Virus record (IMG/VR): IMGVR_UViG_3300045988_147128
Coordinates: 1 to 64,000 of that record
Reading direction: 5' to 3' (one strand)
From: a virus
Length of the DNA: 64,000 nucleotides
Part shown: piece by piece, positions 1-64,000 of the stretch
Position numbering within the stretch: the first letter of the stretch is position 1
Layout of the letters: each line of letters starts with the position of its first letter
Notes under the pieces: model-generated
Database searches by the model: none
What the model was told of the DNA's origin: nothing
The model's input: the letters and a program-made list of their open reading frames with translations, nothing else
Made by a program: the position numbers and the translations under genes

Positions 1-116
1 ACCAACAAAATTCAACAGATCAGAACTTTAAAACGGCATTTTGTAGTTTCTTCCCACAGAATTAAGACCTACAGTGCTTTAAAACAGCATTACATAGGTT
101 CCTTCCAACAGATTAA
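1..116. repeat. tandem direct repeats, ~50-nt unit (core CTTTAAAACRGCATT...TTCCMACAGAWTTAAG), 2 full + 1 partial copy; array runs off 5' window edge
   Basis: copy1 ~16-65 and copy2 ~66-116 align at ~75% identity; partial copy at 1-15. Confidence 0.6.
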
Positions 117-178
117 GGGCAAAGGACTGCATTATGTGAGTATTTTTTTTTTTAAGAGGGATGTTTAACAATTAAAAT

Positions 179-418
179 ATGGATAGTATGAACGTATATG
201 ATTTTGCACCCGATTTAGATTTGAGAAAAGAAGTAGAAGGTTCTATTTTTGGGGTGAAAGGAATAGAAGGCAGTGATGTTATAGTATATGCTAAGGTAGT
301 TAGCTGTGTAGACGTCAAGGATTACAGTTGTGAGAGATGTATTTTTTATGATTGTTATAAGGATACATGTTCGTTATGGGGTAGTGATAGTTGTATAGAT
401 GGGGGATTGGTTTTGTAG
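179..418 (+). CDS. hypothetical protein
   Basis: ORF track; no recognisable motif. Confidence 0.35.
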   Translation: MDSMNVYDFAPDLDLRKEVEGSIFGVKGIEGSDVIVYAKVVSCVDVKDYSCERCIFYDCYKDTCSLWGSDSCIDGGLVL

Positions 419-680
419 GTACGAACAGGCTGCCATAGAGGGGGAGTAGGCGGCGCCTTGGGCTAAGGCCTGCGGTTGTAGGTGGAGCGTAGGCCAGGGC
501 AGAGCCGGAACAGTTTATTGTGGAACGTGAAAAGAACAGATAAAAAAGGAGGAGATATGAAAAAGATATTTAAGACATTCTCTATTATGCTTGTCATAGA
601 AATAGTGTTGATAGCTATTTTAGATGCTATGTCGTAAGTGAGAAAAATTTTCTTCATTAATTTTCTTATGCTTTAGACAG

Positions 681-710
681 AACGCTCCCGTCTGCGAAGA
701 TCGGAGCGTT
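681..710 (+). terminator. hairpin AACGCTCC/GGAGCGTT with 14-nt loop CGTCTGCGAAGATC, then T-rich tail
   Basis: 8-bp perfect stem seen directly; member of conserved-loop hairpin family. Confidence 0.55.
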
Positions 711-735
711 TGCTTTATGGGATTCATGGTGCAGC

Positions 736-765
736 AGGTCGGTTCGATTCCGGCGATCTCACACA
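736..765 (+). other. tRNA 3'-half-like element copy 1 (T-arm GTCGG-TTCGATT-CCGGC + GATCTCACA); no pairing 5' acceptor strand found
   Basis: canonical GGTTCGATTCC T-loop; near-identical copy at 1590-1617; both precede an ORF by ~25 nt. Confidence 0.45.
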
Positions 766-791
766 ACATTAAAAACAAAGGAGGGAAGAAA

Positions 792-1133
792 ATGAAAGAT
801 GGTATCACATTACACCCAGAGCACGGATTGAATCCGTCTATAGAAGTCTGCATGATATGTGGCGAAGAGATGGGGATTGCTTTATTAGGAAATAATATCA
901 AAGGTCAGGCGCCGCATCATATATGCACGGGCGGAGTATGTGACGATTGCAAAAAGATAATAGATGACGGAGGCTGTTTTATTATCGAAGTCGAGGATGG
1001 ATCAGATCAAAAGAATCCGTATCGTACAGGAAGATATTGTGCGATAAAGAAAGAGGCGGCAAAGAAGATATTTGGACAGGAGCATAATATTGTGTACATG
1101 GAAAAGTCTGCATACAGTCAAATAATACTATAA
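792..1133 (+). CDS. Cys-rich hypothetical protein (CMICGEE...CTGGVCDDC), probable zinc binding
   Basis: ATG at 792 preceded by AAGGAGG SD; track ORF 717 starts inside the tRNA-like element. Confidence 0.6.
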   Translation: MKDGITLHPEHGLNPSIEVCMICGEEMGIALLGNNIKGQAPHHICTGGVCDDCKKIIDDGGCFIIEVEDGSDQKNPYRTGRYCAIKKEAAKKIFGQEHNIVYMEKSAYSQIIL

Positions 1134-1147
1134 AAATAAAGAAGGAT

Positions 1148-1462
1148 ATGTTTACAAAAGAAGAGCGATTATTCATATGGAAAGAGGTATATGGGATAAT
1201 TGATAGGTCAGAGAATGGGCAATACATATGCATTGCATTAAAAAATGTAGTATTTTATTTTTTCAAAACACATAAAGAAATAGAATTTATGAGTTTAGAC
1301 GAAATGGTGAGAATATATTTCCCAGAATTGAGGGCAAGGAGAAGTATGGCTACAGAACCAGAGGAAATATGGAGGATATATGGATGGTTTGGTTGTATTA
1401 GTCCAGAAACGAAGGAGGTGAGACTGAATATTGTAAAAGATATTATAAAAGAATTAGAATAG
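1148..1462 (+). CDS. hypothetical protein
   Basis: ORF track. Confidence 0.5.
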   Translation: MFTKEERLFIWKEVYGIIDRSENGQYICIALKNVVFYFFKTHKEIEFMSLDEMVRIYFPELRARRSMATEPEEIWRIYGWFGCISPETKEVRLNIVKDIIKELE

Positions 1463-1508
1463 TATTTTTGTTAACCTATTTTATTCATCAAATTAAGTTT
1501 TGGGTTTT

Positions 1509-1538
1509 GGCATGTCGGTTCGTGAGGATAGGCATGCC
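1509..1538 (+). terminator. hairpin GGCATG/CATGCC with loop TCGGTTCGTGAGGATAGG, followed by TATTTTTAT
   Basis: seen directly; loop matches conserved motif. Confidence 0.55.
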
Positions 1539-1571
1539 TATTTTTATGTCATAGAGGGATGACGCGGCGTG

Positions 1572-1617
1572 CCGGCATGTATGTGCCGGTCCTGGTTCGA
1601 TTCTGGGCATCTCACAA
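1572..1617 (+). other. tRNA 3'-half-like element copy 2: hairpin CCGGCA/TGCCGG + GGTTCGATTCTGGGC + ATCTCACA
   Basis: shares GGTTCGATTC-N5-ATCTCACA-AACAAT-AAAACAAA with copy 1. Confidence 0.45.
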
Positions 1618-1636
1618 ACAATAAAACAAAAGAGTT

Positions 1637-1870
1637 ATGAGAATATACAAGAATGATATTATAAAGGCGTCAGCGATAAGCACCAGCGACGACAGGGGAT
1701 TATTACTGTGTTCAATAACGGATTCCGGTTTTACGTCTATAGCTGGTGTAATATCGGCTATTAAAGACAAGTTGCCAAACAAAGATCATAAGAAGATGGT
1801 TTTTGAAATTTTGAATGATACGAAAAAAGAGTACGGAAGATATAATAATTGCGGAGGAAAAGTGTTATGA
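1637..1870 (+). CDS. hypothetical protein
   Basis: ORF track. Confidence 0.5.
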   Translation: MRIYKNDIIKASAISTSDDRGLLLCSITDSGFTSIAGVISAIKDKLPNKDHKKMVFEILNDTKKEYGRYNNCGGKVL

Positions 1871-2082
1871 GAAAAAATATAAAGAGCTTTTTATTGCCTT
1901 CAATATTGGCGAGCATGGTTGATGATTCTTATAGAGTAAGACGTATTCATAGTAACAATCATCCTAAACCAGTAAAAAGGGATGAAAAAAACAGGATAGA
2001 GAGGGAGTTTGATATCAATGGAAAGAAAATAATGGCTTATTCAAGAAAGGATGCCATTAAAAGATTAAAACATAAGAAGTAG
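1867..2082 (+). CDS. hypothetical basic protein
   Basis: internal ATG of track ORF 1849. Confidence 0.45.
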   Translation: MRKNIKSFLLPSILASMVDDSYRVRRIHSNNHPKPVKRDEKNRIEREFDINGKKIMAYSRKDAIKRLKHKK

Positions 2083-2127
2083 AAAACGGATTTTTATGTT
2101 AATGTTAGTTTTTTCATTTTTATTGAG

Positions 2128-2155
2128 AGGAGCGCCGGCCTGTGAAGGTATGCGC
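2128..2155 (+). terminator. hairpin GAGCGC/GCGCTC, loop CGGCCTGTGAAGGTAT, followed by TTTGTATTTGTAT
   Basis: seen directly; conserved loop motif. Confidence 0.55.
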
Positions 2156-2191
2156 TCTTTGTATTTGTATAATGCATAAAACAATAATAAT

Positions 2192-2446
2192 ATGACAGAG
2201 AATAGTATAGACGTAAATATCGTACCTGTAAAGAATGGTATGAAACGTGTTGTGGTATCATATTACCATTATTCACGCAAGGAGAAAGATCGCATGAGTT
2301 CTCAAACGGATTACGTGTGGGAAACAGGGAATGAAGAGATGTTTAAATACTTTGAGGCCAGGAGGATAAAAGTATTTTATAGTCAGATTCGTGCCATGTG
2401 TAGATTCTATGGCAAGAAAAATGTACGTAAATACAAAAAGCTATGA
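2192..2446 (+). CDS. hypothetical protein
   Basis: ORF track. Confidence 0.45.
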   Translation: MTENSIDVNIVPVKNGMKRVVVSYYHYSRKEKDRMSSQTDYVWETGNEEMFKYFEARRIKVFYSQIRAMCRFYGKKNVRKYKKL

Positions 2447-3252
2447 TATTAAAAACGACAACCAACGAGTTTTGTTTCATCAGCGTAAGTTTCTATGAAA
2501 CAATAGCGGATCCTCGTCATTTCTTTGAACAGGATTATGAAGAGATGCCAGAATACGAGGAAGAAGCAGATTTTGATTTTGATTCTTATTGCAATAAGTT
2601 TATTCCTTTTGTACAGGAATGGGCGAATAAGGTGGGCGAACGCCTTTACGGATATGGTGTGAATAACATAAAGGTAACATCGGTCGGACATCCGAGTGAA
2701 TATAATTATGATACTGATTGGATGAATGTGGAGGTAGAATTTTGTGATAGATGGAGGCAAAGGATGTTATTTAATATTGGTAAGATTGTCAATGATGATA
2801 AATGCAAGAAGTATGCGGAAGCCAATTATAGGTCAGTATTAGGATACATCTTTTTAGGACCTGAAGATTTAAAGGAATTTGAAAAGGAAATAATAGAAAA
2901 GAAGTCGGATTCGAAATATGATATAACAATATTATTAAATATGTATCTAACTTTGGCTTTTGTAAAAGAATTTGGATTTAAAGCCGGAGAAGCGTGGAGT
3001 GAAATAACAGAATATGCTTACGGATGTTTATCGTATTCCGATTTTGCAACAACAGAGATGCTTATACCGGAAGGTTCGGAGCATTTATTCAAAGACATTT
3101 ACACGGCAAAGGCCGACGAATTATATCATCATGTCCTGGATAAATTCGGATGGGCGTGGCGTGATCCGAAATATAAATCAGAAACAGAATTATGCTCGAT
3201 GTTAAAATGGGCAAAAGAAAAAGGCTTGACCATTGAAGAGTTAAGTATTTAA
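2443..3252 (+). CDS. hypothetical protein (269 aa)
   Basis: long ORF, start overlaps upstream stop (ATGA). Confidence 0.6.
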   Translation: MILKTTTNEFCFISVSFYETIADPRHFFEQDYEEMPEYEEEADFDFDSYCNKFIPFVQEWANKVGERLYGYGVNNIKVTSVGHPSEYNYDTDWMNVEVEFCDRWRQRMLFNIGKIVNDDKCKKYAEANYRSVLGYIFLGPEDLKEFEKEIIEKKSDSKYDITILLNMYLTLAFVKEFGFKAGEAWSEITEYAYGCLSYSDFATTEMLIPEGSEHLFKDIYTAKADELYHHVLDKFGWAWRDPKYKSETELCSMLKWAKEKGLTIEELSI

Positions 3253-3265
3253 TTGTTAAACATAA

Positions 3266-3297
3266 GGCAGTAGTGGTGCGTGAGTATAGGTGCTGCC
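3266..3297 (+). terminator. hairpin GGCAG/CTGCC, loop contains GCGTGAGTATAGG
   Basis: seen directly; conserved loop motif; overlaps GTG start of track ORF 3280. Confidence 0.5.
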
Positions 3298-3315
3298 GTT
3301 AAAATATTTTATAAG

Positions 3316-3564
3316 ATGAAAAAAGAAGAGATTCAAACTATTTTATACACAATCAAAGAAGGAGACAGTATTAAAATCAAAGTACAAGACAAAAGTGAAG
3401 AGATAAGATTGCGGGATCATGTAAGAAGAACGCAGAAATACGGATACAGGTTTTGTTTGTCTCATTTGCATGATGGAATTTTCTATTTGGAGAAGTTGGA
3501 AGAGGGAGATAAAGATAAATACTATAGAGTAATAAACAGAGGAAATGGAAAGACCGGAGTATAA
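3316..3564 (+). CDS. hypothetical protein
   Basis: ATG at 3316 downstream of hairpin. Confidence 0.5.
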   Translation: MKKEEIQTILYTIKEGDSIKIKVQDKSEEIRLRDHVRRTQKYGYRFCLSHLHDGIFYLEKLEEGDKDKYYRVINRGNGKTGV

Positions 3565-3838
3565 TAAGCTACGCAAAATGGCTAAGACTACTCCAGGTCT
3601 GATAGTGGACGAGGCGCAAAACATGATGCGTGTATCGCTGTATGATAATGGGGAACTTAAGAAGATCGTAGTAGTAATGAAATGCGATTCTTTTTTACAG
3701 TCAAAAAGTAACATAGAAAAGATAATGTTATTATCATCTTCTATAGAAGATAGAAAAAACAGAGAAAAAAATAAAACAAAATCAGAAAATGAACAGAATA
3801 ACAAAAATAAGAGAAGAAATAGGAGGAAAACAGGTTGA
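3545..3838 (+). CDS. hypothetical Lys/Asn-rich protein
   Basis: ORF track; overlaps neighbours, weak. Confidence 0.35.
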   Translation: MERPEYNKLRKMAKTTPGLIVDEAQNMMRVSLYDNGELKKIVVVMKCDSFLQSKSNIEKIMLLSSSIEDRKNREKNKTKSENEQNNKNKRRNRRKTG

Positions 3839-4172
3839 TTTGACCTTCTATGGGCGTTTTTGCAGCCTTATCGAAGGTGATAGAAAGATAATACTAAAGG
3901 CAATAAAAAACGGCCGTAAGAAAGGCGTAATCGGAGCCATTCAGCCCGGAAGACATGATAGAATTTGGACCACATGGGCTATTGCTTTTGAGGATCTGAA
4001 GGTAGGGGATACGGTAGAGTTTAGTACATCCGGGAAATACAATCCAGGTTTTCATTCTACAGAAAAGTATGTAGGATGTGTAGAATGGATAAAAGGATCG
4101 GAATGTGCGATAAAAACCGGCAAAGGGATGGCAGTAGTATTAATTAAACACGTGGAAAGGGTAGTAAGATGA
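3789..4172 (+). CDS. hypothetical protein
   Basis: ORF track. Confidence 0.5.
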   Translation: MNRITKIREEIGGKQVDLTFYGRFCSLIEGDRKIILKAIKNGRKKGVIGAIQPGRHDRIWTTWAIAFEDLKVGDTVEFSTSGKYNPGFHSTEKYVGCVEWIKGSECAIKTGKGMAVVLIKHVERVVR

Positions 4173-4450
4173 AATTGAGAGAATTTGTAGAACTCTTTGA
4201 TAAGAATGATGTAAAGGATTTGTTTAAGTCATTATCTTTATGTATGGAATACGTAAGGATAGATTTACATGTATTTAATGTAGGTGCTTATGTTACGTGC
4301 CTGTACAGTAATGATCTTGAACAGCTTTCAACGATGAAAGGGTGCGCTATATACGCGATAGTAGAAGTACCATGTTTATTTGAGGCATTTATGGAATATG
4401 CTTCACCGGAATTGAAAGCATATTATGATAAACTAACGAAAGAAGTGTGA
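4169..4450 (+). CDS. hypothetical protein
   Basis: ORF track; ATGA overlap. Confidence 0.5.
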   Translation: MKLREFVELFDKNDVKDLFKSLSLCMEYVRIDLHVFNVGAYVTCLYSNDLEQLSTMKGCAIYAIVEVPCLFEAFMEYASPELKAYYDKLTKEV

Positions 4451-4451
4451 C

Positions 4452-4934
4452 ATGAAAGAGGAAGTAGAACGGATAAAGAAGTTGGTAGGCATAGATCATA
4501 ATAGATGGGAGCAACCTTGTACATGTGATAAATGCAAGAACATGTGTAAGGTTCCTTGTATTGGTACGCCAAAAGACATAGAGGCTATCATAGATGCCGG
4601 ATACGCTGATAGGTTAAAAGAAACAATGTGGATGGTAGGGTATCTTGCAGTGAAGGAAAAACCAATAGCGATGATCCAGCCGACAGAGAAAGACGGGTGG
4701 TGCGCATTCCGCCGGCCAGACGGTCTCTGCGAGCTGCATGACCGTGGACTAAAGCCGACCGAAGGAGTTCTGGCTTCCTGTAAGATGATTGAAGAAGACA
4801 ATGTTCCAACATACGAAACGTCTGTACTTAGAGCAGTGGCTAATGAGTGGGTTAAGGTGGAGAACTTTGGAGATATAATGAGGGTCGTTTTTAAATTTTT
4901 GCATGAAAATGAACGTAGAAAACAAATTAGATAA
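4452..4934 (+). CDS. Cys-rich hypothetical protein (CTCDKCKNMCKVPC)
   Basis: ORF track; Cys cluster. Confidence 0.55.
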   Translation: MKEEVERIKKLVGIDHNRWEQPCTCDKCKNMCKVPCIGTPKDIEAIIDAGYADRLKETMWMVGYLAVKEKPIAMIQPTEKDGWCAFRRPDGLCELHDRGLKPTEGVLASCKMIEEDNVPTYETSVLRAVANEWVKVENFGDIMRVVFKFLHENERRKQIR

Positions 4935-5313
4935 AGTAGTTAAGATCCTAAAAGAAAAAGGATTTGTGGTATATAGAAAGGGCGGAAAGGAGCCGGGTGT
5001 ATTTTACGCCAAAGAAGGTGACAGCCGGATAGGATTCGTTTATCCCAACAACGGATATATATATGATAGAATAAAAATGTGGTCTTTTTCAAGGATATAT
5101 AAACCACATAAGAAAACCGGGTCTTCGTGTTTAATGAGCGTCAGCGACGAATTTACGATAGAGAATGCGATTAAGAACATAGAGGATAGACTGTGGGTAA
5201 ATTATGTAAAAGACGGTAACAGAAAACGACCAGAAGAATACAATAATATAAGAGAATTTGTTGGTAGCTTCACTAAATTCTACAACTCTGTAGAATTAGT
5301 TGAGGTTAAGTAG
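4903..5313 (+). CDS. hypothetical protein
   Basis: ORF track. Confidence 0.55.
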   Translation: MKMNVENKLDKVVKILKEKGFVVYRKGGKEPGVFYAKEGDSRIGFVYPNNGYIYDRIKMWSFSRIYKPHKKTGSSCLMSVSDEFTIENAIKNIEDRLWVNYVKDGNRKRPEEYNNIREFVGSFTKFYNSVELVEVK

Positions 5314-5334
5314 TTTTCCATGTAAGTTAGTTAC

Positions 5335-5370
5335 CGGCACTGGTCTGTGAAGATAGGTGTCGTTTTTTTT
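5335..5370 (+). terminator. hairpin CGGCAC/GTGTCG (one G-U), loop TGGTCTGTGAAGATAG, then T8
   Basis: seen directly; conserved loop motif. Confidence 0.55.
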
Positions 5371-5387
5371 AAGAAAGGAGGATAAAG

Positions 5388-5639
5388 ATGGAGAAAAGAG
5401 ACAAGGAAATGCCTTACGAGGTAATCATACAGGAGAGAAACAAAGTGGATTTATACGGTAACGTAGTATATTATATATATTGGTTTGATAAATATGGGAA
5501 CGATATTACAAACGAATGGAAATTCTGGAGCAAGGATCCGAAAAAGAAATATGATAGAGTCAATCGCTATTTAACGGATAGTTGGCTAAAGGAATACTGT
5601 AAGAACAACAATTTAAAAATAAGTAGAATAAAGGAATGA
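5388..5639 (+). CDS. hypothetical protein
   Basis: strong SD AAAGGAGG. Confidence 0.6.
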   Translation: MEKRDKEMPYEVIIQERNKVDLYGNVVYYIYWFDKYGNDITNEWKFWSKDPKKKYDRVNRYLTDSWLKEYCKNNNLKISRIKE

Positions 5640-5726
5640 AGCCGGGAAAGCATGCTATGATAACAAACGAGTATGGTGTCTTGGATATTATAAAAGAAAA
5701 ATTTGACAACATAAATATAATGGAAT

Positions 5727-5978
5727 ATGGATCTAAATAAATTGTATAAAGAAATAGAAGAAGCGGAGGTCAATCTGAATGCAAAAAGATTAAAGTACAT
5801 CAAAGAAGCATTAACGGAGAACGGTGGAAGCGTAAAGCTAAAATTTAAAGAGTTTAAAGAATGGCAAGAAGCTAATAGCGTGTTTGACTTTGATGATCAG
5901 TTTCCAGTGATAATAGAAATTGATGGAAATTCTATGTATTTAACGGAAGTGTATGTCAAAAAAACGATTTTCGTGTAG
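5727..5978 (+). CDS. hypothetical protein
   Basis: ORF track. Confidence 0.5.
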   Translation: MDLNKLYKEIEEAEVNLNAKRLKYIKEALTENGGSVKLKFKEFKEWQEANSVFDFDDQFPVIIEIDGNSMYLTEVYVKKTIFV

Positions 5979-6080
5979 TCATGCTGGATTATACTGATAT
6001 GACTTTTTATGATTATAGCAATCCAGGGGAAAATGAACAGGTTGCTTATTTTATTAACTATTGCTTAAATCAAGACAAAG

Positions 6081-6269
6081 ATGGGAAAGAGTAGAAAAGA
6101 TTATGAGAAGTATCTTAACTCAATATCTCCAGATAGAGACGATGAGGCATGGATCATTGGAGGAAAGAACAGGTATTGCGGTAGAGAGAATTATGGCACT
6201 ATGATCAAAAGGTATGATCCTATTGGTTTTAACGTGGGATACAGGGAGTGGGTGGAACAGCCAGAGTAA
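6081..6269 (+). CDS. hypothetical protein
   Basis: ORF track. Confidence 0.4.
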   Translation: MGKSRKDYEKYLNSISPDRDDEAWIIGGKNRYCGRENYGTMIKRYDPIGFNVGYREWVEQPE

Positions 6270-6452
6270 GGCGGAGCCCGCCCTGGTAGAGGACGTGGAC
6301 GGCAACAGGTGGAAAATAAACCGGTATGAAAACGATATGCTGACTGCTGGATGTCATCGTATTGCATATAGCGAGATGGAAAGTATTGCGAAACAACTGG
6401 GATGGGTGTAAGTAACCCATCCTATTTTATAATAACTAAAAACAAAAAAAAT

Positions 6453-7193
6453 ATGGAAAATCCAATTATTGTTCCGTTTGATTTAAATACGGCGAGAAAA
6501 ATTAAAAGCGGAGAAATAGAAGGTTCGGTATTAATAAACAATATTGAAATAGAATTTGCATATGAGTCGAAAGACTGTGCAGATTCTTATAATTTACTTT
6601 TTGTAAAAAAAGATGGACGTGGAATAAGTGCTGTATATGCTAACACAGAAGGTTGCACTCTTGGTAACTCCACTCTGGAATTGAAAGTGGAGGCTGGAGC
6701 ATATTTTAAGAAAGGAGATGTATTAACAAGCACTAAAGGATGTCAATTTATATATGATGGACTTATTACCAAAGGAGTAATGGGAAGTATATGTGGAATG
6801 GCAACATCTGGAGATATTGAGTTTGATAATAACAAATTATGGACTGATGTGTATAGCGAAGATGAAAATCGGAGTGTAAGAAAGGCTGAAAAAGAAGAGA
6901 AGAAATTTTTAGCAGAAAAGATTATAAAAGCCGAAGACAGCAGAAAAATAAATATAATAAAACAATATTTAAGCGAATATAAGTATCTATTAGATAAGAT
7001 GCCAAAACATGACTTCAAACCATTTGAACGAGTATTGGTAAGAAGAACTAACCAAGAGAGGTGGAAATTGCATTTATTCTCCAGAGGATTAGGAACATAT
7101 GAAGAATATGAATGTTTGGGAGGCGTAACATTTAGTCAGTGTATCCCATACGAAGGAAACGAACATCTTTTAGGAACTAATAAAAACAAATAA
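6453..7193 (+). CDS. hypothetical protein, paralogue A (N-term IVPFDLNTARKIKSGE)
   Basis: ATG 6453; N-terminal motif shared with next gene. Confidence 0.6.
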   Translation: MENPIIVPFDLNTARKIKSGEIEGSVLINNIEIEFAYESKDCADSYNLLFVKKDGRGISAVYANTEGCTLGNSTLELKVEAGAYFKKGDVLTSTKGCQFIYDGLITKGVMGSICGMATSGDIEFDNNKLWTDVYSEDENRSVRKAEKEEKKFLAEKIIKAEDSRKINIIKQYLSEYKYLLDKMPKHDFKPFERVLVRRTNQERWKLHLFSRGLGTYEEYECLGGVTFSQCIPYEGNEHLLGTNKNK

Positions 7194-7197
7194 GATT

Positions 7198-7908
7198 ATG
7201 GAACATAAAATGGTAACAATCCCGTTTGATTTAGAAACGGCAAAGAAAATAAGAAAAGGCGAAAGATTAGGTCAGATTGTGGCATTGACAGACGAAGACA
7301 TAAGTCTGTATATAGACAAAGAACTTGCTAATAAAGGTATTCCAATTGAAGCTAAAAACTGGAATATGAAAAGCAAAAAAGAAGTCATATATCCAAGAAT
7401 GGGAGTTCCGGTATTTGTATTAAAAGATGTTGGCATTGGTTTTAGGACCATAGAAGGTGCAACTGAAATGGCTAATTTGCTTATTAAGTATAATGCATTT
7501 AAAATAGGGACGGAGTATCTAACAGGATCGTATGATTCGTTTTGGGTCATGAAGGAAAATGTTTGCCCAGCCATTGAAGGAGTAGCAGGATATAGCAAGG
7601 AAGAGTTTGATAAGATAAATAAGGAAAATAAAGATCCAGAATTGGTAAATATAAATTCCTTCAACAATACTGTGAAAAGGGCCAATGAAGTTAGAGATGG
7701 GATATTGAAATACGTTCACGATATAAAGCAGGAACGTTCATACAATAATGACATGGTTGGCATCTTTGAAAGGTATAAGAATATAGCAGACGGTGACATG
7801 GAAGTAGCTATGAATTTTATTAAGGAGGCTTATCCGTTTAATGAAGAAACAGAGGTATTTATCAGGAAAAAGTTCAACATGTCTATACCAGTTGAGCCAG
7901 AAGAGTAA
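7198..7908 (+). CDS. hypothetical protein, paralogue B (N-term TIPFDLETAKKIRKGE)
   Basis: tandem paralogue of previous. Confidence 0.6.
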   Translation: MEHKMVTIPFDLETAKKIRKGERLGQIVALTDEDISLYIDKELANKGIPIEAKNWNMKSKKEVIYPRMGVPVFVLKDVGIGFRTIEGATEMANLLIKYNAFKIGTEYLTGSYDSFWVMKENVCPAIEGVAGYSKEEFDKINKENKDPELVNINSFNNTVKRANEVRDGILKYVHDIKQERSYNNDMVGIFERYKNIADGDMEVAMNFIKEAYPFNEETEVFIRKKFNMSIPVEPEE

Positions 7909-7987
7909 AAAAAAAATAAGCTAAATTAAGTTATTTAAAATCTTTTTTATTATTAAAAGATATATCTTTGTCCAAAAAACAAACAAG

Positions 7988-8239
7988 ATGGAAGAAAAGG
8001 AAATCAAAGAAGCTATGACTGAAGCTTTGGAACGCTTAGAGGGATGTAAGTGTTTCGTAGCTACGATAGTAAATGAAGAAGAAAGAAGATTTGATATGAG
8101 CCAAAGAATGTCACATCATCAATTGGCGTTAGTTATAAAAGGTATCTTATCTAATAATGAGATGATGATGATGGACGTTCTACAGTGGTGCTCTGCCAGA
8201 CTTAAAAATAATATAGATAAAAAGAAGTCAACTAATTAA
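7988..8239 (+). CDS. hypothetical protein
   Basis: ORF track. Confidence 0.5.
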   Translation: MEEKEIKEAMTEALERLEGCKCFVATIVNEEERRFDMSQRMSHHQLALVIKGILSNNEMMMMDVLQWCSARLKNNIDKKKSTN

Positions 8240-8250
8240 ATATTAATAAC

Positions 8251-8721
8251 ATGAATCGCTGGTTTGAAATTACGGTAAAAGCCGAGATAGACAATATCGA
8301 GAACGGCAAAAAAAAGAAAGTAAATGAAAAGTATTTGGTAGATGCCTTATCTTACACAGAGGCAGAGTCAAGATCTTATGAAATCCTAAAGGGGTTGTAT
8401 AAGGTGTTTGATGTTGTCAAGATCAATCCTATTAAAGTGTCGGAAATTTTCTTCAACGGAGAAGCTGAGTACTGGTATAAGTGTAAGGTAAATTACATTA
8501 CACTGGATGAAAAGAAAGGTAAAGAAAAGAAAACGCCATGCTATATGTATGTCCAGGCCGGCAATCCGAAAGATGCTGAGGCTGTGTTAACTAAAGGGAT
8601 GCAAGGTACGTTGGGCGACTGGAATTGTGAGTCTATTGCAGAAACGAAAATCATTGAAGTATTTAAATACGATCTGCAAAAAGGTGTAGAAAAATTGGGA
8701 GAAAAGAAAACTGATGAGTGA
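8251..8721 (+). CDS. hypothetical protein
   Basis: ORF track. Confidence 0.55.
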   Translation: MNRWFEITVKAEIDNIENGKKKKVNEKYLVDALSYTEAESRSYEILKGLYKVFDVVKINPIKVSEIFFNGEAEYWYKCKVNYITLDEKKGKEKKTPCYMYVQAGNPKDAEAVLTKGMQGTLGDWNCESIAETKIIEVFKYDLQKGVEKLGEKKTDE

Positions 8722-8944
8722 TGTTGTTTCCCGTGTAGCACTTGCGATAGCAATTGTATTATTGGTAGTAGCAGGTGCTACTTTACTGATAGTGATTAAG
8801 ACAGAAGAGGTACCAAGATGGTTAATGAACTTACCATATACGTTATCTTTAACGGCAGTATCTTTTTCAACTATATCACTTGTATCGAAATATAAAAAGT
8901 GGAAAAGAAATTGTACATCTGCGAAAAATGCGGACGAAAAGTAA
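8714..8944 (+). CDS. small membrane protein (2 predicted TM)
   Basis: hydrophobic segments. Confidence 0.4.
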   Translation: MSDVVSRVALAIAIVLLVVAGATLLIVIKTEEVPRWLMNLPYTLSLTAVSFSTISLVSKYKKWKRNCTSAKNADEK

Positions 8945-9414
8945 TGATAAGAAGTCATGGTTTATGCCAGGCTTGCAGGAGCAAAGAGTTGAATCCGAAG
9001 AAAAAAGACAGAATTACATCCATTAAAAACAGCAGCAAGAAGAAAAAGTTAGAGAACCCGGATTTATCCGGGTTTTTTCGTCTTATGTTGGAGGAGTTGA
9101 GTACTATTCGAATGTCTATGACTGGTAAAGCTATTCATTTTCCTACAGTATGTAACGTCTGTCACATACTTCCGAAAAGGATATATAAGTCGGTTGCTAC
9201 TTGCAGGGATAATATAGTTTTCCTTCATGAATCGGAGCATACGGTATTCGACATGTATCTTGACCGGATGGAATTTGATAAACTTGAAACAGAATTTCCT
9301 TTTGTGTGGAAGTATGCGGTAAAGAAGGTACTGGATATGGAAAGCAGAGGAATGATCAAGGAAAGAGGTAGGTTGATTATTGAAATAATTGATAGATATG
9401 AGAAAAAAATATAA
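8899..9414 (+). CDS. zinc-ribbon protein (CEKCG...CQAC)
   Basis: ORF track; CxxC x2. Confidence 0.5.
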   Translation: MEKKLYICEKCGRKVMIRSHGLCQACRSKELNPKKKDRITSIKNSSKKKKLENPDLSGFFRLMLEELSTIRMSMTGKAIHFPTVCNVCHILPKRIYKSVATCRDNIVFLHESEHTVFDMYLDRMEFDKLETEFPFVWKYAVKKVLDMESRGMIKERGRLIIEIIDRYEKKI

Positions 9415-9574
9415 GGTTACAATAGAAGCTGACGATGAAATTATTTTCATTGCCAACGTAAAAAGAGGAGAGAGTGAGAGGGAAATTGATTTTGAGGGAG
9501 CATCCGCAGATATGGATGAGGCTGAAACTGTATTGTATTATATTAAAGAAGCATTAATTGGGAAATTGCGATGA
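9389..9574 (+). CDS. hypothetical protein
   Basis: ORF track. Confidence 0.4.
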   Translation: MIDMRKKYKVTIEADDEIIFIANVKRGESEREIDFEGASADMDEAETVLYYIKEALIGKLR

Positions 9575-10890
9575 TAGAACAGAAAATAAAAATATTAACA
9601 GATTTAGGGTTTGTCCCTATGGTGGAAGGAGAAGGAAATACGTTGTTTAGAATGAACGATGTCGTGATGTCGGTATCAGATCCTAATCAAACACCAGAGC
9701 AATTGAAAAAGGAAGTTATGTCTTTGATAAAGAATAAAGATATAGCAGAAAGAGGCGGACAGGTTCCAGTAGTTGAAGAGCCGGCTTCTGAGCCAGAGCA
9801 GGCCCAGAAGGAGGAACCGGAAGCTCCGGCGGAGGAAGCCGATCCTAACCCTGGAGAAGAAGACTCGAATCCGTTTACAGAAAACCAGGAAACGTTAGAG
9901 CCGTTTTATATCTGTGATGAGTTGAAGAAGATTGAGACACCCAAATTTGTAAGATTGACATTAGACGGTAATCGTTTTTATGTAAGGAAGATGGATGATG
10001 GGGCAGCCAAGATATATGCTTCGGTAACAACCATGATTAGAGACGGATTCGTAGATGACAAGACGGCTCTTCAAGAATGGAGACAGGAGATGAGGATGAT
10101 TGGTCGTAATCCAGAAGAAGTATCAGAATATGATGCAGATAAAGGAACGATCATGCACTACTTATACGGATTGTATTTAACTGGCAGAGATATGGTCTTA
10201 AATAGAAGTTTTATAGTTAAAACCGTACAAGAAGGCAAGCTTAAGATATCGAAAAAGAATCTTGACAAATTTTTTGGTAGTATAGATGACCTTGACGATA
10301 TGATTGTCAGAGTTATGAAATTTGCCAAATTTTGTTCGGAGTATAAGGTTAAGCCGATGATGATTGAAAGAATATTGTCATTAGAAGACTATTTGGTAGC
10401 TACGCCAATAGATGCGATGGTTAAAATGACATTCAAATACAAAGAAGAAGGTTATTTTGGAGCCGTGTATCAAAGGGCTACAGGACAGTTCAAAAAAGGT
10501 GATCCGAAGAAGGAGGTAAGAGAAGTGGAAAAAGAAGAGATTGTTATCTTAGACTTTAAATCAGGTGACATACGAAATGAACACGCTTTTCAATTGGAGG
10601 CTGAAAGAAGAATGGTTAAAAACTGGTACGGGATTGACGCGCGTATTATGAATTTTTCTCCAAAAAGCACAAACAGTAAAGGTTATACGCTAAAAGAATG
10701 GTCTGATAAAAATGCTGCTATGGAGAAAGCGGACTGCGTGTTCCAGCAAGGGATGTTGAATCACATTAGAAAAGACAAGAGGTTTAAAGTGAGAAAAGGA
10801 GTATTGAATATCAACAAGCCGTACAATGAAGAGGATCATATTGTTGTATATGATATTGCTGAGGAAATGTCTAAAAGATTCATAATATGA
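9571..10890 (+). CDS. putative PD-(D/E)XK family exonuclease (RecE/YqaJ-like) with acidic Pro/Glu-rich N-terminal linker
   Basis: ILDFKSGD...QLEAE motif resembles the D-x-K core; recognition by eye. Confidence 0.55.
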   Translation: MIEQKIKILTDLGFVPMVEGEGNTLFRMNDVVMSVSDPNQTPEQLKKEVMSLIKNKDIAERGGQVPVVEEPASEPEQAQKEEPEAPAEEADPNPGEEDSNPFTENQETLEPFYICDELKKIETPKFVRLTLDGNRFYVRKMDDGAAKIYASVTTMIRDGFVDDKTALQEWRQEMRMIGRNPEEVSEYDADKGTIMHYLYGLYLTGRDMVLNRSFIVKTVQEGKLKISKKNLDKFFGSIDDLDDMIVRVMKFAKFCSEYKVKPMMIERILSLEDYLVATPIDAMVKMTFKYKEEGYFGAVYQRATGQFKKGDPKKEVREVEKEEIVILDFKSGDIRNEHAFQLEAERRMVKNWYGIDARIMNFSPKSTNSKGYTLKEWSDKNAAMEKADCVFQQGMLNHIRKDKRFKVRKGVLNINKPYNEEDHIVVYDIAEEMSKRFII

Positions 10891-11120
10891 GCGATATTGT
10901 TATTCCTAAAGGAGATTATGTGGAAATTGTAGAACCGATATATATCAATCCTTTTGGTCATTGTTTTATTAACATCAAAAGGGGTTCAAGATTAAGATTA
11001 TCGGAAGATTTGAAAATAGGAGATAAGTATGCAATATGCATACTCGTATCTTATGAGAAATATGGCAAGACCGTTAAAGTGATAATGCCTATACTGGCCA
11101 GAAATACAAGAAGGGTATGA
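10887..11120 (+). CDS. hypothetical protein
   Basis: ORF track. Confidence 0.45.
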   Translation: MSDIVIPKGDYVEIVEPIYINPFGHCFINIKRGSRLRLSEDLKIGDKYAICILVSYEKYGKTVKVIMPILARNTRRV

Positions 11121-11467
11121 GAAGAAAGATTAGGAGAACAGGAGAGATAATAGACGTAATTACCTTTAGCGGCTCAACTATAAGGAGTGATTATGACAAA
11201 ATACAGTTCTATGATAGTAATGGAAGTGTGATAAATGGGAGTTTAAATTATTATCTCGATACCCTTCCTGTGGATGATGAAAACAAAGACGTAGATTGGG
11301 AACAACGTAGATTCGATCTTGTTAAAGCCTATTCTATTGAGTTTATCAAAATGCAAGATAGAAAAGGAGAGATAGATTGCGGGGTATATATACCAGATGT
11401 GGTGTCATGGTCTATAACTATAGCAGATAGAATCATAGAAGTAATGAGAGGAGTTAAAAATGCTTGA
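11117..11467 (+). CDS. hypothetical protein
   Basis: ORF track. Confidence 0.45.
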   Translation: MRRKIRRTGEIIDVITFSGSTIRSDYDKIQFYDSNGSVINGSLNYYLDTLPVDDENKDVDWEQRRFDLVKAYSIEFIKMQDRKGEIDCGVYIPDVVSWSITIADRIIEVMRGVKNA

Positions 11468-12473
11468 TTTCAGAAAATACGAAAACGTACCTCGGTTTCA
11501 ACTTGACCGCAGGCCTGGCAGGAGCCGGCTGAAGCTAACCTGCCCAGCTTGTGGGAAAAGCCGGTGCCTCACCCCTTATATTGATGTGGCAACAGGTCAG
11601 GTTGTTGGCAACGAGTTTGGAAGATGCGATCATGAACGGACATGTGGTTATGATAAACGACCCACTGGTAAGGATGTAGGAGACAAAGATCTTTGGATTT
11701 CAGGAAATAAATGCATAAGAGCTTATCGTCCTCCTGTAAATCCTGATGTTATAAATTACATACCTTTTAGCGAGTTTGAGAGGACTGTGGTTCCAGATGA
11801 TAGAAATACTGTATTTAGGTTTTTATCGTCTCTATGGGGAAAAGAAAGGGTATCTGACGTATTTAGGAGGTATCATGTTGGAACAATGGACTTATGGGGA
11901 TGGAAAGGGTGTTGTATATTCTGGCAGATAGATAAGGACTTTGTATGTAGAACCGGCAAGATTATGGATTTTTACATAAAGACCGACAGCCAGGGGAATG
12001 AGATTGATGTAAAAAGAGTGAAGGAAAAAGACGGTGACAATGAGCGACCTCATGTTATGTTTTATCACTCATTGCATGCAAGAGACTTCTTGTTTAGACA
12101 ATGCCTGTTTGGAGAACATCTTCTAAGCCAGTATCCGGATAAGGTAGTTAATTTGGTGGAGTCAGAAAAGACGGCTATTATATGCGCCGTGAATAAACCA
12201 GATGAGTTGTTTGTAGCTACCGGTGGATTGCAGAACTTAAGACCGGAAGTGATAGATGTTTTAAAAGATAGAAAGACTGTAGCTTTTCCGGACAAAGGAC
12301 AAGCATTTGACACATGGAGTAAAAAGATAGATGGGATGATGATGAAGTCAAGAATAAAAGTATCGGACTATCTTCAGAGTGTTGAGAATGTAGGGGACGG
12401 AGATGATGTGGCAGATTTGATAATTAATAATAAAGTAAAAGAAAAATATTATGAGCCTGGACGTTTATATTAA
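11460..12473 (+). CDS. putative DNA primase (N-terminal CPACG...C...C zinc finger + Toprim-like LVESEKTAI / FPDKG)
   Basis: motif resemblance; position upstream of DnaB-like helicase. Confidence 0.55.
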   Translation: MLDFRKYENVPRFQLDRRPGRSRLKLTCPACGKSRCLTPYIDVATGQVVGNEFGRCDHERTCGYDKRPTGKDVGDKDLWISGNKCIRAYRPPVNPDVINYIPFSEFERTVVPDDRNTVFRFLSSLWGKERVSDVFRRYHVGTMDLWGWKGCCIFWQIDKDFVCRTGKIMDFYIKTDSQGNEIDVKRVKEKDGDNERPHVMFYHSLHARDFLFRQCLFGEHLLSQYPDKVVNLVESEKTAIICAVNKPDELFVATGGLQNLRPEVIDVLKDRKTVAFPDKGQAFDTWSKKIDGMMMKSRIKVSDYLQSVENVGDGDDVADLIINNKVKEKYYEPGRLY

Positions 12474-12804
12474 GAGCAAGAAGAAAGAAGAGGATCGTAA
12501 ATGGGTTGCAAACATCACCCACAACATGAACAAGATGGCACAAAAAATATTCGTATCAGAAAACAAAGAAACACTATACGATTATGTTTGGAGACCAGAA
12601 GAATTGGGCAGGGAAATAGATGCTAAAGAGATGGCGAAGATACTCACAAAAGGTATATATATTATGATCTCCAAGAGAAAGAGTCTTTTGAGATACGAAC
12701 CAGAAAACGGATGGGGGTCTTATGATTCATTTCTTAAGTTTCTTATCGAATACAAAGAGGCATGTGAAGATAATCCAGGGTGTGTAATTGAAGCAAGTAG
12801 ATAA
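12451..12804 (+). CDS. hypothetical protein
   Basis: ORF track. Confidence 0.45.
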   Translation: MSLDVYIKSKKKEEDRKWVANITHNMNKMAQKIFVSENKETLYDYVWRPEELGREIDAKEMAKILTKGIYIMISKRKSLLRYEPENGWGSYDSFLKFLIEYKEACEDNPGCVIEASR

Positions 12805-13063
12805 CATGAAAAATTATAAAAACACTTTGAACGAGGTAGTGGTGATCGAATCATCACCAGAAACGTATTTTGTTTACGCTATTCGTAATGCTATTCGTAT
12901 CTCTAAATGTGCGTATCCTACAGCCAAGAAAGTAATTTTCAAAAGAGAAGACGTAGAGGTAGAGATCTCGGAAATGGAAACCGAAAGCAGTTTGTATGAA
13001 AAATTTAAAGAAAAACAGAAGAATAGGGTATGGAACTCAATGTGCGGCAACAACGGGTTTTAA
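12788..13063 (+). CDS. hypothetical protein
   Basis: ORF track. Confidence 0.4.
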   Translation: MKQVDNMKNYKNTLNEVVVIESSPETYFVYAIRNAIRISKCAYPTAKKVIFKREDVEVEISEMETESSLYEKFKEKQKNRVWNSMCGNNGF

Positions 13064-13596
13064 GAGGCGAAATTTGCCCTTATTGCGGAAGAGAAACTGA
13101 GCTGGTTAATGCCGATAAAATATATAGCAGAAAAGGCTTAGGGATGGTTATGATGTGCAAACCATGCAATGCTTATGTTGGCGTCCATGAAGCAGGACCA
13201 AATAAGGGGAAAGCTAAAGGCCGGCTTGCAGGACCATCACTGAGATCTCTTAAAATAAGAGTCCATGCCGAACTTGATAGGCTATGGTCTACGCCGAAAG
13301 AACGAGAAAGGATGTATAAAGATTTATCAGAATTTCTCTCTATACCGGAAGAATACACGCATATAGGCATGTTCGGTGAGAAGACGATGGGAAAAGTCTT
13401 TCAGTTCTGTCATATAAATAAAGAACGATCAGGTTCGAGGATAGAATGGCATAAACCTGGAGATAAGTGTCCTAATAAGAACAATCAAATAGTGTCAGGG
13501 AGTAGCGCATGCAGGGGATGCCCTGAGTATCTTCATGATGAGAAAGACGGATATGTTTGGTGTGATCCTGATATGAGCTACGGCAAGTTGAAATAG
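13030..13596 (+). CDS. zinc-ribbon protein (CPYCG...CKPC)
   Basis: Cys motifs. Confidence 0.5.
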   Translation: MELNVRQQRVLRGEICPYCGRETELVNADKIYSRKGLGMVMMCKPCNAYVGVHEAGPNKGKAKGRLAGPSLRSLKIRVHAELDRLWSTPKERERMYKDLSEFLSIPEEYTHIGMFGEKTMGKVFQFCHINKERSGSRIEWHKPGDKCPNKNNQIVSGSSACRGCPEYLHDEKDGYVWCDPDMSYGKLK

Positions 13597-13645
13597 GATG
13601 CGAATTGCCTATCTTTGTGCTATTATTAATCAAAAATGTAAGAAG

Positions 13646-13924
13646 ATGGGTAGATCAACAGAGTACTACAGGACTCATCCTGAAGCCAGGAAGAAAAAGG
13701 CTAAAAAAGACAAGGAGATAAATGCCAGACCGGAACAGAAAGCCAAACGCCGGGAGCTTGGTCGTAAAAACTACGAAACGGACAAGAAGAAAGGCAAGGG
13801 CTGGAGGAAAGGCAAGGATTGTTCTCATACCAAGAACGGTCTTAGGTATAAATCAGTAAAAGCTAATAGGGGATCCAAATCGGATACGAAAGGTGACAAA
13901 AATGCAAGAGGAGATAGCAAATAG
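13646..13924 (+). CDS. highly basic Lys/Arg-rich small protein, possibly nucleic-acid binding
   Basis: internal ATG of track ORF 13598. Confidence 0.4.
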   Translation: MGRSTEYYRTHPEARKKKAKKDKEINARPEQKAKRRELGRKNYETDKKKGKGWRKGKDCSHTKNGLRYKSVKANRGSKSDTKGDKNARGDSK

Positions 13925-15020
13925 GATAGATATAAGAAGGATATTCAAAACCTCCAAACAGGTTATGGAGGAGGCGTATGAGAATATCTTGAAATACAGG
14001 CGGGGAGAACTTATCCCCGCTAAAACCGGATACGATTATATTGACGAGGCTTTGCTTGGAGGTATTTTCCCTCAGCATGCTATTGCCATAGGAGCCCGGC
14101 CATCTGTAGGTAAATCGTATGTGGCTCAAAAGATATTGAAAAATGTGATGAATCCGATGATTAACCCGCAAGCAGAAGATTATTTTCTTGTCAATTGCGA
14201 GTTCGAAATGAATCCTCAAGATCTTCTTCTTCGTAGAATGAGCCAGGATATGAAAAAAAGAGCTCCTGAAATATTAAGAAGGCAGGAATCTAATACGATA
14301 GAAGAGACGAGAATGTTTGAAATCCTTCAAGGTGAAATCAGAAATAATATAATATACATTGATGCTCCATGTACGGTAAAAGAGTTTGAGGCGGCTGTGT
14401 ATCATATAGCTACCAAACACAAAGACAAACGTCTTATAATATTTAAAGTCGATCATATTGCTTTGATAAAAAGAATGGGATTGGATCCTAAGTCGGCTAT
14501 AGATGATTTGGTGGCGGTTATGAACGAGGCTAAATTAGTGTATAAAAACATATTTTTTCTCATTATATCCCAATTCAACAGAGAGATAGAAGGACGGATA
14601 AAAAGTCCCCAAGAGCAGCCTCCCCGTCTTTCTGACTTTTATCAGTCTGATACGCTGGGACAACTATGTACGTTAATGATAGGCTTGCATAATCCTCGCA
14701 GATACGGACTGGATAAGTATATGATATTTGGGAAAGACTGGTATCAGACTCTTGACCGGTTTAAAACTGAAAACAAAACATCATTCAGGACAGCCGGACT
14801 GGTGTTTCATCATATACTGAAGGTAAGGCAAGTTAGTATGGAAGAGCTTACTAATACAATCCACCCAGAGATCCTGCCGGGGCATGGATGGATGTACGGG
14901 GAGGGAGGGACGAAGTTCGTGAACCCCAACCAGCCGCCGACGCCGCCCAAGATCTATACTGTGGAAGATGTTACGGATAATCAAGAACAAGAAACAAAGG
15001 AAGAACAGTCAGTATATTAA
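13893..15020 (+). CDS. DnaB-like replicative helicase (RecA-fold C-terminal domain)
   Basis: Walker A IAIGARPSVGKS; Walker B-like LIIFKVDHIALI. Confidence 0.75.
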   Translation: MTKMQEEIANRIDIRRIFKTSKQVMEEAYENILKYRRGELIPAKTGYDYIDEALLGGIFPQHAIAIGARPSVGKSYVAQKILKNVMNPMINPQAEDYFLVNCEFEMNPQDLLLRRMSQDMKKRAPEILRRQESNTIEETRMFEILQGEIRNNIIYIDAPCTVKEFEAAVYHIATKHKDKRLIIFKVDHIALIKRMGLDPKSAIDDLVAVMNEAKLVYKNIFFLIISQFNREIEGRIKSPQEQPPRLSDFYQSDTLGQLCTLMIGLHNPRRYGLDKYMIFGKDWYQTLDRFKTENKTSFRTAGLVFHHILKVRQVSMEELTNTIHPEILPGHGWMYGEGGTKFVNPNQPPTPPKIYTVEDVTDNQEQETKEEQSVY

Positions 15021-15033
15021 AAAAAAGAAACGT

Positions 15034-15636
15034 ATGAGACTTACCGTAGAAGAAAACGAGTACCTGATAAGTAAGTTCCTTTTGGTTCTTACTGAGTTTG
15101 CAGGGGATGAGAGAGAGATGTTTTTAATCAACTCCATACATGACAAGGCGGTGGCGGATATGAATTATCGTCTTCCGTCTTTAATAAGCAGAGAGCGTAA
15201 AAGACGAGTCATTGAGCTTCTTAAAGAAGGGACCAGAATAATCAAGGACTTTTCAGGTTATGCAGGTGATATGGGTATGATTAACGAATACGATCGTCTA
15301 AAGAAAGAAATAGGAACCATCCAAGACCAACTTGGCGACGTAGAAGGTCAACTCCGGGCGGCAGGGGAAGTTATTAAAAAAGAGCTTGATATGATTGCTG
15401 ACCGAATAAAAGAAGATCTTCTTGATCGGGAACTGGCTAAAAGTAATGCCGAGGCTGAAAGAAAAGCCAAAGTAGATCCGAGATACGAAGTGGCTTTAGG
15501 CGATTACAAGGAAATGTTGGAAGTAATTTTTACAACCAGGAACAAGTATTCTACGGTAGATTCTGTACATGACGATCTTCGCCAGTCGGTATCTACCGGT
15601 AGAAATTCGATTATTAAAGAAGGATACAACAGTTAA
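15034..15636 (+). CDS. hypothetical coiled-coil protein
   Basis: internal ATG of track ORF 14968. Confidence 0.5.
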   Translation: MRLTVEENEYLISKFLLVLTEFAGDEREMFLINSIHDKAVADMNYRLPSLISRERKRRVIELLKEGTRIIKDFSGYAGDMGMINEYDRLKKEIGTIQDQLGDVEGQLRAAGEVIKKELDMIADRIKEDLLDRELAKSNAEAERKAKVDPRYEVALGDYKEMLEVIFTTRNKYSTVDSVHDDLRQSVSTGRNSIIKEGYNS

Positions 15637-15650
15637 AACAAGGAGGAAAT

Positions 15651-15848
15651 ATGGGAAAGAAGGAACTTAAAGTAGGAGAAACGTTTACTGCCGGATTTAT
15701 AAGATTGAAATGTGTGGAAGGTGATACATACGATGGATGTATATTCGAAGATTACGATTCTTGTTCATGTACAGACATAATTATTGGTTCATGTGGACAT
15801 ATTGATAGACAAGATGGCAAGAATGTTATTTTCATTAAAGCTGATTAG
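15651..15848 (+). CDS. small Cys-rich protein
   Basis: SD AAGGAGG. Confidence 0.5.
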   Translation: MGKKELKVGETFTAGFIRLKCVEGDTYDGCIFEDYDSCSCTDIIIGSCGHIDRQDGKNVIFIKAD

Positions 15849-15850
15849 GT

Positions 15851-16564
15851 ATGTATATTAATTTCAGACAACTTGCAGCATCAGGCATGACTCCTAATGA
15901 TCTGGCTAATCTTCTTGCTATAAGACAGAAGGATGCGGTTATGATCGAAGCTATGCCAGAAGAAGACGCTGGGAGGTATATAGAGCTTGGCCTGGTTGAG
16001 AAATTAAAATCGGGCGTGATGAGATTAACCAACAAAGGAACGTCTTTTGTGAATTATATAGAGACACCGGAAATGACGGATGAGGTTCTGGAAACGTTGA
16101 AGATTATGATAGGAATGTACGAATCATATTCAAAAGACATAGGTGTCAGCAGAAAAGAAGCAGAATCCAGGTTATGTTGGTTTATGGGTAATACTTCATT
16201 TAAGAAAGAGGTCATACTTCAGGTAACGGAGTCTTATATAGCAGAGTCAGGAGATTACACAATGAGCTTATGTAACTTCATATGGAAACCGCCTTCTCAA
16301 GCTTTTTCAGTCCATATGAACCTTAAAAACTCAAAGCTCTTTGACTTAATAGCTGAAAAATTTAAGATCGCTACCGAGCCTTATTTGGAGCCTAAGAAGA
16401 ATAAGGAAATGGATTGGTTGTTTGCCGTATCTAAATTGCCTACGCCGCCGGCTAAGGCTAATCCGGATTATTTATTTACCGGAAGTTCGGAAACAGACAA
16501 AGAGCGATTGAAAAACATAAAAACGTATTTATTTAACAAAATTAGAAAGCAATGGAAAAAGTAA
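15851..16564 (+). CDS. hypothetical protein
   Basis: ORF track. Confidence 0.5.
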   Translation: MYINFRQLAASGMTPNDLANLLAIRQKDAVMIEAMPEEDAGRYIELGLVEKLKSGVMRLTNKGTSFVNYIETPEMTDEVLETLKIMIGMYESYSKDIGVSRKEAESRLCWFMGNTSFKKEVILQVTESYIAESGDYTMSLCNFIWKPPSQAFSVHMNLKNSKLFDLIAEKFKIATEPYLEPKKNKEMDWLFAVSKLPTPPAKANPDYLFTGSSETDKERLKNIKTYLFNKIRKQWKK

Positions 16565-16812
16565 AAATCAGAGAGATAATAGAGGATATAGTTATTACTC
16601 ATTTTCCCTATTCAATAATAGAGCTGGTTCATGAAGAAGATGTATCATTTGAAGAGCTTGAATTAGATTCTATTGATGAAACTGAACTTGTAGTGGAGGT
16701 AGAAAAAGAGTTTGGTATTCTTATTTATGATAACGAGATGGATAATATTAAATCCATTAAAGATATGACTGATCTTGTTTACAAAATAAAAACAGAAGGA
16801 CATGGGAAGTGA
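16552..16812 (+). CDS. acidic hypothetical protein
   Basis: ORF track. Confidence 0.45.
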   Translation: MEKVKIREIIEDIVITHFPYSIIELVHEEDVSFEELELDSIDETELVVEVEKEFGILIYDNEMDNIKSIKDMTDLVYKIKTEGHGK

Positions 16813-17296
16813 TATAATTTTATGCATGGCTTTGATAGCATCATTTACTTTTATCATACAATTCTTGCTATCGGTGTTAGGGTCCGATTTAGATACAGAT
16901 ATTGATATTGATGATGCTTCGGATTTAAGTATGTCCTTATCAGACATCATATCATTTAAAGGGATCACACATTTTATTCTTGGATATAGTTGGACCACAT
17001 ACTTTTCGGGCTCTCATTTGGTAGGGGTCATAATAGGGTCATTTTTCTTTATCGTTTTGTTTTATGTATATAAGTTGCTTCTTAAGCTAAAACAAGAAAC
17101 AATATACGAATGCCCAGAAGATTTAAATGGTAGAGAAGTGGAAATAGTATTTAGATCAGGGAAAGATCATTATATGGTAAATATTACCAGAAATGGAAGA
17201 CAGGAACAAATAAGAGTAAGATGCTTGTCTGGGAAAAATTACAAAAACGGTGACAAGGTGAATATAAAATACGAAGAAGGAGAATTAAGTATCTAA
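16802..17296 (+). CDS. NfeD-like membrane protein (N-terminal TM helices + C-terminal beta domain)
   Basis: topology plus position directly upstream of an SPFH gene, as in yuaF-floT / yqiJ-yqiK pairs. Confidence 0.5.
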   Translation: MGSDIILCMALIASFTFIIQFLLSVLGSDLDTDIDIDDASDLSMSLSDIISFKGITHFILGYSWTTYFSGSHLVGVIIGSFFFIVLFYVYKLLLKLKQETIYECPEDLNGREVEIVFRSGKDHYMVNITRNGRQEQIRVRCLSGKNYKNGDKVNIKYEEGELSI

Positions 17297-17331
17297 TTTT
17301 TTTTATATCAACAAATTAAATTTTAAAAGTT

Positions 17332-19032
17332 ATGACAATAATTATGTATGTATCAGCAATTTTAGCTGTAGTGATTATTTTGACGATCATCGGGATCTTA
17401 TCAAGGTATCGTAGGTGTAAGCCTAATCAGGTATTGGTCGTTTATGGTAAGACAGGTGGGGAAAAGAAATCGGCGAAATTGTATCATGGTGGAGCAGCAT
17501 TTGTATTGCCTATTATTCAAAGCTATGATATTTTGTCTATGGAACCTATGCAAATAGATTGCAGACTTACCGGCGCTTTGTCATCTCAAAATATCAGAGT
17601 GGATGTGCCTACTACTATTACGGTAGCGATCAGCACAAATCCTGAAATCATGCAGAATGCAGCAGAAAGACTTTTGGGAATGGATACTGAATCTACTGAA
17701 AATCTTATTACGGATATCGTTTATGGCCAAATGCGTTTGATCATTGCTGAAATGACGATTGAAAAACTTAATTCTGACAGGGATGAGTTTTTAGACAAAG
17801 CAAGAAAGAACATTGATAACGAGCTTAACAAGTTGGGTCTTTACCTTTTGAATATTAACATCAGCGACATCAGGGACGAAGCTGGCTATATCATGAATCT
17901 TGGCAAAGAAGCTGAAAGTAAGGCCCTGAACGAAGCACAGGCTAATATCGAAGAACAGGAAAAGCTGGGTGCTATTAAAATTGCTGTACAACAGAAAGAA
18001 AAAGAAACGGCTGTAGCTAATACCCAAAAAGAACAAGAGATTCAAATTGCTTATACTGAAAAAGAAAAGGAAACGGTAGTAGCTGAAACAAGGAAAGAAA
18101 AAGAAGTAGCTTTGGCTTTAACAGACAAAGAAAAACAGATTGGTGTAGCCCAAGCAGACAGAGATAGGGCTGCGGTTATTGCAAAGACTTTGGCTGACAA
18201 AGAATCAGCAATCGCAAGATCTAAGGCAGAACTTGAGGTAAACAAAGCTGAGGCTGAAAGAATGGAAGAAGTCGGGAAGAATAAGGCTGAGGCTGATAAA
18301 CAAGCAGCTATAGCAATCCAAGATTCCGAAGCTCAGATCAAGAAAGCTGAAGCTGAGAAAAACGCATCTGTGGGTTATAACAATGCCCAGAAAGAGGTTG
18401 CTATATCAGAATCAGAATTACAGGTTATCAAAGCTCAATCAGAAAAGAAGGCCGGAGAAGAGAGAGTTAAGTCGGAAGCGGCTGTAAAAACGGCAAAAGA
18501 GCTTGCTGATAAAGAAGTGGAAGAGGCTAAGGCTGAAAAAGTTCAAGCTGCGCTTCGAGCTGAAAAGATTGTGCCAGCTGAAACCCAGAAGCAAGAAGCC
18601 ATTCTGCAAGCTGATGCTGAAGCAGAAAAGATTAAACGCCGGGCTGCCGCTGAAGCAGCAGCTAATTTGGCAAAAGCAGAAGCCGAAGCAAAGGCTATTA
18701 AGATGAAGTTGGAAGCAGAAGCCGAAGGTAAGAAAAAGTCGTTGATGGCAGAAGCAGAGGGATTTAAGGCTATGGTGGAAGCAGCAGAATCGAATCCTCA
18801 GATTGCTATCCAGTATAAGATGGTTAATCAGTGGAAAGAAATAGCCGGAGAACAGGTCAAGGCATTTGAACATATTAATCTTGGAAATATTACGGTATTT
18901 GATGGAGGTCAGAATAGTACCGGTAATTTCCTTAACAATGTTGTTAAAACCGTTGCTCCGGCATTGGGAGTCATTGATCAGCTTCCTATTGCAGATACTT
19001 TAAAGAAGTTAAAAGGAGATGATAAGAAATAA
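17332..19032 (+). CDS. flotillin-like SPFH/band-7 protein with long Ala/Glu/Lys coiled coil
   Basis: N-terminal TM, SPFH-like block, repetitive EAEK-type coiled coil. Confidence 0.75.
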   Translation: MTIIMYVSAILAVVIILTIIGILSRYRRCKPNQVLVVYGKTGGEKKSAKLYHGGAAFVLPIIQSYDILSMEPMQIDCRLTGALSSQNIRVDVPTTITVAISTNPEIMQNAAERLLGMDTESTENLITDIVYGQMRLIIAEMTIEKLNSDRDEFLDKARKNIDNELNKLGLYLLNINISDIRDEAGYIMNLGKEAESKALNEAQANIEEQEKLGAIKIAVQQKEKETAVANTQKEQEIQIAYTEKEKETVVAETRKEKEVALALTDKEKQIGVAQADRDRAAVIAKTLADKESAIARSKAELEVNKAEAERMEEVGKNKAEADKQAAIAIQDSEAQIKKAEAEKNASVGYNNAQKEVAISESELQVIKAQSEKKAGEERVKSEAAVKTAKELADKEVEEAKAEKVQAALRAEKIVPAETQKQEAILQADAEAEKIKRRAAAEAAANLAKAEAEAKAIKMKLEAEAEGKKKSLMAEAEGFKAMVEAAESNPQIAIQYKMVNQWKEIAGEQVKAFEHINLGNITVFDGGQNSTGNFLNNVVKTVAPALGVIDQLPIADTLKKLKGDDKK

Positions 19033-19040
19033 ATGTAACG

Positions 19041-19062
19041 GCCCAAGGTTAAACTTGGGCCT
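19041..19062 (+). terminator. hairpin GGCCCAAG-GTTAAA-CTTGGGCC
   Basis: 8-bp perfect GC-rich stem right after the flotillin stop. Confidence 0.6.
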
Positions 19063-19249
19063 AATTGAAGAACTAAAAAGGGGGATTATAGATTTTATGC
19101 CAGCAGGAATAGTGATTTTTAGTGCTTCCTTATTTACGATATTTATAATATGGATTTCGGACAAGATTTAGAACCAGAAGAATTAACTGAACATTATGAT
19201 CAGTGTTATGATATTGATTTTGAAACAAAAGAAGTAGAAGAAGAGGAAT

Positions 19250-19558
19250 ATGACTGACGAGGAATTTGCATTAGATAATAAAAATGATAAGATAATTATC
19301 GAGAAAAAGATATCTTACTTAAGTAAGGGTGATAAGGTGTGGATCGTGTCTTCGGATGGGTATCTGTTGCACACAGACATTGTGCGTAGGGATCGTGGCA
19401 GATCTTATGTGGACATAGACGGAATACTGTATTGGAAACGAGGATTGGATGGCAAACATCGTAATCGTAGCAACTATATGCAGTTTGCTATGACACCAGA
19501 AGACGGAAAGAAATATGTTACTTGTTATCCTGAAGGATTTAAAGATAATAGTTTATGA
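19250..19558 (+). CDS. hypothetical protein
   Basis: ORF track. Confidence 0.5.
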   Translation: MTDEEFALDNKNDKIIIEKKISYLSKGDKVWIVSSDGYLLHTDIVRRDRGRSYVDIDGILYWKRGLDGKHRNRSNYMQFAMTPEDGKKYVTCYPEGFKDNSL

Positions 19559-20574
19559 TAGTACCTAATACACATCTGCTATATAAGGAATTTAATGGCA
19601 TAAAACGTCTTGCTATATCTTATTCTCAGATAGATACGTTTTTAACATGCCCAATGAAATGGTATAAAACTTATATAGAAGGAAAGAGATCTACAGAAAA
19701 GCAGGAGGCTACATCTTATGGTACGGTCATTCACAAGACATTGGAATACTTTTTTAAAAACGGAAAACAGCCTTCTGGTAAAGATCTTGGGGAAGCTATA
19801 AGTTACTATGCTTACCAAGAAGACATACCTTGGCAATCGCCAGAGAATATGATGATAGCCATGAAGCAATCTGGAGAGCTTCTTGCTTGGATTGTGGATC
19901 TTTTTAAAAAAGACGGGAATAGGTTTATGATAGCTGATAGTGATCTTAATCCTTGTGAGAAACTTATAAGACATGGTGCTATAGTTGGAGTCGAAGAAGA
20001 TTTTGTGCTGCCGTACCGTCTTCCTAAGCCAGTTGATATAAATGGAACCGTTCATACTCATGTGTATATAGTGGGGTCGGTAGACCTTCATCTGGCTATA
20101 AAAAGCAAAGGGGTGATCCATCATTATGTCATAGATTGGAAATCGGGGAATAAGGTTTTTGATTCTAAGAAGCTGGAAACAAATTTACAGCATCCTATAT
20201 ATTCGTTTTACATCTATAGAAGATATGGTGGGGTTCTACCAGATATGAACATCTATTTCTTTACCAGGACAAGGCAGTACCAAAAGGTTAAAGTAGATGA
20301 AGAACGTAAAATAAAATCTATAGAGATGCTAAATGACACTTTATCTAAAATGTATGATTTTGAAGATAATAGTGTAAAAACATTTCAAGCATACATCCAG
20401 GGAGCAGAAGGGGCCAGGTATAGCAAGCGGCGTGCCACCCTAAGCGAGCCTGTTCCGCAAAACAAGCTGCCCTGCCCGTCGGCACTGTGTTATTATTGTG
20501 ACTTTGGATTACATAACAAAAATGAATGCCCTTTCTCTTCAGATTGGGATCCGTCTAAAAAGATAAAGCAATGA
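19555..20574 (+). CDS. PD-(D/E)XK nuclease, Cas4/RecB-like, with C-terminal Cys cluster
   Basis: YSQIDTFLTCPMKWY N-motif, IDWKSG core, C-x4-C-x2-C-x9-C at C-terminus. Confidence 0.7.
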   Translation: MIVPNTHLLYKEFNGIKRLAISYSQIDTFLTCPMKWYKTYIEGKRSTEKQEATSYGTVIHKTLEYFFKNGKQPSGKDLGEAISYYAYQEDIPWQSPENMMIAMKQSGELLAWIVDLFKKDGNRFMIADSDLNPCEKLIRHGAIVGVEEDFVLPYRLPKPVDINGTVHTHVYIVGSVDLHLAIKSKGVIHHYVIDWKSGNKVFDSKKLETNLQHPIYSFYIYRRYGGVLPDMNIYFFTRTRQYQKVKVDEERKIKSIEMLNDTLSKMYDFEDNSVKTFQAYIQGAEGARYSKRRATLSEPVPQNKLPCPSALCYYCDFGLHNKNECPFSSDWDPSKKIKQ

Positions 20575-20740
20575 AATACGAAGACATTCAAAAGTTAAGA
20601 ACAAAATACCGGCAAGATCCGGAAGTTATAAACATAGAAGACATGCGAAACGTTGCTGTAAGATGCGGGAATTTCAAGAAAGCATTTGAGCTTCAAGAAA
20701 AGCTGGAGGATATATGGTTTAACTACTTAAAAGGAATACA

Positions 20741-21061
20741 ATGAAAGAAGTTTTAATGGTTGGAGTAATGGCCTTTTTCTCATCATACTTGTTTATGACA
20801 GCTCTTATAAAAATAAGTAGAGCAGTAGATCGTTATAAGATGAAGAAGAAAACTGACAAAATCAAAGTTGGGCAACGATATGAATCAAGAAACTTCTTTA
20901 TGGATCCGTATGAAAGAGGGAAGCATATTGTTAGGATACTGGATATAAACAACGGATATGCGTTGTATAAGTACGAATCTGGTTCTAATACGTTATATTC
21001 TACAGAACTTGAAGATATTGTTAAAAGATATGTTTTAATTACTGACGTTAAACACAAGTAA
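20741..21061 (+). CDS. hypothetical protein with N-terminal TM
   Basis: ORF track. Confidence 0.45.
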   Translation: MKEVLMVGVMAFFSSYLFMTALIKISRAVDRYKMKKKTDKIKVGQRYESRNFFMDPYERGKHIVRILDINNGYALYKYESGSNTLYSTELEDIVKRYVLITDVKHK

Positions 21062-21064
21062 GTC

Positions 21065-21442
21065 ATGAAAAAAGAAGTTACACTCAAGGAGGACATGGCT
21101 GCGTTTTATAGAAATGCAGGAAAGGAACTATGGATTTATAACGGACTTTTTAGAAACAAGGTATTGTCTATAAAAAAAGATAAAGCCATTATCATGTGTG
21201 AAACTGATGCTGAATATTCTGTGCTGATAGAAGATAATCAGTTTATTGCCGTAGCAAAAAACATGGATTATGATTACTGCTGTGCATTCACATTAGGCAA
21301 TGCTGAGGCTTATGGCGATCGTATGGGCATATCGTGCAGTGTATGCCTGCTTGAAGATGACGAAGATAAGGCAAGGGAGATGTTAAAGGAGGCGATAATA
21401 GAACTTTCAGAAAACAGTAAAATAGATTGCGATGGGCTTTGA
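21065..21442 (+). CDS. hypothetical protein
   Basis: ORF track. Confidence 0.5.
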   Translation: MKKEVTLKEDMAAFYRNAGKELWIYNGLFRNKVLSIKKDKAIIMCETDAEYSVLIEDNQFIAVAKNMDYDYCCAFTLGNAEAYGDRMGISCSVCLLEDDEDKAREMLKEAIIELSENSKIDCDGL

Positions 21443-22853
21443 ACTTAGACCTTACCAAAAAGAAGCAGTAGATGCCGGGCTTAAGTTTCTCACGGGAAGA
21501 TCTAAGAAGCCTGGCATAATCGTAGCCCCATGCGGATCAGGAAAGAGCCTTCTAATATCCAAGATAGCGCATGAGATAAATAGACCGACGTTAGTATTGC
21601 AGCCCTCGAAAGAGATTCTGGAACAGAATTATGCAAAGGCTACATCATTTGGATCTGAGCCGACCATATACTCTGCTTCATGTGGAAAAAAAGAGTTATC
21701 ATCCATGACCTACGCCACACTTAAAAGCATAAAGAAAGACGTAGCAAGGCTGAAAGATATAGGGATAGACACGTTGTTAATAGACGAATGTCATGCAGGG
21801 TATTCACCTGAAGAAGGTTCTGAATTTATGGAGTTTATGAACAGGTTCCCAGAGGCGAAGGTGCTGGGCTTCACCGCCACTCCCTGCCGCCTCCGAACCT
21901 ACAGTTCCATGCTGGAAGGAAACTACAGCAAGCTCAATATGCTGACGAAAGACGAGCATAATTTCTTCAAGAAAATAGTTCATGTGACTCAAATACAAGA
22001 ATTAACTTCTCAAGGGTTTTGGTGTCCACTTAAGTACGAACGATGGTCTTTTGATGAATCGGCTCTGATGTTGAACAGCACCGGAGCTGAATACACCAAC
22101 GAATCTATTAAAGAAAGTATTGTACGAAATGGCTTAAACAACTCTATCTACAAGCGCCTTCTTCAACTTATGAACGAACGTAAAGCCATTTTGGTTTGCA
22201 TGGATTCTATTGAATCATGTAATAGAATATCAGAGTTCATGAATGCCAAGATGGGAGCCATAACCGGTGTCGTAACATCGCTAACAACCAAAAAGAAAAG
22301 AGAGCAAATTATATCCGATTTCAAAGAAGGAAAGTTGAAGGTGGTTTTTAATTATTCAACGCTTGCTACCGGATTTGATTTTCCTGAACTTGATTGTGTG
22401 ATGTTTGGTCGCCCAACATTCTCATATTCAACATATTACCAAATATTAGGCCGCGCCATCCGCATCCATCCTGACAAGAAAGAGGCGCTGATAGTTGATT
22501 GCTGCGACAACATGAGGCGTTTCGGTCGGATAGAAGACTTGACAATCGAACAATTCCCTTCTAAGGGCTGGTGTATGTTTGCCGGAGATCAACTTCTGTC
22601 CAATATAAGGATGGGTGATATTATTACCAAAGACGAGATCCTTCGCCGGGCAGCCTCGCTTAAATCTGTGAATGGAGATGGTAGGAGAGAAGACGATCTT
22701 GACAGTATAATAATGTGGTTTGGTAAATATGAAGGGATTAGATTCAAGGACATACCGGTGTCGTATTTTAGGTTCTTGGCTGAGAATATGGCAGTAAAAC
22801 CAGGAGACAGGAAAGAAAAGATTATCGAATATTATAATAGAATAAAAGCATGA
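21432..22853 (+). CDS. SF2 DEAD/DExH-box DNA helicase
   Basis: Walker A APCGSGKS, DECH box LLIDECHAG, motif III FTATP. Confidence 0.8.
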   Translation: MGFELRPYQKEAVDAGLKFLTGRSKKPGIIVAPCGSGKSLLISKIAHEINRPTLVLQPSKEILEQNYAKATSFGSEPTIYSASCGKKELSSMTYATLKSIKKDVARLKDIGIDTLLIDECHAGYSPEEGSEFMEFMNRFPEAKVLGFTATPCRLRTYSSMLEGNYSKLNMLTKDEHNFFKKIVHVTQIQELTSQGFWCPLKYERWSFDESALMLNSTGAEYTNESIKESIVRNGLNNSIYKRLLQLMNERKAILVCMDSIESCNRISEFMNAKMGAITGVVTSLTTKKKREQIISDFKEGKLKVVFNYSTLATGFDFPELDCVMFGRPTFSYSTYYQILGRAIRIHPDKKEALIVDCCDNMRRFGRIEDLTIEQFPSKGWCMFAGDQLLSNIRMGDIITKDEILRRAASLKSVNGDGRREDDLDSIIMWFGKYEGIRFKDIPVSYFRFLAENMAVKPGDRKEKIIEYYNRIKA

Positions 22854-23212
22854 ACAGCAAAAGACGTAAGAAAATAGAGGATATTATTTCCAATTTGGAA
22901 AAGCATAAAACAGATCTTGAGTTTATCAAATCAAAGCTGTCAGAGGTTAGGCATAATCTGGATTCAGCCAAGGATGATGTTGATATGATTTTAGACGAAG
23001 AGACGGAAGCAAGAGATAATATGCCGGAGTCGTTACAAGATACAGAAAGATATTATCAATCAGATGAGGCTGTAGCTAATATGGAGGCGGTTGTTGATGA
23101 TATAGAAAGTATTGTAGGGGATTTAGAGAATGCGGTTTCAACCATTGATGATAAAATCAATGACATAGAAACTGGTATTATAGGGAATTTAGAGGCAGCC
23201 ATAGGCGCATAA
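22850..23212 (+). CDS. acidic coiled-coil protein
   Basis: ORF track. Confidence 0.5.
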   Translation: MNSKRRKKIEDIISNLEKHKTDLEFIKSKLSEVRHNLDSAKDDVDMILDEETEARDNMPESLQDTERYYQSDEAVANMEAVVDDIESIVGDLENAVSTIDDKINDIETGIIGNLEAAIGA

Positions 23213-23259
23213 CGTAAAAATATAATCATAAAATTTAACACAATATATTTGTATAGATA

Positions 23260-23287
23260 TAATACGATACATATTTTTGTATCGTAT
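23260..23287. promoter_or_regulatory. 11-bp perfect palindrome AATACGATACA-N6-TGTATCGTATT
   Basis: seen directly; upstream of next gene; followed by T-run. Confidence 0.4.
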
Positions 23288-23327
23288 TATTTTTTATGTG
23301 TTATATTTTATGAAAACAAATGTTACA

Positions 23328-24044
23328 ATGGTATCAAAAGACCGAGAATTATTTGGCGTAATAATTAAGCAGGACACTAAAACTTCGTTTATGTCCTTAA
23401 CAGACCTTCAGGAAGCCTATACGAAGAAGAGGGTTGAGATGGGGTGGAATGAAAAGAGAATAGAGAATATCCTATCTAATAAGGAGAGTGCGGAACGTGT
23501 TTACTATATCCTTGAAAAACAAGGATATAAGATAGAATCAGGATTTCCTGGTTTTATACAATCTGTTGAAAAAGAGTCACTTATAAAAGTGATGAAAAAA
23601 ATGGGAGCTTATAAGACAATGGGTAGAGGAGAGAATAGGAGAACTATGTGTAATCCATATATATGGGTGCTTGTAGCTATGGAACTAAACCCTATGTTGT
23701 ATGCTGAGGTTGTTACGTGGTTAACAGATAAGCTTATCTTAAACCGAATAGAGGCAGGTGATAAATACAATGTCTTGTCAAGAGCTATATCAAGATTTCC
23801 GGATGCCGATTACTCCAAGATGGCTAAAGGCTTAAATTGGATTGTATTTAATGAGCATGAAAGCATGATAAGAAATAGGGCTACACAGGAGCAGTTGAAA
23901 GAACTTGAAACCCTACAGTCTAATCTTGCATTCTGCATAGAGATGGGAACCATCTCTTCTTTCTCTAATTTAATGAACATGATGAGATCTATATATGTAA
24001 AGAAATGGGGAGAAGAGGCTGTAACTTCTAAAAACGTAAAATAA
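23328..24044 (+). CDS. possible KilA-N/APSES-like DNA-binding protein
   Basis: weak N-terminal motif resemblance; start at internal ATG. Confidence 0.4.
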   Translation: MVSKDRELFGVIIKQDTKTSFMSLTDLQEAYTKKRVEMGWNEKRIENILSNKESAERVYYILEKQGYKIESGFPGFIQSVEKESLIKVMKKMGAYKTMGRGENRRTMCNPYIWVLVAMELNPMLYAEVVTWLTDKLILNRIEAGDKYNVLSRAISRFPDADYSKMAKGLNWIVFNEHESMIRNRATQEQLKELETLQSNLAFCIEMGTISSFSNLMNMMRSIYVKKWGEEAVTSKNVK

Positions 24045-24045
24045 T

Positions 24046-24333
24046 ATGGGAGTAAAAGAAATAAGAGAACTACTTAGACTCTACAATCTCGAACATAGTG
24101 TCGTCCAGAACAAAAACTCTGGGCGGTATTCTATTATTCTCCATAACAACATCATAGGAACGAACGTAGATGGAGAGAAGGTAGTTGTGTTCAGAACCAT
24201 TCCGGATGGAAGCAATACGTTCTCTATGGAGCGAAATAGATTCTATGAGGGGTTTGTAGAGGCTTTTGATGACGATAAGGCGATTGAAGCCGTAAGACAG
24301 TATTTTGAGAAAAACAGAAATGATAGGGTATAA
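24046..24333 (+). CDS. hypothetical protein
   Basis: ORF track. Confidence 0.45.
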   Translation: MGVKEIRELLRLYNLEHSVVQNKNSGRYSIILHNNIIGTNVDGEKVVVFRTIPDGSNTFSMERNRFYEGFVEAFDDDKAIEAVRQYFEKNRNDRV

Positions 24334-24385
24334 GACGAAGATGGATTATATTACTATCGAAATGAGGTAAAACAACGATAAAGCA

Positions 24386-24943
24386 ATGGAAAAGATGGAT
24401 GATAATACTAAAAATATCCTTTATCCAAAAGGATCTATTTTTCGCATATTGAAAGATGATATAATCAGTGCAGAATTTAAAATAGCCAAAGGAGCTATAG
24501 CGGAGGCAGTATCAGACATAGAAGTAAATGATAAATATGCTGAGGTTTGTTGTAATGGGGAGACGTTCGTCATAGAAACGGATATTATGGATATTATTCT
24601 TTCCAAAGACCCCGTAGAAAATAAATCGGTGAAGAATGACATCATAGACGACAAACTACGATGGGATTTGCTTCCAATGGAAGAGATTGAGGACATTGTA
24701 AGAGTCTATCATGCTGGTGCAAAGAAGTACGGACCCAATAAATGGCAGAACCTTGACAACGGGTTTGAACGGTATCGTGCTGCGGCTGCCAGACACCTAA
24801 TGGAATACATGAAAGGGGAAAGAGTGGATTCCGATACAGGATGTTTTCATCTTGCACAATGTGCATGGAACTGTATAGCTATGCTGTGGTATGACAAGCA
24901 TGGAAAAGGGTTGATACCATTAAACAAGGAGGAAAAGAAATGA
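24386..24943 (+). CDS. hypothetical protein (conserved W...LP...GAKKYG...W...RH block)
   Basis: ORF track. Confidence 0.5.
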   Translation: MEKMDDNTKNILYPKGSIFRILKDDIISAEFKIAKGAIAEAVSDIEVNDKYAEVCCNGETFVIETDIMDIILSKDPVENKSVKNDIIDDKLRWDLLPMEEIEDIVRVYHAGAKKYGPNKWQNLDNGFERYRAAAARHLMEYMKGERVDSDTGCFHLAQCAWNCIAMLWYDKHGKGLIPLNKEEKK

Positions 24944-25251
24944 CAATAGAACAACTAAATTATTTATTAAGAAAAGAGCTTTATGCTATAAAAAACCATA
25001 AAGACAATATTGATAGAATCAAAAAAGAATACTTTGATTCCAATTATGGGTTAAAAGAAGGAGATAAGATCCGTATTTTACACGAAGCAGGAGATGAAAT
25101 GATAGGCTTCTTGAAAAAAGTTGAAGTATGTGAAGACGGAGATCTGTACTTGACAATCCAAAAACAAAACGAAAAAGGTGACAGAGGCAGAGGGATATGG
25201 AATATGTATCTATCATCAAAATTAATTAAAATAGAAAAATTATCAGATTAA
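24940..25251 (+). CDS. hypothetical protein
   Basis: SD AAGGAGG. Confidence 0.5.
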   Translation: MTIEQLNYLLRKELYAIKNHKDNIDRIKKEYFDSNYGLKEGDKIRILHEAGDEMIGFLKKVEVCEDGDLYLTIQKQNEKGDRGRGIWNMYLSSKLIKIEKLSD

Positions 25252-25258
25252 TAACGAT

Positions 25259-25801
25259 ATGATTAGAGCAAGATTTTACATTAAAAAATCCGACTGCGGT
25301 AACGACTACCGTCCAGTCAAATGGCCTATAAAATATCCATATTGGTGTAGTGGTGAATCCGATGATTCATTCATACTTGTAGCGTATGCCGAAGACGAAG
25401 ACAGCATAAAAGAGCTGTGGCCGGAAGCATACGATATTAATGTCTTAGAAAAAGATACTGAGGTTAAATTCACATTAAGATTTCCTAAGCCTAAATGGTA
25501 TGAATTGCAAGAAGAGAGATCAGAAGAGTATGATAAATTATATGGTAAATTCGTATGGGTTACAGACATGTGTCTAAAAGATGGGAAAATAAGAAAGGTA
25601 AAAGCCAGAATAGAAGATTGTGGTGGTCTTTTATTAGCTGACACTCCTGGTCGTTACACCCCTTATCAGATAGGGGATTGTGCTTTTGAAAGCAAGGAAG
25701 AGGCTTTAAAACATGCAGAGGAACAGAGAACGAATTTAATTAAGTCTCTTAGGTTACAAATACATGAACTTGAAAATCTAAAATTCGAATGCGATGATTG
25801 A
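25259..25801 (+). CDS. hypothetical protein
   Basis: ORF track. Confidence 0.5.
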   Translation: MIRARFYIKKSDCGNDYRPVKWPIKYPYWCSGESDDSFILVAYAEDEDSIKELWPEAYDINVLEKDTEVKFTLRFPKPKWYELQEERSEEYDKLYGKFVWVTDMCLKDGKIRKVKARIEDCGGLLLADTPGRYTPYQIGDCAFESKEEALKHAEEQRTNLIKSLRLQIHELENLKFECDD

Positions 25802-25854
25802 ATAATTTGATTATTTTACAAATAACGATTACATTTACGATATAAATCATTCAA

Positions 25855-27045
25855 ATGAGATTAGTTGAAAGGCATATAGTTAAAGACAACCGGTTTGAGG
25901 ATATTTGCTTCAAATCCGGCTTGTTATATAATTATGTTCTTTACAACATTCGTCAAGGAATCTTTTCAGGTAACTATTTAAAGGAATTTGATTTATCAAA
26001 CAAACTTTGCAAAGAAAACCAATTCGATTTCAGGAATTTACCTAATCATGTATCCCAACAGGTGATTAAACAGGTATTTAAAAACATAAAATCCTGGATA
26101 AAACTCAAGAAGGATTTTGAAAAGAATCCTTCTAAATACGGAAATCATAGACCTCACCTTCCGTCATACAAACAAGGTAAGAAACAAAACATGGTTGTTT
26201 CCACCAACTGCAATTGTAGGGTAAAGGGTGATAATTGTATTTATTTTGTTAAAGATATAATCAAACCTATCAAAACAAATGTAAAGAAAGACGAACTAAA
26301 ACAAGTTAGAATAATCCCTCAAGCTACATGTTATGTAGTAGAGGTAGTTTATGAAAGAAAGGAAACTGATCTTGGTTTAAACAAAGACAATTTTCTTTCG
26401 ATTGATTTAGGATTGAATAATTTATGTTCATGTATTAGTAATGTAGAAACTAATTCTTTCATTATAAACGGACGGGTTATGAAATCAGTAAATCAGTGGT
26501 ACAATAAGAAGAAAGCTAAGTTGATGTCTTTTGTTGGTAATAAGGGAACTTCAAATAGAATAAGAAAAATTACTTTGTTTAGAAATTGTTGGATAGAAGA
26601 CAAATTGCATAAAATCAGTAGATACATTGTAGACTTTTGTAAATCTAACAATATAGGAACAATCATCATTGGATTAAACAAAGAATGGAAAAACGAGATA
26701 AATATCGGTAAAAGGAATAACCAACATTTTGTTTCTATTCCTCATTCTAAATTGATTGATAAGATTGTTTACAAAGCAAATCTTTTAGGGATAGAGGTAA
26801 TTACTCATGAGGAATCTTACACATCAAAGATTGACCATCTTGCTTTTGAATCTCTAAAGAAACAAGAATCCTATTTAGGGAAAAGAAAGAAACGTGGATT
26901 ATTCCAAAGTTCCGTTGGAAAGCTAATTAATGCTGATATTAATGGAGCTATAGGAATAGCAAGAAAAGTAGTCGGTGATTCTTTCATTGGAAAGATAATC
27001 GATAGTGGATTTGTGTTTAATCCGGTTAGAATAAATATTTTGTGA
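25855..27045 (+). CDS. tnpB: IS200/IS605-family TnpB-like RuvC nuclease (solo, no tnpA); zinc-finger cysteines absent
   Basis: RuvC-I SIDLGLNN, RuvC-II region EESYTSKID, RuvC-III INADINGAIGIARK; no CxxC pairs between them. Confidence 0.75.
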   Translation: MRLVERHIVKDNRFEDICFKSGLLYNYVLYNIRQGIFSGNYLKEFDLSNKLCKENQFDFRNLPNHVSQQVIKQVFKNIKSWIKLKKDFEKNPSKYGNHRPHLPSYKQGKKQNMVVSTNCNCRVKGDNCIYFVKDIIKPIKTNVKKDELKQVRIIPQATCYVVEVVYERKETDLGLNKDNFLSIDLGLNNLCSCISNVETNSFIINGRVMKSVNQWYNKKKAKLMSFVGNKGTSNRIRKITLFRNCWIEDKLHKISRYIVDFCKSNNIGTIIIGLNKEWKNEINIGKRNNQHFVSIPHSKLIDKIVYKANLLGIEVITHEESYTSKIDHLAFESLKKQESYLGKRKKRGLFQSSVGKLINADINGAIGIARKVVGDSFIGKIIDSGFVFNPVRINIL

Positions 27046-27052
27046 TATAAGG

Positions 27053-27799
27053 TTGAATCTAATGAATAAAATGAATAATTTTAATAACATTAACTACGCA
27101 GCAAAAGCCAGAAGAGCTTATTTAATAAACAATTTCGATAAGATTCTTAACAGCCTCAACACGCTTCATTCAACGGTTGAGACCATGACGTTGTTCGTAA
27201 ATGACCAGGCTTATAATTACATTCTTAAGCTAAAGGAAGTAATTAAAACCAGTCCTATGTATAAGCACAATATCAAGCGTCTTTTAAATGATATGGACAA
27301 AGAGATAAAGAGGTACAATGCTTCTATCTACTACATAAATAAAGAGCGTAGTGAGGTTATAGCTGATATAACACAAGCGATGGAAGATTGCCTCATGCCA
27401 TACATAGACGATCTGGCCGGCGCTATAAGGGCAGCCGTGTGGTCGAGGGGTGTGTCCGAGGAGCGGACGGAAGCGGCGGTCCTGGCCCTTATCGTGTCTT
27501 CCTTGGCTCTGACATCCGGAAGACTTATTTCAGGTGGATATCAGATTATGAAAGAAATGGGTGGAGGTCAAGGAGGTAACCCGTTTACGTTTATGAGCAT
27601 TGATAAGATAAGATACTTATCTACATTATTATCTGATGCTATTACCAGTGGAGAGATTACTCTTGAAGAAAAAGAAGCCGATGAAATAACTAAGGCGATG
27701 GATGTTTTTATTGAGAAGATGTCCGATTCAGATATTGTTGACAAAGTAATTAGCATACTCGAAGAAGCAGAATCTAAAAATAAGGAGGAACGATCATGA
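27053..27799 (+). CDS. hypothetical protein
   Basis: ORF track. Confidence 0.55.
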   Translation: MNLMNKMNNFNNINYAAKARRAYLINNFDKILNSLNTLHSTVETMTLFVNDQAYNYILKLKEVIKTSPMYKHNIKRLLNDMDKEIKRYNASIYYINKERSEVIADITQAMEDCLMPYIDDLAGAIRAAVWSRGVSEERTEAAVLALIVSSLALTSGRLISGGYQIMKEMGGGQGGNPFTFMSIDKIRYLSTLLSDAITSGEITLEEKEADEITKAMDVFIEKMSDSDIVDKVISILEEAESKNKEERS

Positions 27800-27987
27800 A
27801 TTACTTAGATGGGTACGTAGAAGAGGTTCTTTCCGAGCCGTATTATGATGATTACGGATCGGGAATTTTCAGGTGGTGGGTGAAAGTGTCTTACGATTGT
27901 TATGGCATGGGAGCCGTTACTACCTTAATGTTTGATACAAAAGAAGAAGCGGAAGCGGTAAAACCAGGTTATAAATTTTTGTGTTAA
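27796..27987 (+). CDS. hypothetical protein
   Basis: SD AAGGAGG. Confidence 0.45.
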   Translation: MNYLDGYVEEVLSEPYYDDYGSGIFRWWVKVSYDCYGMGAVTTLMFDTKEEAEAVKPGYKFLC

Positions 27988-27999
27988 TGATATTGGGAT

Positions 28000-28236
28000 G
28001 TGATTATGAAGTACTTTATTTTATTGATAATGTTGTTATTGTCATCATGTGATATTGACAATGTTAATACTGGATGGGTTATATGTGATTTAGAACCTTT
28101 GAATGATGGGCGTGTGTTATACAAAGGAGAAGATAATGGCATTACATGTGTTAGTAGTACCAAATACATCAAATTCATTGGACGCCAAGGGGAATACAAT
28201 ATTGGAGATTCTGTTAAAATCGTAAAAATAGAATAA
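28000..28236 (+). CDS. small lipoprotein (lipobox LLLSSC)
   Basis: signal peptide plus lipobox. Confidence 0.5.
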   Translation: MIMKYFILLIMLLLSSCDIDNVNTGWVICDLEPLNDGRVLYKGEDNGITCVSSTKYIKFIGRQGEYNIGDSVKIVKIE

Positions 28237-28237
28237 G

Positions 28238-28717
28238 ATGGAAAAGAATTTAAAACTCGTATGTCCTAAATGTGGCGAATATCACAATCCCAACTCTATA
28301 CATTCGATGGATGTATCGGATTTTGTAGAAGGGGATATTAGGACCATTATGGAAGAACGTGGGTGGTGCTTTCAGTGTGCATGCTGGCAGAATATATACA
28401 ACGTACACAAAGACGATCCAGGGTGGATTAGAATAGACGGCGTAAGCTGGATTCTTAAACCTATGGTGGAAAACGTGCCAAGAGGATGGAATGGTCTTGG
28501 ATGTGGCGGAAAAAAGATGTATATCAATATCGAAGGGAAAGGCATTGTTGCATCAAATAACTGCTGGTGTCAAGGTAATGTTCCGGATGTGTTTAAGGAT
28601 CTTATACCGGATAATGCTACGTTGGCTACCAAAGAAGAGTTTGACAAAGCTTCTATGGTAGGATATATTATGAATGGCGTTGGTTTAGTTTTTACGGATA
28701 GGGTACATTTTTTATAA
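28238..28717 (+). CDS. Cys-rich hypothetical protein
   Basis: ORF track. Confidence 0.55.
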   Translation: MEKNLKLVCPKCGEYHNPNSIHSMDVSDFVEGDIRTIMEERGWCFQCACWQNIYNVHKDDPGWIRIDGVSWILKPMVENVPRGWNGLGCGGKKMYINIEGKGIVASNNCWCQGNVPDVFKDLIPDNATLATKEEFDKASMVGYIMNGVGLVFTDRVHFL

Positions 28718-28767
28718 ATCAATTAAGGTAATTATATACCTTAATCAATTACTTAAAAAAACAGTTA

Positions 28768-28938
28768 TGAAAACATTAGAAGAATATAAAGAAATGTTTA
28801 ATCTAAGAGATGAAGAGATAAAGGAATTTGAATCTTTTTTGCAAGACAAAAACCAAAGTATATACTACTCCAAATTTACCAAAATAGTAAAATATAAAAA
28901 TGGAGATATTGCTGGATATGGTTTGGTTCCGCCTGAAA
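28768..28938 (+). CDS. small ORF (56 aa), not in track
   Basis: manual translation; weak. Confidence 0.3.
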
Positions 28939-29088
28939 AAAAATGATTTTATGAAAAATTTTGAGAATAATTTTTGATTTGGATATATATATCACACTCT
29001 GTGACCTTATCGAAAAATTCAACTCCTCTTTTGATTTCAATATTTTTAGTTTCTTTTATGAGTAAAAAATAAATTATGGCAGTTATAT

Positions 29089-29135
29089 ACAATTCTACAT
29101 ATAGACGACAGTATAGGGTCTATATGTAGAATTGT
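29089..29135. terminator. 18-bp perfect inverted repeat ACAATTCTACATATAGAC / GTCTATATGTAGAATTGT with 11-nt loop, between convergent genes
   Basis: seen directly; TTTT follows on the plus strand. Confidence 0.5.
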
Positions 29136-29136
29136 T

Positions 29137-29580
29137 TTAATTGTCGAACGTAACTGTCTCCGATGTTACCACATATTCACCTATACTTCCATGTGTTTCA
29201 GAATATAATTCAAGTTTTATATAAGCGGAATAGGTGGCATAGAAAGTGCCCTGACCCAACCTGGTTATAATAGGTCTGACTATTGATGTTAGGGTCAAAT
29301 TTTGAAAGGATGCAGGAGAAGGCTCTGGTTCGATATTAGTTTTAACAAGTCCACAACCCCATGATGTATCTGAGCCGGTTTCGTAGATCTTATCTACAGG
29401 ATCTCCTATTATCGTATCTGGGTACTCATGTTGCTCACTGGTGTAATTCATTACAATAGGATTATCATTGTTTACATTGTATTTTTTACCAGGAGCAGTA
29501 TATGATATTTCACGATATGTTACATATTTCTTTTTTTGTTCTCTCACTGTAAACTGGTCCGGCAAATAAAGACCTATCAA
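29137..29580 (-). CDS. hypothetical protein (TTG start per track; true start uncertain)
   Basis: ORF track. Confidence 0.45.
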   Translation of the reverse strand: MIGLYLPDQFTVREQKKKYVTYREISYTAPGKKYNVNNDNPIVMNYTSEQHEYPDTIIGDPVDKIYETGSDTSWGCGLVKTNIEPEPSPASFQNLTLTSIVRPIITRLGQGTFYATYSAYIKLELYSETHGSIGEYVVTSETVTFDN

Positions 29581-29798
29581 AAAACCTAAAGAAGGAGATT
29601 CTTCTCTACCTATAATAAGTTTAATGTCATCCTTCTCTACAAGCTCTTTCGTAGATTCTGTTTGTTCGCTGATAGTCTCTTTTGTATTAGATGGGACTCC
29701 TCCTTGGATACTTATAGAACTCAGACGTTGTTTTATAGAAAGAAAGGTAAATACACCACTTTGTGGAACGGTCCCAACTATTTCATCATCTATGATTA

Positions 29799-29809
29799 CC
29801 CCCCCCCCC
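29799..29809. repeat. homopolymeric C11 tract (G11 on minus strand) in intergenic region
   Basis: seen directly; unique long homopolymer in an AT-rich context. Confidence 0.9.
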
Positions 29810-29868
29810 TATACAGTTGCTAACTATTTGATATTCATATATTTTTAATGATGTTTCAAATCTTCTTC

Positions 29869-30330
29869 TCATATTCCTTTTAAGTAAGTATTAGGTGCAA
29901 CAAAATTACTTATTGTCTTTATTATATGTATAGTATCTATAAAATATTTATCAATATCCATAGAAAGCTGAGGACGAAGATCTGAATCGTTTGTCTTATC
30001 TGTTATATAGAAATAGTACAGAACATCCTCCAGATAAAATGTAAGATAAATATCCCCTGTGACATTTCCATTATTGAAATAGCAATTGATGCCGGAACCA
30101 GATGGAGTCATATGGCAATCTATACTCTGGATATCTCCCATAGTACACACGTAATTGGAACTGGCAATATCAACCGCATATTTTCCAACATTTATACCAC
30201 CACTTTCCCTCGATCTTGTGGTAAGTATATGAACGGCATTTTTCCAAGTGGAAAGAGGTGCAGATATACTAACGGCGAAAACGGGAATTATCGTCTGAAA
30301 TAAATCATATAACAAAAACCTTCTTCTCAT
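29869..30330 (-). CDS. secreted hypothetical protein (start at MRRRF, signal-peptide-like N-terminus)
   Basis: internal ATG of track ORF 29869..30420. Confidence 0.55.
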   Translation of the reverse strand: MRRRFLLYDLFQTIIPVFAVSISAPLSTWKNAVHILTTRSRESGGINVGKYAVDIASSNYVCTMGDIQSIDCHMTPSGSGINCYFNNGNVTGDIYLTFYLEDVLYYFYITDKTNDSDLRPQLSMDIDKYFIDTIHIIKTISNFVAPNTYLKGI

Positions 30331-30546
30331 TATTTTATTTTTTTGCAAGATAGCATTTTTTTTCATAACAAAAAAAACCAGTTCTCTATCATCCCTGACT
30401 GAGAACCGGTAAGAAAACAATTTCAGAAAAAATTAAACCTACATAACCTTTAAAGTAAGAACAAAAAACGTATAGTCTACTCTTTGACAATGCTAAGATA
30501 GCATATTAGAGCCATATTGTAGTAATATAAGCCCAATATTCTTCGT

Positions 30547-33500
30547 CTACTTGTAGCTCACATCATCGTCTCCTTCCGAATCAGGAGTGGCACCGATGAA
30601 GAACATCATTGACTTATTGTTCGTCTGCTGCCACCAGTTATAGGCGCGCGCTACGTCTTCCGGCGTCTTAATGTTATACCATTGTTTGATAAACGTCTGT
30701 TTAGCGAGTTGTCTAAATAACTTAGACTCACCTTTGTATGTACCAGATGTTACTTTATCAAGTGAGTAGTTCCTGAGATCTGTGAGATCCTTCAGTTTCC
30801 GTCCCATAACAAACGGGTCATTAATGATATCCACCACATTAAGCTCCATAATAAACGGCATCTGAGAAGCTATTTCATTTATGGTTCTAAATCCTACATA
30901 AGATCCGAATTGAGTAAGCCAGCTTTCCTCGTTTTCATCATCATCACGCCATCCGGCAAGAAGCATAGACACGACCTGCATGATGAGGAACGTGCCGGCA
31001 TAAACACTGAGGCGTTTAAGATTAGTCTTTTCCACCTCACCCATCTTATCTTTATTTTCGTTCCAGGCATCTATGATATTTTTCATACCAGGCTCGGAAG
31101 CTAAGCTAAATGTTTTAGCTATCATATTCTTTAACGTAATTGACAGCCCTTCCTCTTCTTGCATTGTCTGGAAATTGAATCCCCTTCTTTTCCACAGACG
31201 TTGAGCCGCCAGCACCAGCCATCCTCGGTGGGCAGTCATGAACCTGGCTATCCAGTTGCGGGATGCGGCGGTCCGGTTTTCTTCATTCAAAGATCCGTTA
31301 CATATCTGAGACAGGCTACGAACCTGATTTCGGGTTATAGCCATCTGAGTTTCAACCTCCTCAACAGTAACACCCGATCCTGGTTTCACAACCACCTTGC
31401 CGTCTACGACATCTACCATACTCCATAAAGTACGATCTTTTAATGCATCCCATTCTCTTTTTATGGTGCTCTGTTCTTTACCACGTTCTTTTTCCATCTT
31501 GAAATCCTGGAACGTGTAGAACCGACCTTTGTAATAACGAACGTTATCCATAGTAGCGATCATAACCTGCGGATCAAGAGGGTAGTTCATGATTTCCATA
31601 AAAGCATACATCGGTGAACGCATTAAGGTCCGGGCCACCCTATTATATCCGGCACCATACATACGATTTCGGATATTGAATATCCCCATTCTCTCACCTA
31701 TGACATATAATTTGCTTTTTCTATCTATGTCTCCGGTTTCTGCTATACAAGATGGCGCAAGACGTGAAAACTCAGCCGATGCATATTTAAGGGAATCTTT
31801 GCTTATATATTGTCCTACGGCAGATTCCATGATGAGGTTAATATGACCTGTCAGAGCGCCGGTAGCTGCCACAAACGGGGACAGCGCTAAGTTCATGACC
31901 GACATAAACCTTTCAACGGCCATCATAATTCTTGTAAGATCTATCGTGTATCCACCGATGTTAACCGTAAGTTTCTTGGTGTTCATCCTAATGCCATAAT
32001 AATGGTCATTAAAGAAGTCTCTAAACATCTGGTATGCTTGAGTTGCCTCAGCTTTCTTACCGCCTTCAAATTGCTTATTCAGTAACATCTGCTCCAGTCC
32101 TTGGGCAAGCTCTATAGACTTCTGCTTTTCGTTGTATAACGATGATTGCATCATAAGCATCGAATAAGAATAACCAAAATCATGAGATACGTCATCTTGG
32201 TTCTCTAATTCATATATGTAGTATTTAGGTATAGACCTAATCCTATCTTCTGGATCATATACTTCCCCTTGTCTGGTTTTACCGTATAGAGAATCGTCTA
32301 CTCTGTCCAGACAGAGATCTGATACAAAATTACGAACCGTATTTTTGAAGTTGATACCCAATCCCTCCATACGTTCTATATCTTGTTTGGATATCTGTGG
32401 AATAGCATACAAATTGGGGCTCTGCTCTTTGTATAAGGAAAGGGATTGTCTTTTTATTTCCTTAAGTTTTTGAATCATATTCCATTGCTCTACGTTTTTA
32501 GTAGCAATCTCATTACCATCAGCATCATACTTAATGCCGAAGTCATTGAAATACGATTCATCACGATACAGGCTCTTCTTGGGCATACGATAACCATACC
32601 CATGATCTTTTACATAATCTGGGTTACGACCGCTATTTTCAGCTTCAGATTCAGCCACCCACGCTCTTGCAGGGTCGAAAGACAGGTACGATATATTCAT
32701 ACCATAATCTTGTGTGGATGTCCCGTTCTGTACGTCTTTAACCATCTGTGCCACGTCTATCTCACCTCGACCTATTTTACCAAGCATAGCCGCATATCCG
32801 GTAGGAGCCATGCGTTTGTAATATGAAAAGACTTGACTTCTGGCAAATTCATTAACAATAGCATTAGCCTCTTCTATACCTGATTCTCTTGTGTTATTTA
32901 AAAACAAGCTGGCCATCTTAGTATTGACAGCATTCCTAAAATCTCTACCGTCTAATTCTTTGCTTATTCCAAGCTTTTCTGACAAGTAGTTGGTTTCAGA
33001 TACAGTAAACAAATATCGGTTATCAGCAGCCTTAAATAGTTTATCCCTTAAGGCTTGAATCCTTTTTGCTTTCTTTGCCGTAGTATGACGTTGCACAAAC
33101 TTCCATTCCACTTCCTTGGAGTCAGCAAGAGCATTTAAATAAGATTGATTGACTTCGTTTTCAGCCTTACTGCTTTTAGTAAGGTATTTATCAATATCTT
33201 CAAGACCCACCATCTTAGCATAATCTATTAAAATAGCGTAGTCGGTTTCAATAGCTTCAGATGCAGCCCTAAAAGCATCTCTTTCAGATGAGGTAAATGT
33301 CGCTTCATTGATTTCTCCGATGTCAGCCACATCGCGGTTATTCCCAATTATTTCCTTGATGATAGCCCTGTTTTTTTCTATATCTTTCACAATAGCTTCT
33401 ACGTCTGTCGCATCTCTATCACTTGTCGTAGAATTAATGATATCATGCGCCATTTTAAGATACGAAGCCTTGTTGTTTGATTCGGTGCGTGCCGACTGAT

Positions 33501-36500
33501 CTGACTCTATATCATTCCAAAACTGATCATTAAAAGCCAGGTGTCCTCCTAACATAAGCGTTCTCAGTGCAGCCTCCCCTCCAGACTCACGCTGAATCGT
33601 TCTCAATCTTTCCAAAAATGATTCTGATACGGCATTAGTAACATTATTTGATTCTTTTCTCCATACTTCATTTATAGCTTGTATTTCTTTAGCCATCTTG
33701 AGTTGATCACCGGTTTTATCGACTCTTCTGGTTCCTACATATATGTATTCTGAAGCTGCTTCCTTACGTTGTTTACGAAGCAGTCCTTCTTCTTCATAAT
33801 TACTGCTCTTGAAGTAAGCAACTTCATCAAAATTACCATTGCTATCAATAAAAGGTTGCCTCAATATCCGTTTTTGCCGGGAAAGAGCATTAAGATATTC
33901 TTTAGTTGTTTGAGAAACCGGATACCCCAATTCTTCTTCAGCCTTTTTGTATATGGATTCCATTCTTGTGGCATAACTTTCACTAAATTCCAGTTCTGAA
34001 TTTTCAGCATCCCACTTCTCCATCTGTTCTGTATAAATCCTTTCCTGCTCGATGGTAAAGATGTCGGTATTAACCCTATCAGAAGAAGGTTTGAATTTAG
34101 CGTTCTCAGTAACCGTATTTCCGTCCTTGTCAACTACTTCTCTTTTAAACACATAATTACGGTTATTGTCAACCACATCATTGATTTCTTCTTCTGATAT
34201 CTCTATGTTCATGGCAGTTGCAAACGCTCGCATCTGCGCCAGCTTCTTATTACGATCGTATTTAGCCATATCAAGAGCACTACGAAGATAATTAGAAGTC
34301 TTGCCGTCTACTTTCTGAAGCAGTTTTTCAAATTCAGATTTATTGAAACCATGTTTTTTCGCATATGCCAGGAAGTCGGATATGGCTGGCTGGGCATTCA
34401 CCATCGCATTATAATTGTCTTTGGCAATCATAGCTCCAAGAGCGTTATTAAACGGGCTGGAAGAATGTTCTAATATACCAAACCACCTACTTATCCAGGA
34501 CACATCGTGTTGGACTTTATCAAAGAACTCTTTTACTTTCTTTACCTTATCTGCCGGCACATGAAGTTCGTTCATTAACTTGTCAAGCAACGTACTTTCA
34601 TCAAGATCTTGTACTGATTTAATATCAGACTGAATACCATTGATGTCGGCAATGACGGTATTGATCCTATTTGTATAATCTTGCTTTTCACGTTCGTCAA
34701 ATTCGGTACTTCTGTTACGGATATATCCTCGAAGATCGTTCATGATCGGAAGAACCTGATTGTTGATAATATCTACGTTCTTTCGATCATTGGTATTGAA
34801 ATGAAGTTTACCGTCTTTGGTATCACCATGAAGGATAGTATTTACTACATTGCTTAAGTATCTGACCTGAGCTTCGGCTGTGGAGATCATGCTATTCATG
34901 GCAGCCGCCATCTCATTTTTGTCTATTTCGGTCTCTACCTTATTTATCTTATCTTCTATGGTCTTAAGTTGAGCAAGGGTCATAGATGTAGTTACAGCCC
35001 TATCAGAGCTTATCTGACGTAAGTCTCTCAATGTTTTTCTCAATGCCCGGATCTTAGACTCAAGAAACTTGTTCTTGTTCATAGAGGAAAGAGAGTATAA
35101 TGTAAAATCATTATCCTTTAAAAGAGAAGTATCAAATCCTTTATCTATGTCGGTAATAGCAAGATCACGAATGTTTTTAATAACGTTATTCAAATCTTGT
35201 CTTTGGGTAGATAAAGCTGATTTAAGCCAGTTTACGATTCCAGAGAGAAGCTGCCGGACGCGTCCCAGGAAGGAGGTGGGCTCTATGGGCGCCGTTCTGT
35301 CCTGCATCTCCCTGGCAAGGATCTTTCCAAGAATTTCTTTCCTAACTACATTGTCAAGTTCAGTTCCTTCATATACCTTACCGTATGTATTATAATACTG
35401 ATTTGCATACTGATTCCATTCTTCAGTGCCTTCTACGTCTTGCAAAACAGATTCAACAGCATTCTGATCTCTGTACGCCTCTACAAGGAAGTGGGCTGTT
35501 TCTTCTACTAAGTCAGACAAAGTAGCATCTTCACCGACTGCTATTACGTTATTGGCAATATCCGCCAATGCTTTAGCAGAAGGTTCGTGTCCGTATTTAG
35601 TTTGGTACTTCTCTATATAATCGGTCATGCCAACGACACTAACGCCCAGCGTTTTCAGTATCTCAACAATAGAATTTCGTTGATTACGTTCCTCTTGGCT
35701 ATAATCCGATACTATCTTAGCTTTAGTATCAGCATAAAGATCATTGTCTTCTAATATAAATGAAACTACAAGCGCATCAAAGTGATCGTATTTAGCATCC
35801 AATTCATTGTATCTTCCAGACTTAAGATCGCTCTTTATCTGCTCCTTGCTAACTCTTTCTGTTCCTCCGGTGGCGAGTCTCATAGTCACCTTACTATTAT
35901 CCAATGAATTTATGGTTATCATGCCTTGATCATTCATGGAAACATCAGAACTGAAATGATTACGAAGTTCGGTATAAGCTAAGGCTGAATTGAAAAGTCT
36001 AATTTGTCCTGCATGTCCTTCTCCTGTAAGATAATAGCTTCTTGTTTCCGGATTGAATATCTTGGATCCTGACAAAAGACCTTTCTTTATAAGGTAGTTT
36101 ATTATCCCACCTTTTGTTGATAAAGAAGTGGAAGCAGAGGCAGTCATGACAGGTATAAAAGATTTGGGGTTGTTAAGGACATACTTTCCAGCCTTGTAAG
36201 TAATGTCTGCCACGCCATCCCAGGCAGATTCTTGAACGGTGCCAGATAAGAACCCTATTCTGATATCATTCCCGCCAGAGCGAAGAGCTTCTCCATAATC
36301 TTCAAATAATTGATTACGATCGTTCATAAAAAACAAACGAGGTTCTCCAGTCTGATACGTTACACCCACAGGATTAGAATCTGTTTCTGGTAGCTCTTCT
36401 GGGCTAAATATCTTAAGACCGTCTTTTATAACCATATAATTAACACCATTATCCTGTACCATAGATACGGGAGTAAAGTCCGAAGATATAGCATCTTGTA

Positions 36501-36963
36501 GATACTGCCCGGAGTCTATTCCTGGTCCTTCCGGTACTGAGATCCTTGACGGAACCATAGCATCCACCAACATAATATTATCACCCAGATCTTGGCTGTA
36601 GAATCCAAAGCCTGATTCTTGAATCCCATAAGGTGCATCTGATTTCGACACAAGAATAGGGTTGCTCATCTTAGAAGCCTTATCCAGCACCCTTTCCCTG
36701 TAGGCTTCTGGAATAAGACCGATGTTGGATTTTACTTTATTGTAAGCCTGTTTATTAACAGGTACATTTCTTCTCCAGTCACCAAAAGCCTTTAAGAACT
36801 TATTAGAAAATACGGTTTTAAAAACAGTAGTAGCCCGTTCCCTATTTTCCATAAGAGGAATAGATGCTATTTTATCAAACAACATAGACCTGTCCCCTGA
36901 TCTGGTAGAGACAGAAACAACTTTCTTTTTATTATCTCTTTTAATAATACACGTTGATACCAT
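30547..36963 (-). CDS. giant (2138 aa) virion-associated or injected protein of unknown function
   Basis: uninterrupted 6.4-kb ORF; sits in minus-strand structural block; no RNAP DxDGD motif seen. Confidence 0.8.
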   Translation of the reverse strand: MVSTCIIKRDNKKKVVSVSTRSGDRSMLFDKIASIPLMENRERATTVFKTVFSNKFLKAFGDWRRNVPVNKQAYNKVKSNIGLIPEAYRERVLDKASKMSNPILVSKSDAPYGIQESGFGFYSQDLGDNIMLVDAMVPSRISVPEGPGIDSGQYLQDAISSDFTPVSMVQDNGVNYMVIKDGLKIFSPEELPETDSNPVGVTYQTGEPRLFFMNDRNQLFEDYGEALRSGGNDIRIGFLSGTVQESAWDGVADITYKAGKYVLNNPKSFIPVMTASASTSLSTKGGIINYLIKKGLLSGSKIFNPETRSYYLTGEGHAGQIRLFNSALAYTELRNHFSSDVSMNDQGMITINSLDNSKVTMRLATGGTERVSKEQIKSDLKSGRYNELDAKYDHFDALVVSFILEDNDLYADTKAKIVSDYSQEERNQRNSIVEILKTLGVSVVGMTDYIEKYQTKYGHEPSAKALADIANNVIAVGEDATLSDLVEETAHFLVEAYRDQNAVESVLQDVEGTEEWNQYANQYYNTYGKVYEGTELDNVVRKEILGKILAREMQDRTAPIEPTSFLGRVRQLLSGIVNWLKSALSTQRQDLNNVIKNIRDLAITDIDKGFDTSLLKDNDFTLYSLSSMNKNKFLESKIRALRKTLRDLRQISSDRAVTTSMTLAQLKTIEDKINKVETEIDKNEMAAAMNSMISTAEAQVRYLSNVVNTILHGDTKDGKLHFNTNDRKNVDIINNQVLPIMNDLRGYIRNRSTEFDEREKQDYTNRINTVIADINGIQSDIKSVQDLDESTLLDKLMNELHVPADKVKKVKEFFDKVQHDVSWISRWFGILEHSSSPFNNALGAMIAKDNYNAMVNAQPAISDFLAYAKKHGFNKSEFEKLLQKVDGKTSNYLRSALDMAKYDRNKKLAQMRAFATAMNIEISEEEINDVVDNNRNYVFKREVVDKDGNTVTENAKFKPSSDRVNTDIFTIEQERIYTEQMEKWDAENSELEFSESYATRMESIYKKAEEELGYPVSQTTKEYLNALSRQKRILRQPFIDSNGNFDEVAYFKSSNYEEEGLLRKQRKEAASEYIYVGTRRVDKTGDQLKMAKEIQAINEVWRKESNNVTNAVSESFLERLRTIQRESGGEAALRTLMLGGHLAFNDQFWNDIESDQSARTESNNKASYLKMAHDIINSTTSDRDATDVEAIVKDIEKNRAIIKEIIGNNRDVADIGEINEATFTSSERDAFRAASEAIETDYAILIDYAKMVGLEDIDKYLTKSSKAENEVNQSYLNALADSKEVEWKFVQRHTTAKKAKRIQALRDKLFKAADNRYLFTVSETNYLSEKLGISKELDGRDFRNAVNTKMASLFLNNTRESGIEEANAIVNEFARSQVFSYYKRMAPTGYAAMLGKIGRGEIDVAQMVKDVQNGTSTQDYGMNISYLSFDPARAWVAESEAENSGRNPDYVKDHGYGYRMPKKSLYRDESYFNDFGIKYDADGNEIATKNVEQWNMIQKLKEIKRQSLSLYKEQSPNLYAIPQISKQDIERMEGLGINFKNTVRNFVSDLCLDRVDDSLYGKTRQGEVYDPEDRIRSIPKYYIYELENQDDVSHDFGYSYSMLMMQSSLYNEKQKSIELAQGLEQMLLNKQFEGGKKAEATQAYQMFRDFFNDHYYGIRMNTKKLTVNIGGYTIDLTRIMMAVERFMSVMNLALSPFVAATGALTGHINLIMESAVGQYISKDSLKYASAEFSRLAPSCIAETGDIDRKSKLYVIGERMGIFNIRNRMYGAGYNRVARTLMRSPMYAFMEIMNYPLDPQVMIATMDNVRYYKGRFYTFQDFKMEKERGKEQSTIKREWDALKDRTLWSMVDVVDGKVVVKPGSGVTVEEVETQMAITRNQVRSLSQICNGSLNEENRTAASRNWIARFMTAHRGWLVLAAQRLWKRRGFNFQTMQEEEGLSITLKNMIAKTFSLASEPGMKNIIDAWNENKDKMGEVEKTNLKRLSVYAGTFLIMQVVSMLLAGWRDDDENEESWLTQFGSYVGFRTINEIASQMPFIMELNVVDIINDPFVMGRKLKDLTDLRNYSLDKVTSGTYKGESKLFRQLAKQTFIKQWYNIKTPEDVARAYNWWQQTNNKSMMFFIGATPDSEGDDDVSYK

Positions 36964-37104
36964 GATAAAACATTTTTGTTATGAGACAAAGGTAGCCAAA
37001 AATCAAGCATATCATAAAAAATTAAGCCATCTAACTTCTTAGTCTGATGGCTTAAAAATAATATGAAAAAAAATTATAATCTGACGCAAATCGTCAAGTT
37101 ACGC

Positions 37105-37428
37105 TTATGCATTGTATTTGTACCCATTTCTATGAATAAACCTTCCCGATTCGAACCTTTCCACATCATCCGGTCCAATAGGTCCGCAGTCTTCCCTCCT
37201 TGCCTCATACCACAGCCCAGGCTTACGAAGTCGGCAAGTTATGATATAATTGAAGCAATTGTGCGTAAAATGAAAAACAGATCCTACAGGGAAATACCTA
37301 TCAGCTTGAAATACGATTCTTTTTCGTTTAGTATCAAACGTGATATCCCCTACTATCTTAGCCACGTAATAGCTTCTGCCATTTAACGTTTCATCTGTTT
37401 GTGGTATCCAATAATAACCTTTTGTCAT
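37105..37428 (-). CDS. hypothetical protein
   Basis: ORF track. Confidence 0.4.
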   Translation of the reverse strand: MTKGYYWIPQTDETLNGRSYYVAKIVGDITFDTKRKRIVFQADRYFPVGSVFHFTHNCFNYIITCRLRKPGLWYEARREDCGPIGPDDVERFESGRFIHRNGYKYNA

Positions 37429-37457
37429 AGCGCAAATATATAAAAAAGTCGGATAAC

Positions 37458-37778
37458 TTACGTACCCGACTTCATTATTTGTTTAAATAGACCAGTTCCG
37501 TCTATTATAATATGACCGTTTCTCATGCGGTCATTATTTGGGTTATAGAGAAAGTTAAGACCATCCACTTTCTCTTGTTTTTCAAAAGAGTTGATATCCT
37601 TTCCTCTACTTGCCCTATCAAAAGCCTTCTTAAACAATTTGCCTCTGAAAGTCATAATAATCTTTCTGGTAGCGCTATTCCCGGCTCTTACCATTACTTT
37701 CCTTGCCTGGTCTTCCGAGACAAAACTGCTTCGAAAAATATACGATGCTGCTGCTTGTATGTCCTGCTTGGTGATCAT
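37458..37778 (-). CDS. hypothetical basic protein
   Basis: ORF track. Confidence 0.4.
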   Translation of the reverse strand: MITKQDIQAAASYIFRSSFVSEDQARKVMVRAGNSATRKIIMTFRGKLFKKAFDRASRGKDINSFEKQEKVDGLNFLYNPNNDRMRNGHIIIDGTGLFKQIMKSGT

Positions 37779-37853
37779 ATGATAAACATTTCTTTCAAGA
37801 TACTGATATTTATTGCGTATATCAGTTTTATTTCATCTTTATTATATACGTCA

Positions 37854-37878
37854 AAAAAGGATTTACTTAAGTCCTTTG
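37854..37878 (-). terminator. hairpin AAGGA-cttaagtaaa-TCCTT followed by T5 on minus strand, downstream of tnpB fragment
   Basis: seen directly. Confidence 0.5.
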
Positions 37879-37929
37879 AATCTGCGCTCAATTAAATTAT
37901 GCAATTACCAGTTTGACATACTCCCATCG

Positions 37930-38460
37930 CTAAAGCGAATGGGATTCTTGGATACAAACGCAAGAAACCCCGATATTGCTATCGCTGGAATTACTCTTAC
38001 TCTCCAATTCGGAAATGCCCTTCCGAAGTATATTACGGGCTGCAAGAATATCACGGTCGTTAATCGCTCCGCACGCTGGGCATACCCACGTGCGGTCGCG
38101 TAACGACAGACCTTTATTAATGCAGCCACATTCACAAGTTTTGGAAGAAGGATACCATTTGTCAATCTTGTGTACAGTTACTCCATATTTTGAAGCAACA
38201 TACGTAAGTTTGTTAATAAAAGAAGAATGACTGAGATCAGAAACTTTCTTTCCCCACAAACGTTTCATTCCTTCAATGTTTAGATCTTCAATAAAAATAT
38301 AATCATACTGTTTGCATAACTGGTGTGCTAATCCCCATTGAAAATCTGATCGAAGATTGTTTATTTTACGATACGTTTGTTGAAGTTCAAACAGTCTCCT
38401 TCTTCTATTGTTGGATCCTTTCTTTGTATTAGAAAACCGTTTGTTTAGTTTTCGAAACAC
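37930..38460 (-). pseudogene. tnpB: TnpB C-terminal fragment (RuvC-II IFIEDLNI, zinc finger CECGC...CPACG, RuvC-III NDRDILAARNI); N-terminal half with RuvC-I absent
   Basis: classic TnpB C-terminal motifs; no upstream in-frame extension. Confidence 0.7.
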
Positions 38461-38619
38461 ATGCCATAATTATACTTTTTTAATTCAATTATCAATTTGT
38501 GAATGCTACATTTGCAGCTGGGATAGGCAGAGGTCGCGTCTTTGCTGATAAGGGTTTCTCTAAGTTCTCCCTTCCCATTCTCTTTAAAAACTTAGTCCAC
38601 ATTTTAAAAATTAGAGAAA

Positions 38620-39357
38620 ATGACGAACGAAGAATTTATCAAGAACGTCTCCCTTGAGGGAGAGGAATGGAGAGATGTAGTCGGATTTGAGGGACTTTAT
38701 ATGGTATCCTCCTTTGGGAGAGTAATTTCCCTTGGAAGAAAAATAGTCAACAACCTTGGCGTTAGAATTACAGATCCATTTATTAAAAAGACCAACAACA
38801 TAACCAATTCTGGCTATATTCAAATTCGATTATGGAAAAATAATAAATGCAATCATCTATATGCACACAGATTAGTGGCGACAGCTTTCATCCCAAACCC
38901 CAATAATTATCCATGTATAGATCATATAGATACGATTAAAACAAATAATCATTACCTTAATCTAAGATGGTGCACTAATTCTATGAATCACCTCAACCCT
39001 ATTACAAGAAAAAGAAATTCTTTATCAAAAATAGGTGCTAGAGGGATAATAGAAAATAAAAGCAAACCAGTTGTTAGGATAGATCCCCAAAACCCAAATT
39101 GTATAAAAATATATGAATCTCCAATGTTTGCCAAGAAATCAGAGGGATATAACCAAGGTCATATATCTGCTGTTTGTCTTGGCAAAAGGAATCATCATAA
39201 AGGATACGTATGGGTTTATTTATCCGATTACGAACCACATACCAGTATTTCAAAGATCGAATTATCTTATAATAAAAATATTACAGACGATTTTTTGGAA
39301 TCAATAATGCAACATCCTTTACTAAAAGATCTTCTACCTAATAACGCCAACCCTTAG
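38620..39357 (+). CDS. HNH homing endonuclease (NUMOD4 + HNH_3 type)
   Basis: WRDVVGFEGLYMVSSFGRV (NUMOD4); HRLVATAFIPNP...IDHID...NNHYLNLRW (HNH_3). Confidence 0.8.
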   Translation: MTNEEFIKNVSLEGEEWRDVVGFEGLYMVSSFGRVISLGRKIVNNLGVRITDPFIKKTNNITNSGYIQIRLWKNNKCNHLYAHRLVATAFIPNPNNYPCIDHIDTIKTNNHYLNLRWCTNSMNHLNPITRKRNSLSKIGARGIIENKSKPVVRIDPQNPNCIKIYESPMFAKKSEGYNQGHISAVCLGKRNHHKGYVWVYLSDYEPHTSISKIELSYNKNITDDFLESIMQHPLLKDLLPNNANP

Positions 39358-40379
39358 ATTGCGGCATTATTGTTGCAGCAACCGTTGTTGCATCCGCAAC
39401 TGTTGTTGCAACATCCTCCATTATACCCATTAAATCCATAAGGATATCCGCCATAGCCGTTTCCAGCAAATGGATTACATGTTAAAAATGCAGGCACCGG
39501 GCAAGGACGAATCTGGTTAACGATGTTTTGAGTTTGAGCTTGCTGAGCGGCAAACAGCTCCAATGTCTGTTTTTGCTCACGCAACGAATCAATCGTATGC
39601 TGCATTTCCCTCTTCTCAAGATCACAGAAAGCATTCTGAATTTGCTGAGATTGAGCATCGATTTTAGCGCTCAAGATATTGAACTGCGTAGTAGCTTGTT
39701 CACGATTGTTAGCCAGACCTTGGTTGAGACCGTTCTGCAAGATATTGGTTTGTTCCAACGTGCGAAGCTGGTTATCAAAACCTTGCTGAGTAATCATTCC
39801 CTGAGTCTGGCAAGTGCTTTGATTGATCAACGAACTCAGATTGCAGCAGCAAGAGCTGATTTGATTTCCGATTTCACAACCTTGTTGTTGAACTGCATTA
39901 ATAACAGCCTGAGAAGTCATACCTACCTGACCGGCTACTTTATCAATAGCACCTTGTACGTTGCAGATAGCGTTCTGAAGTTGAGTAGTAGAACAGTTCA
40001 ATGCAGAAGCGATCTGATCTATGGCGCTACGATTACCCTGAATTGCCTGCATCAGAAGCTCACGACCATAATCGTTATTCAACTGAGCGGGTAAACCATT
40101 GGCGCAACAATCACCACCATTTCCAAAACCGTTACCGAAGCCACGTCCACCCCACAGCCAGAACAAGACAATTATCCAGAGCCACCAACCGTTAGCCCCA
40201 CCGAAACCGTCCTGGTTATTACGACCGTTCATTAAAGCCGCTACCAGATTCGGATCCATTTTATTACCACCTATCAAATTAGCAAACATGCCGGGAATCA
40301 TTGAAAGAAGACCGTTAGCGGCTGCACCACCACCGTTAGCCCCAGCTCCATCTAAAAGGACGATTTTATCACCACCCAT
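39354..40379 (-). CDS. Gly/Gln/Asn/Cys-rich low-complexity protein with one Trp-rich TM segment; locally GC-richer
   Basis: GNGFGNGG, NGCCNNN repeats; WWLWIIVLFWLW hydrophobic stretch. Confidence 0.5.
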   Translation of the reverse strand: MGGDKIVLLDGAGANGGGAAANGLLSMIPGMFANLIGGNKMDPNLVAALMNGRNNQDGFGGANGWWLWIIVLFWLWGGRGFGNGFGNGGDCCANGLPAQLNNDYGRELLMQAIQGNRSAIDQIASALNCSTTQLQNAICNVQGAIDKVAGQVGMTSQAVINAVQQQGCEIGNQISSCCCNLSSLINQSTCQTQGMITQQGFDNQLRTLEQTNILQNGLNQGLANNREQATTQFNILSAKIDAQSQQIQNAFCDLEKREMQHTIDSLREQKQTLELFAAQQAQTQNIVNQIRPCPVPAFLTCNPFAGNGYGGYPYGFNGYNGGCCNNSCGCNNGCCNNNAAI

Positions 40380-40559
40380 AATTTATAGTATTTAATTGTT
40401 AAACATACGTGCATGAAGCACGTAACAAAGATCATGATTGTAGGGTGGAATACAGGTGTGTTTATTTCCTATAGAAGAGAAATATTTTCAGCAAAAACAG
40501 AAACAAAAAAAAATAGGTAGTGCTTTTTCATTCTTTTAAAACACTACCTGTAAATAAAC

Positions 40560-41444
40560 TTAAGCAAATTTGCCATATTTTAAAAATACATTTTTGAGTT
40601 TTCCTTTTATACCATTTAAGGTTACTTTATATCCGGCTCCTGTCATATAGATAGTTTGTTGATTGATTCTATCACCAGAATACTTATCTATGAAATAAGA
40701 TCTATACACTCCATACCCTTTAGCTACAACATTACTATATAGCTCCCATTTGCCAAGACCGTTCCTAAACATAAACTTGGCTTCTTCAAGAAATGAACGT
40801 AAATTCTTTTCAGCAATAATAATACCATTTTGCTCTAACTTTTTAGCAATATCACGAATCAGCCACATATTGTTATGGTCTACTTTTCTAAAAGACTCAG
40901 CAAATTCTACATCGGGCTTGTGTTCTTCTATTGTTTTCAAAGCTTGTTGCTTCTCTGCCTCTGCCTGCGACTTTTCGGCTATAGCTTTTTGAGCAGCTTC
41001 ATACTGATCAGCCCAGGCTCTTGCTGCATCTGCCGGATTAGAAAAGTCAGGGACCAAAATTCCCTTTCCACTGGAACTTGTTTTATATTCTCCTGTTTTA
41101 CGAATAGAAGGAAGAACCTCAGATGTTACCCATTTCTTAAATCTCTTAGCAGACTCTAATTTTGAAGATAATATAAGAGAATATAAACCAGATTCATTAA
41201 TTATTCTTATATTATCTATGTATCTGGTTTTCAATAGGGATTGATTCACGCCCCATTGATTATCAGATACTTGCAAAATTATAGAATCATCCACATCCAC
41301 ATGTCTTTTTATCGCATCTTTAGCATTTACATACCCAAGAGATTTAGCTACATCTGACGCCACAAACCAAACATCCCCTTTTGGGTCTACAATAATTCTA
41401 AGCTCTCCAAAATCAGAATTTTCAAAAACAGAAACTTTATCCAT
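40560..41444 (-). CDS. Bro-N domain protein (phage antirepressor-like)
   Basis: FENSDFGELRII...GDVWFVASDVAKSLGY resembles Bro-N. Confidence 0.65.
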   Translation of the reverse strand: MDKVSVFENSDFGELRIIVDPKGDVWFVASDVAKSLGYVNAKDAIKRHVDVDDSIILQVSDNQWGVNQSLLKTRYIDNIRIINESGLYSLILSSKLESAKRFKKWVTSEVLPSIRKTGEYKTSSSGKGILVPDFSNPADAARAWADQYEAAQKAIAEKSQAEAEKQQALKTIEEHKPDVEFAESFRKVDHNNMWLIRDIAKKLEQNGIIIAEKNLRSFLEEAKFMFRNGLGKWELYSNVVAKGYGVYRSYFIDKYSGDRINQQTIYMTGAGYKVTLNGIKGKLKNVFLKYGKFA

Positions 41445-41623
41445 AATAAAAAAAATAGGCCCAAAAGAGAATGTCAGATCCCACTATGACAAACCCTAAT
41501 GAGCCAAAAATATCTTTCAACATCAAACAACCAGAGGTGGGATCTCGTTGTTCATTGTTTCTGGAACAAAGATAGGAACAGGATCTTAAATAGCAAATAT
41601 TTTAATACTTTTTAAAACAAACC

Positions 41624-41649
41624 AGGGCCCGCATCACTGCGAGCCCTGA
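41624..41649 (-). terminator. GC-rich hairpin CAGGGCCCGCA/TGCGAGCCCTG (one mismatch), T-rich tail on minus strand
   Basis: seen directly inside a 700-bp non-coding region. Confidence 0.4.
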
Positions 41650-42152
41650 TCTACACTAATCTAAACTAATACCATGAAAAAACTTAAATCTAAAAACTAA
41701 AGAATACACAAATGTATGAAAATGTACGCTTTTCACAAAGAATCTGTATCCTATTCTTTTGTGTGATTCAAGACATGGGATATAGTTCTGATACTTAATC
41801 CGGTTTGATTTCGTATCAGATTATAAATATAGGATTTTGAAACTACAGTTCTTAATTGACCTAAATCATTCATAATGTCTTTATACATAAGATGAATGCT
41901 ATTGTTACGTTTGATGGTACTGATTCTCATTTCCTACCGTTATTAGTTACGTTCCGTTCTTACTTTTTCCCTTTTTCCATAATCCCTTCCTGAAACTAAT
42001 ATTGCAAACTTAATGAAAATAATCCAAAAACAACGAAAGTCTGACTTTTCTTGTATGTTGCTGATATACGTGCATATATAAGAAAAGTGAGACTTTCACA
42101 AGCCTCACTCCCAGAAGTGTAAATGTAAAAAACTAATTATATTACATGAAAA

Positions 42153-44432
42153 TTACCTACATTCTAATTTATTAAGATCACCTAATTCAGACTTGCTTAC
42201 AGTCATGTCTTGCGTCAGACCGGATCTGTTTTGGTATGGAGCGTAATCGGTTTCTACTGTCTTAGCCTTCTGAGTAGAATCGTATTTCACCTCCGATTCG
42301 GTCCCTGTCAGATTTTGGTAGATAGATCCGGAACTGCTCTCGCTTACTTTAGTCCAGATCTTGTTACCTACTCTTATAAAATTATCATAAATACCTTCGG
42401 CTGTTATAACACCATCTTGCTCTACGATATTAGGACCCGATTTTTCTTTTAACAAATACGGGTGCCTGGTGTAAAAATAGTGTTCAAAATCATTCCCGGC
42501 ATACGAAGAGTCATACCTCTCTAAATAAAACAATTTTGATAAAGAAGGGTCGGTGCTGGTCATGCTATAATCAAACAACATCAATCTGTCTTTTCCAGAT
42601 AAAGATAATTCTATTGATTTCAAAATATCAGGATCATCAGAAATAAGACCCAAAGATGGACCAGGTTTGAAGTCAAGATACTTATAGGCATTATCATATA
42701 ATTTTGTTTTATGGAGTTTGTTGTCAAGGTAAGATTGGTATAAATCGAATAAGGATAATGGGTTTTCGCTATCTTGTTTTTTGTTCATGTACCGACTAAA
42801 TTCCCGATCCACATCCGCGTAAGAAACATCAAGTACCGCCGGATGCCCAAACGCCATCCTGGTCATTACCATGTCCTCCGTGTTCTGAGAATCCATGAAC
42901 GATCTGACGTATTTTTTAATGGAATCCATGAGCGTATTATCATCTACGTTCCGTACTTTCTCTTTATCCAAAACGCCGTTCTTAAAACAAGATTCAGGAT
43001 ATATTTTAGCAGGAAAGTGAGTTAGGTCGTGCTTGGCTAACACTGTTGATATTTGATACATCTCGTTAAGATCATCTTTGCTGATCCTTTGATATAGATT
43101 ATCTCCTACCTTAAGCAATGAATGTTTCTCAAATGCCTCTACTGGGTCTATATCGGATTCAGAATAAACGATATTCAAATTATCCATATACTCCGGTAAT
43201 AATCCAAAATAATAATCTGTGCTATCACCAAGAACATCGTCTATAGAAGATGCCAGCGTAGGAGCATAATTCACATCATTGTGCCTGGCCACATAAATAT
43301 CAAGATCCAGCATCAAATTATCTATCTTATTCAAAGATTGTTCTGTGCCATCATAAGTTTCCGATGTCCCTATTATATCTATACCAAACCACGTACAAGC
43401 CTCTTCTATATCCCATATCATGCTTCTTAAATCAGATTCGGTGTCAGCGTTAGCCCTATTTAAATAAGCTGATATACGAGCTCTTAGAAATTCTATTTTA
43501 CCGGGATTATAATAAGACAGGTCTTGTAGCTTAGATAAAGATCTTTTCTTCCCTTCTACCACATCATCACCTTCTATGTTTATTACCGGTATCTTTTCCA
43601 TAGATGAAAACTCATCAAACATAGATTCAGCAAATTTTTTATCAGAAACAAATTTCTCGACCAGCTCAGGATACAGGTTCCTCAACGATTCAAAAGCAGA
43701 TGAAAATTCAGAAAAGTTTTTTATGCCGCCTACTGTTTTGCACATAGCCCAATAAAGCTCAGAAGGATTATATGGTACTTTTTTACCAAATTGGTTAAAC
43801 ACTCCCTCCTTGTAAACAATAGGACCATACTGATAGTCAATAGACATAAAATAATTATCTTTTTCCCTATCATGTTCGTTATTGGAATAATCCAATAACT
43901 TCCTCATGGATGTCGAAACTTCATTAAGAACAGAAGGGTCAGATAAGATTCTACTTATCTCTGTTTCATTATACAAGCCTGATCTTCTTAAATTCTGCTC
44001 ATTCAGTATCAAACTACCATCTACATAAAAATAATGAAGAATGATGTTGGATAATGATGGTGCCGTATAAACACCATAGGTAGATAAAAGAAAATCTCTT
44101 ACATCCTTAACATCCTGAGCCGTTAGAGGATCGGCAAAATAAGTTTGACGCTTCATATACGACAGTACGTCATCCAAAAGAGGTTCGCCATTGGAGTCTG
44201 TATTAAACATATCCCCAGGGGCAGGGTTATTCCAATGACCGTAATACGATAAAAAATCAGGAGTGTAAGCCTTCGCCCATACCTGAAGAGCCCGCTCGCT
44301 ATCTCCCAATACTTTTAATGCACTTTCATATAGAACGGAAGGCTCCCCGTTAGGAGCCTCAACCCGTTCTATTTTATTTCCCTTCTTTTCTATCTGACAT
44401 TTGACACCCATAGTGATAAATATTTTAGACAA
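42153..44432 (-). CDS. large (759 aa) hypothetical virion protein
   Basis: long ORF in structural block. Confidence 0.7.
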   Translation of the reverse strand: MSKIFITMGVKCQIEKKGNKIERVEAPNGEPSVLYESALKVLGDSERALQVWAKAYTPDFLSYYGHWNNPAPGDMFNTDSNGEPLLDDVLSYMKRQTYFADPLTAQDVKDVRDFLLSTYGVYTAPSLSNIILHYFYVDGSLILNEQNLRRSGLYNETEISRILSDPSVLNEVSTSMRKLLDYSNNEHDREKDNYFMSIDYQYGPIVYKEGVFNQFGKKVPYNPSELYWAMCKTVGGIKNFSEFSSAFESLRNLYPELVEKFVSDKKFAESMFDEFSSMEKIPVINIEGDDVVEGKKRSLSKLQDLSYYNPGKIEFLRARISAYLNRANADTESDLRSMIWDIEEACTWFGIDIIGTSETYDGTEQSLNKIDNLMLDLDIYVARHNDVNYAPTLASSIDDVLGDSTDYYFGLLPEYMDNLNIVYSESDIDPVEAFEKHSLLKVGDNLYQRISKDDLNEMYQISTVLAKHDLTHFPAKIYPESCFKNGVLDKEKVRNVDDNTLMDSIKKYVRSFMDSQNTEDMVMTRMAFGHPAVLDVSYADVDREFSRYMNKKQDSENPLSLFDLYQSYLDNKLHKTKLYDNAYKYLDFKPGPSLGLISDDPDILKSIELSLSGKDRLMLFDYSMTSTDPSLSKLFYLERYDSSYAGNDFEHYFYTRHPYLLKEKSGPNIVEQDGVITAEGIYDNFIRVGNKIWTKVSESSSGSIYQNLTGTESEVKYDSTQKAKTVETDYAPYQNRSGLTQDMTVSKSELGDLNKLECR

Positions 44433-44452
44433 AGATATTATAAAAATAGAAA

Positions 44453-45040
44453 TTATGAAACTTTTATTTCATAATGCGAAGCCTCTGTTTCAACTATCAA
44501 TCTTCCCTCTCCTTCGAACTCAACACTGTTATTTCCCGGACCAGTAACAAAAGGGAAATCAGATACGGATGTTACATAATCTCCAGAACCACCAGAAAAA
44601 GACTGACTTTTACTTTGTTTGTAATTGATAGTCAATTGTGTTTTACCTGGCTGAAGAGTTCCAGATAAATTTTTAGTATAAGTGGTGGTAGTCGTAATAT
44701 TCCCATTTTTATAGCAATACATTATAAAGGTAGTAACCGGACTCTTTTTAATATTACTATCTGGACCTTCATGATAAGATTCATTTCCTCCAAATATGCT
44801 ATTAATATGACAATAAGGACCAACTCTTTTATTTGAAGTTTTAGCCTTATTCTCTACTCCCTTCAAAGATATAGTAACCTTGCTCTTGTATTCAATATCC
44901 CTCCAGTTGCAAACTCCTTCACTTACGTTTCCAACAAATCTGTCATCAACATAAACCTCTATATCCCCCTGCTGATTGGTCTTCAACTGGTAAGAAACAA
45001 GACTTGAAGTATCTTCGTATCTCCTTCTCATACTCAACAC
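44453..45040 (-). CDS. beta-rich hypothetical structural protein
   Basis: ORF; start overlaps upstream gene. Confidence 0.55.
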   Translation of the reverse strand: MLSMRRRYEDTSSLVSYQLKTNQQGDIEVYVDDRFVGNVSEGVCNWRDIEYKSKVTISLKGVENKAKTSNKRVGPYCHINSIFGGNESYHEGPDSNIKKSPVTTFIMYCYKNGNITTTTTYTKNLSGTLQPGKTQLTINYKQSKSQSFSGGSGDYVTSVSDFPFVTGPGNNSVEFEGEGRLIVETEASHYEIKVS

Positions 45041-48000
45041 TCCTTATTTAACTCATTTATAGAATCTGAATTATCAGAATTTTTTACAAGATTCTTATTC
45101 CTGTCTATCTCTTCCTGACTCATGTTTCTTATCATGTTCTGTATTTCTCTTCCAGATTGTAATAAGGAACGTATAAATTCACTGGAACTTATTTTAACTC
45201 CAAGATCGGGTTTAGCCCTGAACGCCTCACCGGTGTTGATGTTGTACAAATCATACAAACCTGAGTTCATGTAGAATTTGTATATCCAGTTTCCACCAGC
45301 TTTTTTGTATCCTAATTTGGTTAGCTCAGTTACACTCATGCCAAATTTAATGCCATTACGAGCTATTATCTTCTCTGGTATAGATTCTACCTTAGCCGGA
45401 ACAGATGTATATGCTTCGTTACCGCCATACAAGAAATAAGGAGATGTTACCCTTGATATCGGAGGAAACACTTCTTCGGCTATATAAGGTTTATCTTTTA
45501 CAGCCTTAGACTCTTGCTTTGGATTGGATATTCTAATAAAAGGATTGTAAGTCATAAAGGTTAAACCGTATTCCACCTTATATCCCGACACGTTATTGAG
45601 GCTCCTTATAGCTTTAACTGTATGATTATGGGCAATAGTATCTATCCCATATCTGGATTCCATATCAGTCATGATATTATTAACCTCATCTCCTTCTACA
45701 TAAATCTCATCTCCTTCTTGAATAGAGGTTATGCCGGCAGCCCTTCTAAGTAACCATAAAGTAACTTCGGCAATATCAGAGAACTTATCTCCGTTCTTCC
45801 TATAGTTATCTACTCTTCCTTCTTCAGATCCAGGTAAATAGACATCTCCCTCAGCTTTGCCATCATCTCTGGGTTGTCCTTCGCTTTTTCCATCTCCCTT
45901 TTTATCGCCATCTTCCTCAGTGCGTACTGCACCGCCTTCTGCACTTCCTTCTTTCCCATCATTTAAAATATTATCTGATTCTGACTCTATAGACTCCACA
46001 ACAGCATCATACTCTGGAATGCCACTAAGGAAATCTGCTACGTTATTCAAAAACTCTATTTTTTCCTCGTTTGTCATATCAAGACTTTCCACGGGCCCCC
46101 ATATGGCAGGCAAGTTGTTTGATTCTATTGCAGTAGAAACATCTTCTACAGTTTGGTTATCCACCGTAGACAAAACTTCAGAAACCAAACTATTGATGTC
46201 AGATTCCATTTTTTCTACTTCCTCTTTTGTGCCATATTCTTTTAGGGTATCCATGCCATTGACTCTAAGAGAATAATTCAAAGCCTTGCTTGGAACAAAA
46301 TTAATATATTTCAAAAAGTTTTTCAACTCTGATATAATTTGTTCGTCAGATCTTGGACCAACATAATCCGCTACTACCTGATCCGTTTGAGAACGAAGCC
46401 AAGAAACATATTCTTCTAAGGTCTTACCTCCCTTTTTAGAAGGAGTGGATATTTTATCACCTACTGTTCCTTTAGGTTCTAATCCCATTTCCTCCTTAAG
46501 ACTTTTTGGATTACCTCTCTCACGAAGAAACCTCAAATCGCCTCCTACAATCTTCCTTGCTATAAAATCAAAAATATTAGCATAAGGCGGCAATCCTTCT
46601 TTTTCTATATGAGATTCTATTTCGTTTAACATAAGAGAGAAGTTTTTCCTGGAGGTACGCTTCTTGCCAGGTAAAGACTGCGCAGCTTGTGCCGCAGGAG
46701 CCGGCTGAGCTGGTGGCGCCGGCCGAGTCCCCCGGACAGGGTCTTCCTCTGGCATTTCCTCTTCGTAAATATCCACATCTTCCTTGGAAGTAACGGTCTT
46801 ACCCTCATCGGAGAAAGGGAGATCATCTTCTATAAGTGATTTAGGTCCGGAAGATGATTTACCAAACTGAATCCTGATCTTAGGAGCAACAAACATCTCA
46901 CCTTCGAAATCTATTCCAGATTCTACCTCAGACGTCACAATGTCTTTCACACTCCTACTTTCATCTTCTACCCACTTAACAACATCAGGAACCATAGATA
47001 ATTTTTCTATAGCCTCACGAGCTTTTCTAAGCCCTGAAATAGGATTCAAATACGATACTTGATACGAAGCTGGATCAAGACCTAACTTGGTTAGATACGC
47101 ATTAAGATCTTGTATGTCATCTTGACCCATCTGTAACAATTCAGAGTCACCGGATTCAAGCAGCATATCTATAAAAGAAATCCATTTCTTTCCTTCCTCT
47201 GATTCCACAGAACGTAGACTAACCGGGAAAAGATAATTAAGACCGTTTTTGCCTTTGATGACAACTACCGGAACTCTTACATTTTTGTAATTGTTTTTCT
47301 TATCGTTTAATATAGAATAAGCAAATGGGAATCCTGTGTATTTAGAACCGTTCTTAAGCACGACTTTGCCATTTAAGACATACCCCACATCAGATACTTT
47401 TTCAGCTCCTTTTTCGGTAATAGGGAGATTTTCTACCTGACCATATCCTTGACCGTTTACTCTCATGTTAAACACCGGTCTTCCAGGAAGGGTCTGGGCA
47501 ACAACATGCGTGCCGACGCCGATGGTAGCTGACCGGCCGGCGTCCTTCTTCCACTTGTTAAAAGCCGTTCTTCTTATTTTACTTATACCATCTATGCCCC
47601 CTGTGTCAGCTTTTACAACAGAAACGAATCTGTTTCCACTCATAACCTTGATAACCATATTGGATACCAGCTTATTTTCAGCAGATTCTATTCTTTTTTT
47701 ATCACCGGACTGAACAGCATCATTGTATTCGGCAAAAAGAGACTGATTATAGGTATCATTTGCATCTATCTCAAGATTAACCTTATCTCCTTTCTTCAAA
47801 GAAGATAATGCTTCCTGATCTATTTTATCTACTTCATTCTCTCCGAATCCAACACCTGTTCTGTACGGAACCAATTCGTCTGAATCAAGACGCTTATAAA
47901 CCAAAGAATATGAATTACCCACGTCCTGAATAGACACATCTGTGTAACGGTTAAGAACACGAGCCGATTCTTTGTCTATAGACCATCTTGCATGATAAGG

Positions 48001-51000
48001 CAATTCCATTATATTAGCTGTTTCTCCACCTATGTTAAGGGAATACCTTTTAGTGCCATTAGCGTTCGTTTCAGAACTTATTTGAATAGGAACCAATGAT
48101 TTTATCGAAGATACAAATTTGTCAGCTCTAAGACCTGCAATTTCATACCTTTCATTGCCATCATTGGATATTATTCTTACCATCAACGTCTCTGGATTCT
48201 GGGCACTATCTATGTTGGCTCCCGGCGTATTATCGGATTCGTCTAATTCATTTACAAGAGAATCTATATTAACATCATCTTCCCCAAAATTACTCAACGT
48301 AGATTCAGAGATACGACCTTTATCAATAATCCTGTTTTGTTCGATATAAGGAAGAAGATCCGTGATGTTTCCAACCTGGCCAAGATCTTCTATGGTAAAT
48401 ACCGAATCGGCAAGCTTATCTTCGTCAACTTTCTCCCCTTTGTCCCGTCTGTTCATTATATCCACATACGAAGAAATAGCATCATCAAGTTCCTGTCTTT
48501 GATCTGGTTCCAAATTTGATTTAGCCATATCAATAACGGTCTTGTTTTCCTCATACACAGATCTTGGACTTGTAAGCCTATCAGCCCTTTCGAATAATGA
48601 TTTTATGAGATTAATAGGACTGTCACCTAAAGACGACACATAATCATCAAAATCTTGTTTGTGTTTATCATACACATCTTTTTCCCTTGCAGTAAGAAGA
48701 TCAGCATTTCCTGTATATAATTTATCAATTATAGACTGCCTCACGACTGGAACCATAATAGGGTTATCCATAGCAGCTTCATAATCTTCATCCGATACAG
48801 ATTCCGTAAGCGGCGACTCTTTTATATTATCTTCCGCTTCCTTCACCCTATCTTCTCTTACTTTATCAAGTGCGTGCATAAATGCCTTGATAGTCCAAGC
48901 TTCGTCTTCCGAAATCTTACCTTCTGACATAGCCTGATCTACCACCTCGTCAGTATCATATTCACCAACTTTATTAGGCTCTGCAAAATCAGGAACCTTG
49001 TCATCCTCCTTATAAGGAGTAGACCATAAAGAAGACAACGCTTTTAAAAATCCTCTGTTTTCCTCGGCTAAGAATCTTTTATCAAGCATCTTAGACAAGA
49101 AGTTATTCATATTCCTATAGTCTATCAAACTCCTACGGTATTCATTTACCAAGGATCTCATGGCTTTATCTTTAGCTGTAAACTCCTTTTCTTGTCTTGA
49201 TTTTACATTGAAATAATCATCAAAAGCCACGAGCGTATCATAAGCCTCTATTACATCTTGTGAGCTTATAGGAGAAAGAGGTGATGATAAAACAGATTCG
49301 GTTTTACTTACCAACTCTTCTATCGAAAACTCTTTTCCTATTAACGTTGATAACTCAGACAACGAATTATTGTAATTGGTTCTAAGATCTTCCAATTCTT
49401 TGGTTTTTCGTTGTATAGATTCAGCTTGTGGGTCTTTTCCATCTACGTTACGAGGACGGGTGGCAAGATCTTCTATTTCGGATTCAAGTTCTTCTATCCT
49501 TGATCGTATGCCACGGATAGCCATCGCCCGCTCCCTCGCCCTGCCCGACAGCCGGGAGAACGTACTTAGCGCATCCGCCACGCGAGGCTGCCCCGAAAGC
49601 GTTTCTATGACAGAAGCTATGTCTTTCATCCTTGATTCTGATTGAAGGCCAAGGAAGGCATTACGAGCTACGTATTTTCTAAATTCGATCTTAGAGTCAT
49701 CACCTATAAGATCTTCGGCAAAACTCTGGGCAGATCTGAAATCAGAAAGACGATTGTTGTAATTATCAATAATAGAATCCTTGTATTTCTTTGCCTCTTC
49801 CAAAGACATTCCGTTAGCTTCGGCTATTTCTGAAATAGGCATCATATCAATCATCTGCCTGAAATTTTCAGCCGAATCCTCTAAGGTTCCCATTTGGTTG
49901 TCAATAGACATCTTTTCAAACATAGCATCATCAAGCTCCTTGCCGGTCATAGACTGAGCATCGGAACGAACTTGAGGCCCTAAACTCATTGACTTTTTCA
50001 ACGTATTCAAAGCCGCCGTATTAAGATTAGAAGATGCTTTGTTATATTCATTTACTTGCCTTTCCAGCAATATCCGACTATTACTATACTCTTTCACTCC
50101 AAAGAAGCCTTCCCTCATACCGAACAAAGAACCGATAATAGCACCGATTCCTATTTCAGTCCACCCTTCTTTAGATGTATATTGCTTTTTAAATCCTTCA
50201 GAAATAGCATCAAGAACATCGACGGCTCCGTTCATAGCCACATTGTCATATCTTGACTTAACATATTCTTCAGCCGTGTTCTGGACAGCACCTTGAGACC
50301 CTTCTTCCCATAAGCCTTCGGACACAGGTCTTTTCATGATATTGAAAACATTACCAGCTATCTTCTGTCCTATGTTAGGGTTGGTTATCTTAATAGCCAT
50401 CTCTCCTGGCTTTGTAACTTCCGTCCCTAATCCAAATAGATGCTTATTAAGTTTCTTTTCCAGTCCTGGTATAGCCTTTCCTCCTAATCCTATGTATTTA
50501 CCAAACAAGAGCCAGTTGGACAATCCTACTATACCCATATTAGCTGCAAATATCGCACTACCTACATCAGCATTAGAATTACGAAAAACAGCCATTTCCT
50601 CAGCATTAGGATCACGACCATAAATTTTACGATAATAATCCTTGAAGTCGGATTCGGATTGTTTCATAAAAGAATTTGCTTCAACCGATGACTCAAAGCC
50701 GGCACTGGTAGCCAACAACGTCATGGTCTTAGCAGCCTCTCCTACATTCCTCCCGGTAGCAACTCCTTTCCTTACATAGTCGTTAAACACACTTTTGAGA
50801 CTTCCTATACCTCTGTTGGCAGCTTGTCTTGCTGCCAGCTTAGCTCCGACTCTTCCACCTAATTTTGCGCCTATGTTACCTAATGAGCCAACTCCCAGTC
50901 CTCCGGTCATGTATGCTGATATCATGGCTCCTACGGTAAAAGACATTCCGTTGCCAAGGACGTCATTCCATAAAAAATTACCAGTATCCTTAAAAAGCTT

Positions 51001-51678
51001 CTGACCAAAATTGTAATCTTCTACTTCTTTCTTGTAATAATGTGGAAGAAGCATGTCTATTCGCTGATCAAGATCACCAACAAACTTATCCATGTTCGTA
51101 TTCAAAGCTGCCTTATAACTTCCCTCAGATGCCATATTAATAAGCTTGTCGGGTAATGATATAGTTCCCTGGGCCCCATACAATGCAGACTTTAAGGCAA
51201 ATTTACCTACACCATTCCAAAACTTACTCCAAACACTTTGCCTTCTGGCATAATAATCCTCATTATTTATACCTGGGATATAATTGGGATATTTTGTGCG
51301 CCATACCCCATCATTACCCATCTGATGACTTTCACGGATACTTACCTTTGGTCCATAGGGATTAAGAGGCGGCGGGGCGGGTGTAGCCCCCCTGTAGCTG
51401 TTGCGGGCCAGTGCCTCTGAGTAGCTGTTGCTTATCTCCTTGGCTATATACGGTTCTTCATACTGGGCAGCAGCTATCCTTGATGCATAATCTGGAAATT
51501 CAGGTTGAGCATACACGCCCTCTCCCGGCATATAATTAGGAACCAGAGGCGTTGTCGTCTCTGGTAATGTAGCCGGAGTGTAATTTTCTTCTTCGGCTAA
51601 TTTCCTTTGCCTTGCCACATCTTCGTAAGTGGTTTTAGCAGCAGGATTATATCTATTTACATTACTATCTGTTGCCAT
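45034..51678 (-). CDS. giant (2214 aa) virion/internal protein with Gly-rich hydrophobic N-terminal third and Pro/Ala linker
   Basis: uninterrupted 6.6-kb ORF; overlapping starts and stops with neighbours. Confidence 0.8.
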   Translation of the reverse strand: MATDSNVNRYNPAAKTTYEDVARQRKLAEEENYTPATLPETTTPLVPNYMPGEGVYAQPEFPDYASRIAAAQYEEPYIAKEISNSYSEALARNSYRGATPAPPPLNPYGPKVSIRESHQMGNDGVWRTKYPNYIPGINNEDYYARRQSVWSKFWNGVGKFALKSALYGAQGTISLPDKLINMASEGSYKAALNTNMDKFVGDLDQRIDMLLPHYYKKEVEDYNFGQKLFKDTGNFLWNDVLGNGMSFTVGAMISAYMTGGLGVGSLGNIGAKLGGRVGAKLAARQAANRGIGSLKSVFNDYVRKGVATGRNVGEAAKTMTLLATSAGFESSVEANSFMKQSESDFKDYYRKIYGRDPNAEEMAVFRNSNADVGSAIFAANMGIVGLSNWLLFGKYIGLGGKAIPGLEKKLNKHLFGLGTEVTKPGEMAIKITNPNIGQKIAGNVFNIMKRPVSEGLWEEGSQGAVQNTAEEYVKSRYDNVAMNGAVDVLDAISEGFKKQYTSKEGWTEIGIGAIIGSLFGMREGFFGVKEYSNSRILLERQVNEYNKASSNLNTAALNTLKKSMSLGPQVRSDAQSMTGKELDDAMFEKMSIDNQMGTLEDSAENFRQMIDMMPISEIAEANGMSLEEAKKYKDSIIDNYNNRLSDFRSAQSFAEDLIGDDSKIEFRKYVARNAFLGLQSESRMKDIASVIETLSGQPRVADALSTFSRLSGRARERAMAIRGIRSRIEELESEIEDLATRPRNVDGKDPQAESIQRKTKELEDLRTNYNNSLSELSTLIGKEFSIEELVSKTESVLSSPLSPISSQDVIEAYDTLVAFDDYFNVKSRQEKEFTAKDKAMRSLVNEYRRSLIDYRNMNNFLSKMLDKRFLAEENRGFLKALSSLWSTPYKEDDKVPDFAEPNKVGEYDTDEVVDQAMSEGKISEDEAWTIKAFMHALDKVREDRVKEAEDNIKESPLTESVSDEDYEAAMDNPIMVPVVRQSIIDKLYTGNADLLTAREKDVYDKHKQDFDDYVSSLGDSPINLIKSLFERADRLTSPRSVYEENKTVIDMAKSNLEPDQRQELDDAISSYVDIMNRRDKGEKVDEDKLADSVFTIEDLGQVGNITDLLPYIEQNRIIDKGRISESTLSNFGEDDVNIDSLVNELDESDNTPGANIDSAQNPETLMVRIISNDGNERYEIAGLRADKFVSSIKSLVPIQISSETNANGTKRYSLNIGGETANIMELPYHARWSIDKESARVLNRYTDVSIQDVGNSYSLVYKRLDSDELVPYRTGVGFGENEVDKIDQEALSSLKKGDKVNLEIDANDTYNQSLFAEYNDAVQSGDKKRIESAENKLVSNMVIKVMSGNRFVSVVKADTGGIDGISKIRRTAFNKWKKDAGRSATIGVGTHVVAQTLPGRPVFNMRVNGQGYGQVENLPITEKGAEKVSDVGYVLNGKVVLKNGSKYTGFPFAYSILNDKKNNYKNVRVPVVVIKGKNGLNYLFPVSLRSVESEEGKKWISFIDMLLESGDSELLQMGQDDIQDLNAYLTKLGLDPASYQVSYLNPISGLRKAREAIEKLSMVPDVVKWVEDESRSVKDIVTSEVESGIDFEGEMFVAPKIRIQFGKSSSGPKSLIEDDLPFSDEGKTVTSKEDVDIYEEEMPEEDPVRGTRPAPPAQPAPAAQAAQSLPGKKRTSRKNFSLMLNEIESHIEKEGLPPYANIFDFIARKIVGGDLRFLRERGNPKSLKEEMGLEPKGTVGDKISTPSKKGGKTLEEYVSWLRSQTDQVVADYVGPRSDEQIISELKNFLKYINFVPSKALNYSLRVNGMDTLKEYGTKEEVEKMESDINSLVSEVLSTVDNQTVEDVSTAIESNNLPAIWGPVESLDMTNEEKIEFLNNVADFLSGIPEYDAVVESIESESDNILNDGKEGSAEGGAVRTEEDGDKKGDGKSEGQPRDDGKAEGDVYLPGSEEGRVDNYRKNGDKFSDIAEVTLWLLRRAAGITSIQEGDEIYVEGDEVNNIMTDMESRYGIDTIAHNHTVKAIRSLNNVSGYKVEYGLTFMTYNPFIRISNPKQESKAVKDKPYIAEEVFPPISRVTSPYFLYGGNEAYTSVPAKVESIPEKIIARNGIKFGMSVTELTKLGYKKAGGNWIYKFYMNSGLYDLYNINTGEAFRAKPDLGVKISSSEFIRSLLQSGREIQNMIRNMSQEEIDRNKNLVKNSDNSDSINELNKEC

Positions 51679-54600
51679 AAAGCTTTTGCAAAAAATCGTT
51701 CAACTTACTAAACTTATCGTTATTGTTGGGCGTAATATCCATCCCTCTCATATATGGATCCCTCATCTGATCAAGACGCTCCTGAACAGCTTCCTTCACG
51801 TATTTTACAAAGAAATACTGAGGACACTTCTGGTGAATGTTATTCCAGTAATCCGCATACTCATCATTACCTGGATCCAAAGGAACAAAATCCGAGAATA
51901 ACAATGCAGGATTTTTAGAATTTTTAGTCCTTTTGTCATAGAAATTGACCGCTACCTCTCTCGAACCCCTATCATCCATTCCTTCCAACTGAACTGATAT
52001 ATTATCAGACATGTCAATAAAATTATCAACAAGGGTTTTAACAACATTCATTTCTTCTGGCTTAAGGTAAGAACCATGTATTTTTACTATATCATAAAGA
52101 TCATTCTTGACATCAGCCTTAGAAGCCAAACGGGGAAGACCATTACGTATAAGATACTTATCATAAGAATAACCTTCCTTCTTTCCGGTATCTACAAAAT
52201 CACAGGTTCCAAAACTTGATTTGTAACCATCTACCGGATAATTACGCTCCTCAACCGAAGGATCTATACCTGCCTTAAGAAGTTCATCATTCGTAATCTC
52301 AACCCTTTCTGTAACATAAGAGTCTCTACCGGATCCTACTTGAGCAGTCAAAAATCTTCTGACAGTGCCATTATCTATCTCGGCGTCCATGTTGATGGTA
52401 TTAATAGCAGTAGGATCCAGATTGTTTACCTTTCCTGCCATGTAACCAGACAATCTTCTAAACTGAGCCTTCTGTAAAGACTTTTCCGGTGAATCAGCAT
52501 TCCAATTATATCTTTTGTAAGAATCAAGATAATGATACTGAGATAACTTATCAGAAATCTGATCGGGAGATACAGACATTTTTATCTCATCCTGCATCTG
52601 ACCTGCTATCATATCAGACACCCTACTGTTTTTCTCAGCATATCTTAGCTGGGTAATAGTTAACGGTTCACCTTCCTGATAATCTTTTAAATCTATATCA
52701 CCGTCCTTATCTATGGTCATATAATCAGATATATTAAAATCAGGATCGCCATTGAGTTTCTTCATTCCATTAATAAGAGCCAACGTACCAGTAGAAGAAC
52801 TATTGCCATCGCTTGTAATAGCATCAGATATGTTTTTCCCCAACTTACCGGCACTCGCCTTAGCTCCTAATGACGGAGATATAGCACTAAGAATGTCTAT
52901 TCCTCTTGAAGGATCCATCATATATTCTCTAAACCCTACGGCATCGGATACACCAGTTGTTATGGCTGTGGCGAGTAGGAAAGCTCCAGCCTTATCATCA
53001 GTATCAGTAAGATTCATAAAAGAATTTCCTTTCATGAACTTAGCATCACGAACTTTCCTGATAATATCCTTATTTTTTTCAGTAACTATATTATCTATTT
53101 GATAATCAGTTATATTATTTATAACCTTCAAAGCTCCATTTGCCTTAGAATCAGAAACCAATAAAGCGTCATAAGCTTCCGACAATCTGTTATTGCCTTG
53201 TCCGAAATATCCGTTTTTCTGACCTCCATTATTTTTTAAATACGAATACACTCGTTCTTCAGGAGTCATATTAGCATACAATCCTGGGTCAGTCTTTTCT
53301 TCTTCGTATGATGCTGCAACGATATTGCTTCTATCTGTAGGAGATAATGAATTATATAGTTTCAATAAATTTGCTCTACGCTCTGTGGAAGAAGATGTGA
53401 GTTGTTCATAAGGGATATTAGCCAAATTAACAGATCCTATCTTACCCGTTCCAGAATTGATAGCCGTAGGCCCGTCCATAGGAGCCATCGGCACTCCTAC
53501 ACCGCCTGCTCCTCTTGTGCCTCCGGATGAGCTTTCAGTGCCCATCTTGGAACCGTAAGTACGCATGTATTCGGTTTCAATCTTAGCCTGAGCAAGCTGC
53601 TCATTCGCCAATGATATTTCAACCATAGACTTGGCATTGTCAGTCAAAAACTTTTGCTGAGCCCTATCCTCTGCCAATCTTGCAAAATAAAGATCATCTT
53701 TCTTCCTTTCAAAACTTGTATTGTCGTATCTCCATGCATCAGTCATCTTATCGAAAAGATTATTGGTAACAACAAAATTAGCAGCCGCTACCGGATCTGA
53801 TGAAGCTATTATCATATCTGCCTCCCTCTTGGCTTCTGCTTTCTGATTTTTAGCTTCCTGTATCTGACTATCGATACGATCAATAATATCCTTATTATCC
53901 CCTACTGATTTCTTTTTTGCTTCCAATGCTCCTATATGCCTATCGTATCTTTCGACATAAGATCCAATGTATTGGCTAACCAAATCCGGATTACTGAATA
54001 CTGGATTGGTAGCTGCCATGTATGATGCTTCTATTCTCATCTGATTCCTCATGTTTTCAGATAAGTTAGCAGACACGAAATTCCTTATCTGGGAATCAGT
54101 AAGTTCATCTACGTTGACTTCTATAATTCCACCAGTAGGTTTACCCTCTACATCATATTCTGTAGTCTGAATCTTCCTTCCTTTATTGTTTTCCCTAAAA
54201 TCACTAACCAATTTATTTATTTCCTTAGTATAATCAATATAAGGAGAATAATGAAGACCTCCAAGCCTCGATCCGGCTTTACCATCTGATCGCCATTTAT
54301 AATAAGGATCCAAAGCATGCCATTCATTAATAGGAGAATAAAGTTCAGGATGATTCTGTTTTATAGATTCTATTTCCTTCATAACCCTCTTACCTTCTTT
54401 GGTGCCGGCAATCGCGTTAATGACCGTATCATCCAACACCGAACTTATTTCTCCTTGTATGGCTCTCGTAACACCATCAGAAGAAAGATCCACGCCTTTG
54501 AATTTTTGATTGATGTTAGCAATCACACCTGACATCTTATCTTCCATATAAGCACGGGCTTCAGGCTTATCTATCTCTTGACCCATAAGATAATCTACCT

Positions 54601-54730
54601 GGGTATAGATCTTTTCACGAGCAGCATCAACCTTCTGCTGTTTGTACATCATAACGTCCTTAACAAGATCTATGTTGTAAGGACTAACATACGGGGCATA
54701 TTGCCTTAAAATACTATACTGTGAAGCCAC
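51665..54730 (-). CDS. large (1021 aa) hypothetical virion protein
   Basis: long ORF; translationally coupled to neighbours. Confidence 0.75.
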   Translation of the reverse strand: MASQYSILRQYAPYVSPYNIDLVKDVMMYKQQKVDAAREKIYTQVDYLMGQEIDKPEARAYMEDKMSGVIANINQKFKGVDLSSDGVTRAIQGEISSVLDDTVINAIAGTKEGKRVMKEIESIKQNHPELYSPINEWHALDPYYKWRSDGKAGSRLGGLHYSPYIDYTKEINKLVSDFRENNKGRKIQTTEYDVEGKPTGGIIEVNVDELTDSQIRNFVSANLSENMRNQMRIEASYMAATNPVFSNPDLVSQYIGSYVERYDRHIGALEAKKKSVGDNKDIIDRIDSQIQEAKNQKAEAKREADMIIASSDPVAAANFVVTNNLFDKMTDAWRYDNTSFERKKDDLYFARLAEDRAQQKFLTDNAKSMVEISLANEQLAQAKIETEYMRTYGSKMGTESSSGGTRGAGGVGVPMAPMDGPTAINSGTGKIGSVNLANIPYEQLTSSSTERRANLLKLYNSLSPTDRSNIVAASYEEEKTDPGLYANMTPEERVYSYLKNNGGQKNGYFGQGNNRLSEAYDALLVSDSKANGALKVINNITDYQIDNIVTEKNKDIIRKVRDAKFMKGNSFMNLTDTDDKAGAFLLATAITTGVSDAVGFREYMMDPSRGIDILSAISPSLGAKASAGKLGKNISDAITSDGNSSSTGTLALINGMKKLNGDPDFNISDYMTIDKDGDIDLKDYQEGEPLTITQLRYAEKNSRVSDMIAGQMQDEIKMSVSPDQISDKLSQYHYLDSYKRYNWNADSPEKSLQKAQFRRLSGYMAGKVNNLDPTAINTINMDAEIDNGTVRRFLTAQVGSGRDSYVTERVEITNDELLKAGIDPSVEERNYPVDGYKSSFGTCDFVDTGKKEGYSYDKYLIRNGLPRLASKADVKNDLYDIVKIHGSYLKPEEMNVVKTLVDNFIDMSDNISVQLEGMDDRGSREVAVNFYDKRTKNSKNPALLFSDFVPLDPGNDEYADYWNNIHQKCPQYFFVKYVKEAVQERLDQMRDPYMRGMDITPNNNDKFSKLNDFLQKLYGNR

Positions 54731-57585
54731 TATTTGGTCCTCCTTCTTCTTTTAGTTTCATCATCTTCTTCATTTAAACTTCTCAAGTAAGGTGTGGAAT
54801 AATCACCCATATTCATCACATCCTGATCACCTTGAACGTAAATAATTTGACCACTTGGAAGCATTCTCATATTCGGAGCTATGGAAGCTATGGTGTTCAA
54901 TGAAGTTCTAACATTAAACTTATTCTGTATCTCGCTGTTTATACTGTCATAATAACGAGCAAGATTTTCATCCCTTATAGCCATAGCCTTCAATAATCCG
55001 GATTCATAACGTTGCCTTTCCGCTATGTTCTTATCATCTGTTTGAACATAAGCCATTTCATTAAACCTATCAGCTTCGTTTATTTGCCTTGCGTTATTGA
55101 AATTTACTTCATTAACATACTTGGCTATATTGCTTCCAGCTATGGCGTTCATATTAGCCAGAATAGCAGCCCGCTGGGAGTCGGGCACGTCACCTACTGC
55201 GTCTAACTGAGCCGATGTCGCACGGTTGAGCTCGTTGATATACTGATCAGCAGATTGAAGAACCGGGTCTATTCTCGGAGCCTGATGTCTTTCCAGGCCT
55301 TCTATCTCCAAGCCAGTGTCAAGGGTTCTTAGCATTTCCGGGAAGATAGGACCGAACGCCGCCGGTCTGCCCTGTCCTTTAGGTCCGTTGTCTTCAACCA
55401 CCTCCTCTGTATCGGTGTCGGTTGCAGTCGCAGGCGTACTTGCTTTCGGTTTTACCTCTATCCTTCCAGGAGATCCAATCTTAGGCGGTGTAAGGTCTGG
55501 TGCTATGGGACCGGCCTCAATAGGCTTCATTTCTGGTTTAACAGACTCAAGAACGAAGTCTATTTCCGGCATTAACCCACTATCTCTTAAAGCAACAAAC
55601 TTATTATAATCGGAGCCCAGAATCTTCTTAGCGGCATCAGATTTATCACCAAATAAGTCAACATAATTCTTTATCCCTTTTTCGTTTAACAATCTTTTTT
55701 GCTCTGCCGAAACAACGTCCAATCCATAATAAGAACGGGTGGCTGTTGTCTGACCAAACTTATCATCTACGGCAAATGAATTATAAGCCTGATTACCTCC
55801 GTAGCTTCCGGCATCCTGGCCCCAGAATCCGTACTCATCTCTGAATTTCTTGGCTGCATCAGCATTCGTGATAGCACCTACATCAGCTAACGCCCACAAT
55901 GCATTTAATTGCCTGTTGTATCCTTTCTGGAAACCTTCTGTATCAAAATCACCATCCGTATTGTTCTTGTTAGCCCATCGGTTTATGTCGAGCAAATTAG
56001 ATACCGCCTTATCATTTACCCTGCCGTATCCTAAATTGCTTCTATGTTGGAGATTCTGGTTGGCATTGACACTGGAATCAGGATTAAGAATCTGCTCTCT
56101 GTCCGCAACATCTACTATAGACATATTAAGAGTACGTCCAAATAACTGATTGATAAGCTTATTGTAGCCGATAGCATTCTTTCTAAGTTCCTCCAGCTCC
56201 TTCTGAGTAGGTCCACCTTCAGCCATTTTCCTGGTTTGCTTAACATACTCGTCATATATCCAGTTCTTAGCATCTGATTCTGCAATATTAAAAGCCTTAG
56301 CTTGTTTCTTTACCTGATTCAGATCAACAACCCCGCCATCCCTGAAAAAAGCATCCATCTTCTCGTTACGCTTAGATTCTTCCTGTTTGCCATAAACGAT
56401 TTCAGCGAAAGAACGAAATTGTGCTTCAAGCTCGTCTATCTCTTTCTGGTTTTCATTGACGTACTTGGAAAGAATAGAAGCATTAAGATTAGATGTGTTT
56501 TTGTCTTTTACATCTTCATTTTTCTCTAATCTCTTATATACACGCTCCTGATCTTCGTACTTATCAGACAAACCAATCTTCTTCTTATATCGATCAAGGA
56601 GTGTAGCATACGTATCTTTTGACGTTGCCTTAATACCATAATTTTCTCTAACGTAAGAGGCAAACTCATCATCTATCTTACGATAATCGGAAACAATATA
56701 AGCCTCTGGCAAATCAACCGGAGTGCCACCATTTTCATGTCTGTTCCCTTTGGCTTCCATAGGCCCTACGGAGTCAGGAGTCAGCACGTACTCGCCTTTC
56801 TCTATCTCTACATTCGCAGCATCTTCCATAGACTTGGGAAGAGGATAAATATATTCGCCGGTCATATCAGACGTATCCATCTTCTGACCGTTACCTAAAT
56901 TCACGCCACCACCTTCACGTTCCCACTTGATGAATTGCTGACGACGCTCCTTGGCAAGTTTTTCCCTCGCTGCCTGCTCGTCTCTGCTGGCTGCATACGC
57001 AGCAGATGAAGCTCCCATGATATTACGGGTAAGACCTAATCCTAAACTAACACCAGACAAGGCAGCTTGAGCCACATTAGCACCGACCTTATTACCGGCT
57101 CTTATCCGGCCAAGACTTGTACCGAACATTTGAGCTCTGCCGGTTAGATCGGGTGAATAATATGGGGTAGTCATAGGATCAAGAGGATTACCATCTTGGG
57201 AACGTTTTTCTTTAGAGGAATCAGCATCAACACCACCTACATTCATTGTATTATCAACGACTGATTTCTCTACGTTTTTAACCATACCCCTATTATCAGC
57301 GAGATATCCTGCATATCCTGCATCATTGTTTTCAAAAAACGGATCGGATGTAGGCATACTACTAAATGGATTTATCTCCCCCTCCTCTGTTTCTAAAATC
57401 ACATCAGAAGGCATATATATATTCTGAATATCAGATTCACCCCATTTATTAACAGGCGTTCCATAATCAAGAATAGACTGAGTAGAGGATACATTAATAT
57501 CCTGTTTCTTATCCTGAACACTACCGCCAGGAGCGAATATCGGACGATTTTTTATGATTCGTAATTTCATACTATCTTTTTTCAC
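54730..57585 (-). CDS. large (951 aa) hypothetical virion/internal protein
   Basis: long ORF. Confidence 0.75.
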   Translation of the reverse strand: MKKDSMKLRIIKNRPIFAPGGSVQDKKQDINVSSTQSILDYGTPVNKWGESDIQNIYMPSDVILETEEGEINPFSSMPTSDPFFENNDAGYAGYLADNRGMVKNVEKSVVDNTMNVGGVDADSSKEKRSQDGNPLDPMTTPYYSPDLTGRAQMFGTSLGRIRAGNKVGANVAQAALSGVSLGLGLTRNIMGASSAAYAASRDEQAAREKLAKERRQQFIKWEREGGGVNLGNGQKMDTSDMTGEYIYPLPKSMEDAANVEIEKGEYVLTPDSVGPMEAKGNRHENGGTPVDLPEAYIVSDYRKIDDEFASYVRENYGIKATSKDTYATLLDRYKKKIGLSDKYEDQERVYKRLEKNEDVKDKNTSNLNASILSKYVNENQKEIDELEAQFRSFAEIVYGKQEESKRNEKMDAFFRDGGVVDLNQVKKQAKAFNIAESDAKNWIYDEYVKQTRKMAEGGPTQKELEELRKNAIGYNKLINQLFGRTLNMSIVDVADREQILNPDSSVNANQNLQHRSNLGYGRVNDKAVSNLLDINRWANKNNTDGDFDTEGFQKGYNRQLNALWALADVGAITNADAAKKFRDEYGFWGQDAGSYGGNQAYNSFAVDDKFGQTTATRSYYGLDVVSAEQKRLLNEKGIKNYVDLFGDKSDAAKKILGSDYNKFVALRDSGLMPEIDFVLESVKPEMKPIEAGPIAPDLTPPKIGSPGRIEVKPKASTPATATDTDTEEVVEDNGPKGQGRPAAFGPIFPEMLRTLDTGLEIEGLERHQAPRIDPVLQSADQYINELNRATSAQLDAVGDVPDSQRAAILANMNAIAGSNIAKYVNEVNFNNARQINEADRFNEMAYVQTDDKNIAERQRYESGLLKAMAIRDENLARYYDSINSEIQNKFNVRTSLNTIASIAPNMRMLPSGQIIYVQGDQDVMNMGDYSTPYLRSLNEEDDETKRRRRTK

Positions 57586-57638
57586 AAAGATAAGAGAAAC
57601 GAACGAGAAAATCCAACGTTATGGGATACGTTTAAAAA

Positions 57639-58754
57639 TCAATCATGTACGGCAGACAAACCGCCCGAATCAGGGTCGTACTTAAGACCGCATGCCCGGC
57701 GATAGTTCTTAAGCGCTCTCTTGTACAAAAACAGCACTGTCTTGGAAACTATTTTCTTCATAGATTTGGTTAAAACCTCTTCTGTTGAAACAGACATCAG
57801 ACAGCTATTCAAAAACGACCTGACATTGGAACCGAACAAGATCTTCACCATTTTTCTAAACGTTCTAAAAAGATATGATGCAGAAAGAGACTTTAACCCA
57901 TTGCGAACCAGTCTCTTATTCAAATACGAAACAGCCTTTTCAGATAGACAGAGCCTATTCTTTCCTTCGCTATCTACCTCTGATGAAAACCACGAATATA
58001 AAGTGGTAGGATGTTTCTTAAGGTGATTAATGAAGGAAGTCATTATCCCTTCTTTTAAAGCCCTTTTGTGGGCTACGCATGCAGCAATCTTCTCTTCTCT
58101 TTTTAAAGAGCTGTCAAGGCATCTAAACACCGTCCTATCGTCTCCGATGAAATACTGAGGACGTTCTTCCTTGAACTTAGCCCGATAAGCGGCATATCCT
58201 TCCTTACGAAGCATATCTATCTGAGACCGGATATAGAACCTTACACACTTTTCTTCAGCCTCTTGCACGCTTTTAAGATAAGGAACTGACTTTCTTCCAT
58301 ATCGAAGATAGTCATAAACCATAGCCTCTATGAAGTCATTGTATGGGAAGAATCTTCCAAAACCAAAGTTCCAAACTATGAAACATCGCACTCTATCTTT
58401 CCAATAATCAGATATGAGAAAATTGCTACAATATCTCAACTTCCTGTCTTTCTGATAAAAATGATGAGTATTCTTATCGTAAAACAGGTTAAAATATCTC
58501 AAATTTCCTAAACATTGACCAGCTGGGCGGCGTACCACATTGTACCCTAAATTACTGAAGCTATTGTAGATAACTTCTATCGGAGAGACTTGCTCTTTCT
58601 TAAAGAGTTCGTCGTGTAACTTGTGAGGATCTATTATTTCGATTAACTTTGTCTCCATAATTATGTTATTTAGTGCAAAGATATGATTTTTCATCATATG
58701 TTCAAATAAGAAAATGCACGGCCTTGTATCCAGTTTGAGAGAAATAGGATACAA
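57639..58754 (-). CDS. very basic 371-aa protein of unknown function
   Basis: long ORF; immediately downstream (minus sense) of the three conserved-loop hairpins. Confidence 0.65.
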   Translation of the reverse strand: MYPISLKLDTRPCIFLFEHMMKNHIFALNNIIMETKLIEIIDPHKLHDELFKKEQVSPIEVIYNSFSNLGYNVVRRPAGQCLGNLRYFNLFYDKNTHHFYQKDRKLRYCSNFLISDYWKDRVRCFIVWNFGFGRFFPYNDFIEAMVYDYLRYGRKSVPYLKSVQEAEEKCVRFYIRSQIDMLRKEGYAAYRAKFKEERPQYFIGDDRTVFRCLDSSLKREEKIAACVAHKRALKEGIMTSFINHLKKHPTTLYSWFSSEVDSEGKNRLCLSEKAVSYLNKRLVRNGLKSLSASYLFRTFRKMVKILFGSNVRSFLNSCLMSVSTEEVLTKSMKKIVSKTVLFLYKRALKNYRRACGLKYDPDSGGLSAVHD

Positions 58755-58979
58755 GGTTTTTTATTTTATGACGGTTTAGATAAGAGACAAAAGAACGGCT
58801 CGAAACGTAACCGACTGATCGTCAGTGGTGGGACAACAAATCTTGAATTAAAACTACGCCTATAAATAGTCTCCGTTTTCCTTAATATTAAGACCATTTT
58901 CAATGATCTTACTCATTATATTATTTATATTATTTTATATACTTTACCATTTATTCATATAATTGTTTGCAGTGAATGA

Positions 58980-59154
58980 ACTTAACGACCGAAGGGAGTT
59001 AAGTGAGTGAACGGATTGACAAATTACTTTTTCCGTCTATTGTATTGTTTGCCTAATTGTGTGAAAAGATTGAGTATCGTGACCGAAGGGAACGATGCGA
59101 AAGAACTTATAATATTTAAAAACGACTGAACCTATCGACTGAAGGGAGATAGGT
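58980..59154. repeat. three stem-loops with identical 11-nt loop GACYGAAGGGA and covarying 7-bp stems (58980-59004, 59074-59098, 59130-59154)
   Basis: stems ACTTAAC/GTTAAGT, GTATCGT/ACGATGC, ACCTATC/GATAGGT; loops GACCGAAGGGA, GACCGAAGGGA, GACTGAAGGGA. Confidence 0.75.
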
Positions 59155-59411
59155 GATGGAGTGACGTTAATAGTTATATTAGGTAGCCAGTGGAGAATTA
59201 GGCAGGGAGTAGGCGAGACGAGCGCCCATGCCCGTCAGGACAGTGAAAGTACGTAGGTCTGTTCCGTCCAACCAAGGCGATGATAGTTCCATCCTTCACG
59301 AAATCGCACAAAAAAGCCGGATTATCTTGATATCGTTCTTCAACCTTCGGTATCCGTATAACGAGTCTCAAATCCGGCTTCGCTTTATTAACGAGAAATA
59401 AAATAATTGTT

Positions 59412-61667
59412 CTAATTATCAGTGACGCCTTTAATGCGAAGCTGAATATTGGGAAGCACGGCATTAATCAAAGCCATTTTCTTATCCTCTTCGCTTTCTT
59501 TTTCATGCTGTCTATACATCATGCTGTAATCACTGTCATCACCATCCTTTTTCCCGTCTAACGTCAGTAAATGATTTACGATGTCTTTACCATACGTTTC
59601 AGTCCATGTACGGAATCTCTCTTCCTCGGACTGTCTCTCCTGGGACTGGGCTTCCGGGTTAGGGAGGGCGGCTGCCACTTCTACCTCTGGAATCGTTACC
59701 GATGCTGCTATTTCTCCATCATCTCCGAATCCCATTTGACCATACAAAGATACGGAATTTTCTTCAATTTCCAAACCAAGATTTTTAGCAACTTCCATAG
59801 CATAGTCATAACGGTCATCATTTCTTATAACACTCTTATGAGGACGTCCTGCTCCTTGGTTCCAAGCTACTACAGCATCCTTAAGGTTATCGGCGTTCAT
59901 AAAATCCTGCCGGCTGTAGTTGTAATACCCTGGTCCTTCTTTTCCTTTTCTTGTGTACAAGAAATTAGAATATCCGGTTTTCCCTTCGTATTCGTCAGCC
60001 AAGAACTCAAGTTGGTCTTTGAATGTGGGTGTAGAATGTCCTTTCTTTTTGGCGTGCTTGAATAGCTTATCCATGCGTTCGTTGTGCCATTGCTGTATGC
60101 CGTATGATGTTCTGTTGTCTCCGTATATGTCATCTTTAAGACCGGATTCAGCCATGAGGTTACCTATGATGGCGAGCGCCTGTATTTTAGACATGCCTCT
60201 TTTATCAGTAAAGTATTCATATGCTTCACGTTGTTTGCCAACTACGCCACCTTCTTCGTATTTCCTTACAAACCTTTTAGGTAAAGCCTTGTCATTATTT
60301 CGAAGCACACTACCTTTCTTAGGATCGTATTTGATACGTTCCCTTATTCTAAGAGGGACATCCCTTTCTGGTATGATGTCTTCTGCTATCTTCTTTCGGC
60401 TAAAATCATAATCATCCTTCACATCCAACATACCGGCATCCGGATCCCATCTTACACTGAAATTCTTCAACGCACCTAATCCTGAAGCTTCGTTTACTTT
60501 TTCAAAATTGTCACCATATACTTCTTCTCTGAACGGACTTACACCTTCATTTACTAAAATCCATTTTCCTGGATTTTTAAATATATTTTTATTTAGTTTA
60601 TTAAGGACCTTCTTATAATCTCTTATTTTTCGTTTACTTTTTTCATCAGCATCCTTATATGCTTTGTCAAGCATGTTGTTCATATACTCTTTATCTAATA
60701 AAGATTGTATCAAAATAGCTTGTTCTTGAGGCAATCCTACATACTGAGCATCATCATCATCGTCATCAAAACGATACTTGCTTGCCGGTAATCTACTTAT
60801 ATCTCCATCCGTGTAAGCCTTCCACATTTTCTCTTCAAAATCTGTGGCTGTATCTTCCCCTGATCTCTCCCTGTTAGGATCCAACATTCGTTTCACAGTA
60901 GGAATAAAATCGGCCATTAAACTAATAGGATCAGTGTCTAATATTGGATTAACGGATCCATACCACTTATTAGGATCAGCGTTATTAGCTATACCTACTG
61001 ATTTTACATCAGAATCAGATACCCTAACTTTCTTTCCATCATATCCTCTCCCTACATGCCCTGTATCGCCGTATTTGGCAGCCACATGACGAGCGTCTTC
61101 GTATCCTGGATCATCAGTACCTTCTTCTACAGATTTGCTTTCTACGGGCTTGTTTTCAACCAGAATATAGTTACTGTCGTCATCCACCGTCCAAGGCTGG
61201 TCTGTCGGTGTAGAGAACACCAGGCGCTCGAAGGCACGGCGCTTCTTCTGACCGCCCATCCCCTCGTCATTTTCATCGTGATTTATTTCTTTCACAGCCT
61301 TATCGTAGTCGCCTTCTTTAAGGTATTTAAAAAGCATCGGGCTTTTAGAATACTCCGGTCCTCCTGTATTGTAAAATAGACTAAACAAAGCATCTCGCTG
61401 ATTATTGTTTAGATTTTTAAAATTAGGAGTTCTTCGTATAAATTCTGGAACGAACGTATTAACAACTCCCTCAAATTCTTTATCAGCTTCTTCCTCTGTT
61501 ATACCATTCTTGTATTTTTTAAGAATATGAGGAAGATGAAACCCGTATCCGATTGTTATATTCCCTTTCTTGTCATCATATAATTCAGGTTCGAATTTCT
61601 CCCACGACTTCAAATATTTAAGAATATTTTCTGAAGGCATCCAATCCGACTTATTCTTCTTTTCCAT
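59412..61667 (-). CDS. virion-associated peptidoglycan hydrolase: N-terminal GH24 (T4-lysozyme-like) domain plus C-terminal second lytic-like domain
   Basis: WEKFEPELYDDKKGNITIGYGF matches GH24 catalytic region; AESG...YGIQQW block later; start at internal ATG. Confidence 0.75.
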   Translation of the reverse strand: MEKKNKSDWMPSENILKYLKSWEKFEPELYDDKKGNITIGYGFHLPHILKKYKNGITEEEADKEFEGVVNTFVPEFIRRTPNFKNLNNNQRDALFSLFYNTGGPEYSKSPMLFKYLKEGDYDKAVKEINHDENDEGMGGQKKRRAFERLVFSTPTDQPWTVDDDSNYILVENKPVESKSVEEGTDDPGYEDARHVAAKYGDTGHVGRGYDGKKVRVSDSDVKSVGIANNADPNKWYGSVNPILDTDPISLMADFIPTVKRMLDPNRERSGEDTATDFEEKMWKAYTDGDISRLPASKYRFDDDDDDAQYVGLPQEQAILIQSLLDKEYMNNMLDKAYKDADEKSKRKIRDYKKVLNKLNKNIFKNPGKWILVNEGVSPFREEVYGDNFEKVNEASGLGALKNFSVRWDPDAGMLDVKDDYDFSRKKIAEDIIPERDVPLRIRERIKYDPKKGSVLRNNDKALPKRFVRKYEEGGVVGKQREAYEYFTDKRGMSKIQALAIIGNLMAESGLKDDIYGDNRTSYGIQQWHNERMDKLFKHAKKKGHSTPTFKDQLEFLADEYEGKTGYSNFLYTRKGKEGPGYYNYSRQDFMNADNLKDAVVAWNQGAGRPHKSVIRNDDRYDYAMEVAKNLGLEIEENSVSLYGQMGFGDDGEIAASVTIPEVEVAAALPNPEAQSQERQSEEERFRTWTETYGKDIVNHLLTLDGKKDGDDSDYSMMYRQHEKESEEDKKMALINAVLPNIQLRIKGVTDN

Positions 61668-62136
61668 CTTTCTCTTCCTCCTTCTTGAATTTATGGTAAG
61701 CATCACAAACTCTGTCAACCAACCATCCCATCAGGTAGGCGGCATGCTCATCTTCTCCGGCTTCAAAACTGTAGTTAATATTAAGATACTTACAGTACAA
61801 AGAAAGACCGTGCAGACATTCGTGCCCTATGGTTTTAACATCCATGTCAGATAACGAATGGAATAAGAAACATATTTCTTTTTTATGATTGGTTCTGTTT
61901 CCTACAAAAATAGTTCTACCACCATAATCATCAGTCCACCCCTCCCAGCTCTGATCTTCTACTTCCAGGTTGGCAAACGTCTTAACTATGTATTCCTCAT
62001 CTGCTCCAAGCAATACCCTTATGTTGTATGGGTATATATCATTTTTATACGATACCTGTCTCATAATAATCTGTTTTCCAACAAAGATAAACAAAAAGCC
62101 GAAGATATGCTCACGCACTTCCTCGGCTATACCCAT
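61651..62136 (-). CDS. small HExxH zinc metallopeptidase-like protein
   Basis: IGHECLHG (HExxH) + downstream EDEH. Confidence 0.5.
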   Translation of the reverse strand: MGIAEEVREHIFGFLFIFVGKQIIMRQVSYKNDIYPYNIRVLLGADEEYIVKTFANLEVEDQSWEGWTDDYGGRTIFVGNRTNHKKEICFLFHSLSDMDVKTIGHECLHGLSLYCKYLNINYSFEAGEDEHAAYLMGWLVDRVCDAYHKFKKEEEKDGKEE

Positions 62137-62182
62137 TAAAACTTTTTATTATGAAAAGCTACAATTAAAATAGAAATAATAA

Positions 62183-63817
62183 TCAAATTTTTATCTTCTT
62201 AATTTTCTCAACCATATTCTTATATCCACAAAACTTGCTACTAATAACATCAAAGATAGATTCTGACCAACCGGCAAGGTTAAGAATATTGGACCCTTTG
62301 TAAAACATCTCACTTCCATATCCTTGAATAGAAAGAGAAACGATCTTACAATCCGGGTTCACTTTCTTAAACTCCTTCAGAAGTTCAGCAAACTTACCAC
62401 TTGTATAATGAGAGGTTCTCTCCCATACAACAGATTTACCATCTCCTACCTGCATATCTGAAATAACGTACAAGTTATCTACCTTGATCTTATCTTTAAC
62501 GCACTTATCCAAGAATATAAAAAGACCATCTTCGGTAGCACCACCGCATTTTTCGCCGGCAGCAAAAGACGCTTTGTTATTCCATAAGACCCCTTTACTT
62601 CTATCATATTCGTAATTGATAAGTTTGTCACCAAACATACCGATAAATACGTCAGGGAGCACGGAAGCAATCATGCAACCAAATAAGTTACCGATGATAG
62701 CCGTACTTGTTTTGCTGAAGGCAGATACCGTTGATGATCCTCCTCCGTCTCCACGTACAGAGCCAGAGTGGTCAATCAGGATAGCCGACCGCCCCTCCAA
62801 CACCGGCAGGTTCTTGCAGGATATGGTAATCGCCTGCTCCAGCGCATCCAGGATCTTATTTTTCTTGTATGCTGTAAGTCCAGCACGTTTCTTATCAGAT
62901 TCAAACATAATATCAGAACCAGGTTTCTTTACGCCAATAGCCTCAACCTCCTTATAAGCAGAAGCGAAACGGAAAGGAAGCATCTTAGAATTAAGAACCT
63001 TCTCTTCTGTCGTAAGCTGCTTACATACCTCATTAATCTGATCGGGAGCGTATTCGATTATGTTTCTAAGGTTACGGACCATATTGAAAATAGGCATACC
63101 CTTTACGTTAGAAACCACGTCCCTAATAGCATCACCGAGCGCTTCCTTCTTTTCTTTATTGTCTTTCTTATCCTGACCGGCTTTAGACATCTCCTTTTCA
63201 AGAATCTTACTTTCGTACAGCCCGGACAAAGACCGTCCTTCCATAAGATACTGGAAAGCTGTTTTATTAGCCTGATTGCCTTTAGGGTGGAATAAATTAA
63301 CAAGGTCGATCATCGTAATAACCCTGCTATTCATCTTGTACTTATCAATCCGATAAGGATCAAGACCCTCCAGGGCTATTTTAAATCCTTTCTTGATAGC
63401 ACTGGATATACCTCTTAACTTCTTCGGATCTTTGCCGTTAAGAGCTGCATAGCAACCAAGAATCTCACTCATGTCATCAGGACGCATAACGATCTTATTA
63501 TAGAACCTGGACGCCCATTCTTTACCAGATACCTTGCCAGCCAATACAGAAGCCATAAGATGTGTGACGGACCGTAGCTTGCCTTCCTTCCGGACGTACA
63601 ATGCCGTCTGCGCTGCGAAGTACGGATCGACCTGATCCATGAGGTTCTTAATCCGATTTACCTTGTCTTCTTCCTTCTCGTAATAAGAATCAGATAACAT
63701 GGTTGTCATCACCGTAGAAACCAGCTCCTCCTCTACACCAGGCTTATACGCAGCCTCTCCCATGTGGTTGGTGATTGTAGGCTTAACACCTTCATTTTTC
63801 TTGTTAAACTTGCCCAT
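62183..63817 (-). CDS. rsr: Ro60/Rsr orthologue (TROVE domain + vWA domain with MIDAS DxSxS)
   Basis: SDSYYEKEEDKV ~ Ro60 GGTYYIKEQKL; DPYFAAQTALY ~ EPMLFALAIC; ILIDHSGSV = MIDAS; ~540 aa as in bacterial Rsr. Confidence 0.75.
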   Translation of the reverse strand: MGKFNKKNEGVKPTITNHMGEAAYKPGVEEELVSTVMTTMLSDSYYEKEEDKVNRIKNLMDQVDPYFAAQTALYVRKEGKLRSVTHLMASVLAGKVSGKEWASRFYNKIVMRPDDMSEILGCYAALNGKDPKKLRGISSAIKKGFKIALEGLDPYRIDKYKMNSRVITMIDLVNLFHPKGNQANKTAFQYLMEGRSLSGLYESKILEKEMSKAGQDKKDNKEKKEALGDAIRDVVSNVKGMPIFNMVRNLRNIIEYAPDQINEVCKQLTTEEKVLNSKMLPFRFASAYKEVEAIGVKKPGSDIMFESDKKRAGLTAYKKNKILDALEQAITISCKNLPVLEGRSAILIDHSGSVRGDGGGSSTVSAFSKTSTAIIGNLFGCMIASVLPDVFIGMFGDKLINYEYDRSKGVLWNNKASFAAGEKCGGATEDGLFIFLDKCVKDKIKVDNLYVISDMQVGDGKSVVWERTSHYTSGKFAELLKEFKKVNPDCKIVSLSIQGYGSEMFYKGSNILNLAGWSESIFDVISSKFCGYKNMVEKIKKIKI

Positions 63818-63840
63818 TGTTGTTTTCTTTAAATGTTATA

Positions 63841-63874
63841 CAAAAAAAAAGCGACAGTATAAATACCGCCGCTT
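63841..63874 (-). terminator. hairpin AAGCG/CGCTT followed by T9 on minus strand, between tRNA-Lys and rsr
   Basis: seen directly. Confidence 0.5.
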
Positions 63875-63932
63875 GAAAAATCAAAAAAAATCTATAGAAT
63901 CAATGAGGGAAAATCGAAGTTGGGTTAAGATA

Positions 63933-64000
63933 ACGAAAATAATGGACTTGAACCATTGCTGATACTTTAAAAGAGTATTGCTCTACCATCTGAGCTAAAA
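63933..64000 (-). tRNA. tRNA-Lys (anticodon UUU), 5' end truncated by window edge
   Basis: D-arm GCTC-AGATGGTA-GAGC, anticodon arm ATACT-CTTTTAA-AGTAT, T-arm AATGG-TTCAAGT-CCATT on minus strand; acceptor pairing could not be confirmed. Confidence 0.7.

What the first reader, a model, noticed from the sequence alone, without database searches (positions are those of the whole stretch)
736..1630. Two copies of a tRNA 3'-half-like element preceding early genes; possible tRNA mimic
At 741-763 and 1595-1616 the sequence GGTTCGATTC-N5-ATCTCACA recurs, with a canonical T-stem/T-loop and an acceptor-like 3' strand. Both copies continue with near-identical AACAAT(T)AAAAACAAAGGAG leading into an SD and ATG. 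Each copy lies just downstream of a conserved-loop hairpin. I could not find a complementary 5' acceptor strand or a proper D or anticodon arm in either copy, so these are not complete tRNAs. Possible roles are a tRNA-like processing signal for RNase P/Z or CCA-adding enzyme, a remnant att-type tRNA 3' end, or a tRNA-mimic module of a Y-RNA-like sRNA. Bacterial YrlA RNAs carry exactly such T-arm mimicry and partner with Rsr, which this element encodes at 62183-63817.
Basis: partly seen in the sequence, partly recalled or inferred. Interest (0 to 1): 0.65.

Follow-up and report, generated by a model that had tools for sequence, protein, structure and literature searches.

The report
Anticodon-less tRNA-like elements before phage genes
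Two short RNA elements in the early region of an abundant human-gut (epsilon crAss-like) phage fold like the top half of a tRNA, with an acceptor stem and T arm but no anticodon. They most likely act as cutting marks for the host's tRNA-processing enzymes between genes, and not as partners of the phage's Ro protein.

Summary
The repeat is real: GGTTCGATTC-N5-ATCTCACA occurs at 741-763 and 1594-1616, 2 hits against 0.04 expected.

It is there, closed partly by G-U pairs.
- E1 (718-762): a 7-bp acceptor stem, a 13-nt linker and a canonical T arm.
- E2 (1555-1615): a 6-bp acceptor stem, a 7-bp middle hairpin and a T arm.
- Neither has a D arm or an anticodon arm. ARAGORN calls no tRNA here and no Rfam family reaches its threshold.

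The window comes from an epsilon crAss-like phage, 91% identical to crAssE-Sib. Both elements occur in about 95% of 80 relatives chosen through a neighbouring protein that itself drifts to 75% identity. Stem changes mostly keep pairing. A third paralogue (E3) lies just outside the window and shows compensatory changes.

Each element sits 7-16 nt after a covarying hairpin and 20-29 nt before a start codon, on the sense strand.

Best reading (confidence 0.42, inferred): tRNA-like punctuation cut by RNase P and RNase Z.

The Y-RNA/Rsr link is not supported. A YrlA-like candidate lies next to rsr in 16 of 17 relatives, just beyond the window end.

I class this as a new variant of a known kind.

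The parts
681..710 (+). Hairpin H1: AACGCUCC-C-GUCU-GCGA-AGAU-C-GGAGCGUU, followed by a U-rich spacer (711-717)
   Evidence: It folds in every context tried. Relatives show double compensatory changes in the outer stem: AACGCUCC/GGAGCGUU, AAUGCUCC/GGAGCAUU and AGUGCUCC/GGAGCACU. The simple terminator scan does not flag it, probably because the stem is interrupted.
718..762 (+). E1, a tRNA-like element. Acceptor 5' strand 718-724 (UGGGAUU); linker 725-737; T stem 738-742 with 750-754; T loop 743-749 (UUCGAUU); acceptor 3' strand 755-761 (GAUCUCA); discriminator C762.
   Evidence: Descriptor scan: 7 of 7 acceptor pairs and 5 of 5 T-stem pairs. The minimum-energy fold of the excised 45 nt is exactly this structure, with pair probabilities 0.68-0.94. 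Across 22 distinct variants 99.2% of cells pair, against 39-58% when partners are slid. One double compensatory change is seen (G52-C62 to A-U), and three pair-keeping changes sit on the 3' strand of one variant.
763..791 (+). A-rich leader with a Shine-Dalgarno sequence (AAGGAGGG, 778-785) before the ATG at 792 of a 113-aa zinc-ribbon-like ORF (792-1133)
   Evidence: Read directly from the sequence. Only about the first 12 nt are constant in relatives. crAssE-Sib has an extra gene inserted here.
1509..1538 (+). Hairpin H2: GGCAUGUC-G-GUUC-GUGA-GGAU-A-GGCAUGCC, followed by UAUUUUUAUGUCAUAG (1539-1554)
   Evidence: Folds. Variants change only by pair-keeping steps. The whole intergenic stretch 1455-1626 is almost invariant in 49 distinct relatives.
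1555..1615 (+). E2, a tRNA-like element. Acceptor 5' strand 1555-1561 (AGGGAUG, with A1 opposite A72 unpaired); linker 1562-1570; middle hairpin 1571-1590 (GCCGGCA-UGUAUG-UGCCGGU); T stem 1591-1595 with 1603-1607; T loop 1596-1602; acceptor 3' strand 1608-1614 (CAUCUCA); discriminator C1615.
   Evidence: Found by the descriptor scan. Infernal aligns it to tRNA-Sec as acceptor, variable-arm hairpin and T arm, with the D and anticodon arms deleted (16.4 bits). Across 27 variants 98.1% of cells pair, against 30-51% when slid, with 12 extra pair types, all one-sided. The acceptor stem and middle hairpin are in the minimum-energy fold (probability at least 0.9), but the T arm has only 0.15.
1616..1636 (+). 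A-rich leader before the ATG at 1637 of a 77-aa ORF (1637-1870)
   Evidence: Read directly from the sequence. Relatives carry a different gene directly after AACAAUAAA.
2129..2158 (+). Hairpin H3, similar in design to H1 and H2, with no tRNA-like element after it (context only)
   Evidence: Read directly from the sequence. It shows that the hairpin and the tRNA-like element are separable modules.
62183..63817 (-). Rsr (Ro60-like) gene.
   Evidence: TROVE domain, 51.5 bits. Annotated as Ro sixty-related protein in crAssE-Sib.
63934..64000 (-). tRNA-Lys(UUU), cut off by the window end (context)
   Evidence: Rfam tRNA 48.2 bits. It is complete in crAssE-Sib and its relatives.

Best explanation
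E1 and E2 are anticodon-less tRNA-like RNA modules. Each has an acceptor stem stacked on a canonical T arm, which is the part of a tRNA that RNase P, RNase Z and the CCA-adding enzyme recognise. They lie on the sense strand of the early, rightward transcripts of an epsilon crAss-like phage.

Each sits 7-16 nt after a stable hairpin and 20-29 nt before the next start codon. I propose they act as tRNA punctuation:
1. Host RNase P cuts at the 5' edge, before U718 and before A1555. This leaves the upstream RNA ending in a protective hairpin.
2. A 3' tRNA-processing enzyme (RNase Z type) cuts after the discriminator, C762 and C1615. The element carries no encoded CCA. This leaves the downstream mRNA with a short A-rich leader and releases a mini-tRNA of 45 or 61 nt.

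Shown here: the fold, its tRNA geometry, its strand specificity, its conservation and its fixed position relative to hairpins and start codons.

Inferred: transcription through the element, both cleavages, and any benefit to expression.
For: 1. tRNA geometry.
   - The T loop carries the invariant tRNA residues (G53 U54 U55 C56 R57 A58 C61).
   - The T stem is 5 bp and abuts a 6-7-bp acceptor stem with no spacer. This gives the 12-bp stack that RNase P measures (ruler concept in PMC4919913, listed).
2. The same architecture recurs with different stem sequences.
   - E1 and E2 differ on both sides at pairs 49-65 (G-C against C-G) and 7-66 (U-G against G-C).
   - A third paralogue, E3, lies about 1.9 kb upstream of E1 in relatives. 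It has 95% pairing, 3 pairs with double changes, and 0 of 500 shuffles reach its covariation score.
   - An unrelated viral family (L016) has a hairpin, then a mini-cloverleaf, then a leader, then a gene.
3. Conservation.
   - 75 of 80 loci picked through the adjacent protein (75-96% amino-acid identity) carry two matches to the motif, and nearly all of those matches are exact in the T loop and 3' strand.
   - Of 30 one-sided stem variant types, 25 keep pairing against 67% expected (P = 0.035), and 4 are double compensatory.
4. Strand specificity. There are 3 G-U pairs in E1 and 4 in E2. These would be A-C mismatches on the other strand.
5. Position.
   - The elements are always sense to the flanking genes.
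   - There is no room for a promoter between hairpin and element.
   - The start codon follows 20-29 nt after the discriminator for E1, E2, E3 and L016.
   - One relative (L014) lost H2 but kept E2 with its downstream gene.
6. The phage's genuine tRNAs also lack an encoded CCA. One of them, tRNA-Cys in crAssE-Sib, ends 17 nt before the next start codon. So processing of tRNA-mRNA co-transcripts by the CCA-less route is already needed in this system.
7. Precedent. RNase P cuts phage M3 RNA, the P1/P7 C4 RNA precursor, T4 gene 32 mRNA and polycistronic mRNAs (PMC11143913).
8. The element is not coding. The commonest E1 variant has an in-frame TAG in the only open frame.
Against: - There are no RNA data, so transcription through the hairpins and both cleavages are inferred.
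- H2 is followed by a U run and may terminate transcription. In that case the element would be reached only by read-through.
- Covariation is modest, because the relatives are close and most changes are one-sided. The shuffle control for E2 shows no excess.
- The E2 T arm is thermodynamically weak, with probability 0.15.
- The whole intergenic region of about 150 nt is nearly invariant, including parts with no assigned role. Selection may therefore act on something else, such as a DNA-level signal.
- Natural variants lacking the E2 middle hairpin (L043, L076) and a hybrid E1/E2 element (L101) exist.
- The E2 and E3 acceptors have a mismatch at position 1-72.
- The host, and therefore its set of RNases, is unknown.
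Confidence: 0.42

Rival explanations
1. The elements are the functional product. After processing and CCA addition, the mini-tRNAs act in trans as stable decoys or sponges for proteins that read the acceptor stem and T arm. Candidates are tRNA-targeting defence toxins, AlaRS, EF-Tu and SmpB, or modification enzymes.
For: - The T loop is strictly conserved although there is no D loop to dock it.
- G2-C71, G3-U70 and G4-C69 in most E1 and E2 copies resemble the alanine identity set of tRNA-Ala and tmRNA (identity rule from established knowledge).
- The phage invests in RNA repair and quality-control genes: Rsr, a YrlA-like RNA, and in crAssE-Sib a polynucleotide kinase/3'-phosphatase and a CCA-adding-like enzyme.
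- A distant crAss-like phage, phi14:2, carries a tmRNA in its early non-coding region.
Against: - G3-U70 is not conserved. It is A3-U70 in some E2 variants, G3-C70 in one E1 variant and in E3, and A3-U70 in L016.
- The discriminator is C and not A, and no CCA is encoded.
- The CCA-adding-like gene of crAssE-Sib is absent from this window.
- The tight coupling to a start codon 20-29 nt downstream is not explained by a trans-acting role.
Confidence: 0.2
2. The element stays attached and acts in cis as a structured 5' cap of the downstream mRNA. It would protect the mRNA against 5'-end-dependent decay or tune ribosome access to the adjacent start site.
For: The distance to the start codon is fixed and short. 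The element travels with the downstream gene unit when the upstream hairpin is deleted (L014). Different downstream genes are placed right after the same 12-nt tail.
Against: A generic stable hairpin would do the same job. This role does not explain why the T-loop sequence and the tRNA geometry are kept. It is also hard to separate from the punctuation model, because RNase P cutting would create exactly such a 5' end.
Confidence: 0.15
3. The elements are decayed tRNA genes (pseudo-tRNAs) with internal deletions. They would persist only because the phages sampled are close relatives, or because they act as recombination linkers between gene cassettes.
For: - Overall DNA identity among the relatives is high, about 91% to crAssE-Sib.
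- Gene gain and loss occurs directly 3' of both elements.
- A hybrid, L101, shows recombination between the two copies, and deletion variants exist.
Against: - The elements stay invariant while the adjacent protein falls to 75% identity.
- Stem changes are biased towards keeping pairs, and compensatory changes occur in E1 and E3.
- Three paralogues with different sequences keep the same architecture and the same placement.
- A similar arrangement exists in unrelated contigs (L016) and possibly in phi14:2.
Confidence: 0.1
4. The conserved sequence is a DNA-level signal, for example an early promoter for the virion RNA polymerase (N4-style hairpin promoter) or a replication or packaging site near the genome end. 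The tRNA likeness would then be incidental.
For: - There are two copies within 3 kb of the genome terminus, ahead of early genes, with a third copy on the other side of the terminus.
- No sigma-70-like promoter is evident nearby.
- The promoters of crAss virion RNA polymerases are unknown, and no common motif was found for phi14:2 (10.1101/2020.03.07.982082).
Against: - G-U pairs make the fold specific to the sense strand.
- The T-loop residues and the stem lengths match tRNA rules in detail, which a promoter need not do.
- E3 has a different acceptor sequence and variable T-loop positions (59, 60), yet keeps the fold.
Confidence: 0.06
5. One reading: the elements are the tRNA-mimic module of a Y-RNA-like sRNA that binds the phage Rsr.
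For: The phage encodes Rsr. Bacterial Y RNAs contain T-arm mimics, and second Y RNAs with only a T arm exist, such as YrlB of M. smegmatis (PMC4201824). E2 gives a weak local match to the tRNA-like part of Deinococcus Yrn1 (12.5 bits, E = 5).
Against: - There is no YrlA hit at E < 10.
- The order of arms is wrong for YrlA.
- The flanks do not pair into a closing stem and there is no GNCGAA motif.
- The elements are 61 kb from rsr.
- A YrlA-like candidate sits beside rsr in 16 of 17 relatives.
Confidence: 0.05

Closest known systems
mascRNA / MEN-beta tRNA-like 3'-end modules of MALAT1 and NEAT1 (established knowledge)
   Same: A non-decoding tRNA-like fold sits directly after a protective RNA structure. 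RNase P cutting at its 5' edge makes the 3' end of the upstream RNA. RNase Z and CCA addition release a small tRNA-like RNA.
   Different: Those modules are in eukaryotic nuclear lncRNAs and have a full cloverleaf. Here the setting is a phage, the D and anticodon arms are missing, a coding gene follows 20-29 nt downstream, and cleavage has not been shown. No match to any Rfam family approached its gathering score.
t-elements of plant mitochondrial mRNAs (established knowledge)
   Same: tRNA-like folds reduced to an acceptor stem and T arm lie in untranslated regions between genes and serve as RNase P and RNase Z processing signals.
   Different: Those are in an organelle, and there is no sequence relationship. 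The phage elements are paired with an upstream hairpin and have a fixed distance to the start codon.
tRNA-like domain of tmRNA (RF00023)
   Same: An acceptor stem plus T arm without an anticodon arm. Most E1 and E2 copies have G3-U70. The E1 T arm matches the tmRNA T arm.
   Different: There is no mRNA-like domain, no pseudoknots and no tag ORF between the two acceptor strands (only 13-29 nt). The discriminator is C, no CCA is encoded, and the score is 6.2 bits against a gathering score of 47. G3-U70 is not conserved.
Bacterial Y RNAs: YrlA (RF02553) and Deinococcus Yrn1 (RF01053)
   Same: A non-coding RNA with a canonical T arm and an acceptor-like stem. M. smegmatis YrlA is cut by RNase P and receives CCA (PMC4201824). 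The phage encodes Rsr.
   Different: The arms are in the tRNA order and not the YrlA order. There is no D arm and no long Rsr-binding stem, and the elements are not next to rsr. Scores are far below threshold. A separate YrlA-like candidate lies beside rsr.
Non-tRNA RNase P substrates of phages: P1/P7 C4 RNA precursor, phi80 M3 RNA, T4 gene 32 mRNA (PMC11143913)
   Same: Phage transcripts matured by host RNase P through tRNA-like local structure.
   Different: Those lack a canonical T arm of this kind. None is described as a repeated hairpin-plus-tRNA-like module ahead of early genes.

Membership tests
Canonical tRNA (RF00005) | Cloverleaf with D arm and anticodon arm, detected by tRNA finders | tested here: not met
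   ARAGORN finds 0 genes in the window. There is no RF00005 match at E < 10. Only 13 nt (E1) or 29 nt (E2) separate the acceptor 5' strand from the T stem.
Canonical tRNA (RF00005) | 7-bp acceptor stem directly abutting a 5-bp T stem, with a G53-UUCRANY-C61 loop | tested here: met
   E1 has 7 of 7 and 5 of 5 pairs. E2 has 6 of 7 and 5 of 5.
YrlA (RF02553) | Covariance-model score at or above the gathering score (69 bits) | tested here: not met
   No YrlA match at E < 10 on either element.
YrlA (RF02553) | Permuted order: T arm, then acceptor-like stem-loop, then D arm, enclosed by a long stem carrying GNCGAA(N)G | tested here: not met
   The order is acceptor-5', linker, T arm, acceptor-3'. 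There is no D arm. The flanks 706-717/762-774 and 1545-1554/1615-1625 do not pair. The motif is absent: the H1 loop has UGCGAAG, one base out of register (definition from PMC4201824).
YrlA (RF02553) | Encoded next to rsr | tested here: not met
   E1 and E2 are about 61 kb from rsr (62183-63817). A YrlA-like match lies about 400 nt upstream of rsr in 16 of 17 relatives.
YrlA (RF02553) | Bound by Rsr | not testable with these tools
   Needs co-immunoprecipitation.
tmRNA (RF00023) | tRNA-like domain formed by the two ends, with an mRNA-like tag ORF and pseudoknots between them | tested here: not met
   Only 13-29 nt lie between the acceptor strands. ARAGORN calls no tmRNA. The RF00023 match covers the T arm only, at 6.2 bits.
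tmRNA (RF00023) | G3-U70 with A73 and a CCA end (alanine identity) | tested here: inconclusive
   G3-U70 is present in the window copies and in most relatives. It is replaced by A-U or G-C in some E1 and E2 variants and is absent in E3 and L016. The discriminator is C and no CCA is encoded.
tRNA-like processing (punctuation) elements: mascRNA, t-elements | Non-decoding acceptor/T-arm fold on the sense strand at the junction of two functional RNAs | tested here: met
   Both elements lie between ORFs on the coding strand, after a hairpin and 21-29 nt before a start codon.
tRNA-like processing (punctuation) elements: mascRNA, t-elements | Cleavage by RNase P at the 5' edge and by RNase Z after the discriminator | not testable with these tools
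   No RNA-end data are available. Needs end mapping or in vitro cleavage.
att-site remnant (3' part of a host tRNA) | Identity to the 3' end of a host tRNA, an integrase nearby, and no 5' strand of its own | tested here: not met
   A scan of 185,579 species genomes gave 23 hits, none of them a tRNA. Caveat: the pattern requires A at position 74, so tRNAs with an encoded CCA are not covered. The elements have their own 5' strand. No integrase was found in epsilon crAss-like phages (PMC11054128).
Intrinsic terminator (hairpins H1, H2) | G+C-rich hairpin followed by a U run | tested here: inconclusive
   The hairpins are real and covary. H2 is followed by UAUUUUUAU and H1 by UGCUUUAU. The simple scan does not report them.

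The most novel reading that the evidence does not exclude
The released 45-61-nt mini-tRNAs receive CCA and, through G2-C71, G3-U70 and G4-C69, are charged or at least bound by AlaRS, EF-Tu or SmpB. They would then act as mimics of the tmRNA tRNA-like domain, or as tRNA decoys. In that way an abundant gut phage would blunt host trans-translation or tRNA-targeting immunity early in infection.
Probability: 0.07. Interest if true: 0.85.

Novelty: new variant of a known kind. Interest (0 to 1): 0.55.

Why it matters
Crassvirales are among the most abundant viruses of the human gut, and how their early genes are expressed is largely unknown. For phi14:2, early transcripts showed no common promoter motif, and highly expressed early non-coding RNAs were left unexplained (10.1101/2020.03.07.982082).

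A conserved family of anticodon-less tRNA-like modules, each paired with a hairpin and placed just ahead of a start codon, gives a concrete and testable mechanism. The phage may use the host's tRNA-processing enzymes to cut long early transcripts into defined, stable mRNAs.

It would also extend the tRNA-like punctuation principle, known from mitochondria and from MALAT1, to phages.

There is a practical consequence for annotation. In crAssE-Sib two annotated hypothetical proteins overlap these regions: one covers H2 and E2 and one covers the non-coding region upstream of E3. Standard tRNA finders miss the elements altogether.

Tried and rejected
- Complete or split tRNA: rejected (ARAGORN, Rfam, no distant 5' half needed).
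- Protein-coding N-terminal extension. The ATG at 717 is in frame with the ATG at 792. Rejected because the commonest E1 variant has an in-frame TAG. The CDS annotated over E2 in crAssE-Sib has no counterpart ORF in the window.
- Long closing stem between the flanks (Y-RNA style). The A/U pairing predicted for the window is lost in relatives that have other downstream genes.
- Alternative pairing between the H2 loop (GUGAGG) and the 3' strand (UCUCAC). It has no counterpart in E1, so I dropped it.
- The same acceptor with other T loops (GGTTCRAATC-N5-ATYTCACA) in viral contigs gave 7 hits, all chance matches without a T stem.
- Host-genome scan: no tRNA source found.
- A combined MAFFT alignment of E1, E2 and L016 (A2) misplaced acceptor position 7 and T-stem position 49. 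I therefore built no covariance model and used my own descriptor scan instead.
- A partner enzyme: the CCA-adding/poly(A) polymerase-like gene of crAssE-Sib is absent from this window.
- Pfam and PHROGs searches of the flanking small ORFs gave no functional clue.
- Literature searches for tRNA-like elements in Crassvirales or phage leaders found nothing relevant.
- The GC-rich island at 419-557 as a third copy: it shares CATAGAGGG..GCGGCG with E2, but I found no T arm or acceptor stem.
Full report
**1. What is in the sequence**

The motif GGTTCGATTC-N5-ATCTCACA occurs exactly twice in the 64-kb window, at 741-763 and 1594-1616 on the + strand. With up to three mismatches there is no further hit. 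Shuffles give 0.04 expected, and 0 of 100 shuffles reach 2.

Both copies form a 5-bp stem around UUCGAUU, which is the canonical T arm. ARAGORN finds no tRNA anywhere in the window. At gathering thresholds Rfam finds only a tRNA-Lys cut by the right end of the window.

Searches limited to 400-2300, and then to each element alone, give nothing near a threshold. The best scores are the tmRNA T arm at 6.2 bits for E1, and for E2 tRNA-Sec at 16.4 bits and Deinococcus Y RNA at 12.5 bits.

**2. The missing 5' strand is there**

Allowing G-U pairs, each T arm is enclosed by an acceptor stem with exact tRNA geometry.

| Feature | E1 | E2 |
|---|---|---|
| Acceptor 5' strand | UGGGAUU 718-724 | (A)GGGAUG 1555-1561 |
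| Acceptor 3' strand | GAUCUCA 755-761 | CAUCUC(A) 1608-1614 |
| Acceptor pairs | 7 bp | 6 bp, plus an A-A mismatch at 1-72 |
| T stem | 738-742 with 750-754 | 1591-1595 with 1603-1607 |
| Discriminator | C762 | C1615 |
| Between acceptor and T stem | 13 nt unpaired | 9-nt linker plus a 7-bp hairpin (1571-1590) |

- A descriptor scan of my own looked for a T loop of the form G-[U/A]UCRANH-C (H = A, C or U), a T stem with all 5 positions paired, and an adjacent 7-nt strand with at least 6 pairs to a strand 2-60 nt upstream.
- It finds only E1, E2 and the cut tRNA in both strands of the window. Shuffles give 0.54 hits.
- For the excised 45 nt of E1, the minimum-energy fold is exactly this structure.
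- For E2, the acceptor stem and middle hairpin are in the minimum-energy fold (probability at least 0.9). The T arm, with two G-U pairs, has only 0.15.
- Infernal's own alignment of E2 to tRNA-Sec reads it the same way: acceptor, variable-arm hairpin and T arm, with the D and anticodon arms deleted.

So these are "top-half" tRNA mimics, not 3' halves.

**3. Where the window comes from**

The first 6 kb match phage crAssE-Sib (OR575929, 151 kb, human gut) at 91% identity. This is an epsilon crAss-like phage described in PMC11054128. That paper reports six tRNAs, and a term search of its text found no mention of Ro60, Y RNA or promoters.

Both elements are present in crAssE-Sib, but extra genes are inserted immediately 3' of each.

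**4. Conservation**

- An exact-pattern scan of IMG/VR returned more than 119 loci, mostly from contigs of 76-253 kb, and most carry both copies.
- To avoid selecting on the motif itself, I fetched 80 loci through the ORF that lies between the elements (1148-1462). That protein falls to 75-77% identity.
- Even so, 75 of the 80 loci carry two matches to the motif, and nearly all of those matches are exact.
- The whole intergenic stretch of about 150 nt (hairpin, spacer, element, first ~12 nt of leader) is nearly invariant, more so than the flanking ORFs.

**5. Pairing evidence**

| Element | Distinct variants | Cells paired | Paired when partners are slid | Notes |
|---|---|---|---|---|
| E1 | 22 | 99.2% | 39-58% | One double compensatory change (G52-C62 to A-U). 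One variant has three changes on the 3' acceptor strand, all pair-keeping. |
| E2 | 27 | 98.1% | 30-51% | 12 extra pair types, all one-sided. The shuffle control shows no excess. |

Pooled over the three elements (E1, E2 and E3, described below), 25 of 30 one-sided variant types keep pairing, against 67% expected under a null matched for transitions and transversions (P = 0.035). A further 4 types are double compensatory.

This is modest support. The stronger argument is the comparison between paralogues. E1 and E2 differ on both sides at pairs 49-65 and 7-66, yet keep the same fold. The three or four G-U pairs per element make the fold specific to the sense strand, which points to RNA.

**6. 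More members of the class**

- **E3.** The descriptor scan over all fetched loci revealed a third type. It has the acceptor UGGUUGU/GCAACCU, a long middle arm, the T arm UCCGG-UUCGAUU-CCGGA and C73. A 27-nt A-rich leader and an ATG follow.
- E3 lies about 1.9 kb upstream of E1, just outside the window. In crAssE-Sib it sits about 0.5 kb from the genome terminus, on the other side of it.
- E3 has 95% pairing and three pairs with changes on both sides. None of 500 shuffles reaches its covariation score.
- **L016, L018, L092.** An unrelated set of viral contigs has a hairpin, then a 64-nt mini-cloverleaf (CGAAAUG/CAUUUCA), then a leader, then a DNA methyltransferase gene.
- **phi14:2.** This distant crAss-like phage has a similar candidate at 1772-1849, behind a terminator-like hairpin.

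**7. Context of the elements**

Each element follows a hairpin. H1 (681-710) and H2 (1509-1538) have the same design: an 8-bp stem, a 1x1 internal loop, a 4-bp stem and a GNRA tetraloop. The outer stem of H1 shows double compensatory changes. H3 (2129-2158) is similar but has no element after it, so the hairpin and the element are separate modules.

- The spacer between hairpin and element is 7 nt (E1) or 16 nt (E2). That leaves no room for a promoter.
- The sigma-70 scan shows nothing convincing nearby.
- The start codon lies 20-29 nt after the discriminator in every case examined for E1, E2, E3 and L016.
- One relative (L014) lost H2 but kept E2 with its downstream gene.
- L101 is a hybrid made of the E1 5' part and the E2 3' part.
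- L043 and L076 lack the E2 middle hairpin.

The phage's true tRNAs have no encoded CCA. In crAssE-Sib, tRNA-Cys ends 17 nt before the next start codon. Processing of tRNA-mRNA co-transcripts is therefore already part of this phage's biology.

**8. Mechanism**

The acceptor/T-arm stack is the part of a tRNA that RNase P, RNase Z and the CCA-adding enzyme recognise. This rests on established knowledge; the RNase P ruler concept is in PMC4919913, and phage and mRNA substrates are listed in PMC11143913.

I therefore propose tRNA-like punctuation:
1. RNase P cuts before 718 and before 1555. The upstream RNA is left ending in a hairpin.
2. RNase Z cuts after C762 and C1615. The downstream mRNA is left with a short leader, and a mini-tRNA is released.

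The fold, its placement and its conservation are shown here. Transcription through the elements and both cleavages are inferred. Confidence is 0.42. Section 10 lists the rivals.

**9. The Y-RNA idea**

The TROVE domain in 62183-63817 confirms Rsr. The elements nevertheless fail the defining YrlA features:
- the order of arms is wrong;
- there is no D arm;
- there is no closing stem with a GNCGAA motif;
- they are not adjacent to rsr (definitions from PMC4201824).

In crAssE-Sib, and in 16 of 17 further relatives, a YrlA-like match of 25-35 bits lies about 400 nt upstream of rsr. This is below the gathering score of 69 but consistent in position and full-length against the model. The order is YrlA-like, tRNA-Tyr, tRNA-Lys, rsr. 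In this window that position falls just beyond base 64000. Rsr therefore already has a better candidate partner.

**10. Other readings rejected or kept as rivals**

Rejected:
- **att remnant.** No tRNA in 185,579 species genomes carries this T loop plus 3' strand. The caveat is that the pattern fixes A at position 74. The elements also have their own 5' strand.
- **Coding extension.** The commonest E1 variant has an in-frame TAG.

Kept as rivals:
- trans-acting decoy or tmRNA-domain mimic (0.20). G3-U70 is common but not conserved;
- cis 5' stabiliser or translation element (0.15);
- relic or recombination linker (0.10);
- DNA-level promoter-like signal (0.06);
- Y-RNA module (0.05).

**11. 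Novelty**

tRNA-like processing or mimicry modules are a known kind: mascRNA, plant mitochondrial t-elements, the tmRNA tRNA-like domain, YrlA, and phage RNase P substrates.

A conserved, multi-copy family of anticodon-less acceptor/T-arm modules, each coupled to a hairpin and to a start codon, in the early region of crAss-like phages is not in Rfam. I also could not find it in the searchable literature. I class it as a new variant of a known kind, with interest 0.55.

Noticed in passing
Relatives, about 1.9 kb left of window position 718 (e.g. L004 minus strand 3490-3560; crAssE-Sib record ~500-569, L315): A third tRNA-like element, E3. It has the acceptor UGGUUGU/GCAACCU, a long middle arm and a T arm, and an A-rich leader and ATG follow. 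Its stems covary. At least 150 nt of structured non-coding sequence precede it, and that sequence also has covarying stems.
   Followed up: yes
Just beyond window position 64000 (crAssE-Sib L123 10602-10706; L234-L312 at ~200-320): A YrlA-like RNA candidate (RF02553, 25-35 bits, below the gathering score) lies upstream of tRNA-Tyr, tRNA-Lys and rsr in 16 of 17 relatives. One relative (L293) instead has a HEARO RNA (90 bits) there.
   Followed up: partly
L314 (Cellulophaga phage phi14:2, NC_021806) 4031-4502: The long early intergenic region of phi14:2 contains a tmRNA. ARAGORN gives the tag GSSVQKLAMVA, and Rfam RF00023 scores 46 bits against a gathering score of 47, E = 3.8e-16. A 2020 preprint reported highly transcribed early RNAs of unknown function in this part of the genome.
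   Followed up: partly
L314 1727-1849: phi14:2 has a terminator-like hairpin followed by an uncalled tRNA-like element (UGUUGGU/ACCAGUG, T arm GAAGG-UUCGAAU-CCUUC, long middle hairpin). The layout resembles E2 and E3.
   Followed up: no
window 419-557: A non-coding island of 63-68% G+C in a genome of about 35% G+C, conserved in most relatives. It shares CATAGAGGG..GCGGCG with the 5' part of E2. I found no T arm, no acceptor stem and no Rfam match.
   Followed up: partly
window 1-140 (crAssE-Sib L001 650-810): Imperfect repeats of about 50 nt (TTTAAAACAGCATT..GTAGGTTC..AACAGATTAAG) near the genome terminus. These may be early promoters or terminal repeats. Tandem Repeats Finder does not call them.
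   Followed up: no
window 2129-2158: A third hairpin with the same design as H1 and H2 (GUGA-containing loop, U-rich tail), but no tRNA-like element follows.
   Followed up: partly
L315 (crAssE-Sib record 2615-4409 and 6649-7027): Polynucleotide kinase/3'-phosphatase and NrnA-like phosphodiesterase genes lie near the terminus. There is also a cluster of tRNA-Met, Gln, Arg and Cys, whose last tRNA ends 17 nt before the next start codon. None of the phage tRNAs has an encoded CCA.
   Followed up: no
L016 6960-7080, L018, L092: Unrelated viral contigs carry a hairpin, then a 64-nt mini-cloverleaf tRNA-like element (CGAAAUG/CAUUUCA, C73), then a leader, then a DNA methyltransferase gene.
   Followed up: partly
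L101, L043, L076, L014: Natural variants. L101 is a hybrid of the E1 5' part and the E2 3' part, which implies recombination within the shared T loop. L043 and L076 have lost the E2 middle hairpin between its GCCGGU repeats. L014 has a deletion that removes H2 but keeps E2.
   Followed up: partly
L001 2541-2699 and L315 556-843: In crAssE-Sib, one annotated 'hypothetical protein' CDS covers H2 plus E2, and another covers the structured region upstream of E3. Both are probably spurious ORF calls.
   Followed up: partly
3' end of rsr in relatives (locus positions 2249-2313), corresponding to the rsr 3' end near window 62183-62260: Repeated weak matches to the Rfam Transposase-1 RNA (24-27 bits, gathering score 42.8) inside the end of the rsr coding sequence. 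These are probably noise.
   Followed up: no

Follow-up and report, generated by a model that had tools for sequence, protein, structure and literature searches.

The closest described relatives of the element analyzed here are the insertion sequences of the IS607 family, such as Helicobacter pylori IS607 and ISXfa1 (Yoon et al. 2023, PMC10711439). They combine a gene for TnpA, a serine recombinase with an HTH domain, with an overlapping tnpB and a right-end RNA, and a dinucleotide crossover leaves a short nucleotide overlap at their junctions, where the bases are G-G. In the IS200/IS605 type, which has another kind of transposase, ISDra2 TnpB acts with an omega-RNA that takes in the 3′ end of tnpB and continues into the right flank; its proposed role is to cut the empty site, after which the element is restored or copied by recombination (Karvelis 2021; Meers 2023; review PMC13565253). 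The same review raises "non-restorative homing" in phages as a theoretical possibility only. T4-like phages have genes for free-standing homing endonucleases (Seg and Mob).

TnpB proteins have also diversified at their active sites. In the "RIIr" TnpBs (Altae-Tran et al. 2023, PMC10691335) and in the "Ealt / D-Phi-G" clade (Yoon et al. 2023), the canonical RuvC-II Glu is replaced by Gly and an alternative Glu is present, an arrangement that forms a described class and is held by these authors to be active. The zinc finger has been lost in some large TnpB branches, and the only finger-less clade named in the main text of that survey is RIIIr-4, in which Asp is changed to His (Altae-Tran et al. 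2023, PMC10691335). IS607 TnpB homologs of eukaryotes and giant viruses are known as Fanzor2.

Here we describe a locus of a gut crAss-like phage, contained in a 64-kb stretch of viral DNA (hereafter, the window), in which positions 25799–27090 very probably constitute an IS607-family insertion sequence that has lost tnpA and is no longer autonomous; its cargo would be a TnpB with an alternative Glu and without a zinc finger, together with its own guide RNA.

Results

A finger-less TnpB with a rearranged RuvC-II site

The initial annotation had noticed a solo TnpB-like gene encoding 396 amino acids, and profile searches agreed: the product of the ORF at 25855–27045 (+ strand) matched NCBIfam guided_TnpB (9e-46, 156.9 bits; cutoff 100) and also Pfam OrfB_IS605, Pfam Cas12f1-like_TNB, and phrog_506. 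The NCBIfam IS607_TnpB model gave no match to this protein, and its clade therefore differs from the seed of that model. The AlphaFold2 model was confident and compact (pLDDT 92). Its best PDB folds in Foldseek were AsCas12f, ISFba1 TnpB, ISDra2 TnpB, and Fanzor2 (9b0l); the Cas12f and TnpB structures, with E values of 1e-17 to 1e-9, were nearer than Fanzor2. By sequence and fold homology, with a WED-REC-RuvC architecture, the protein is a TnpB.

The RuvC-I and RuvC-III motifs had been correctly recognized, their aspartates D184 (SIDLG) and D361 (NADIN) each being conserved in 132/132 cluster representatives. By contrast, what had been called a clear RuvC-II region proved to be a rearranged site. 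The position of the canonical Glu, which we placed by profile alignment to AsCas12f, by strand position in the AlphaFold2 model, and by column conservation, is occupied by Gly273 in all 132 representatives, whereas a conserved acidic residue, E320 (EESYTS; 131/132), lies six residues ahead of the first former zinc-finger Cys position, here Ile326. A BLASTP alignment with the other TnpB fragment of the window was too weak to place the canonical Glu. Thus, of the D/E/D residues that were to be checked, the two aspartates are conserved and the canonical Glu is absent; the triad would be completed by the essentially invariant Glu320, for which a catalytic role is suggested by this conservation.

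The absence of a zinc finger was confirmed. Residues 320–361 contain no Cys, and a check for an overlooked finger found none; in the same region a C4 finger was seen in 0/131 representatives (0–2 Cys there) and in no phage copy examined. The fragment at 37930–38460 (− strand) does contain the finger cysteines (…TCECGC…VCPACG…), as had been described; it comes from another TnpB, of which it represents the C-terminal half. Across copies of tnpB, dN/dS was 0.05–0.15, which shows strong purifying selection on the protein.

The Glu-to-Gly change with an alternative Glu, as well as D-L-G in RuvC-I and NADxN in RuvC-III, likens the window protein to the RIIr and Ealt clades, from which its clade differs in that the zinc finger is missing as well. 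RIIIr-4 was considered and rejected, since the RuvC-III motif here is NADIN and retains the Asp that is His in that clade. Fanzor and pro-Fanzor were rejected too, since the alternative Glu alone is common to both and RuvC-I reads S-I-D-L-G, not D-P-G. The alternative Glu position, the association with IS607, and viral residence are shared with Fanzor2, but the window protein has D-L-G, no zinc finger, and the phage of a bacterium as its host.

Empty sites and a sharp right edge delimit the element

No IS ends had been recognized at this locus, and a comparison with relatives lacking the gene had been proposed. This comparison revealed exact empty sites, which delimited an insertion of about 1292 bp. 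Related phages read …GCGATGAT|TAAC… at the uninterrupted site (L001, L111, L139, and L098), with flank identities of up to 98% in csAssE-Sib, L111, L139, and L098, and the insertion point is an 8-bp overlap between two phage genes. On the right, every locus loses conservation after …TTTTAATAAC(A/G)T, a sharp edge seen over about 25 insertion sites. Both ends of the element (25799–27090, + strand, 1292 bp) were thereby fixed within 3 nt, the remaining ambiguity arising because ATT recurs at both junctions.

The left end (25799–25854, + strand) consists of 56 nt fused directly to the ATG of tnpB and is homologous, by alignment, to the end that precedes tnpA in a transposase-bearing relative, the complete IS607-type copy L064. 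Directly 5′ of it, the flank GATGAT (25793–25798, + strand) contains the ancestral ATG of the downstream gene and ends in K-A-T, a candidate TAM or crossover motif. All left flanks that could be placed, via an empty site or left-end alignment, end in GAT or TAT (KAT; about 15 sites). Clean empty sites are known for seven sites, one of which was first predicted from the junction and then matched in 57 contigs. The empty site predicted for L079 on the assumption of a zero-length left end, in which the AT of the flank and the G of the element would form the tnpB ATG, had no exact match among viral contigs.

The junctions are compatible with crossover at a matching dinucleotide but are not uniform. 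Left ends are variable, being truncated or almost missing in several lineages, and the overlaps range from 1 to 10 nt across sites: AT at one site (site G), ATT in the window, T only in the subfamily ending in AAC-GT, and up to 10 nt at L023. One site lost 12 nt of target. Not every copy, therefore, resembles a clean TnpA product.

The element rebuilds the codons that it interrupts

The upstream phage gene (25259–25801, + strand; 180 amino acids) stops in the empty sites at a TAA within ATGATTAA, its overlap with the next gene. In the window it stops at TGA (25799–25801), composed of one ambiguous flank/element base and two element bases. The downstream phage gene (27053–27799, + strand) has its ancestral ATG at 25794–25796, on the opposite side of the insertion, and the N-terminus of its product in the empty sites is MINYAAKA. 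Its first 9–12 codons, counted from TTG at 27053, ATG at 27062, or ATG at 27071 up to 27090, now come from the right end of the element and continue in the reading frame of the ancestral second codon (ATT/AAC…). The element thus restores the stop codon of the upstream gene with its left end and in-frame start codons of the downstream gene with its right end. The report of a next gene starting 8 nt after the tnpB stop was close as regards the first in-frame TTG (a 7-nt gap), but this start is not the ancestral one, and the N-terminal extension that it opens is element-encoded; the tnpB stop nearly abuts the next gene because the right end supplies the in-frame starts of that gene. The annotation of this phage protein is corrected accordingly, its apparent N-terminus being transposon-encoded.

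The same arrangement recurs elsewhere. At 17/26 right flanks, the last two nucleotides of the right end and the first flank nucleotide form the start codon of an ORF of 60–800 amino acids ([AG]TG in 15, ATT in two), compared with 2/26 and 0/26 for the other two frames. Empty sites corresponding to four loci (L078, L033, L064, and L071) show a native ATG that is split as AT|G.

A predicted guide RNA ends at the element boundary

It had been proposed that, if the nuclease is active, its omega-RNA must occupy the final part of the ORF and extend into the start of the downstream gene. Covariation, covariance-model matches, and a drop in synonymous diversity all point to such a scaffold at 26959–27090 (+ strand). 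The covariation-supported structure spans 26972–27063, with predicted helices 26972–26976/26998–27002, 26980–26985/26990–26995, 27006–27011/27019–27024, 27025–27030/27058–27063, and 27036–27039/27044–27047, and it is followed by a conserved A/U-rich tail (27064–27090, + strand). As predicted, the RNA takes in the final 28 tnpB codons along with the stop codon, some 85 nt, extends 45 nt beyond, and ends exactly at the element boundary.

When 37 distinct 3′ ends were aligned with MAFFT, 97% of the cells were paired, as against 31–50% when the partners were slid, and double changes occurred in 12 pairs (74 cells), a level matched by only 0–1 of 500 shuffles. A covariance model placed this RNA at the tnpB 3′ end in relatives with 49% and 42% protein identity (64.6 and 52.8 bits), which include the IS607 of an H. 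pylori phage; once distant relatives were added, compensatory changes were present in 21/27 pairs. Synonymous diversity was 0.19 in the last 25 codons, in comparison with 0.35–0.44 over most of the ORF. Candidate helices further upstream (26901–26957) were dropped, as they showed one-sided changes only and lie where synonymous diversity is high. An Rfam scan of 25500–27500 at E ≤ 1 returned no family.

From its position and the IS607 literature, the guide is predicted to be TAACTACGCAGCAAAAGCCA (27091–27110, + strand), corresponding to codons 2–8 of the downstream gene. The guide length is taken from other TnpBs, and its first base might, as in ISXfa1, still be part of the scaffold. Expression and processing of this RNA, like its TAM, we infer from these sequence features.

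A relative retains an IS607 transposase

In agreement with the initial annotation, there is no tnpA inside the element, and tblastn detected no serine-recombinase homolog in the 64-kb window. L064, however, encodes a 194-amino-acid TnpA with HTH_17 and Resolvase domains, which matches the NCBIfam equivalog transpos_IS607 at 167.7 bits (cutoff 110); the tnpA stop codon overlaps the tnpB ATG. The left end of the window element aligns with the region upstream of this tnpA, including the KAT|RRT junction. A remnant of tnpA is also kept in L002. The transposase of L064 and the homology of the left ends mark the window copy as a tnpA-deleted, non-autonomous derivative within the IS607 family. A resolvase–tnpB pair of a Helicobacter phage encodes a TnpB that is 42% identical and likewise lacks the zinc finger.

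The family is polymorphic among epsilon crAss-like phages

Members of the family are inserted at about 25 sites in epsilon crAss-like phages. Our sample of 80 viral loci comprised 26 distinct right flanks, and some contigs carried two copies. Homologs total ~7,800, thousands of them on contigs of ~150 kb, and prevalence in one phage lineage is high. A genome-collection scan with the single protein gave three loci only, one of them on a "Vibrio olivae" contig that resembles phage DNA. Two relatives with 49–50% identity (P0122 and P0126) have a solo tnpB amid small unannotated ORFs.

Presence and absence at the same site were found between near-identical flanks. Copies at different sites differ by dS of at least 0.36, so that transposition to new sites has not been recent. 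Among 18 genomes with the element at the window site, mean identity of the element was 98.6%, compared with 90.3% in the left 500 nt and with 94.6, 91.4, and 88.1% at growing distance on the right. This gap is the signature that homing would leave, but part of it may stem from selection acting on the element or from mosaic recombination of its flanks.

Discussion

The IS607 transposon family is a known kind, and the window copy is an ordinary transposase-less member of it, ~1.3 kb long and resident in a gut crAss-like phage. It resembles described IS607 elements in its homologous TnpB (42% identity to the Helicobacter-phage copy, which has the same finger-less C-terminus), in the HTH and serine-recombinase TnpA overlapping tnpB in its close relative, in the right-end RNA found by the covariance model, and in short nucleotide overlaps at the junctions, which, though not uniform, are compatible with the dinucleotide crossover of that family (PMC10711439). 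It differs in that the window copy lacks tnpA, that the junction bases are A-T (also G-T at the right end) rather than G-G, and that the lineage resides in phage genomes, typically at a phage gene's start codon, which the right end rebuilds. By analogy with IS607, a TnpA like that of L064 would have mobilized the window copy in trans, with a double-stranded circle as intermediate and an A-T dinucleotide as the crossover site, which would explain why the left flanks are all KAT and the right end is AAC(A/G)T. The unequal junction dinucleotides of the AAC-GT subfamily, AT on the left and GT on the right, are not predicted by a strict serine-recombinase crossover and count against this mechanism.

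An alternative view is that the element is instead a solo-TnpB element of the IS200/IS605 group (IS1341 type), moved by a Y1 (HUH) TnpA through single-stranded peel-and-paste 3′ of a fixed motif. A solo tnpB with asymmetric ends, insertion directly 3′ of a short conserved KAT without regular target duplication, and the Pfam domain name OrfB_IS605 would all suit such an element. We consider it quite improbable, because the sole transposase observed beside the tnpB of relatives is the IS607 serine recombinase of L064, as likewise in Helicobacter phages, and because the junction overlaps, though not uniform, are compatible with a dinucleotide shared in the manner of IS607 (PMC10711439). Furthermore, the subterminal hairpins expected of IS200/IS605 were not found: neither window end forms a stable single-stranded hairpin (folding z = −0.1 and +0.4).

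Conservation of the nuclease bears on two further readings. A decaying relic, that is, an immobile and catalytically dead TnpB left by an old insertion, would fit the absence of a transposase from the window, the loss of the canonical RuvC-II Glu and of all zinc ligands, and the age of copies at different sites; it is nevertheless highly improbable in the face of the low dN/dS, the near invariance of D184, E320, and D361 along with invariant Gly273 in more than 130 representatives, the compact fold, the compensatory changes that maintain the RNA structure, and the membership of the Gly/alternative-Glu arrangement in a class considered active. The same purifying selection, together with the high prevalence in one phage lineage, might instead mean that TnpB has been domesticated, as had been suggested, and now serves the phage itself rather than being selfish; it could then be a regulator, for instance, or a weapon aimed at rival phages. 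A carrier phage would also gain from cutting element-free competitors. Domestication is very unlikely, however, for a gene that is polymorphic between near-identical flanks, occupies about 25 sites with at most two copies per genome, and is found in only some members of one genus according to the crAssE-Sib paper. Moreover, one relative retains the transposase, the guide is merely the adjacent flank, and the catalytic residues are kept, unlike in TldR-type repressors.

How, then, might an IS607-derived element persist after losing its transposase? TnpB with its RNA (scaffold 26959–27090, guide from about 27091) would cut phage genomes that carry the uninterrupted site, the target being KAT followed by the first codons of the gene, that is, the KAT-flanked TAACTACGCAGCAAAAGCC. 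During co-infection, recombination with an element-bearing genome would then copy the element in, a form of homing that would bias its inheritance. An element that lands on AT|G in start codons and has AT or GT at its end would be able to insert into tightly packed phage genomes with the downstream gene spared. We offer, tentatively and as a possibility that we would not yet favor, that this lineage may have become a phage-adapted and largely transposase-independent homing drive, which splits start codons between T and G or lands directly behind them, rebuilds the start codon and leader with its invariant A/U-rich right end (AT/GT), cuts uninterrupted alleles in co-infecting crAss-like phages, and so spreads in a super-Mendelian manner. 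If so, the left ends would be truncated and variable because the left end and TnpA had become dispensable.

The element resembles ISDra2 TnpB in its fold, in a predicted guide RNA that extends from the 3′ end of tnpB into the right flank, and in the proposed cutting of the empty site, but differs in its transposase type, in the missing zinc finger and alternative Glu, and in that homing would run between co-infecting phage genomes. Like Seg and Mob, it places a nuclease gene between conserved genes of a phage, is present in some genomes and absent from others, and is better conserved than its flanks, whose identity decays with distance on one side. Unlike these endonucleases, it would recognize its target by an RNA guide and not by protein, and it has transposon ends and a transposase-bearing relative.

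Genes of this kind were previously read as "transposases" and taken as a hint of a temperate lifestyle in epsilon crAss-like phages (PMC11054128). Our analysis corrects this annotation: they are instead remnants of selfish insertion sequences. The locus provides a well-delimited natural TnpB/guide-RNA element in an abundant human-gut phage lineage, with many independent sites and matching empty alleles, so that homing by TnpB between co-infecting phages, the TAM, and the activity of a compact 396-amino-acid nuclease that lacks the zinc finger and has an alternative Glu are now directly testable.

The tnpB gene lies in an element inserted between two phage genes

The ORF at 25855..27045 (plus strand, 396 aa) is a real gene and its product is a TnpB. 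The protein matches NCBIfam guided_TnpB (E 9e-46, 156.9 bits; cutoff 100), and also Pfam OrfB_IS605, Cas12f1-like_TNB and PHROG 506. The best solved-structure matches to its AlphaFold2 model, built with 56 relatives as input (mean pLDDT 92, pTM 0.88), were AsCas12f, ISFba1 TnpB, ISDra2 TnpB and Fanzor2. Comparison with copies at other sites gave a dN/dS of 0.05–0.15, indicating that the protein is under selection.

The window phage is epsilon crAss-like and related to csAssE-Sib (OR575929), in which the homologues of window genes 25259–25801 and 27053–27799 share an 8-bp overlap (ATGATTAA) with no insert. Closer relatives carry the exact empty site, such as locus L111, whose flanks are 98% identical to those of the window and read …TTCGAATGCGATGAT on the left of the junction and TAACTATGCAGC… on the right. 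Comparison with empty sites delimits an inserted element of 1292 bp (25799–27090), with a boundary ambiguity of 3 nt because ATT is present at both junctions. The element's first bases complete the TGA stop of the upstream gene (25799–25801), while the downstream gene's original ATG persists to the left of the insert, at 25794–25796. The right end (…ATGAATAAAATGAATAATTTTAATAACAT) supplies in-frame ATGs and a TTG at 27053 that read into the ancestral second codon of the downstream gene, which explains why the initial annotation saw a gene starting 8 nt after the tnpB stop; the TTG is there, but this apparent start is encoded by the element. Nor are recognisable IS ends lacking, as had been supposed, since both are defined by the empty sites and the sharp limit of right-end conservation.

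Between homologues of 24940–25251 and 25259–25801, csAssE-Sib has a 1128-bp DNA cytosine-5 methyltransferase gene (4914–6041 of its locus, L001) that the window lacks entirely (25251–25259). A different TnpB, of canonical type, is represented at 37930–38460 (minus strand) by its C-terminal half (176 aa), which carries FIEDL and DRD motifs as well as Cys-rich finger motifs. The sequence breaks off some 160 nt short of a free-standing HNH/NUMOD4 homing-endonuclease gene (38620–39357, plus strand), whose insertion may have truncated it; a 341-aa ORF beyond that gene (39354–40379, minus strand) has no family match.

The element recurs at start codons

With the window TnpB as query, a protein search yielded 7,818 homologues (E <= 1e-10), the top-scoring ones on contigs of ~150 kb, and 80 IMG/VR loci with TnpB at 69–100% identity were compared. 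All fetched loci are conserved up to …TTTTAATAAC(A/G)T and diverge sharply thereafter, into 26 distinct right flanks; some contigs carry two copies. For seven sites, clean empty alleles turned up among the fetched loci and in the window (between 41688 and 41687, minus strand), and one empty site predicted from the junction was matched verbatim in 57 contigs. One more site has diverged empty alleles only, clearest in the window (between 41659 and 41658). These unoccupied window sites (…TTTTTAGAT followed by TTAAG…, and …GTTTAGAT followed by TAGTG…) lie 29 nt apart on the minus strand in intergenic DNA, and their occupied counterparts hold same-family TnpB copies in loci L018/L061 and L020.

Wherever an empty site or a left-end alignment allowed the left flank to be placed, its 3′ end is GAT or TAT (KAT). 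On the right, an ORF of 60–800 aa starts in 17 of the 26 flanks at the codon formed by the element's last two bases and the first flank base, this fused codon being ATG or GTG in 15; the same test in the other two frames gave 2 and 0. For four such insertions, the empty sites show a native ATG cut between AT and G.

Some junctions are irregular. In L023 a 10-nt sequence (ATTTGTATTA) recurs at both junctions; in L071 the left end is truncated at a CATAAA microhomology with loss of 12 nt of target; in the L033 group merely ~8 nt of left end remain before the tnpB ATG; and in L024 a 36-nt deletion joins the right end to the third codon of the downstream gene. On a 20-kb contig of a 'Vibrio olivae' assembly (NZ_JBHMEP010000019.1) lies a copy at 79% identity whose right-end RNA scores 145 bits; it is probably gut-phage DNA within that assembly and not a Vibrio gene.

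TnpB lacks the zinc finger and has an alternative glutamate

The zinc finger is indeed missing, none having been overlooked. The window TnpB has no Cys from EESYTS (320) to NADING (361), and the same is true of those phage copies (69–100% identity) for which the C-terminus was inspected. Across 131 full-length representatives of 50% clusters, this interval holds 0–2 Cys (often the first only) and never four; a profile alignment to AsCas12f pairs each of the canonical finger's four Cys with a non-Cys residue. Loss of the finger in some large TnpB branches has been published (PMC10691335), so this is known variation.

The RuvC motifs originally noted are conserved at RuvC-I (D184, in SIDLG) and RuvC-III (D361), both invariant among cluster representatives, but RuvC-II is non-canonical. 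In Cas12f/TnpB the catalytic Glu closes a beta-strand (…TIQM-E); the corresponding strand of the window protein closes with Gly273, which is shared by all representatives (132/132) and all phage copies (59/59). Glu277, close by, is variable, and an invariant Glu320 lies six positions ahead of the site of the former first Cys. Replacement of Glu by Gly with a compensating Glu is known from the RIIr clades (PMC10691335), and an alternative-glutamate arrangement from the Ealt/D-Φ-G clade (PMC10711439); the window TnpB has this "alternative glutamate" arrangement. It is not a Fanzor, the D-P-G fingerprint being absent, nor does it belong to RIIIr-4, which the main text of PMC10691335 names as finger-less: in that clade Asp is changed to His, where the window TnpB keeps D361.

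A transposase-bearing relative points to IS607

The window element contains tnpB alone, and tblastn found no serine recombinase in the 64-kb window, in keeping with the first reading of a solo tnpB without tnpA. In locus L064 (TnpB 76% identical), the stop of a 194-aa gene overlaps the tnpB ATG; its product has HTH_17 and Resolvase domains and matches the NCBIfam IS607-transposase equivalog (167.7 bits, cutoff 110). This tnpA is preceded by 60 nt that can be aligned to solo-copy left ends, the window's included, and L002 retains a tnpA fragment. Both tnpA and tnpB begin with ATGAGA, and a deletion between these repeats would yield exactly the solo architecture. In Helicobacter phages a resolvase gene is paired with a tnpB whose product is 42% identical and shares the finger-less C-terminus. 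The L064 contig carries, besides its complete element (2417–4232), another match to the right-end RNA (6949–7081), located 2.7 kb downstream, so two elements flank one phage gene.

Folding revealed no stable ssDNA hairpin at either end of the window element, a result that speaks against an IS200/IS605 Y1 mechanism. The substrate of IS607 TnpA is double-stranded DNA, which it recombines at matching dinucleotides, the dinucleotide belonging to the TAM (PMC10711439). The A-T common to both junctions here fits this model; the fit is less clean in one subfamily, whose right ends carry G-T, and at some left ends with longer overlaps or truncations.

A conserved RNA spans the right end

Thirty-seven distinct 3′ ends, aligned with MAFFT, gave a consensus structure of five helices (26972–27063). 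When scored together with two upstream helices that were subsequently discarded, the structure has 97% of cells paired, against 31–50% with partners slid, and double-sided changes in 12 pairs and 74 cells; 0–1 of 500 shuffles attain such values. The covariance model from this alignment finds one window copy (26959–27091) and matches the equivalent tnpB 3′-end position in relatives at 42–49% protein identity (L086, 64.6 bits; Helicobacter pylori phage IS607, 52.8 bits; four others, 27–32 bits). With five of these distant relatives added (all except L084), compensatory changes occur in 21 of 27 pairs, in a model-fitted alignment that leans toward the structure. Synonymous diversity falls to 0.19 in the last 25 tnpB codons from 0.35–0.44 over most of the ORF. 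Covariation, model matches and this drop bear out the proposal that the scaffold lies at the tnpB 3′ end and runs into the downstream ORF; no Rfam family matches the region. A second dip in synonymous diversity (0.17–0.23) at 26365–26514 (residues ~171–220, around RuvC-I) could mark an internal RNA or promoter element, or a tract of recombination.

If other TnpBs are a guide to this one, its guide segment would begin at ~27091 and comprise the opening codons of the downstream gene. The predicted guide (27091–27109) mismatches the empty alleles of L111 at position 7, of L139 at position 10, and of csAssE-Sib and L098 at positions 4 and 10; the L011 flank matches the csAssE-type allele exactly. 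Such mismatches may have arisen as escape from cutting or be ordinary polymorphisms.

Discussion

Our comparisons establish an insertion with its boundaries, a conserved RNA, a selected protein, multiple sites and a transposase-bearing relative; domestication for a phage function, raised initially, is not supported. We suggest that an IS607 TnpA mobilises the element in trans, that RNA-guided cutting would target uninterrupted alleles at KAT followed by the gene's first codons, and that recombination in mixed infections would then copy the element into the cut allele. Among 18 genomes with the element at the window site, its mean identity is 98.6% (minimum 95.2), against 90.3% in the adjoining 500 nt on the left and 94.6% on the right, then 91.4% and 88.1% farther out. 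This pattern is compatible with homing, and selection and mosaicism could contribute to it.

The kind of element is known: IS607 TnpB with a right-end RNA (PMC10711439), solo TnpB elements, alternative-glutamate and finger-less branches, and TnpB genes of epsilon crAss-like phages have already been reported. What seems new to the literature searched is the behaviour of this lineage, which lands repeatedly on start codons and rebuilds them with its right end, while its left ends decay and the element stays markedly more conserved than its flanks.

Follow-up and report, generated by a model that had tools for sequence, protein, structure and literature searches.

The Crassvirales count among the most abundant human gut viruses, and their regulation is poorly known. 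The locus described here raises the question of what is encoded by three small hairpins with almost the same tip on differing stems, and whether they are read as RNA or as single-stranded DNA (ssDNA). The window, that is, the whole stretch of 64,000 nucleotides that was analysed, belongs to an Epsilon crAss-like phage with 95% identity over the hairpin region to crAssE-Sib (OR575929.1), a human gut Epsilon crAss-like phage of 151 kb. The genes flanking the hairpin region are all on the minus strand. On one side they comprise a two-domain lysozyme gene (59412-61718, Pfam Phage_lysozyme and Phage_lysozyme2), followed by a 161-aa ORF and by a TROVE/Ro60-like protein gene (62183-63817), 3 kb from the hairpin region. 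On the other side are the gene of a basic 339-aa protein (57639-58658) and, beyond it, the genes of virion proteins of 951, 1021 and 2214 aa. The only Rfam match in the whole window at the gathering threshold is a tRNA at 63940-63998; ARAGORN identified no tRNA or tmRNA in 57000-64000.

The three hairpins are located on the plus strand, where sequence and pattern search confirmed the positions given in the first-pass annotation. Hairpin 1 occupies 58972-59012 in the MFE fold (core 58980-59004), was matched by the covariance model at 58977-59007 with 48.4 bits (E 1.9e-11) and forms the rod GU-[GA]-AU-[GA]-ACUUAAC-[GA]-CC-GAA-GG-[GA]-GUUAAGU-[GA]-GU-[GA]-AC. Hairpin 2, folded at 59070-59102 (core 59074-59098; model match 59071-59101, 42.5 bits), reads UU-[GA]-GUAUCGU-[GA]-CC-GAA-GG-[GA]-ACGAUGC-[GA]-AA. 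Hairpin 3, whose model match at 59127-59157 (core 59130-59154) scored 43.4 bits, reads ACCUAUC-[GA]-CU-GAA-GG-[GA]-GAUAGGU. The units are spaced 56-94 nt apart and their stems differ. The apex sequence is GACCGAAGGGA in the first two (58987-58997 and 59081-59091) and GACTGAAGGGA in the third (59137-59147), all on the plus strand by sequence and pattern search. The 7-nt arms are exactly as first described and all pair: ACTTAAC/GTTAAGT, GTATCGT/ACGATGC, with one U.G wobble, and ACCTATC/GATAGGT. Outside these arms the stems are lengthened by further tandem G.A pairs.

The apex had been taken for an identical 11-nt loop, and this has to be corrected. It is a paired mini-hairpin formed by tandem G.A, 2 bp, a GNA triloop, 2 bp and again tandem G.A; the inner pairs are predicted by RNAfold and covary, and the true loop is G-N-A. 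The bare 11-mer is unremarkable alone, at least three matches with at most one mismatch being found in 15 of 100 shuffles. The combination of clustering, complementary flanking arms and conservation is far beyond chance. The window contains no further copy of the motif, even at one mismatch, and none was identified by the covariance model, in agreement with the first-pass annotation. Over a search scope of 257 kb (the window, most of the crAssE-Sib genome and relatives) the model of the hairpin unit matched only in module regions. No T-run follows any of the three hairpins, which were rejected as intrinsic terminators on this ground.

The adjoining protein was annotated as a 371-aa ORF from TTG 58754, and its start is most likely ATG 58658, giving 339 aa. 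The reasons for this choice are that the 5' extension is hypervariable with indels, that the coding sequence of a relative measures 1020 nt, that homologue alignments begin at this ATG and that it is preceded by a Bacteroidetes-type -7 box, TATCTTTG, at 58683-58676. The protein is basic (pI 9.6; 61 K+R against 36 D+E) and mostly helical. No match was identified in Pfam, PHROG or PDB sequences, and the family is tiny, comprising 23 clusters among 1.8 billion representatives. There are no invariant acidic or His residues in it. The protein has no significant structural neighbours and no recognisable RNA-binding fold; the top Foldseek match of the first model, XerA recombinase, is not significant (E 0.17).

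Diverged versions of the region were reached through homologues of this protein. Type A' (83% protein identity) has the same genomic context, type B (~60% identity) lies between a DUF6808-like gene and a 292-aa structural gene, and L170 has ~40% protein identity; all of them have hairpins built in the same way, again on the opposite strand to the gene. In four lineages, hairpins were identified upstream of protein homologues; the same genomes also carry them in a second, paralogous copy, types A/A' and B occurring together in single phage contigs. The inner stems of the relatives include GC/GC, which gives the canonical GCGAAGC, and AC/GU, with triloops GAA, GUA and GGA. In L170 a 1-bp inner stem and a GUGA tetraloop replace the 2 bp and the GNA triloop. 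In some arms tandem G.A stands in for two Watson-Crick pairs, and some relatives present a single bulged U. The orientation to the gene is not fixed, as L167 carries the hairpin and G-rich element on the gene-sense strand.

Similar hairpins were also identified in L062, an unrelated viral contig of 140 kb, within a noncoding stretch of ~900 nt on the strand opposite its neighbours. This stretch contains GCGAAGC units, one GA-AC-GAA-GU-GA unit and three CUCUUGC-GNNA-GCAAGAG hairpins; the GACA loops found there and in L167 fit GNNA and not GNRA. No homologue of the 339-aa protein lies near it, so the hairpin style is not confined to the module and the case for this protein as the sole possible reader is weaker. 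The suggestion of the first-pass annotation that the basic protein is a candidate binder stands in part. It is a reasonable candidate because it is co-inherited with the hairpins in diverged homologues; the similar hairpins of L062 without a protein homologue count against it.

The copy number of these elements varies. The number of hairpins and of an 89-nt G-rich unit changes through tandem duplication, the latter being triplicated in L159 (89-nt period, 3.2 copies). The B-type module, of ~1.9 kb, is present at one site in some genomes, and the same site is empty in crAssE-Sib. In L152 an A'-type segment lies inside a B module, as in a gene-conversion-like exchange. Both the presence or absence of the ~1.9-kb module and the exchange between module types would suit a small mobile cassette formed by the noncoding region and the 339-aa gene, whose one-strand hairpins would be read by a recombinase or transposase like attC sites or IS200/IS605 ends, and XerA, at its non-significant E value, is the best Foldseek match. 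The hairpins, however, lie ~450 nt inside the module and not at its boundaries, terminal inverted repeats and target-site duplications were not found, and the protein has neither conserved catalytic residues nor significant recombinase similarity. The A-type copy is moreover syntenic across lineages, always ahead of the ~950- and ~1020-aa genes, and a recombination or mobility site is considered very improbable. An inverton was rejected as well, since the module has no flanking inverted repeat beyond AT-rich matches of 10-12 nt and all 76 distinct sequences spanning 58355-59811 are colinear with their flanks.

Covariation was evaluated with 22 distinct units drawn from three diverged types of module (nine paralogous and orthologous hairpins). 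Paired cells amounted to 91.9%, compared with 31-40% when the partners were slid, and double-sided changes were identified in 8 of the 9 pairs. The covariation score was 0.753 against 0.288 in shuffles, and the observed score was reached by none of 500 shuffles. The inner CC/GG also covaries, being GC/GC in hairpin 3 of type B and AC/GU in hairpin 1 of type A'. A second set, of 82 distinct module sequences, served for the analysis of single helices. In it pairing in the outer extension of hairpin 1 reaches 100%, with AU<->CG and UG/UA/GC covariation, and the helix of hairpin 2 is 96% paired, with 5 pairs changing on both sides.

The same behaviour is observed in the population, composed of ~88 orthologous loci with 93-99% identity to the window and obtained by a pattern scan of viral contigs. 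The inner U.G of hairpin 3 becomes U-A in 18 variants, and a coordinated 2-nt deletion takes out exactly one inner pair; the variants of this apex are GACTGAAAGGA and GAC--GAAGGA. Hairpin 2 tolerates GAA to AAA. The only stem changes present are those that yield G.U on the plus strand. The structure is under selection. With relatives searched and a covariance model built, diverged homologous regions keep the apex and their stems covary, and the first-pass proposal of a structured RNA or ssDNA motif is borne out by its strand specificity and by a conserved apex on compensatory stems. That the region might be coding in relatives was rejected, given that the population carries 2-nt and other indels, that the three hairpins covary and that the small ORFs have no family matches.

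Wobble pairs, G.A pairs and GNA/GNNA loops are without exception meaningful on the plus strand alone; this strand is the template strand of the flanking genes and antisense to them. The fold of 58960-59170 reaches -51 kcal/mol on this strand against -26 for the complement, and single hairpins reach -11 to -13 kcal/mol against -5 to -7. In the paralogous module the plus orientation gives -104 kcal/mol (z -1.5) and the opposite strand -67 (z +1.2). The hairpin strand is G-rich in the region, like the coding sense strands of the genome. A leader, operator or antitermination hairpin in the mRNA of the gene, two of which had been proposed in the first-pass annotation, is unlikely because the structure lies on the strand opposite the gene. 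As for the packaging signal also named there, no packaging context is evident.

Around the hairpins extends a noncoding region of ~650-750 nt, conserved across all these lineages and tolerant of indels, including some of 2 nt. Its order on the plus strand is a terminator-like hairpin, a conserved block, an AT-rich spacer, the hairpins and a G-rich domain. The terminator-like hairpin (58722-58769, plus strand, inverted repeat I1) is formed by CCUUGUAUCC...GGAUACAAGG followed by UUUUUUAUUUUAU, points away from the 339-aa gene and adjoins the promoter of that gene. An equivalent T-run hairpin in the same orientation to the gene was identified in L120, L122-126, L167, L170 and L171. A small antisense RNA, an inferred transcript from a TAACTTTG -7 box at 58644-58651, may have its 3' end here. 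Between this hairpin and the spacer lies the conserved block CUGAnCnUCAG-(U)GGUGG..CAA..AUCU (58815-58854, plus strand), defined by the invariant columns of a 5-lineage alignment. The AT-rich spacer comprises ~90 nt to the left of the hairpins (58885-58971) and is conserved in relatives. A TATAAT/CCTAAT/TATAAT-like box is located at a fixed distance before each hairpin, and the repeat search placed it within a 49-nt degenerate direct repeat, D1 (58958-59006, 59052-59100 and 59108-59156). A Sigma70-like match, TTTATA-18-TATAAT, is present at 58934-58963; no convincing host-type promoter TAnnTTTG was identified before hairpin 1.

To the right of the hairpins, the G-rich domain GUAGCCAGUGGA..GGCAGG..GUAGGCGAG..CAGGACAG (59183-59300, plus strand) is conserved in A, A', B and L170. 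Within it lie a GGACAG/CUGUUC hairpin and, at 59217-59236 (plus strand), a covarying hairpin with three pairs showing double-sided changes and with tandem U.G/G.U pairs in its B-type version. TAGGC(A/G) and GGCAGG motifs are repeated in the module. The linker UUGCCUAAUU (59049-59058, plus strand) offers candidate long-range pairings enclosing hairpins 2 and 3. Its complementarity suggests one of two alternatives. The first, LR1, joins 59049-59055 with 59210-59216 (UAGGCGA), the strands being 150-160 nt apart, and is 97.7% paired in the 82 sequences, with one-sided C/U changes only and three G.U pairs in type B. The second, LR2, joins 59050-59058 with 59196-59204 (AAUUAGGCA), is 84.7% paired with one double-sided change and appears in the MFE fold. 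No clear plus strand terminator follows the G-rich domain. The stem AAGCCGGAUU/AAUCCGGCUU, followed by UUUUUGU (59314-59380, minus strand, inverted repeat I5), terminates the upstream lysozyme gene and closes the module on the right.

The preferred reading, which is given an even chance, is that the region encodes a new structured noncoding RNA of ~300-420 nt, with the repeated apexes as docking points for a protein, probably that of the neighbouring gene. The analysis establishes the structure, its strand, its covariation, its restriction to the module and its co-inheritance with the gene; an RNA nature for the folded molecule, as well as its ends, its binder and its role, we infer. The transcript would come from the plus strand, in the antisense direction to the late genes on either side, and would extend from near 58970 across the G-rich domain as far as ~59300-59390. 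Each hairpin would be a rigid rod of short helices broken by tandem sheared G.A pairs, and the shared cap, [GA]-SS-GNA-SS-[GA] on variable covarying stems, would be a multivalent protein-docking site. The most likely partner would be the adjoining basic 339-aa protein, which is duplicated, lost and diverging together with the RNA, and both might form a phage ribonucleoprotein (RNP) or an autoregulatory unit.

Several features support the noncoding RNA. Fixed G.U pairs, some of them in tandem, are present in covarying helices, and the candidate long-range helices enclose hairpins 2 and 3. The replacement of the GNA triloop and 2 bp by a GUGA tetraloop and 1 bp in L170 points in the same direction. 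The rods are long, with up to four mismatch modules, and would be costly to extrude from a duplex, and the conserved G-rich domain is left unexplained by a promoter model. The variation in hairpin and G-rich unit numbers by tandem duplication supports a multivalent platform, and the reversed orientation in L167, a distant lineage, is easier to reconcile with an independent RNA gene than with a promoter of the gene. A precedent is known in the crAss-like phage phi14:2, which produces abundant long intergenic noncoding RNAs (10.1101/2020.03.07.982082).

Other features argue against it. A convincing promoter before hairpin 1 and a clear plus strand terminator are missing, and the RNA would be antisense to a long one-directional block of late genes. 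Every apex fits the consensus of exceptionally stable DNA mini-hairpins (SS-GNA-SS, GCGNAGC, GCGNNAGC), GNA triloops are not favoured RNA loops and the GACA loops are non-GNRA. The long-range helices have no convincing double-sided covariation. Finally, the L062 hairpins occur without the protein, and the protein has no recognisable RNA-binding fold. The hairpin is a clean case where sequence alone cannot tell RNA from ssDNA function.

The DNA-like form of the apexes brings in the main alternative, that of ssDNA initiation signals, comprising hairpin promoters and priming or origin sites, which taken jointly are a possible but rather doubtful explanation. The early promoters of phage N4 are three template-strand hairpins, each displaying a conserved heptamer that is rich in GC and centred on a GNA loop with sheared G:A, on variable stems that need only pair (PMC4496689), and the heptamer is described as GCGGAGC with GGA/GAA loops (PMC13037366). 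In crAss-like phages, the virion RNA polymerase (RNAP) of phi14:2 is efficient on ssDNA or denatured DNA and barely active on dsDNA, and is without a known promoter motif (10.1101/2020.03.07.982082); crAssE-Sib encodes a related virion RNAP (PMC11054128). The present hairpins could accordingly be template-strand initiation signals of this QDE-1-like, two-barrel, ssDNA-dependent enzyme, convergent with those of N4. The unwound or supercoiled plus strand would extrude SSB-resistant mini-hairpins marking the start sites of the RNAP, and transcription would run to the left, through the 339-aa gene, into the large virion-protein genes that follow. It would yield either a structured RNA or the mRNA that encodes the adjoining basic protein, and the crAss virion RNAP would gain the start signals for which no promoter is otherwise defined.

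This would agree with the apexes CCGAAGG, CUGAAGG, CCGGAGG, CCGUAGG, ACGUAGU and GCGAAGC on variable covarying stems, with the presence, in A, A', B, L170 and L062 alike, of three hairpins per module, located on the strand that serves as template for the neighbouring genes, with the ssDNA preference of the crAss enzyme and with the conserved 5' flank at a fixed distance from each hairpin. Initiation of this type is nonetheless judged unlikely. The rods, of 13-16 pairs, are much longer than N4 hairpins, and their 2-4 tandem G.A mismatches, with pyrimidine mismatches opposite, and fixed G.T would make cruciform extrusion costly. The 5' flank, instead of offering a conserved single-stranded region for initiation, is base-paired and covarying. 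A host-type -7 box already precedes the gene, the orientation of the gene to the hairpins is reversed in L167, one copy of the module is dispensable as seen in the empty crAssE-Sib site, and the G-rich domain and possible long-range pairing remain unexplained. The motif is furthermore found only in the module, which lies in the late/structural block away from replication and early genes, and was absent from the replication and early regions of crAssE-Sib. Searches of the giant ORFs adjoining the module with the DxDxD motif and PDB sequences did not find a virion RNAP gene.

Priming of replication is the second form of ssDNA signal, and is regarded as improbable. The hairpins would be ssi-type priming sites of an origin module, comparable to RSF1010 ssiA/ssiB or to the hairpins, also three in number, of the G4 complementary-strand origin. 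An AT-rich unwinding element and iteron-like G-rich repeats would adjoin them, and the cognate origin-binding protein would be the 339-aa protein. CCGAAGG is the mini-hairpin of RSF1010 ssiA and the GCGNNAGC-form is found at the priming sites of G4, St-1 and alpha3 (PMC13037366), so that the apex identity with ssiA favours this explanation. The adjoining AT-rich stretch of ~90 nt, the repeated TAGGC(A/G) and GGCAGG motifs and the 89-nt unit that expands in tandem are in line with it, and a cassette of protein and cognate site that duplicates and diverges jointly is typical of replicon modules. The module, however, sits inside the late/structural block, far from primase, helicase and other replication genes, and GC skew tracks gene orientation only, with no origin-like switch at the module. 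The protein has no initiator-like fold and, lacking conserved acidic or His residues, is not a primase. The hairpins are all on one strand and one copy is dispensable, and the G.T-rich helices and long rods count against priming sites as they do against N4-like promoters. Whether as a new phage RNP or as hairpin-directed initiation on ssDNA, the element is a testable handle, being compact and strongly covarying, with a candidate protein partner and natural variation in copy number and presence.

Other RNA identities were rejected. Kink-turn or box C/D motifs do not apply because the tandem GA/GA elements are symmetric 2x2 internal loops without a 3-nt bulge. A type III toxin-antitoxin system (ToxI-like) is excluded by the differing stems, their distance of 56-94 nt and their location on the strand opposite the gene. 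The TROVE/Ro60-like gene could suggest a Y RNA as its partner, and no Y_RNA or YrlA match was identified in the window, or in 61500-64000 at E<=5. A gapped scan of genome contigs with the G-rich pattern gave no host signal, as chance matches in unrelated bacteria dominated its result.

Neither in Rfam nor in the crAss literature that was searched does the element have a match or an earlier description, and it is a well-supported new structured element. In Rfam 15 the region 58700-59460 gave only noise at E<=10 (<=17 bits), and the B-type module and the L062 region gave nothing or a 14-bit match to RF01691. RF01691, a Bacillus-plasmid RNA, is a hairpin likewise undecided between RNA and ssDNA. 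The match involves the hairpin of one relative (14 bits, E 6.5, against a gathering threshold of 31 bits), hosts and context differ, and the element is not a member of that family.

The CsrB/RsmZ sponges and lambda boxB are similar in having a short motif repeated on differing hairpins, a variable copy number and a plausible binder. A sponge of CsrB/RsmZ type was rejected because the G residues of AAGGGA pair with CC/CU, covary and can be deleted together with their partner; only 3-4 copies are present and no CsrA-type partner was identified. Unlike boxB/nut, the element is antisense to its neighbours and is not placed in mRNA. The phi14:2 noncoding RNAs, which come from highly transcribed regions, resemble it in setting, as long noncoding intergenic regions of a crAss-like phage, and differ in that they belong to the early region, whose genes they follow in direction.

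The ssiA/ssiB and G4-type signals (GCGNAGC/GCGNNAGC) share with the element the apex of ssiA, GNA/GNNA caps and the clustering of intergenic hairpins beside AT-rich DNA. In contrast, the module is linked to no RepB'-like or other dedicated primase, its hairpins are on one strand only and outside the replication module, and tandem G.A and wobble pairs are not features of those signals. N4 promoters have simple stems of 5-7 bp that directly close the triloop, whereas here 2 bp and tandem G.A separate the apex from a 7-bp stem in rods of 40-48 nt with G.U/G.T pairs, 2-3 times longer. The N4 enzyme is T7-like and has no relation to the crAss RNAP, and the present hairpins, where initiation is only putative, are located in a late block and not at a genome end. 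The features common to both are three copies of a GC-rich heptamer around a G-N-A triloop with sheared G:A, variable pairing stems, strand specificity and a phage virion RNAP that needs a single-stranded template.

The B-type module, the paralogous copy that lies in a different gene context from the module of the window, is polymorphic for presence and absence: it occupies 5206-7109 in the viral contig L122 and is absent from the corresponding interval of crAssE-Sib (OR575929.1, 41184-41720, equal to 3185-3721 of contig L165). The module is about 1.9 kb long, comprises the noncoding region and a paralogue of 348-356 aa, and stands in place of about 100 nt, among them roughly the final 20 codons of the DUF6808-like gene upstream. 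Neither a target duplication nor terminal repeats were seen at this site in the comparison of OR575929.1/L165 with L122. Genes of the TnpB/IS605 OrfB family are dispersed through these phage genomes and were identified in L122 (30-1169, - strand), about 4 kb away from the B-type module, and in OR575929.1 (58986-60125 and 64190-65413); no link between them and the hairpins is evident in these two sequences.

Module parts also differ in copy number among relatives. L159 has 3.2 tandem copies of the 89-nt G-rich unit (8553-8833), hairpin 1 is duplicated in L137 and L162, giving four hairpins in each, and L157 carries a 22-nt duplication within hairpin 2. The B-type module of L152 (14156-14524; alignment A7, columns 339-359) contains the A'-type counterpart of the hairpin found at 59217-59236 of the window, GGCCGTCGTGTGTTGTGAGGC, a sign that the two paralogous modules of one genome may have exchanged sequence by gene conversion.

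The gene beside the module had been described in the first-pass annotation as one of 371 aa at 57639-58754 (- strand). This size was overstated, being that of a mechanical ORF with a TTG start, and the conserved protein has 339 aa from the ATG at 58658. Within the region, polymorphism and indels are most frequent at 58625-58705. Antisense to this gene, over codons 2-5, the + strand presents a perfect Bacteroidetes -7 box, TAACTTTG, and a strong T-run hairpin lies downstream of it (58722-58769, + strand). Equivalent antisense -7 boxes were identified in L170 (TACTTTTG), of the lineage with about 40% protein identity, and in the relative L123 (TATATTTG), and equivalent T-run hairpins also recur among relatives. 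The + strand at 58644-58769 may encode a cis-antisense RNA roughly 110 nt long.

Further along the window, a TROVE/Ro60-like RNA-binding protein of 544 aa (Pfam TROVE, PHROG 850) is encoded at 62183-63817 (- strand), adjoined by a tRNA (63940-63998, - strand); in crAssE-Sib the adjoining genes are tRNA-Lys and tRNA-Tyr. Neither a Y RNA nor a YrlA-like RNA was found in the vicinity of the TROVE gene of the window.

Similar hairpins were identified in one unrelated contig and in a distant lineage. L062, an unrelated viral contig of 140 kb, contains some 900 nt of noncoding sequence (2390-3300, - strand), without a match in Rfam, which is dense with GCGAAGC mini-hairpins and also presents one GA-AC-GAA-GU-GA unit and three CUCUUGC-G(UA/AC/CA)A-GCAAGAG hairpins, every unit being opposite in strand to the flanking genes. 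L167 represents the lineage whose protein is the most divergent (P0030, about 20% identity), and its upstream region of 1.1 kb comprises a G4-prone tract, GGGGAGGGGAAAGGGGAGAGGG, and two GA-studded hairpins, GC-GA-GC-GACA-GC-GA-GC and AUU-GA-GC-GA-AC-UGU-GU-GA-GC-GA-AAU (elements at 3078-3100 and 3480-3580, + strand). These two hairpins lie on the gene-sense strand, an orientation reversed with respect to that of the window.
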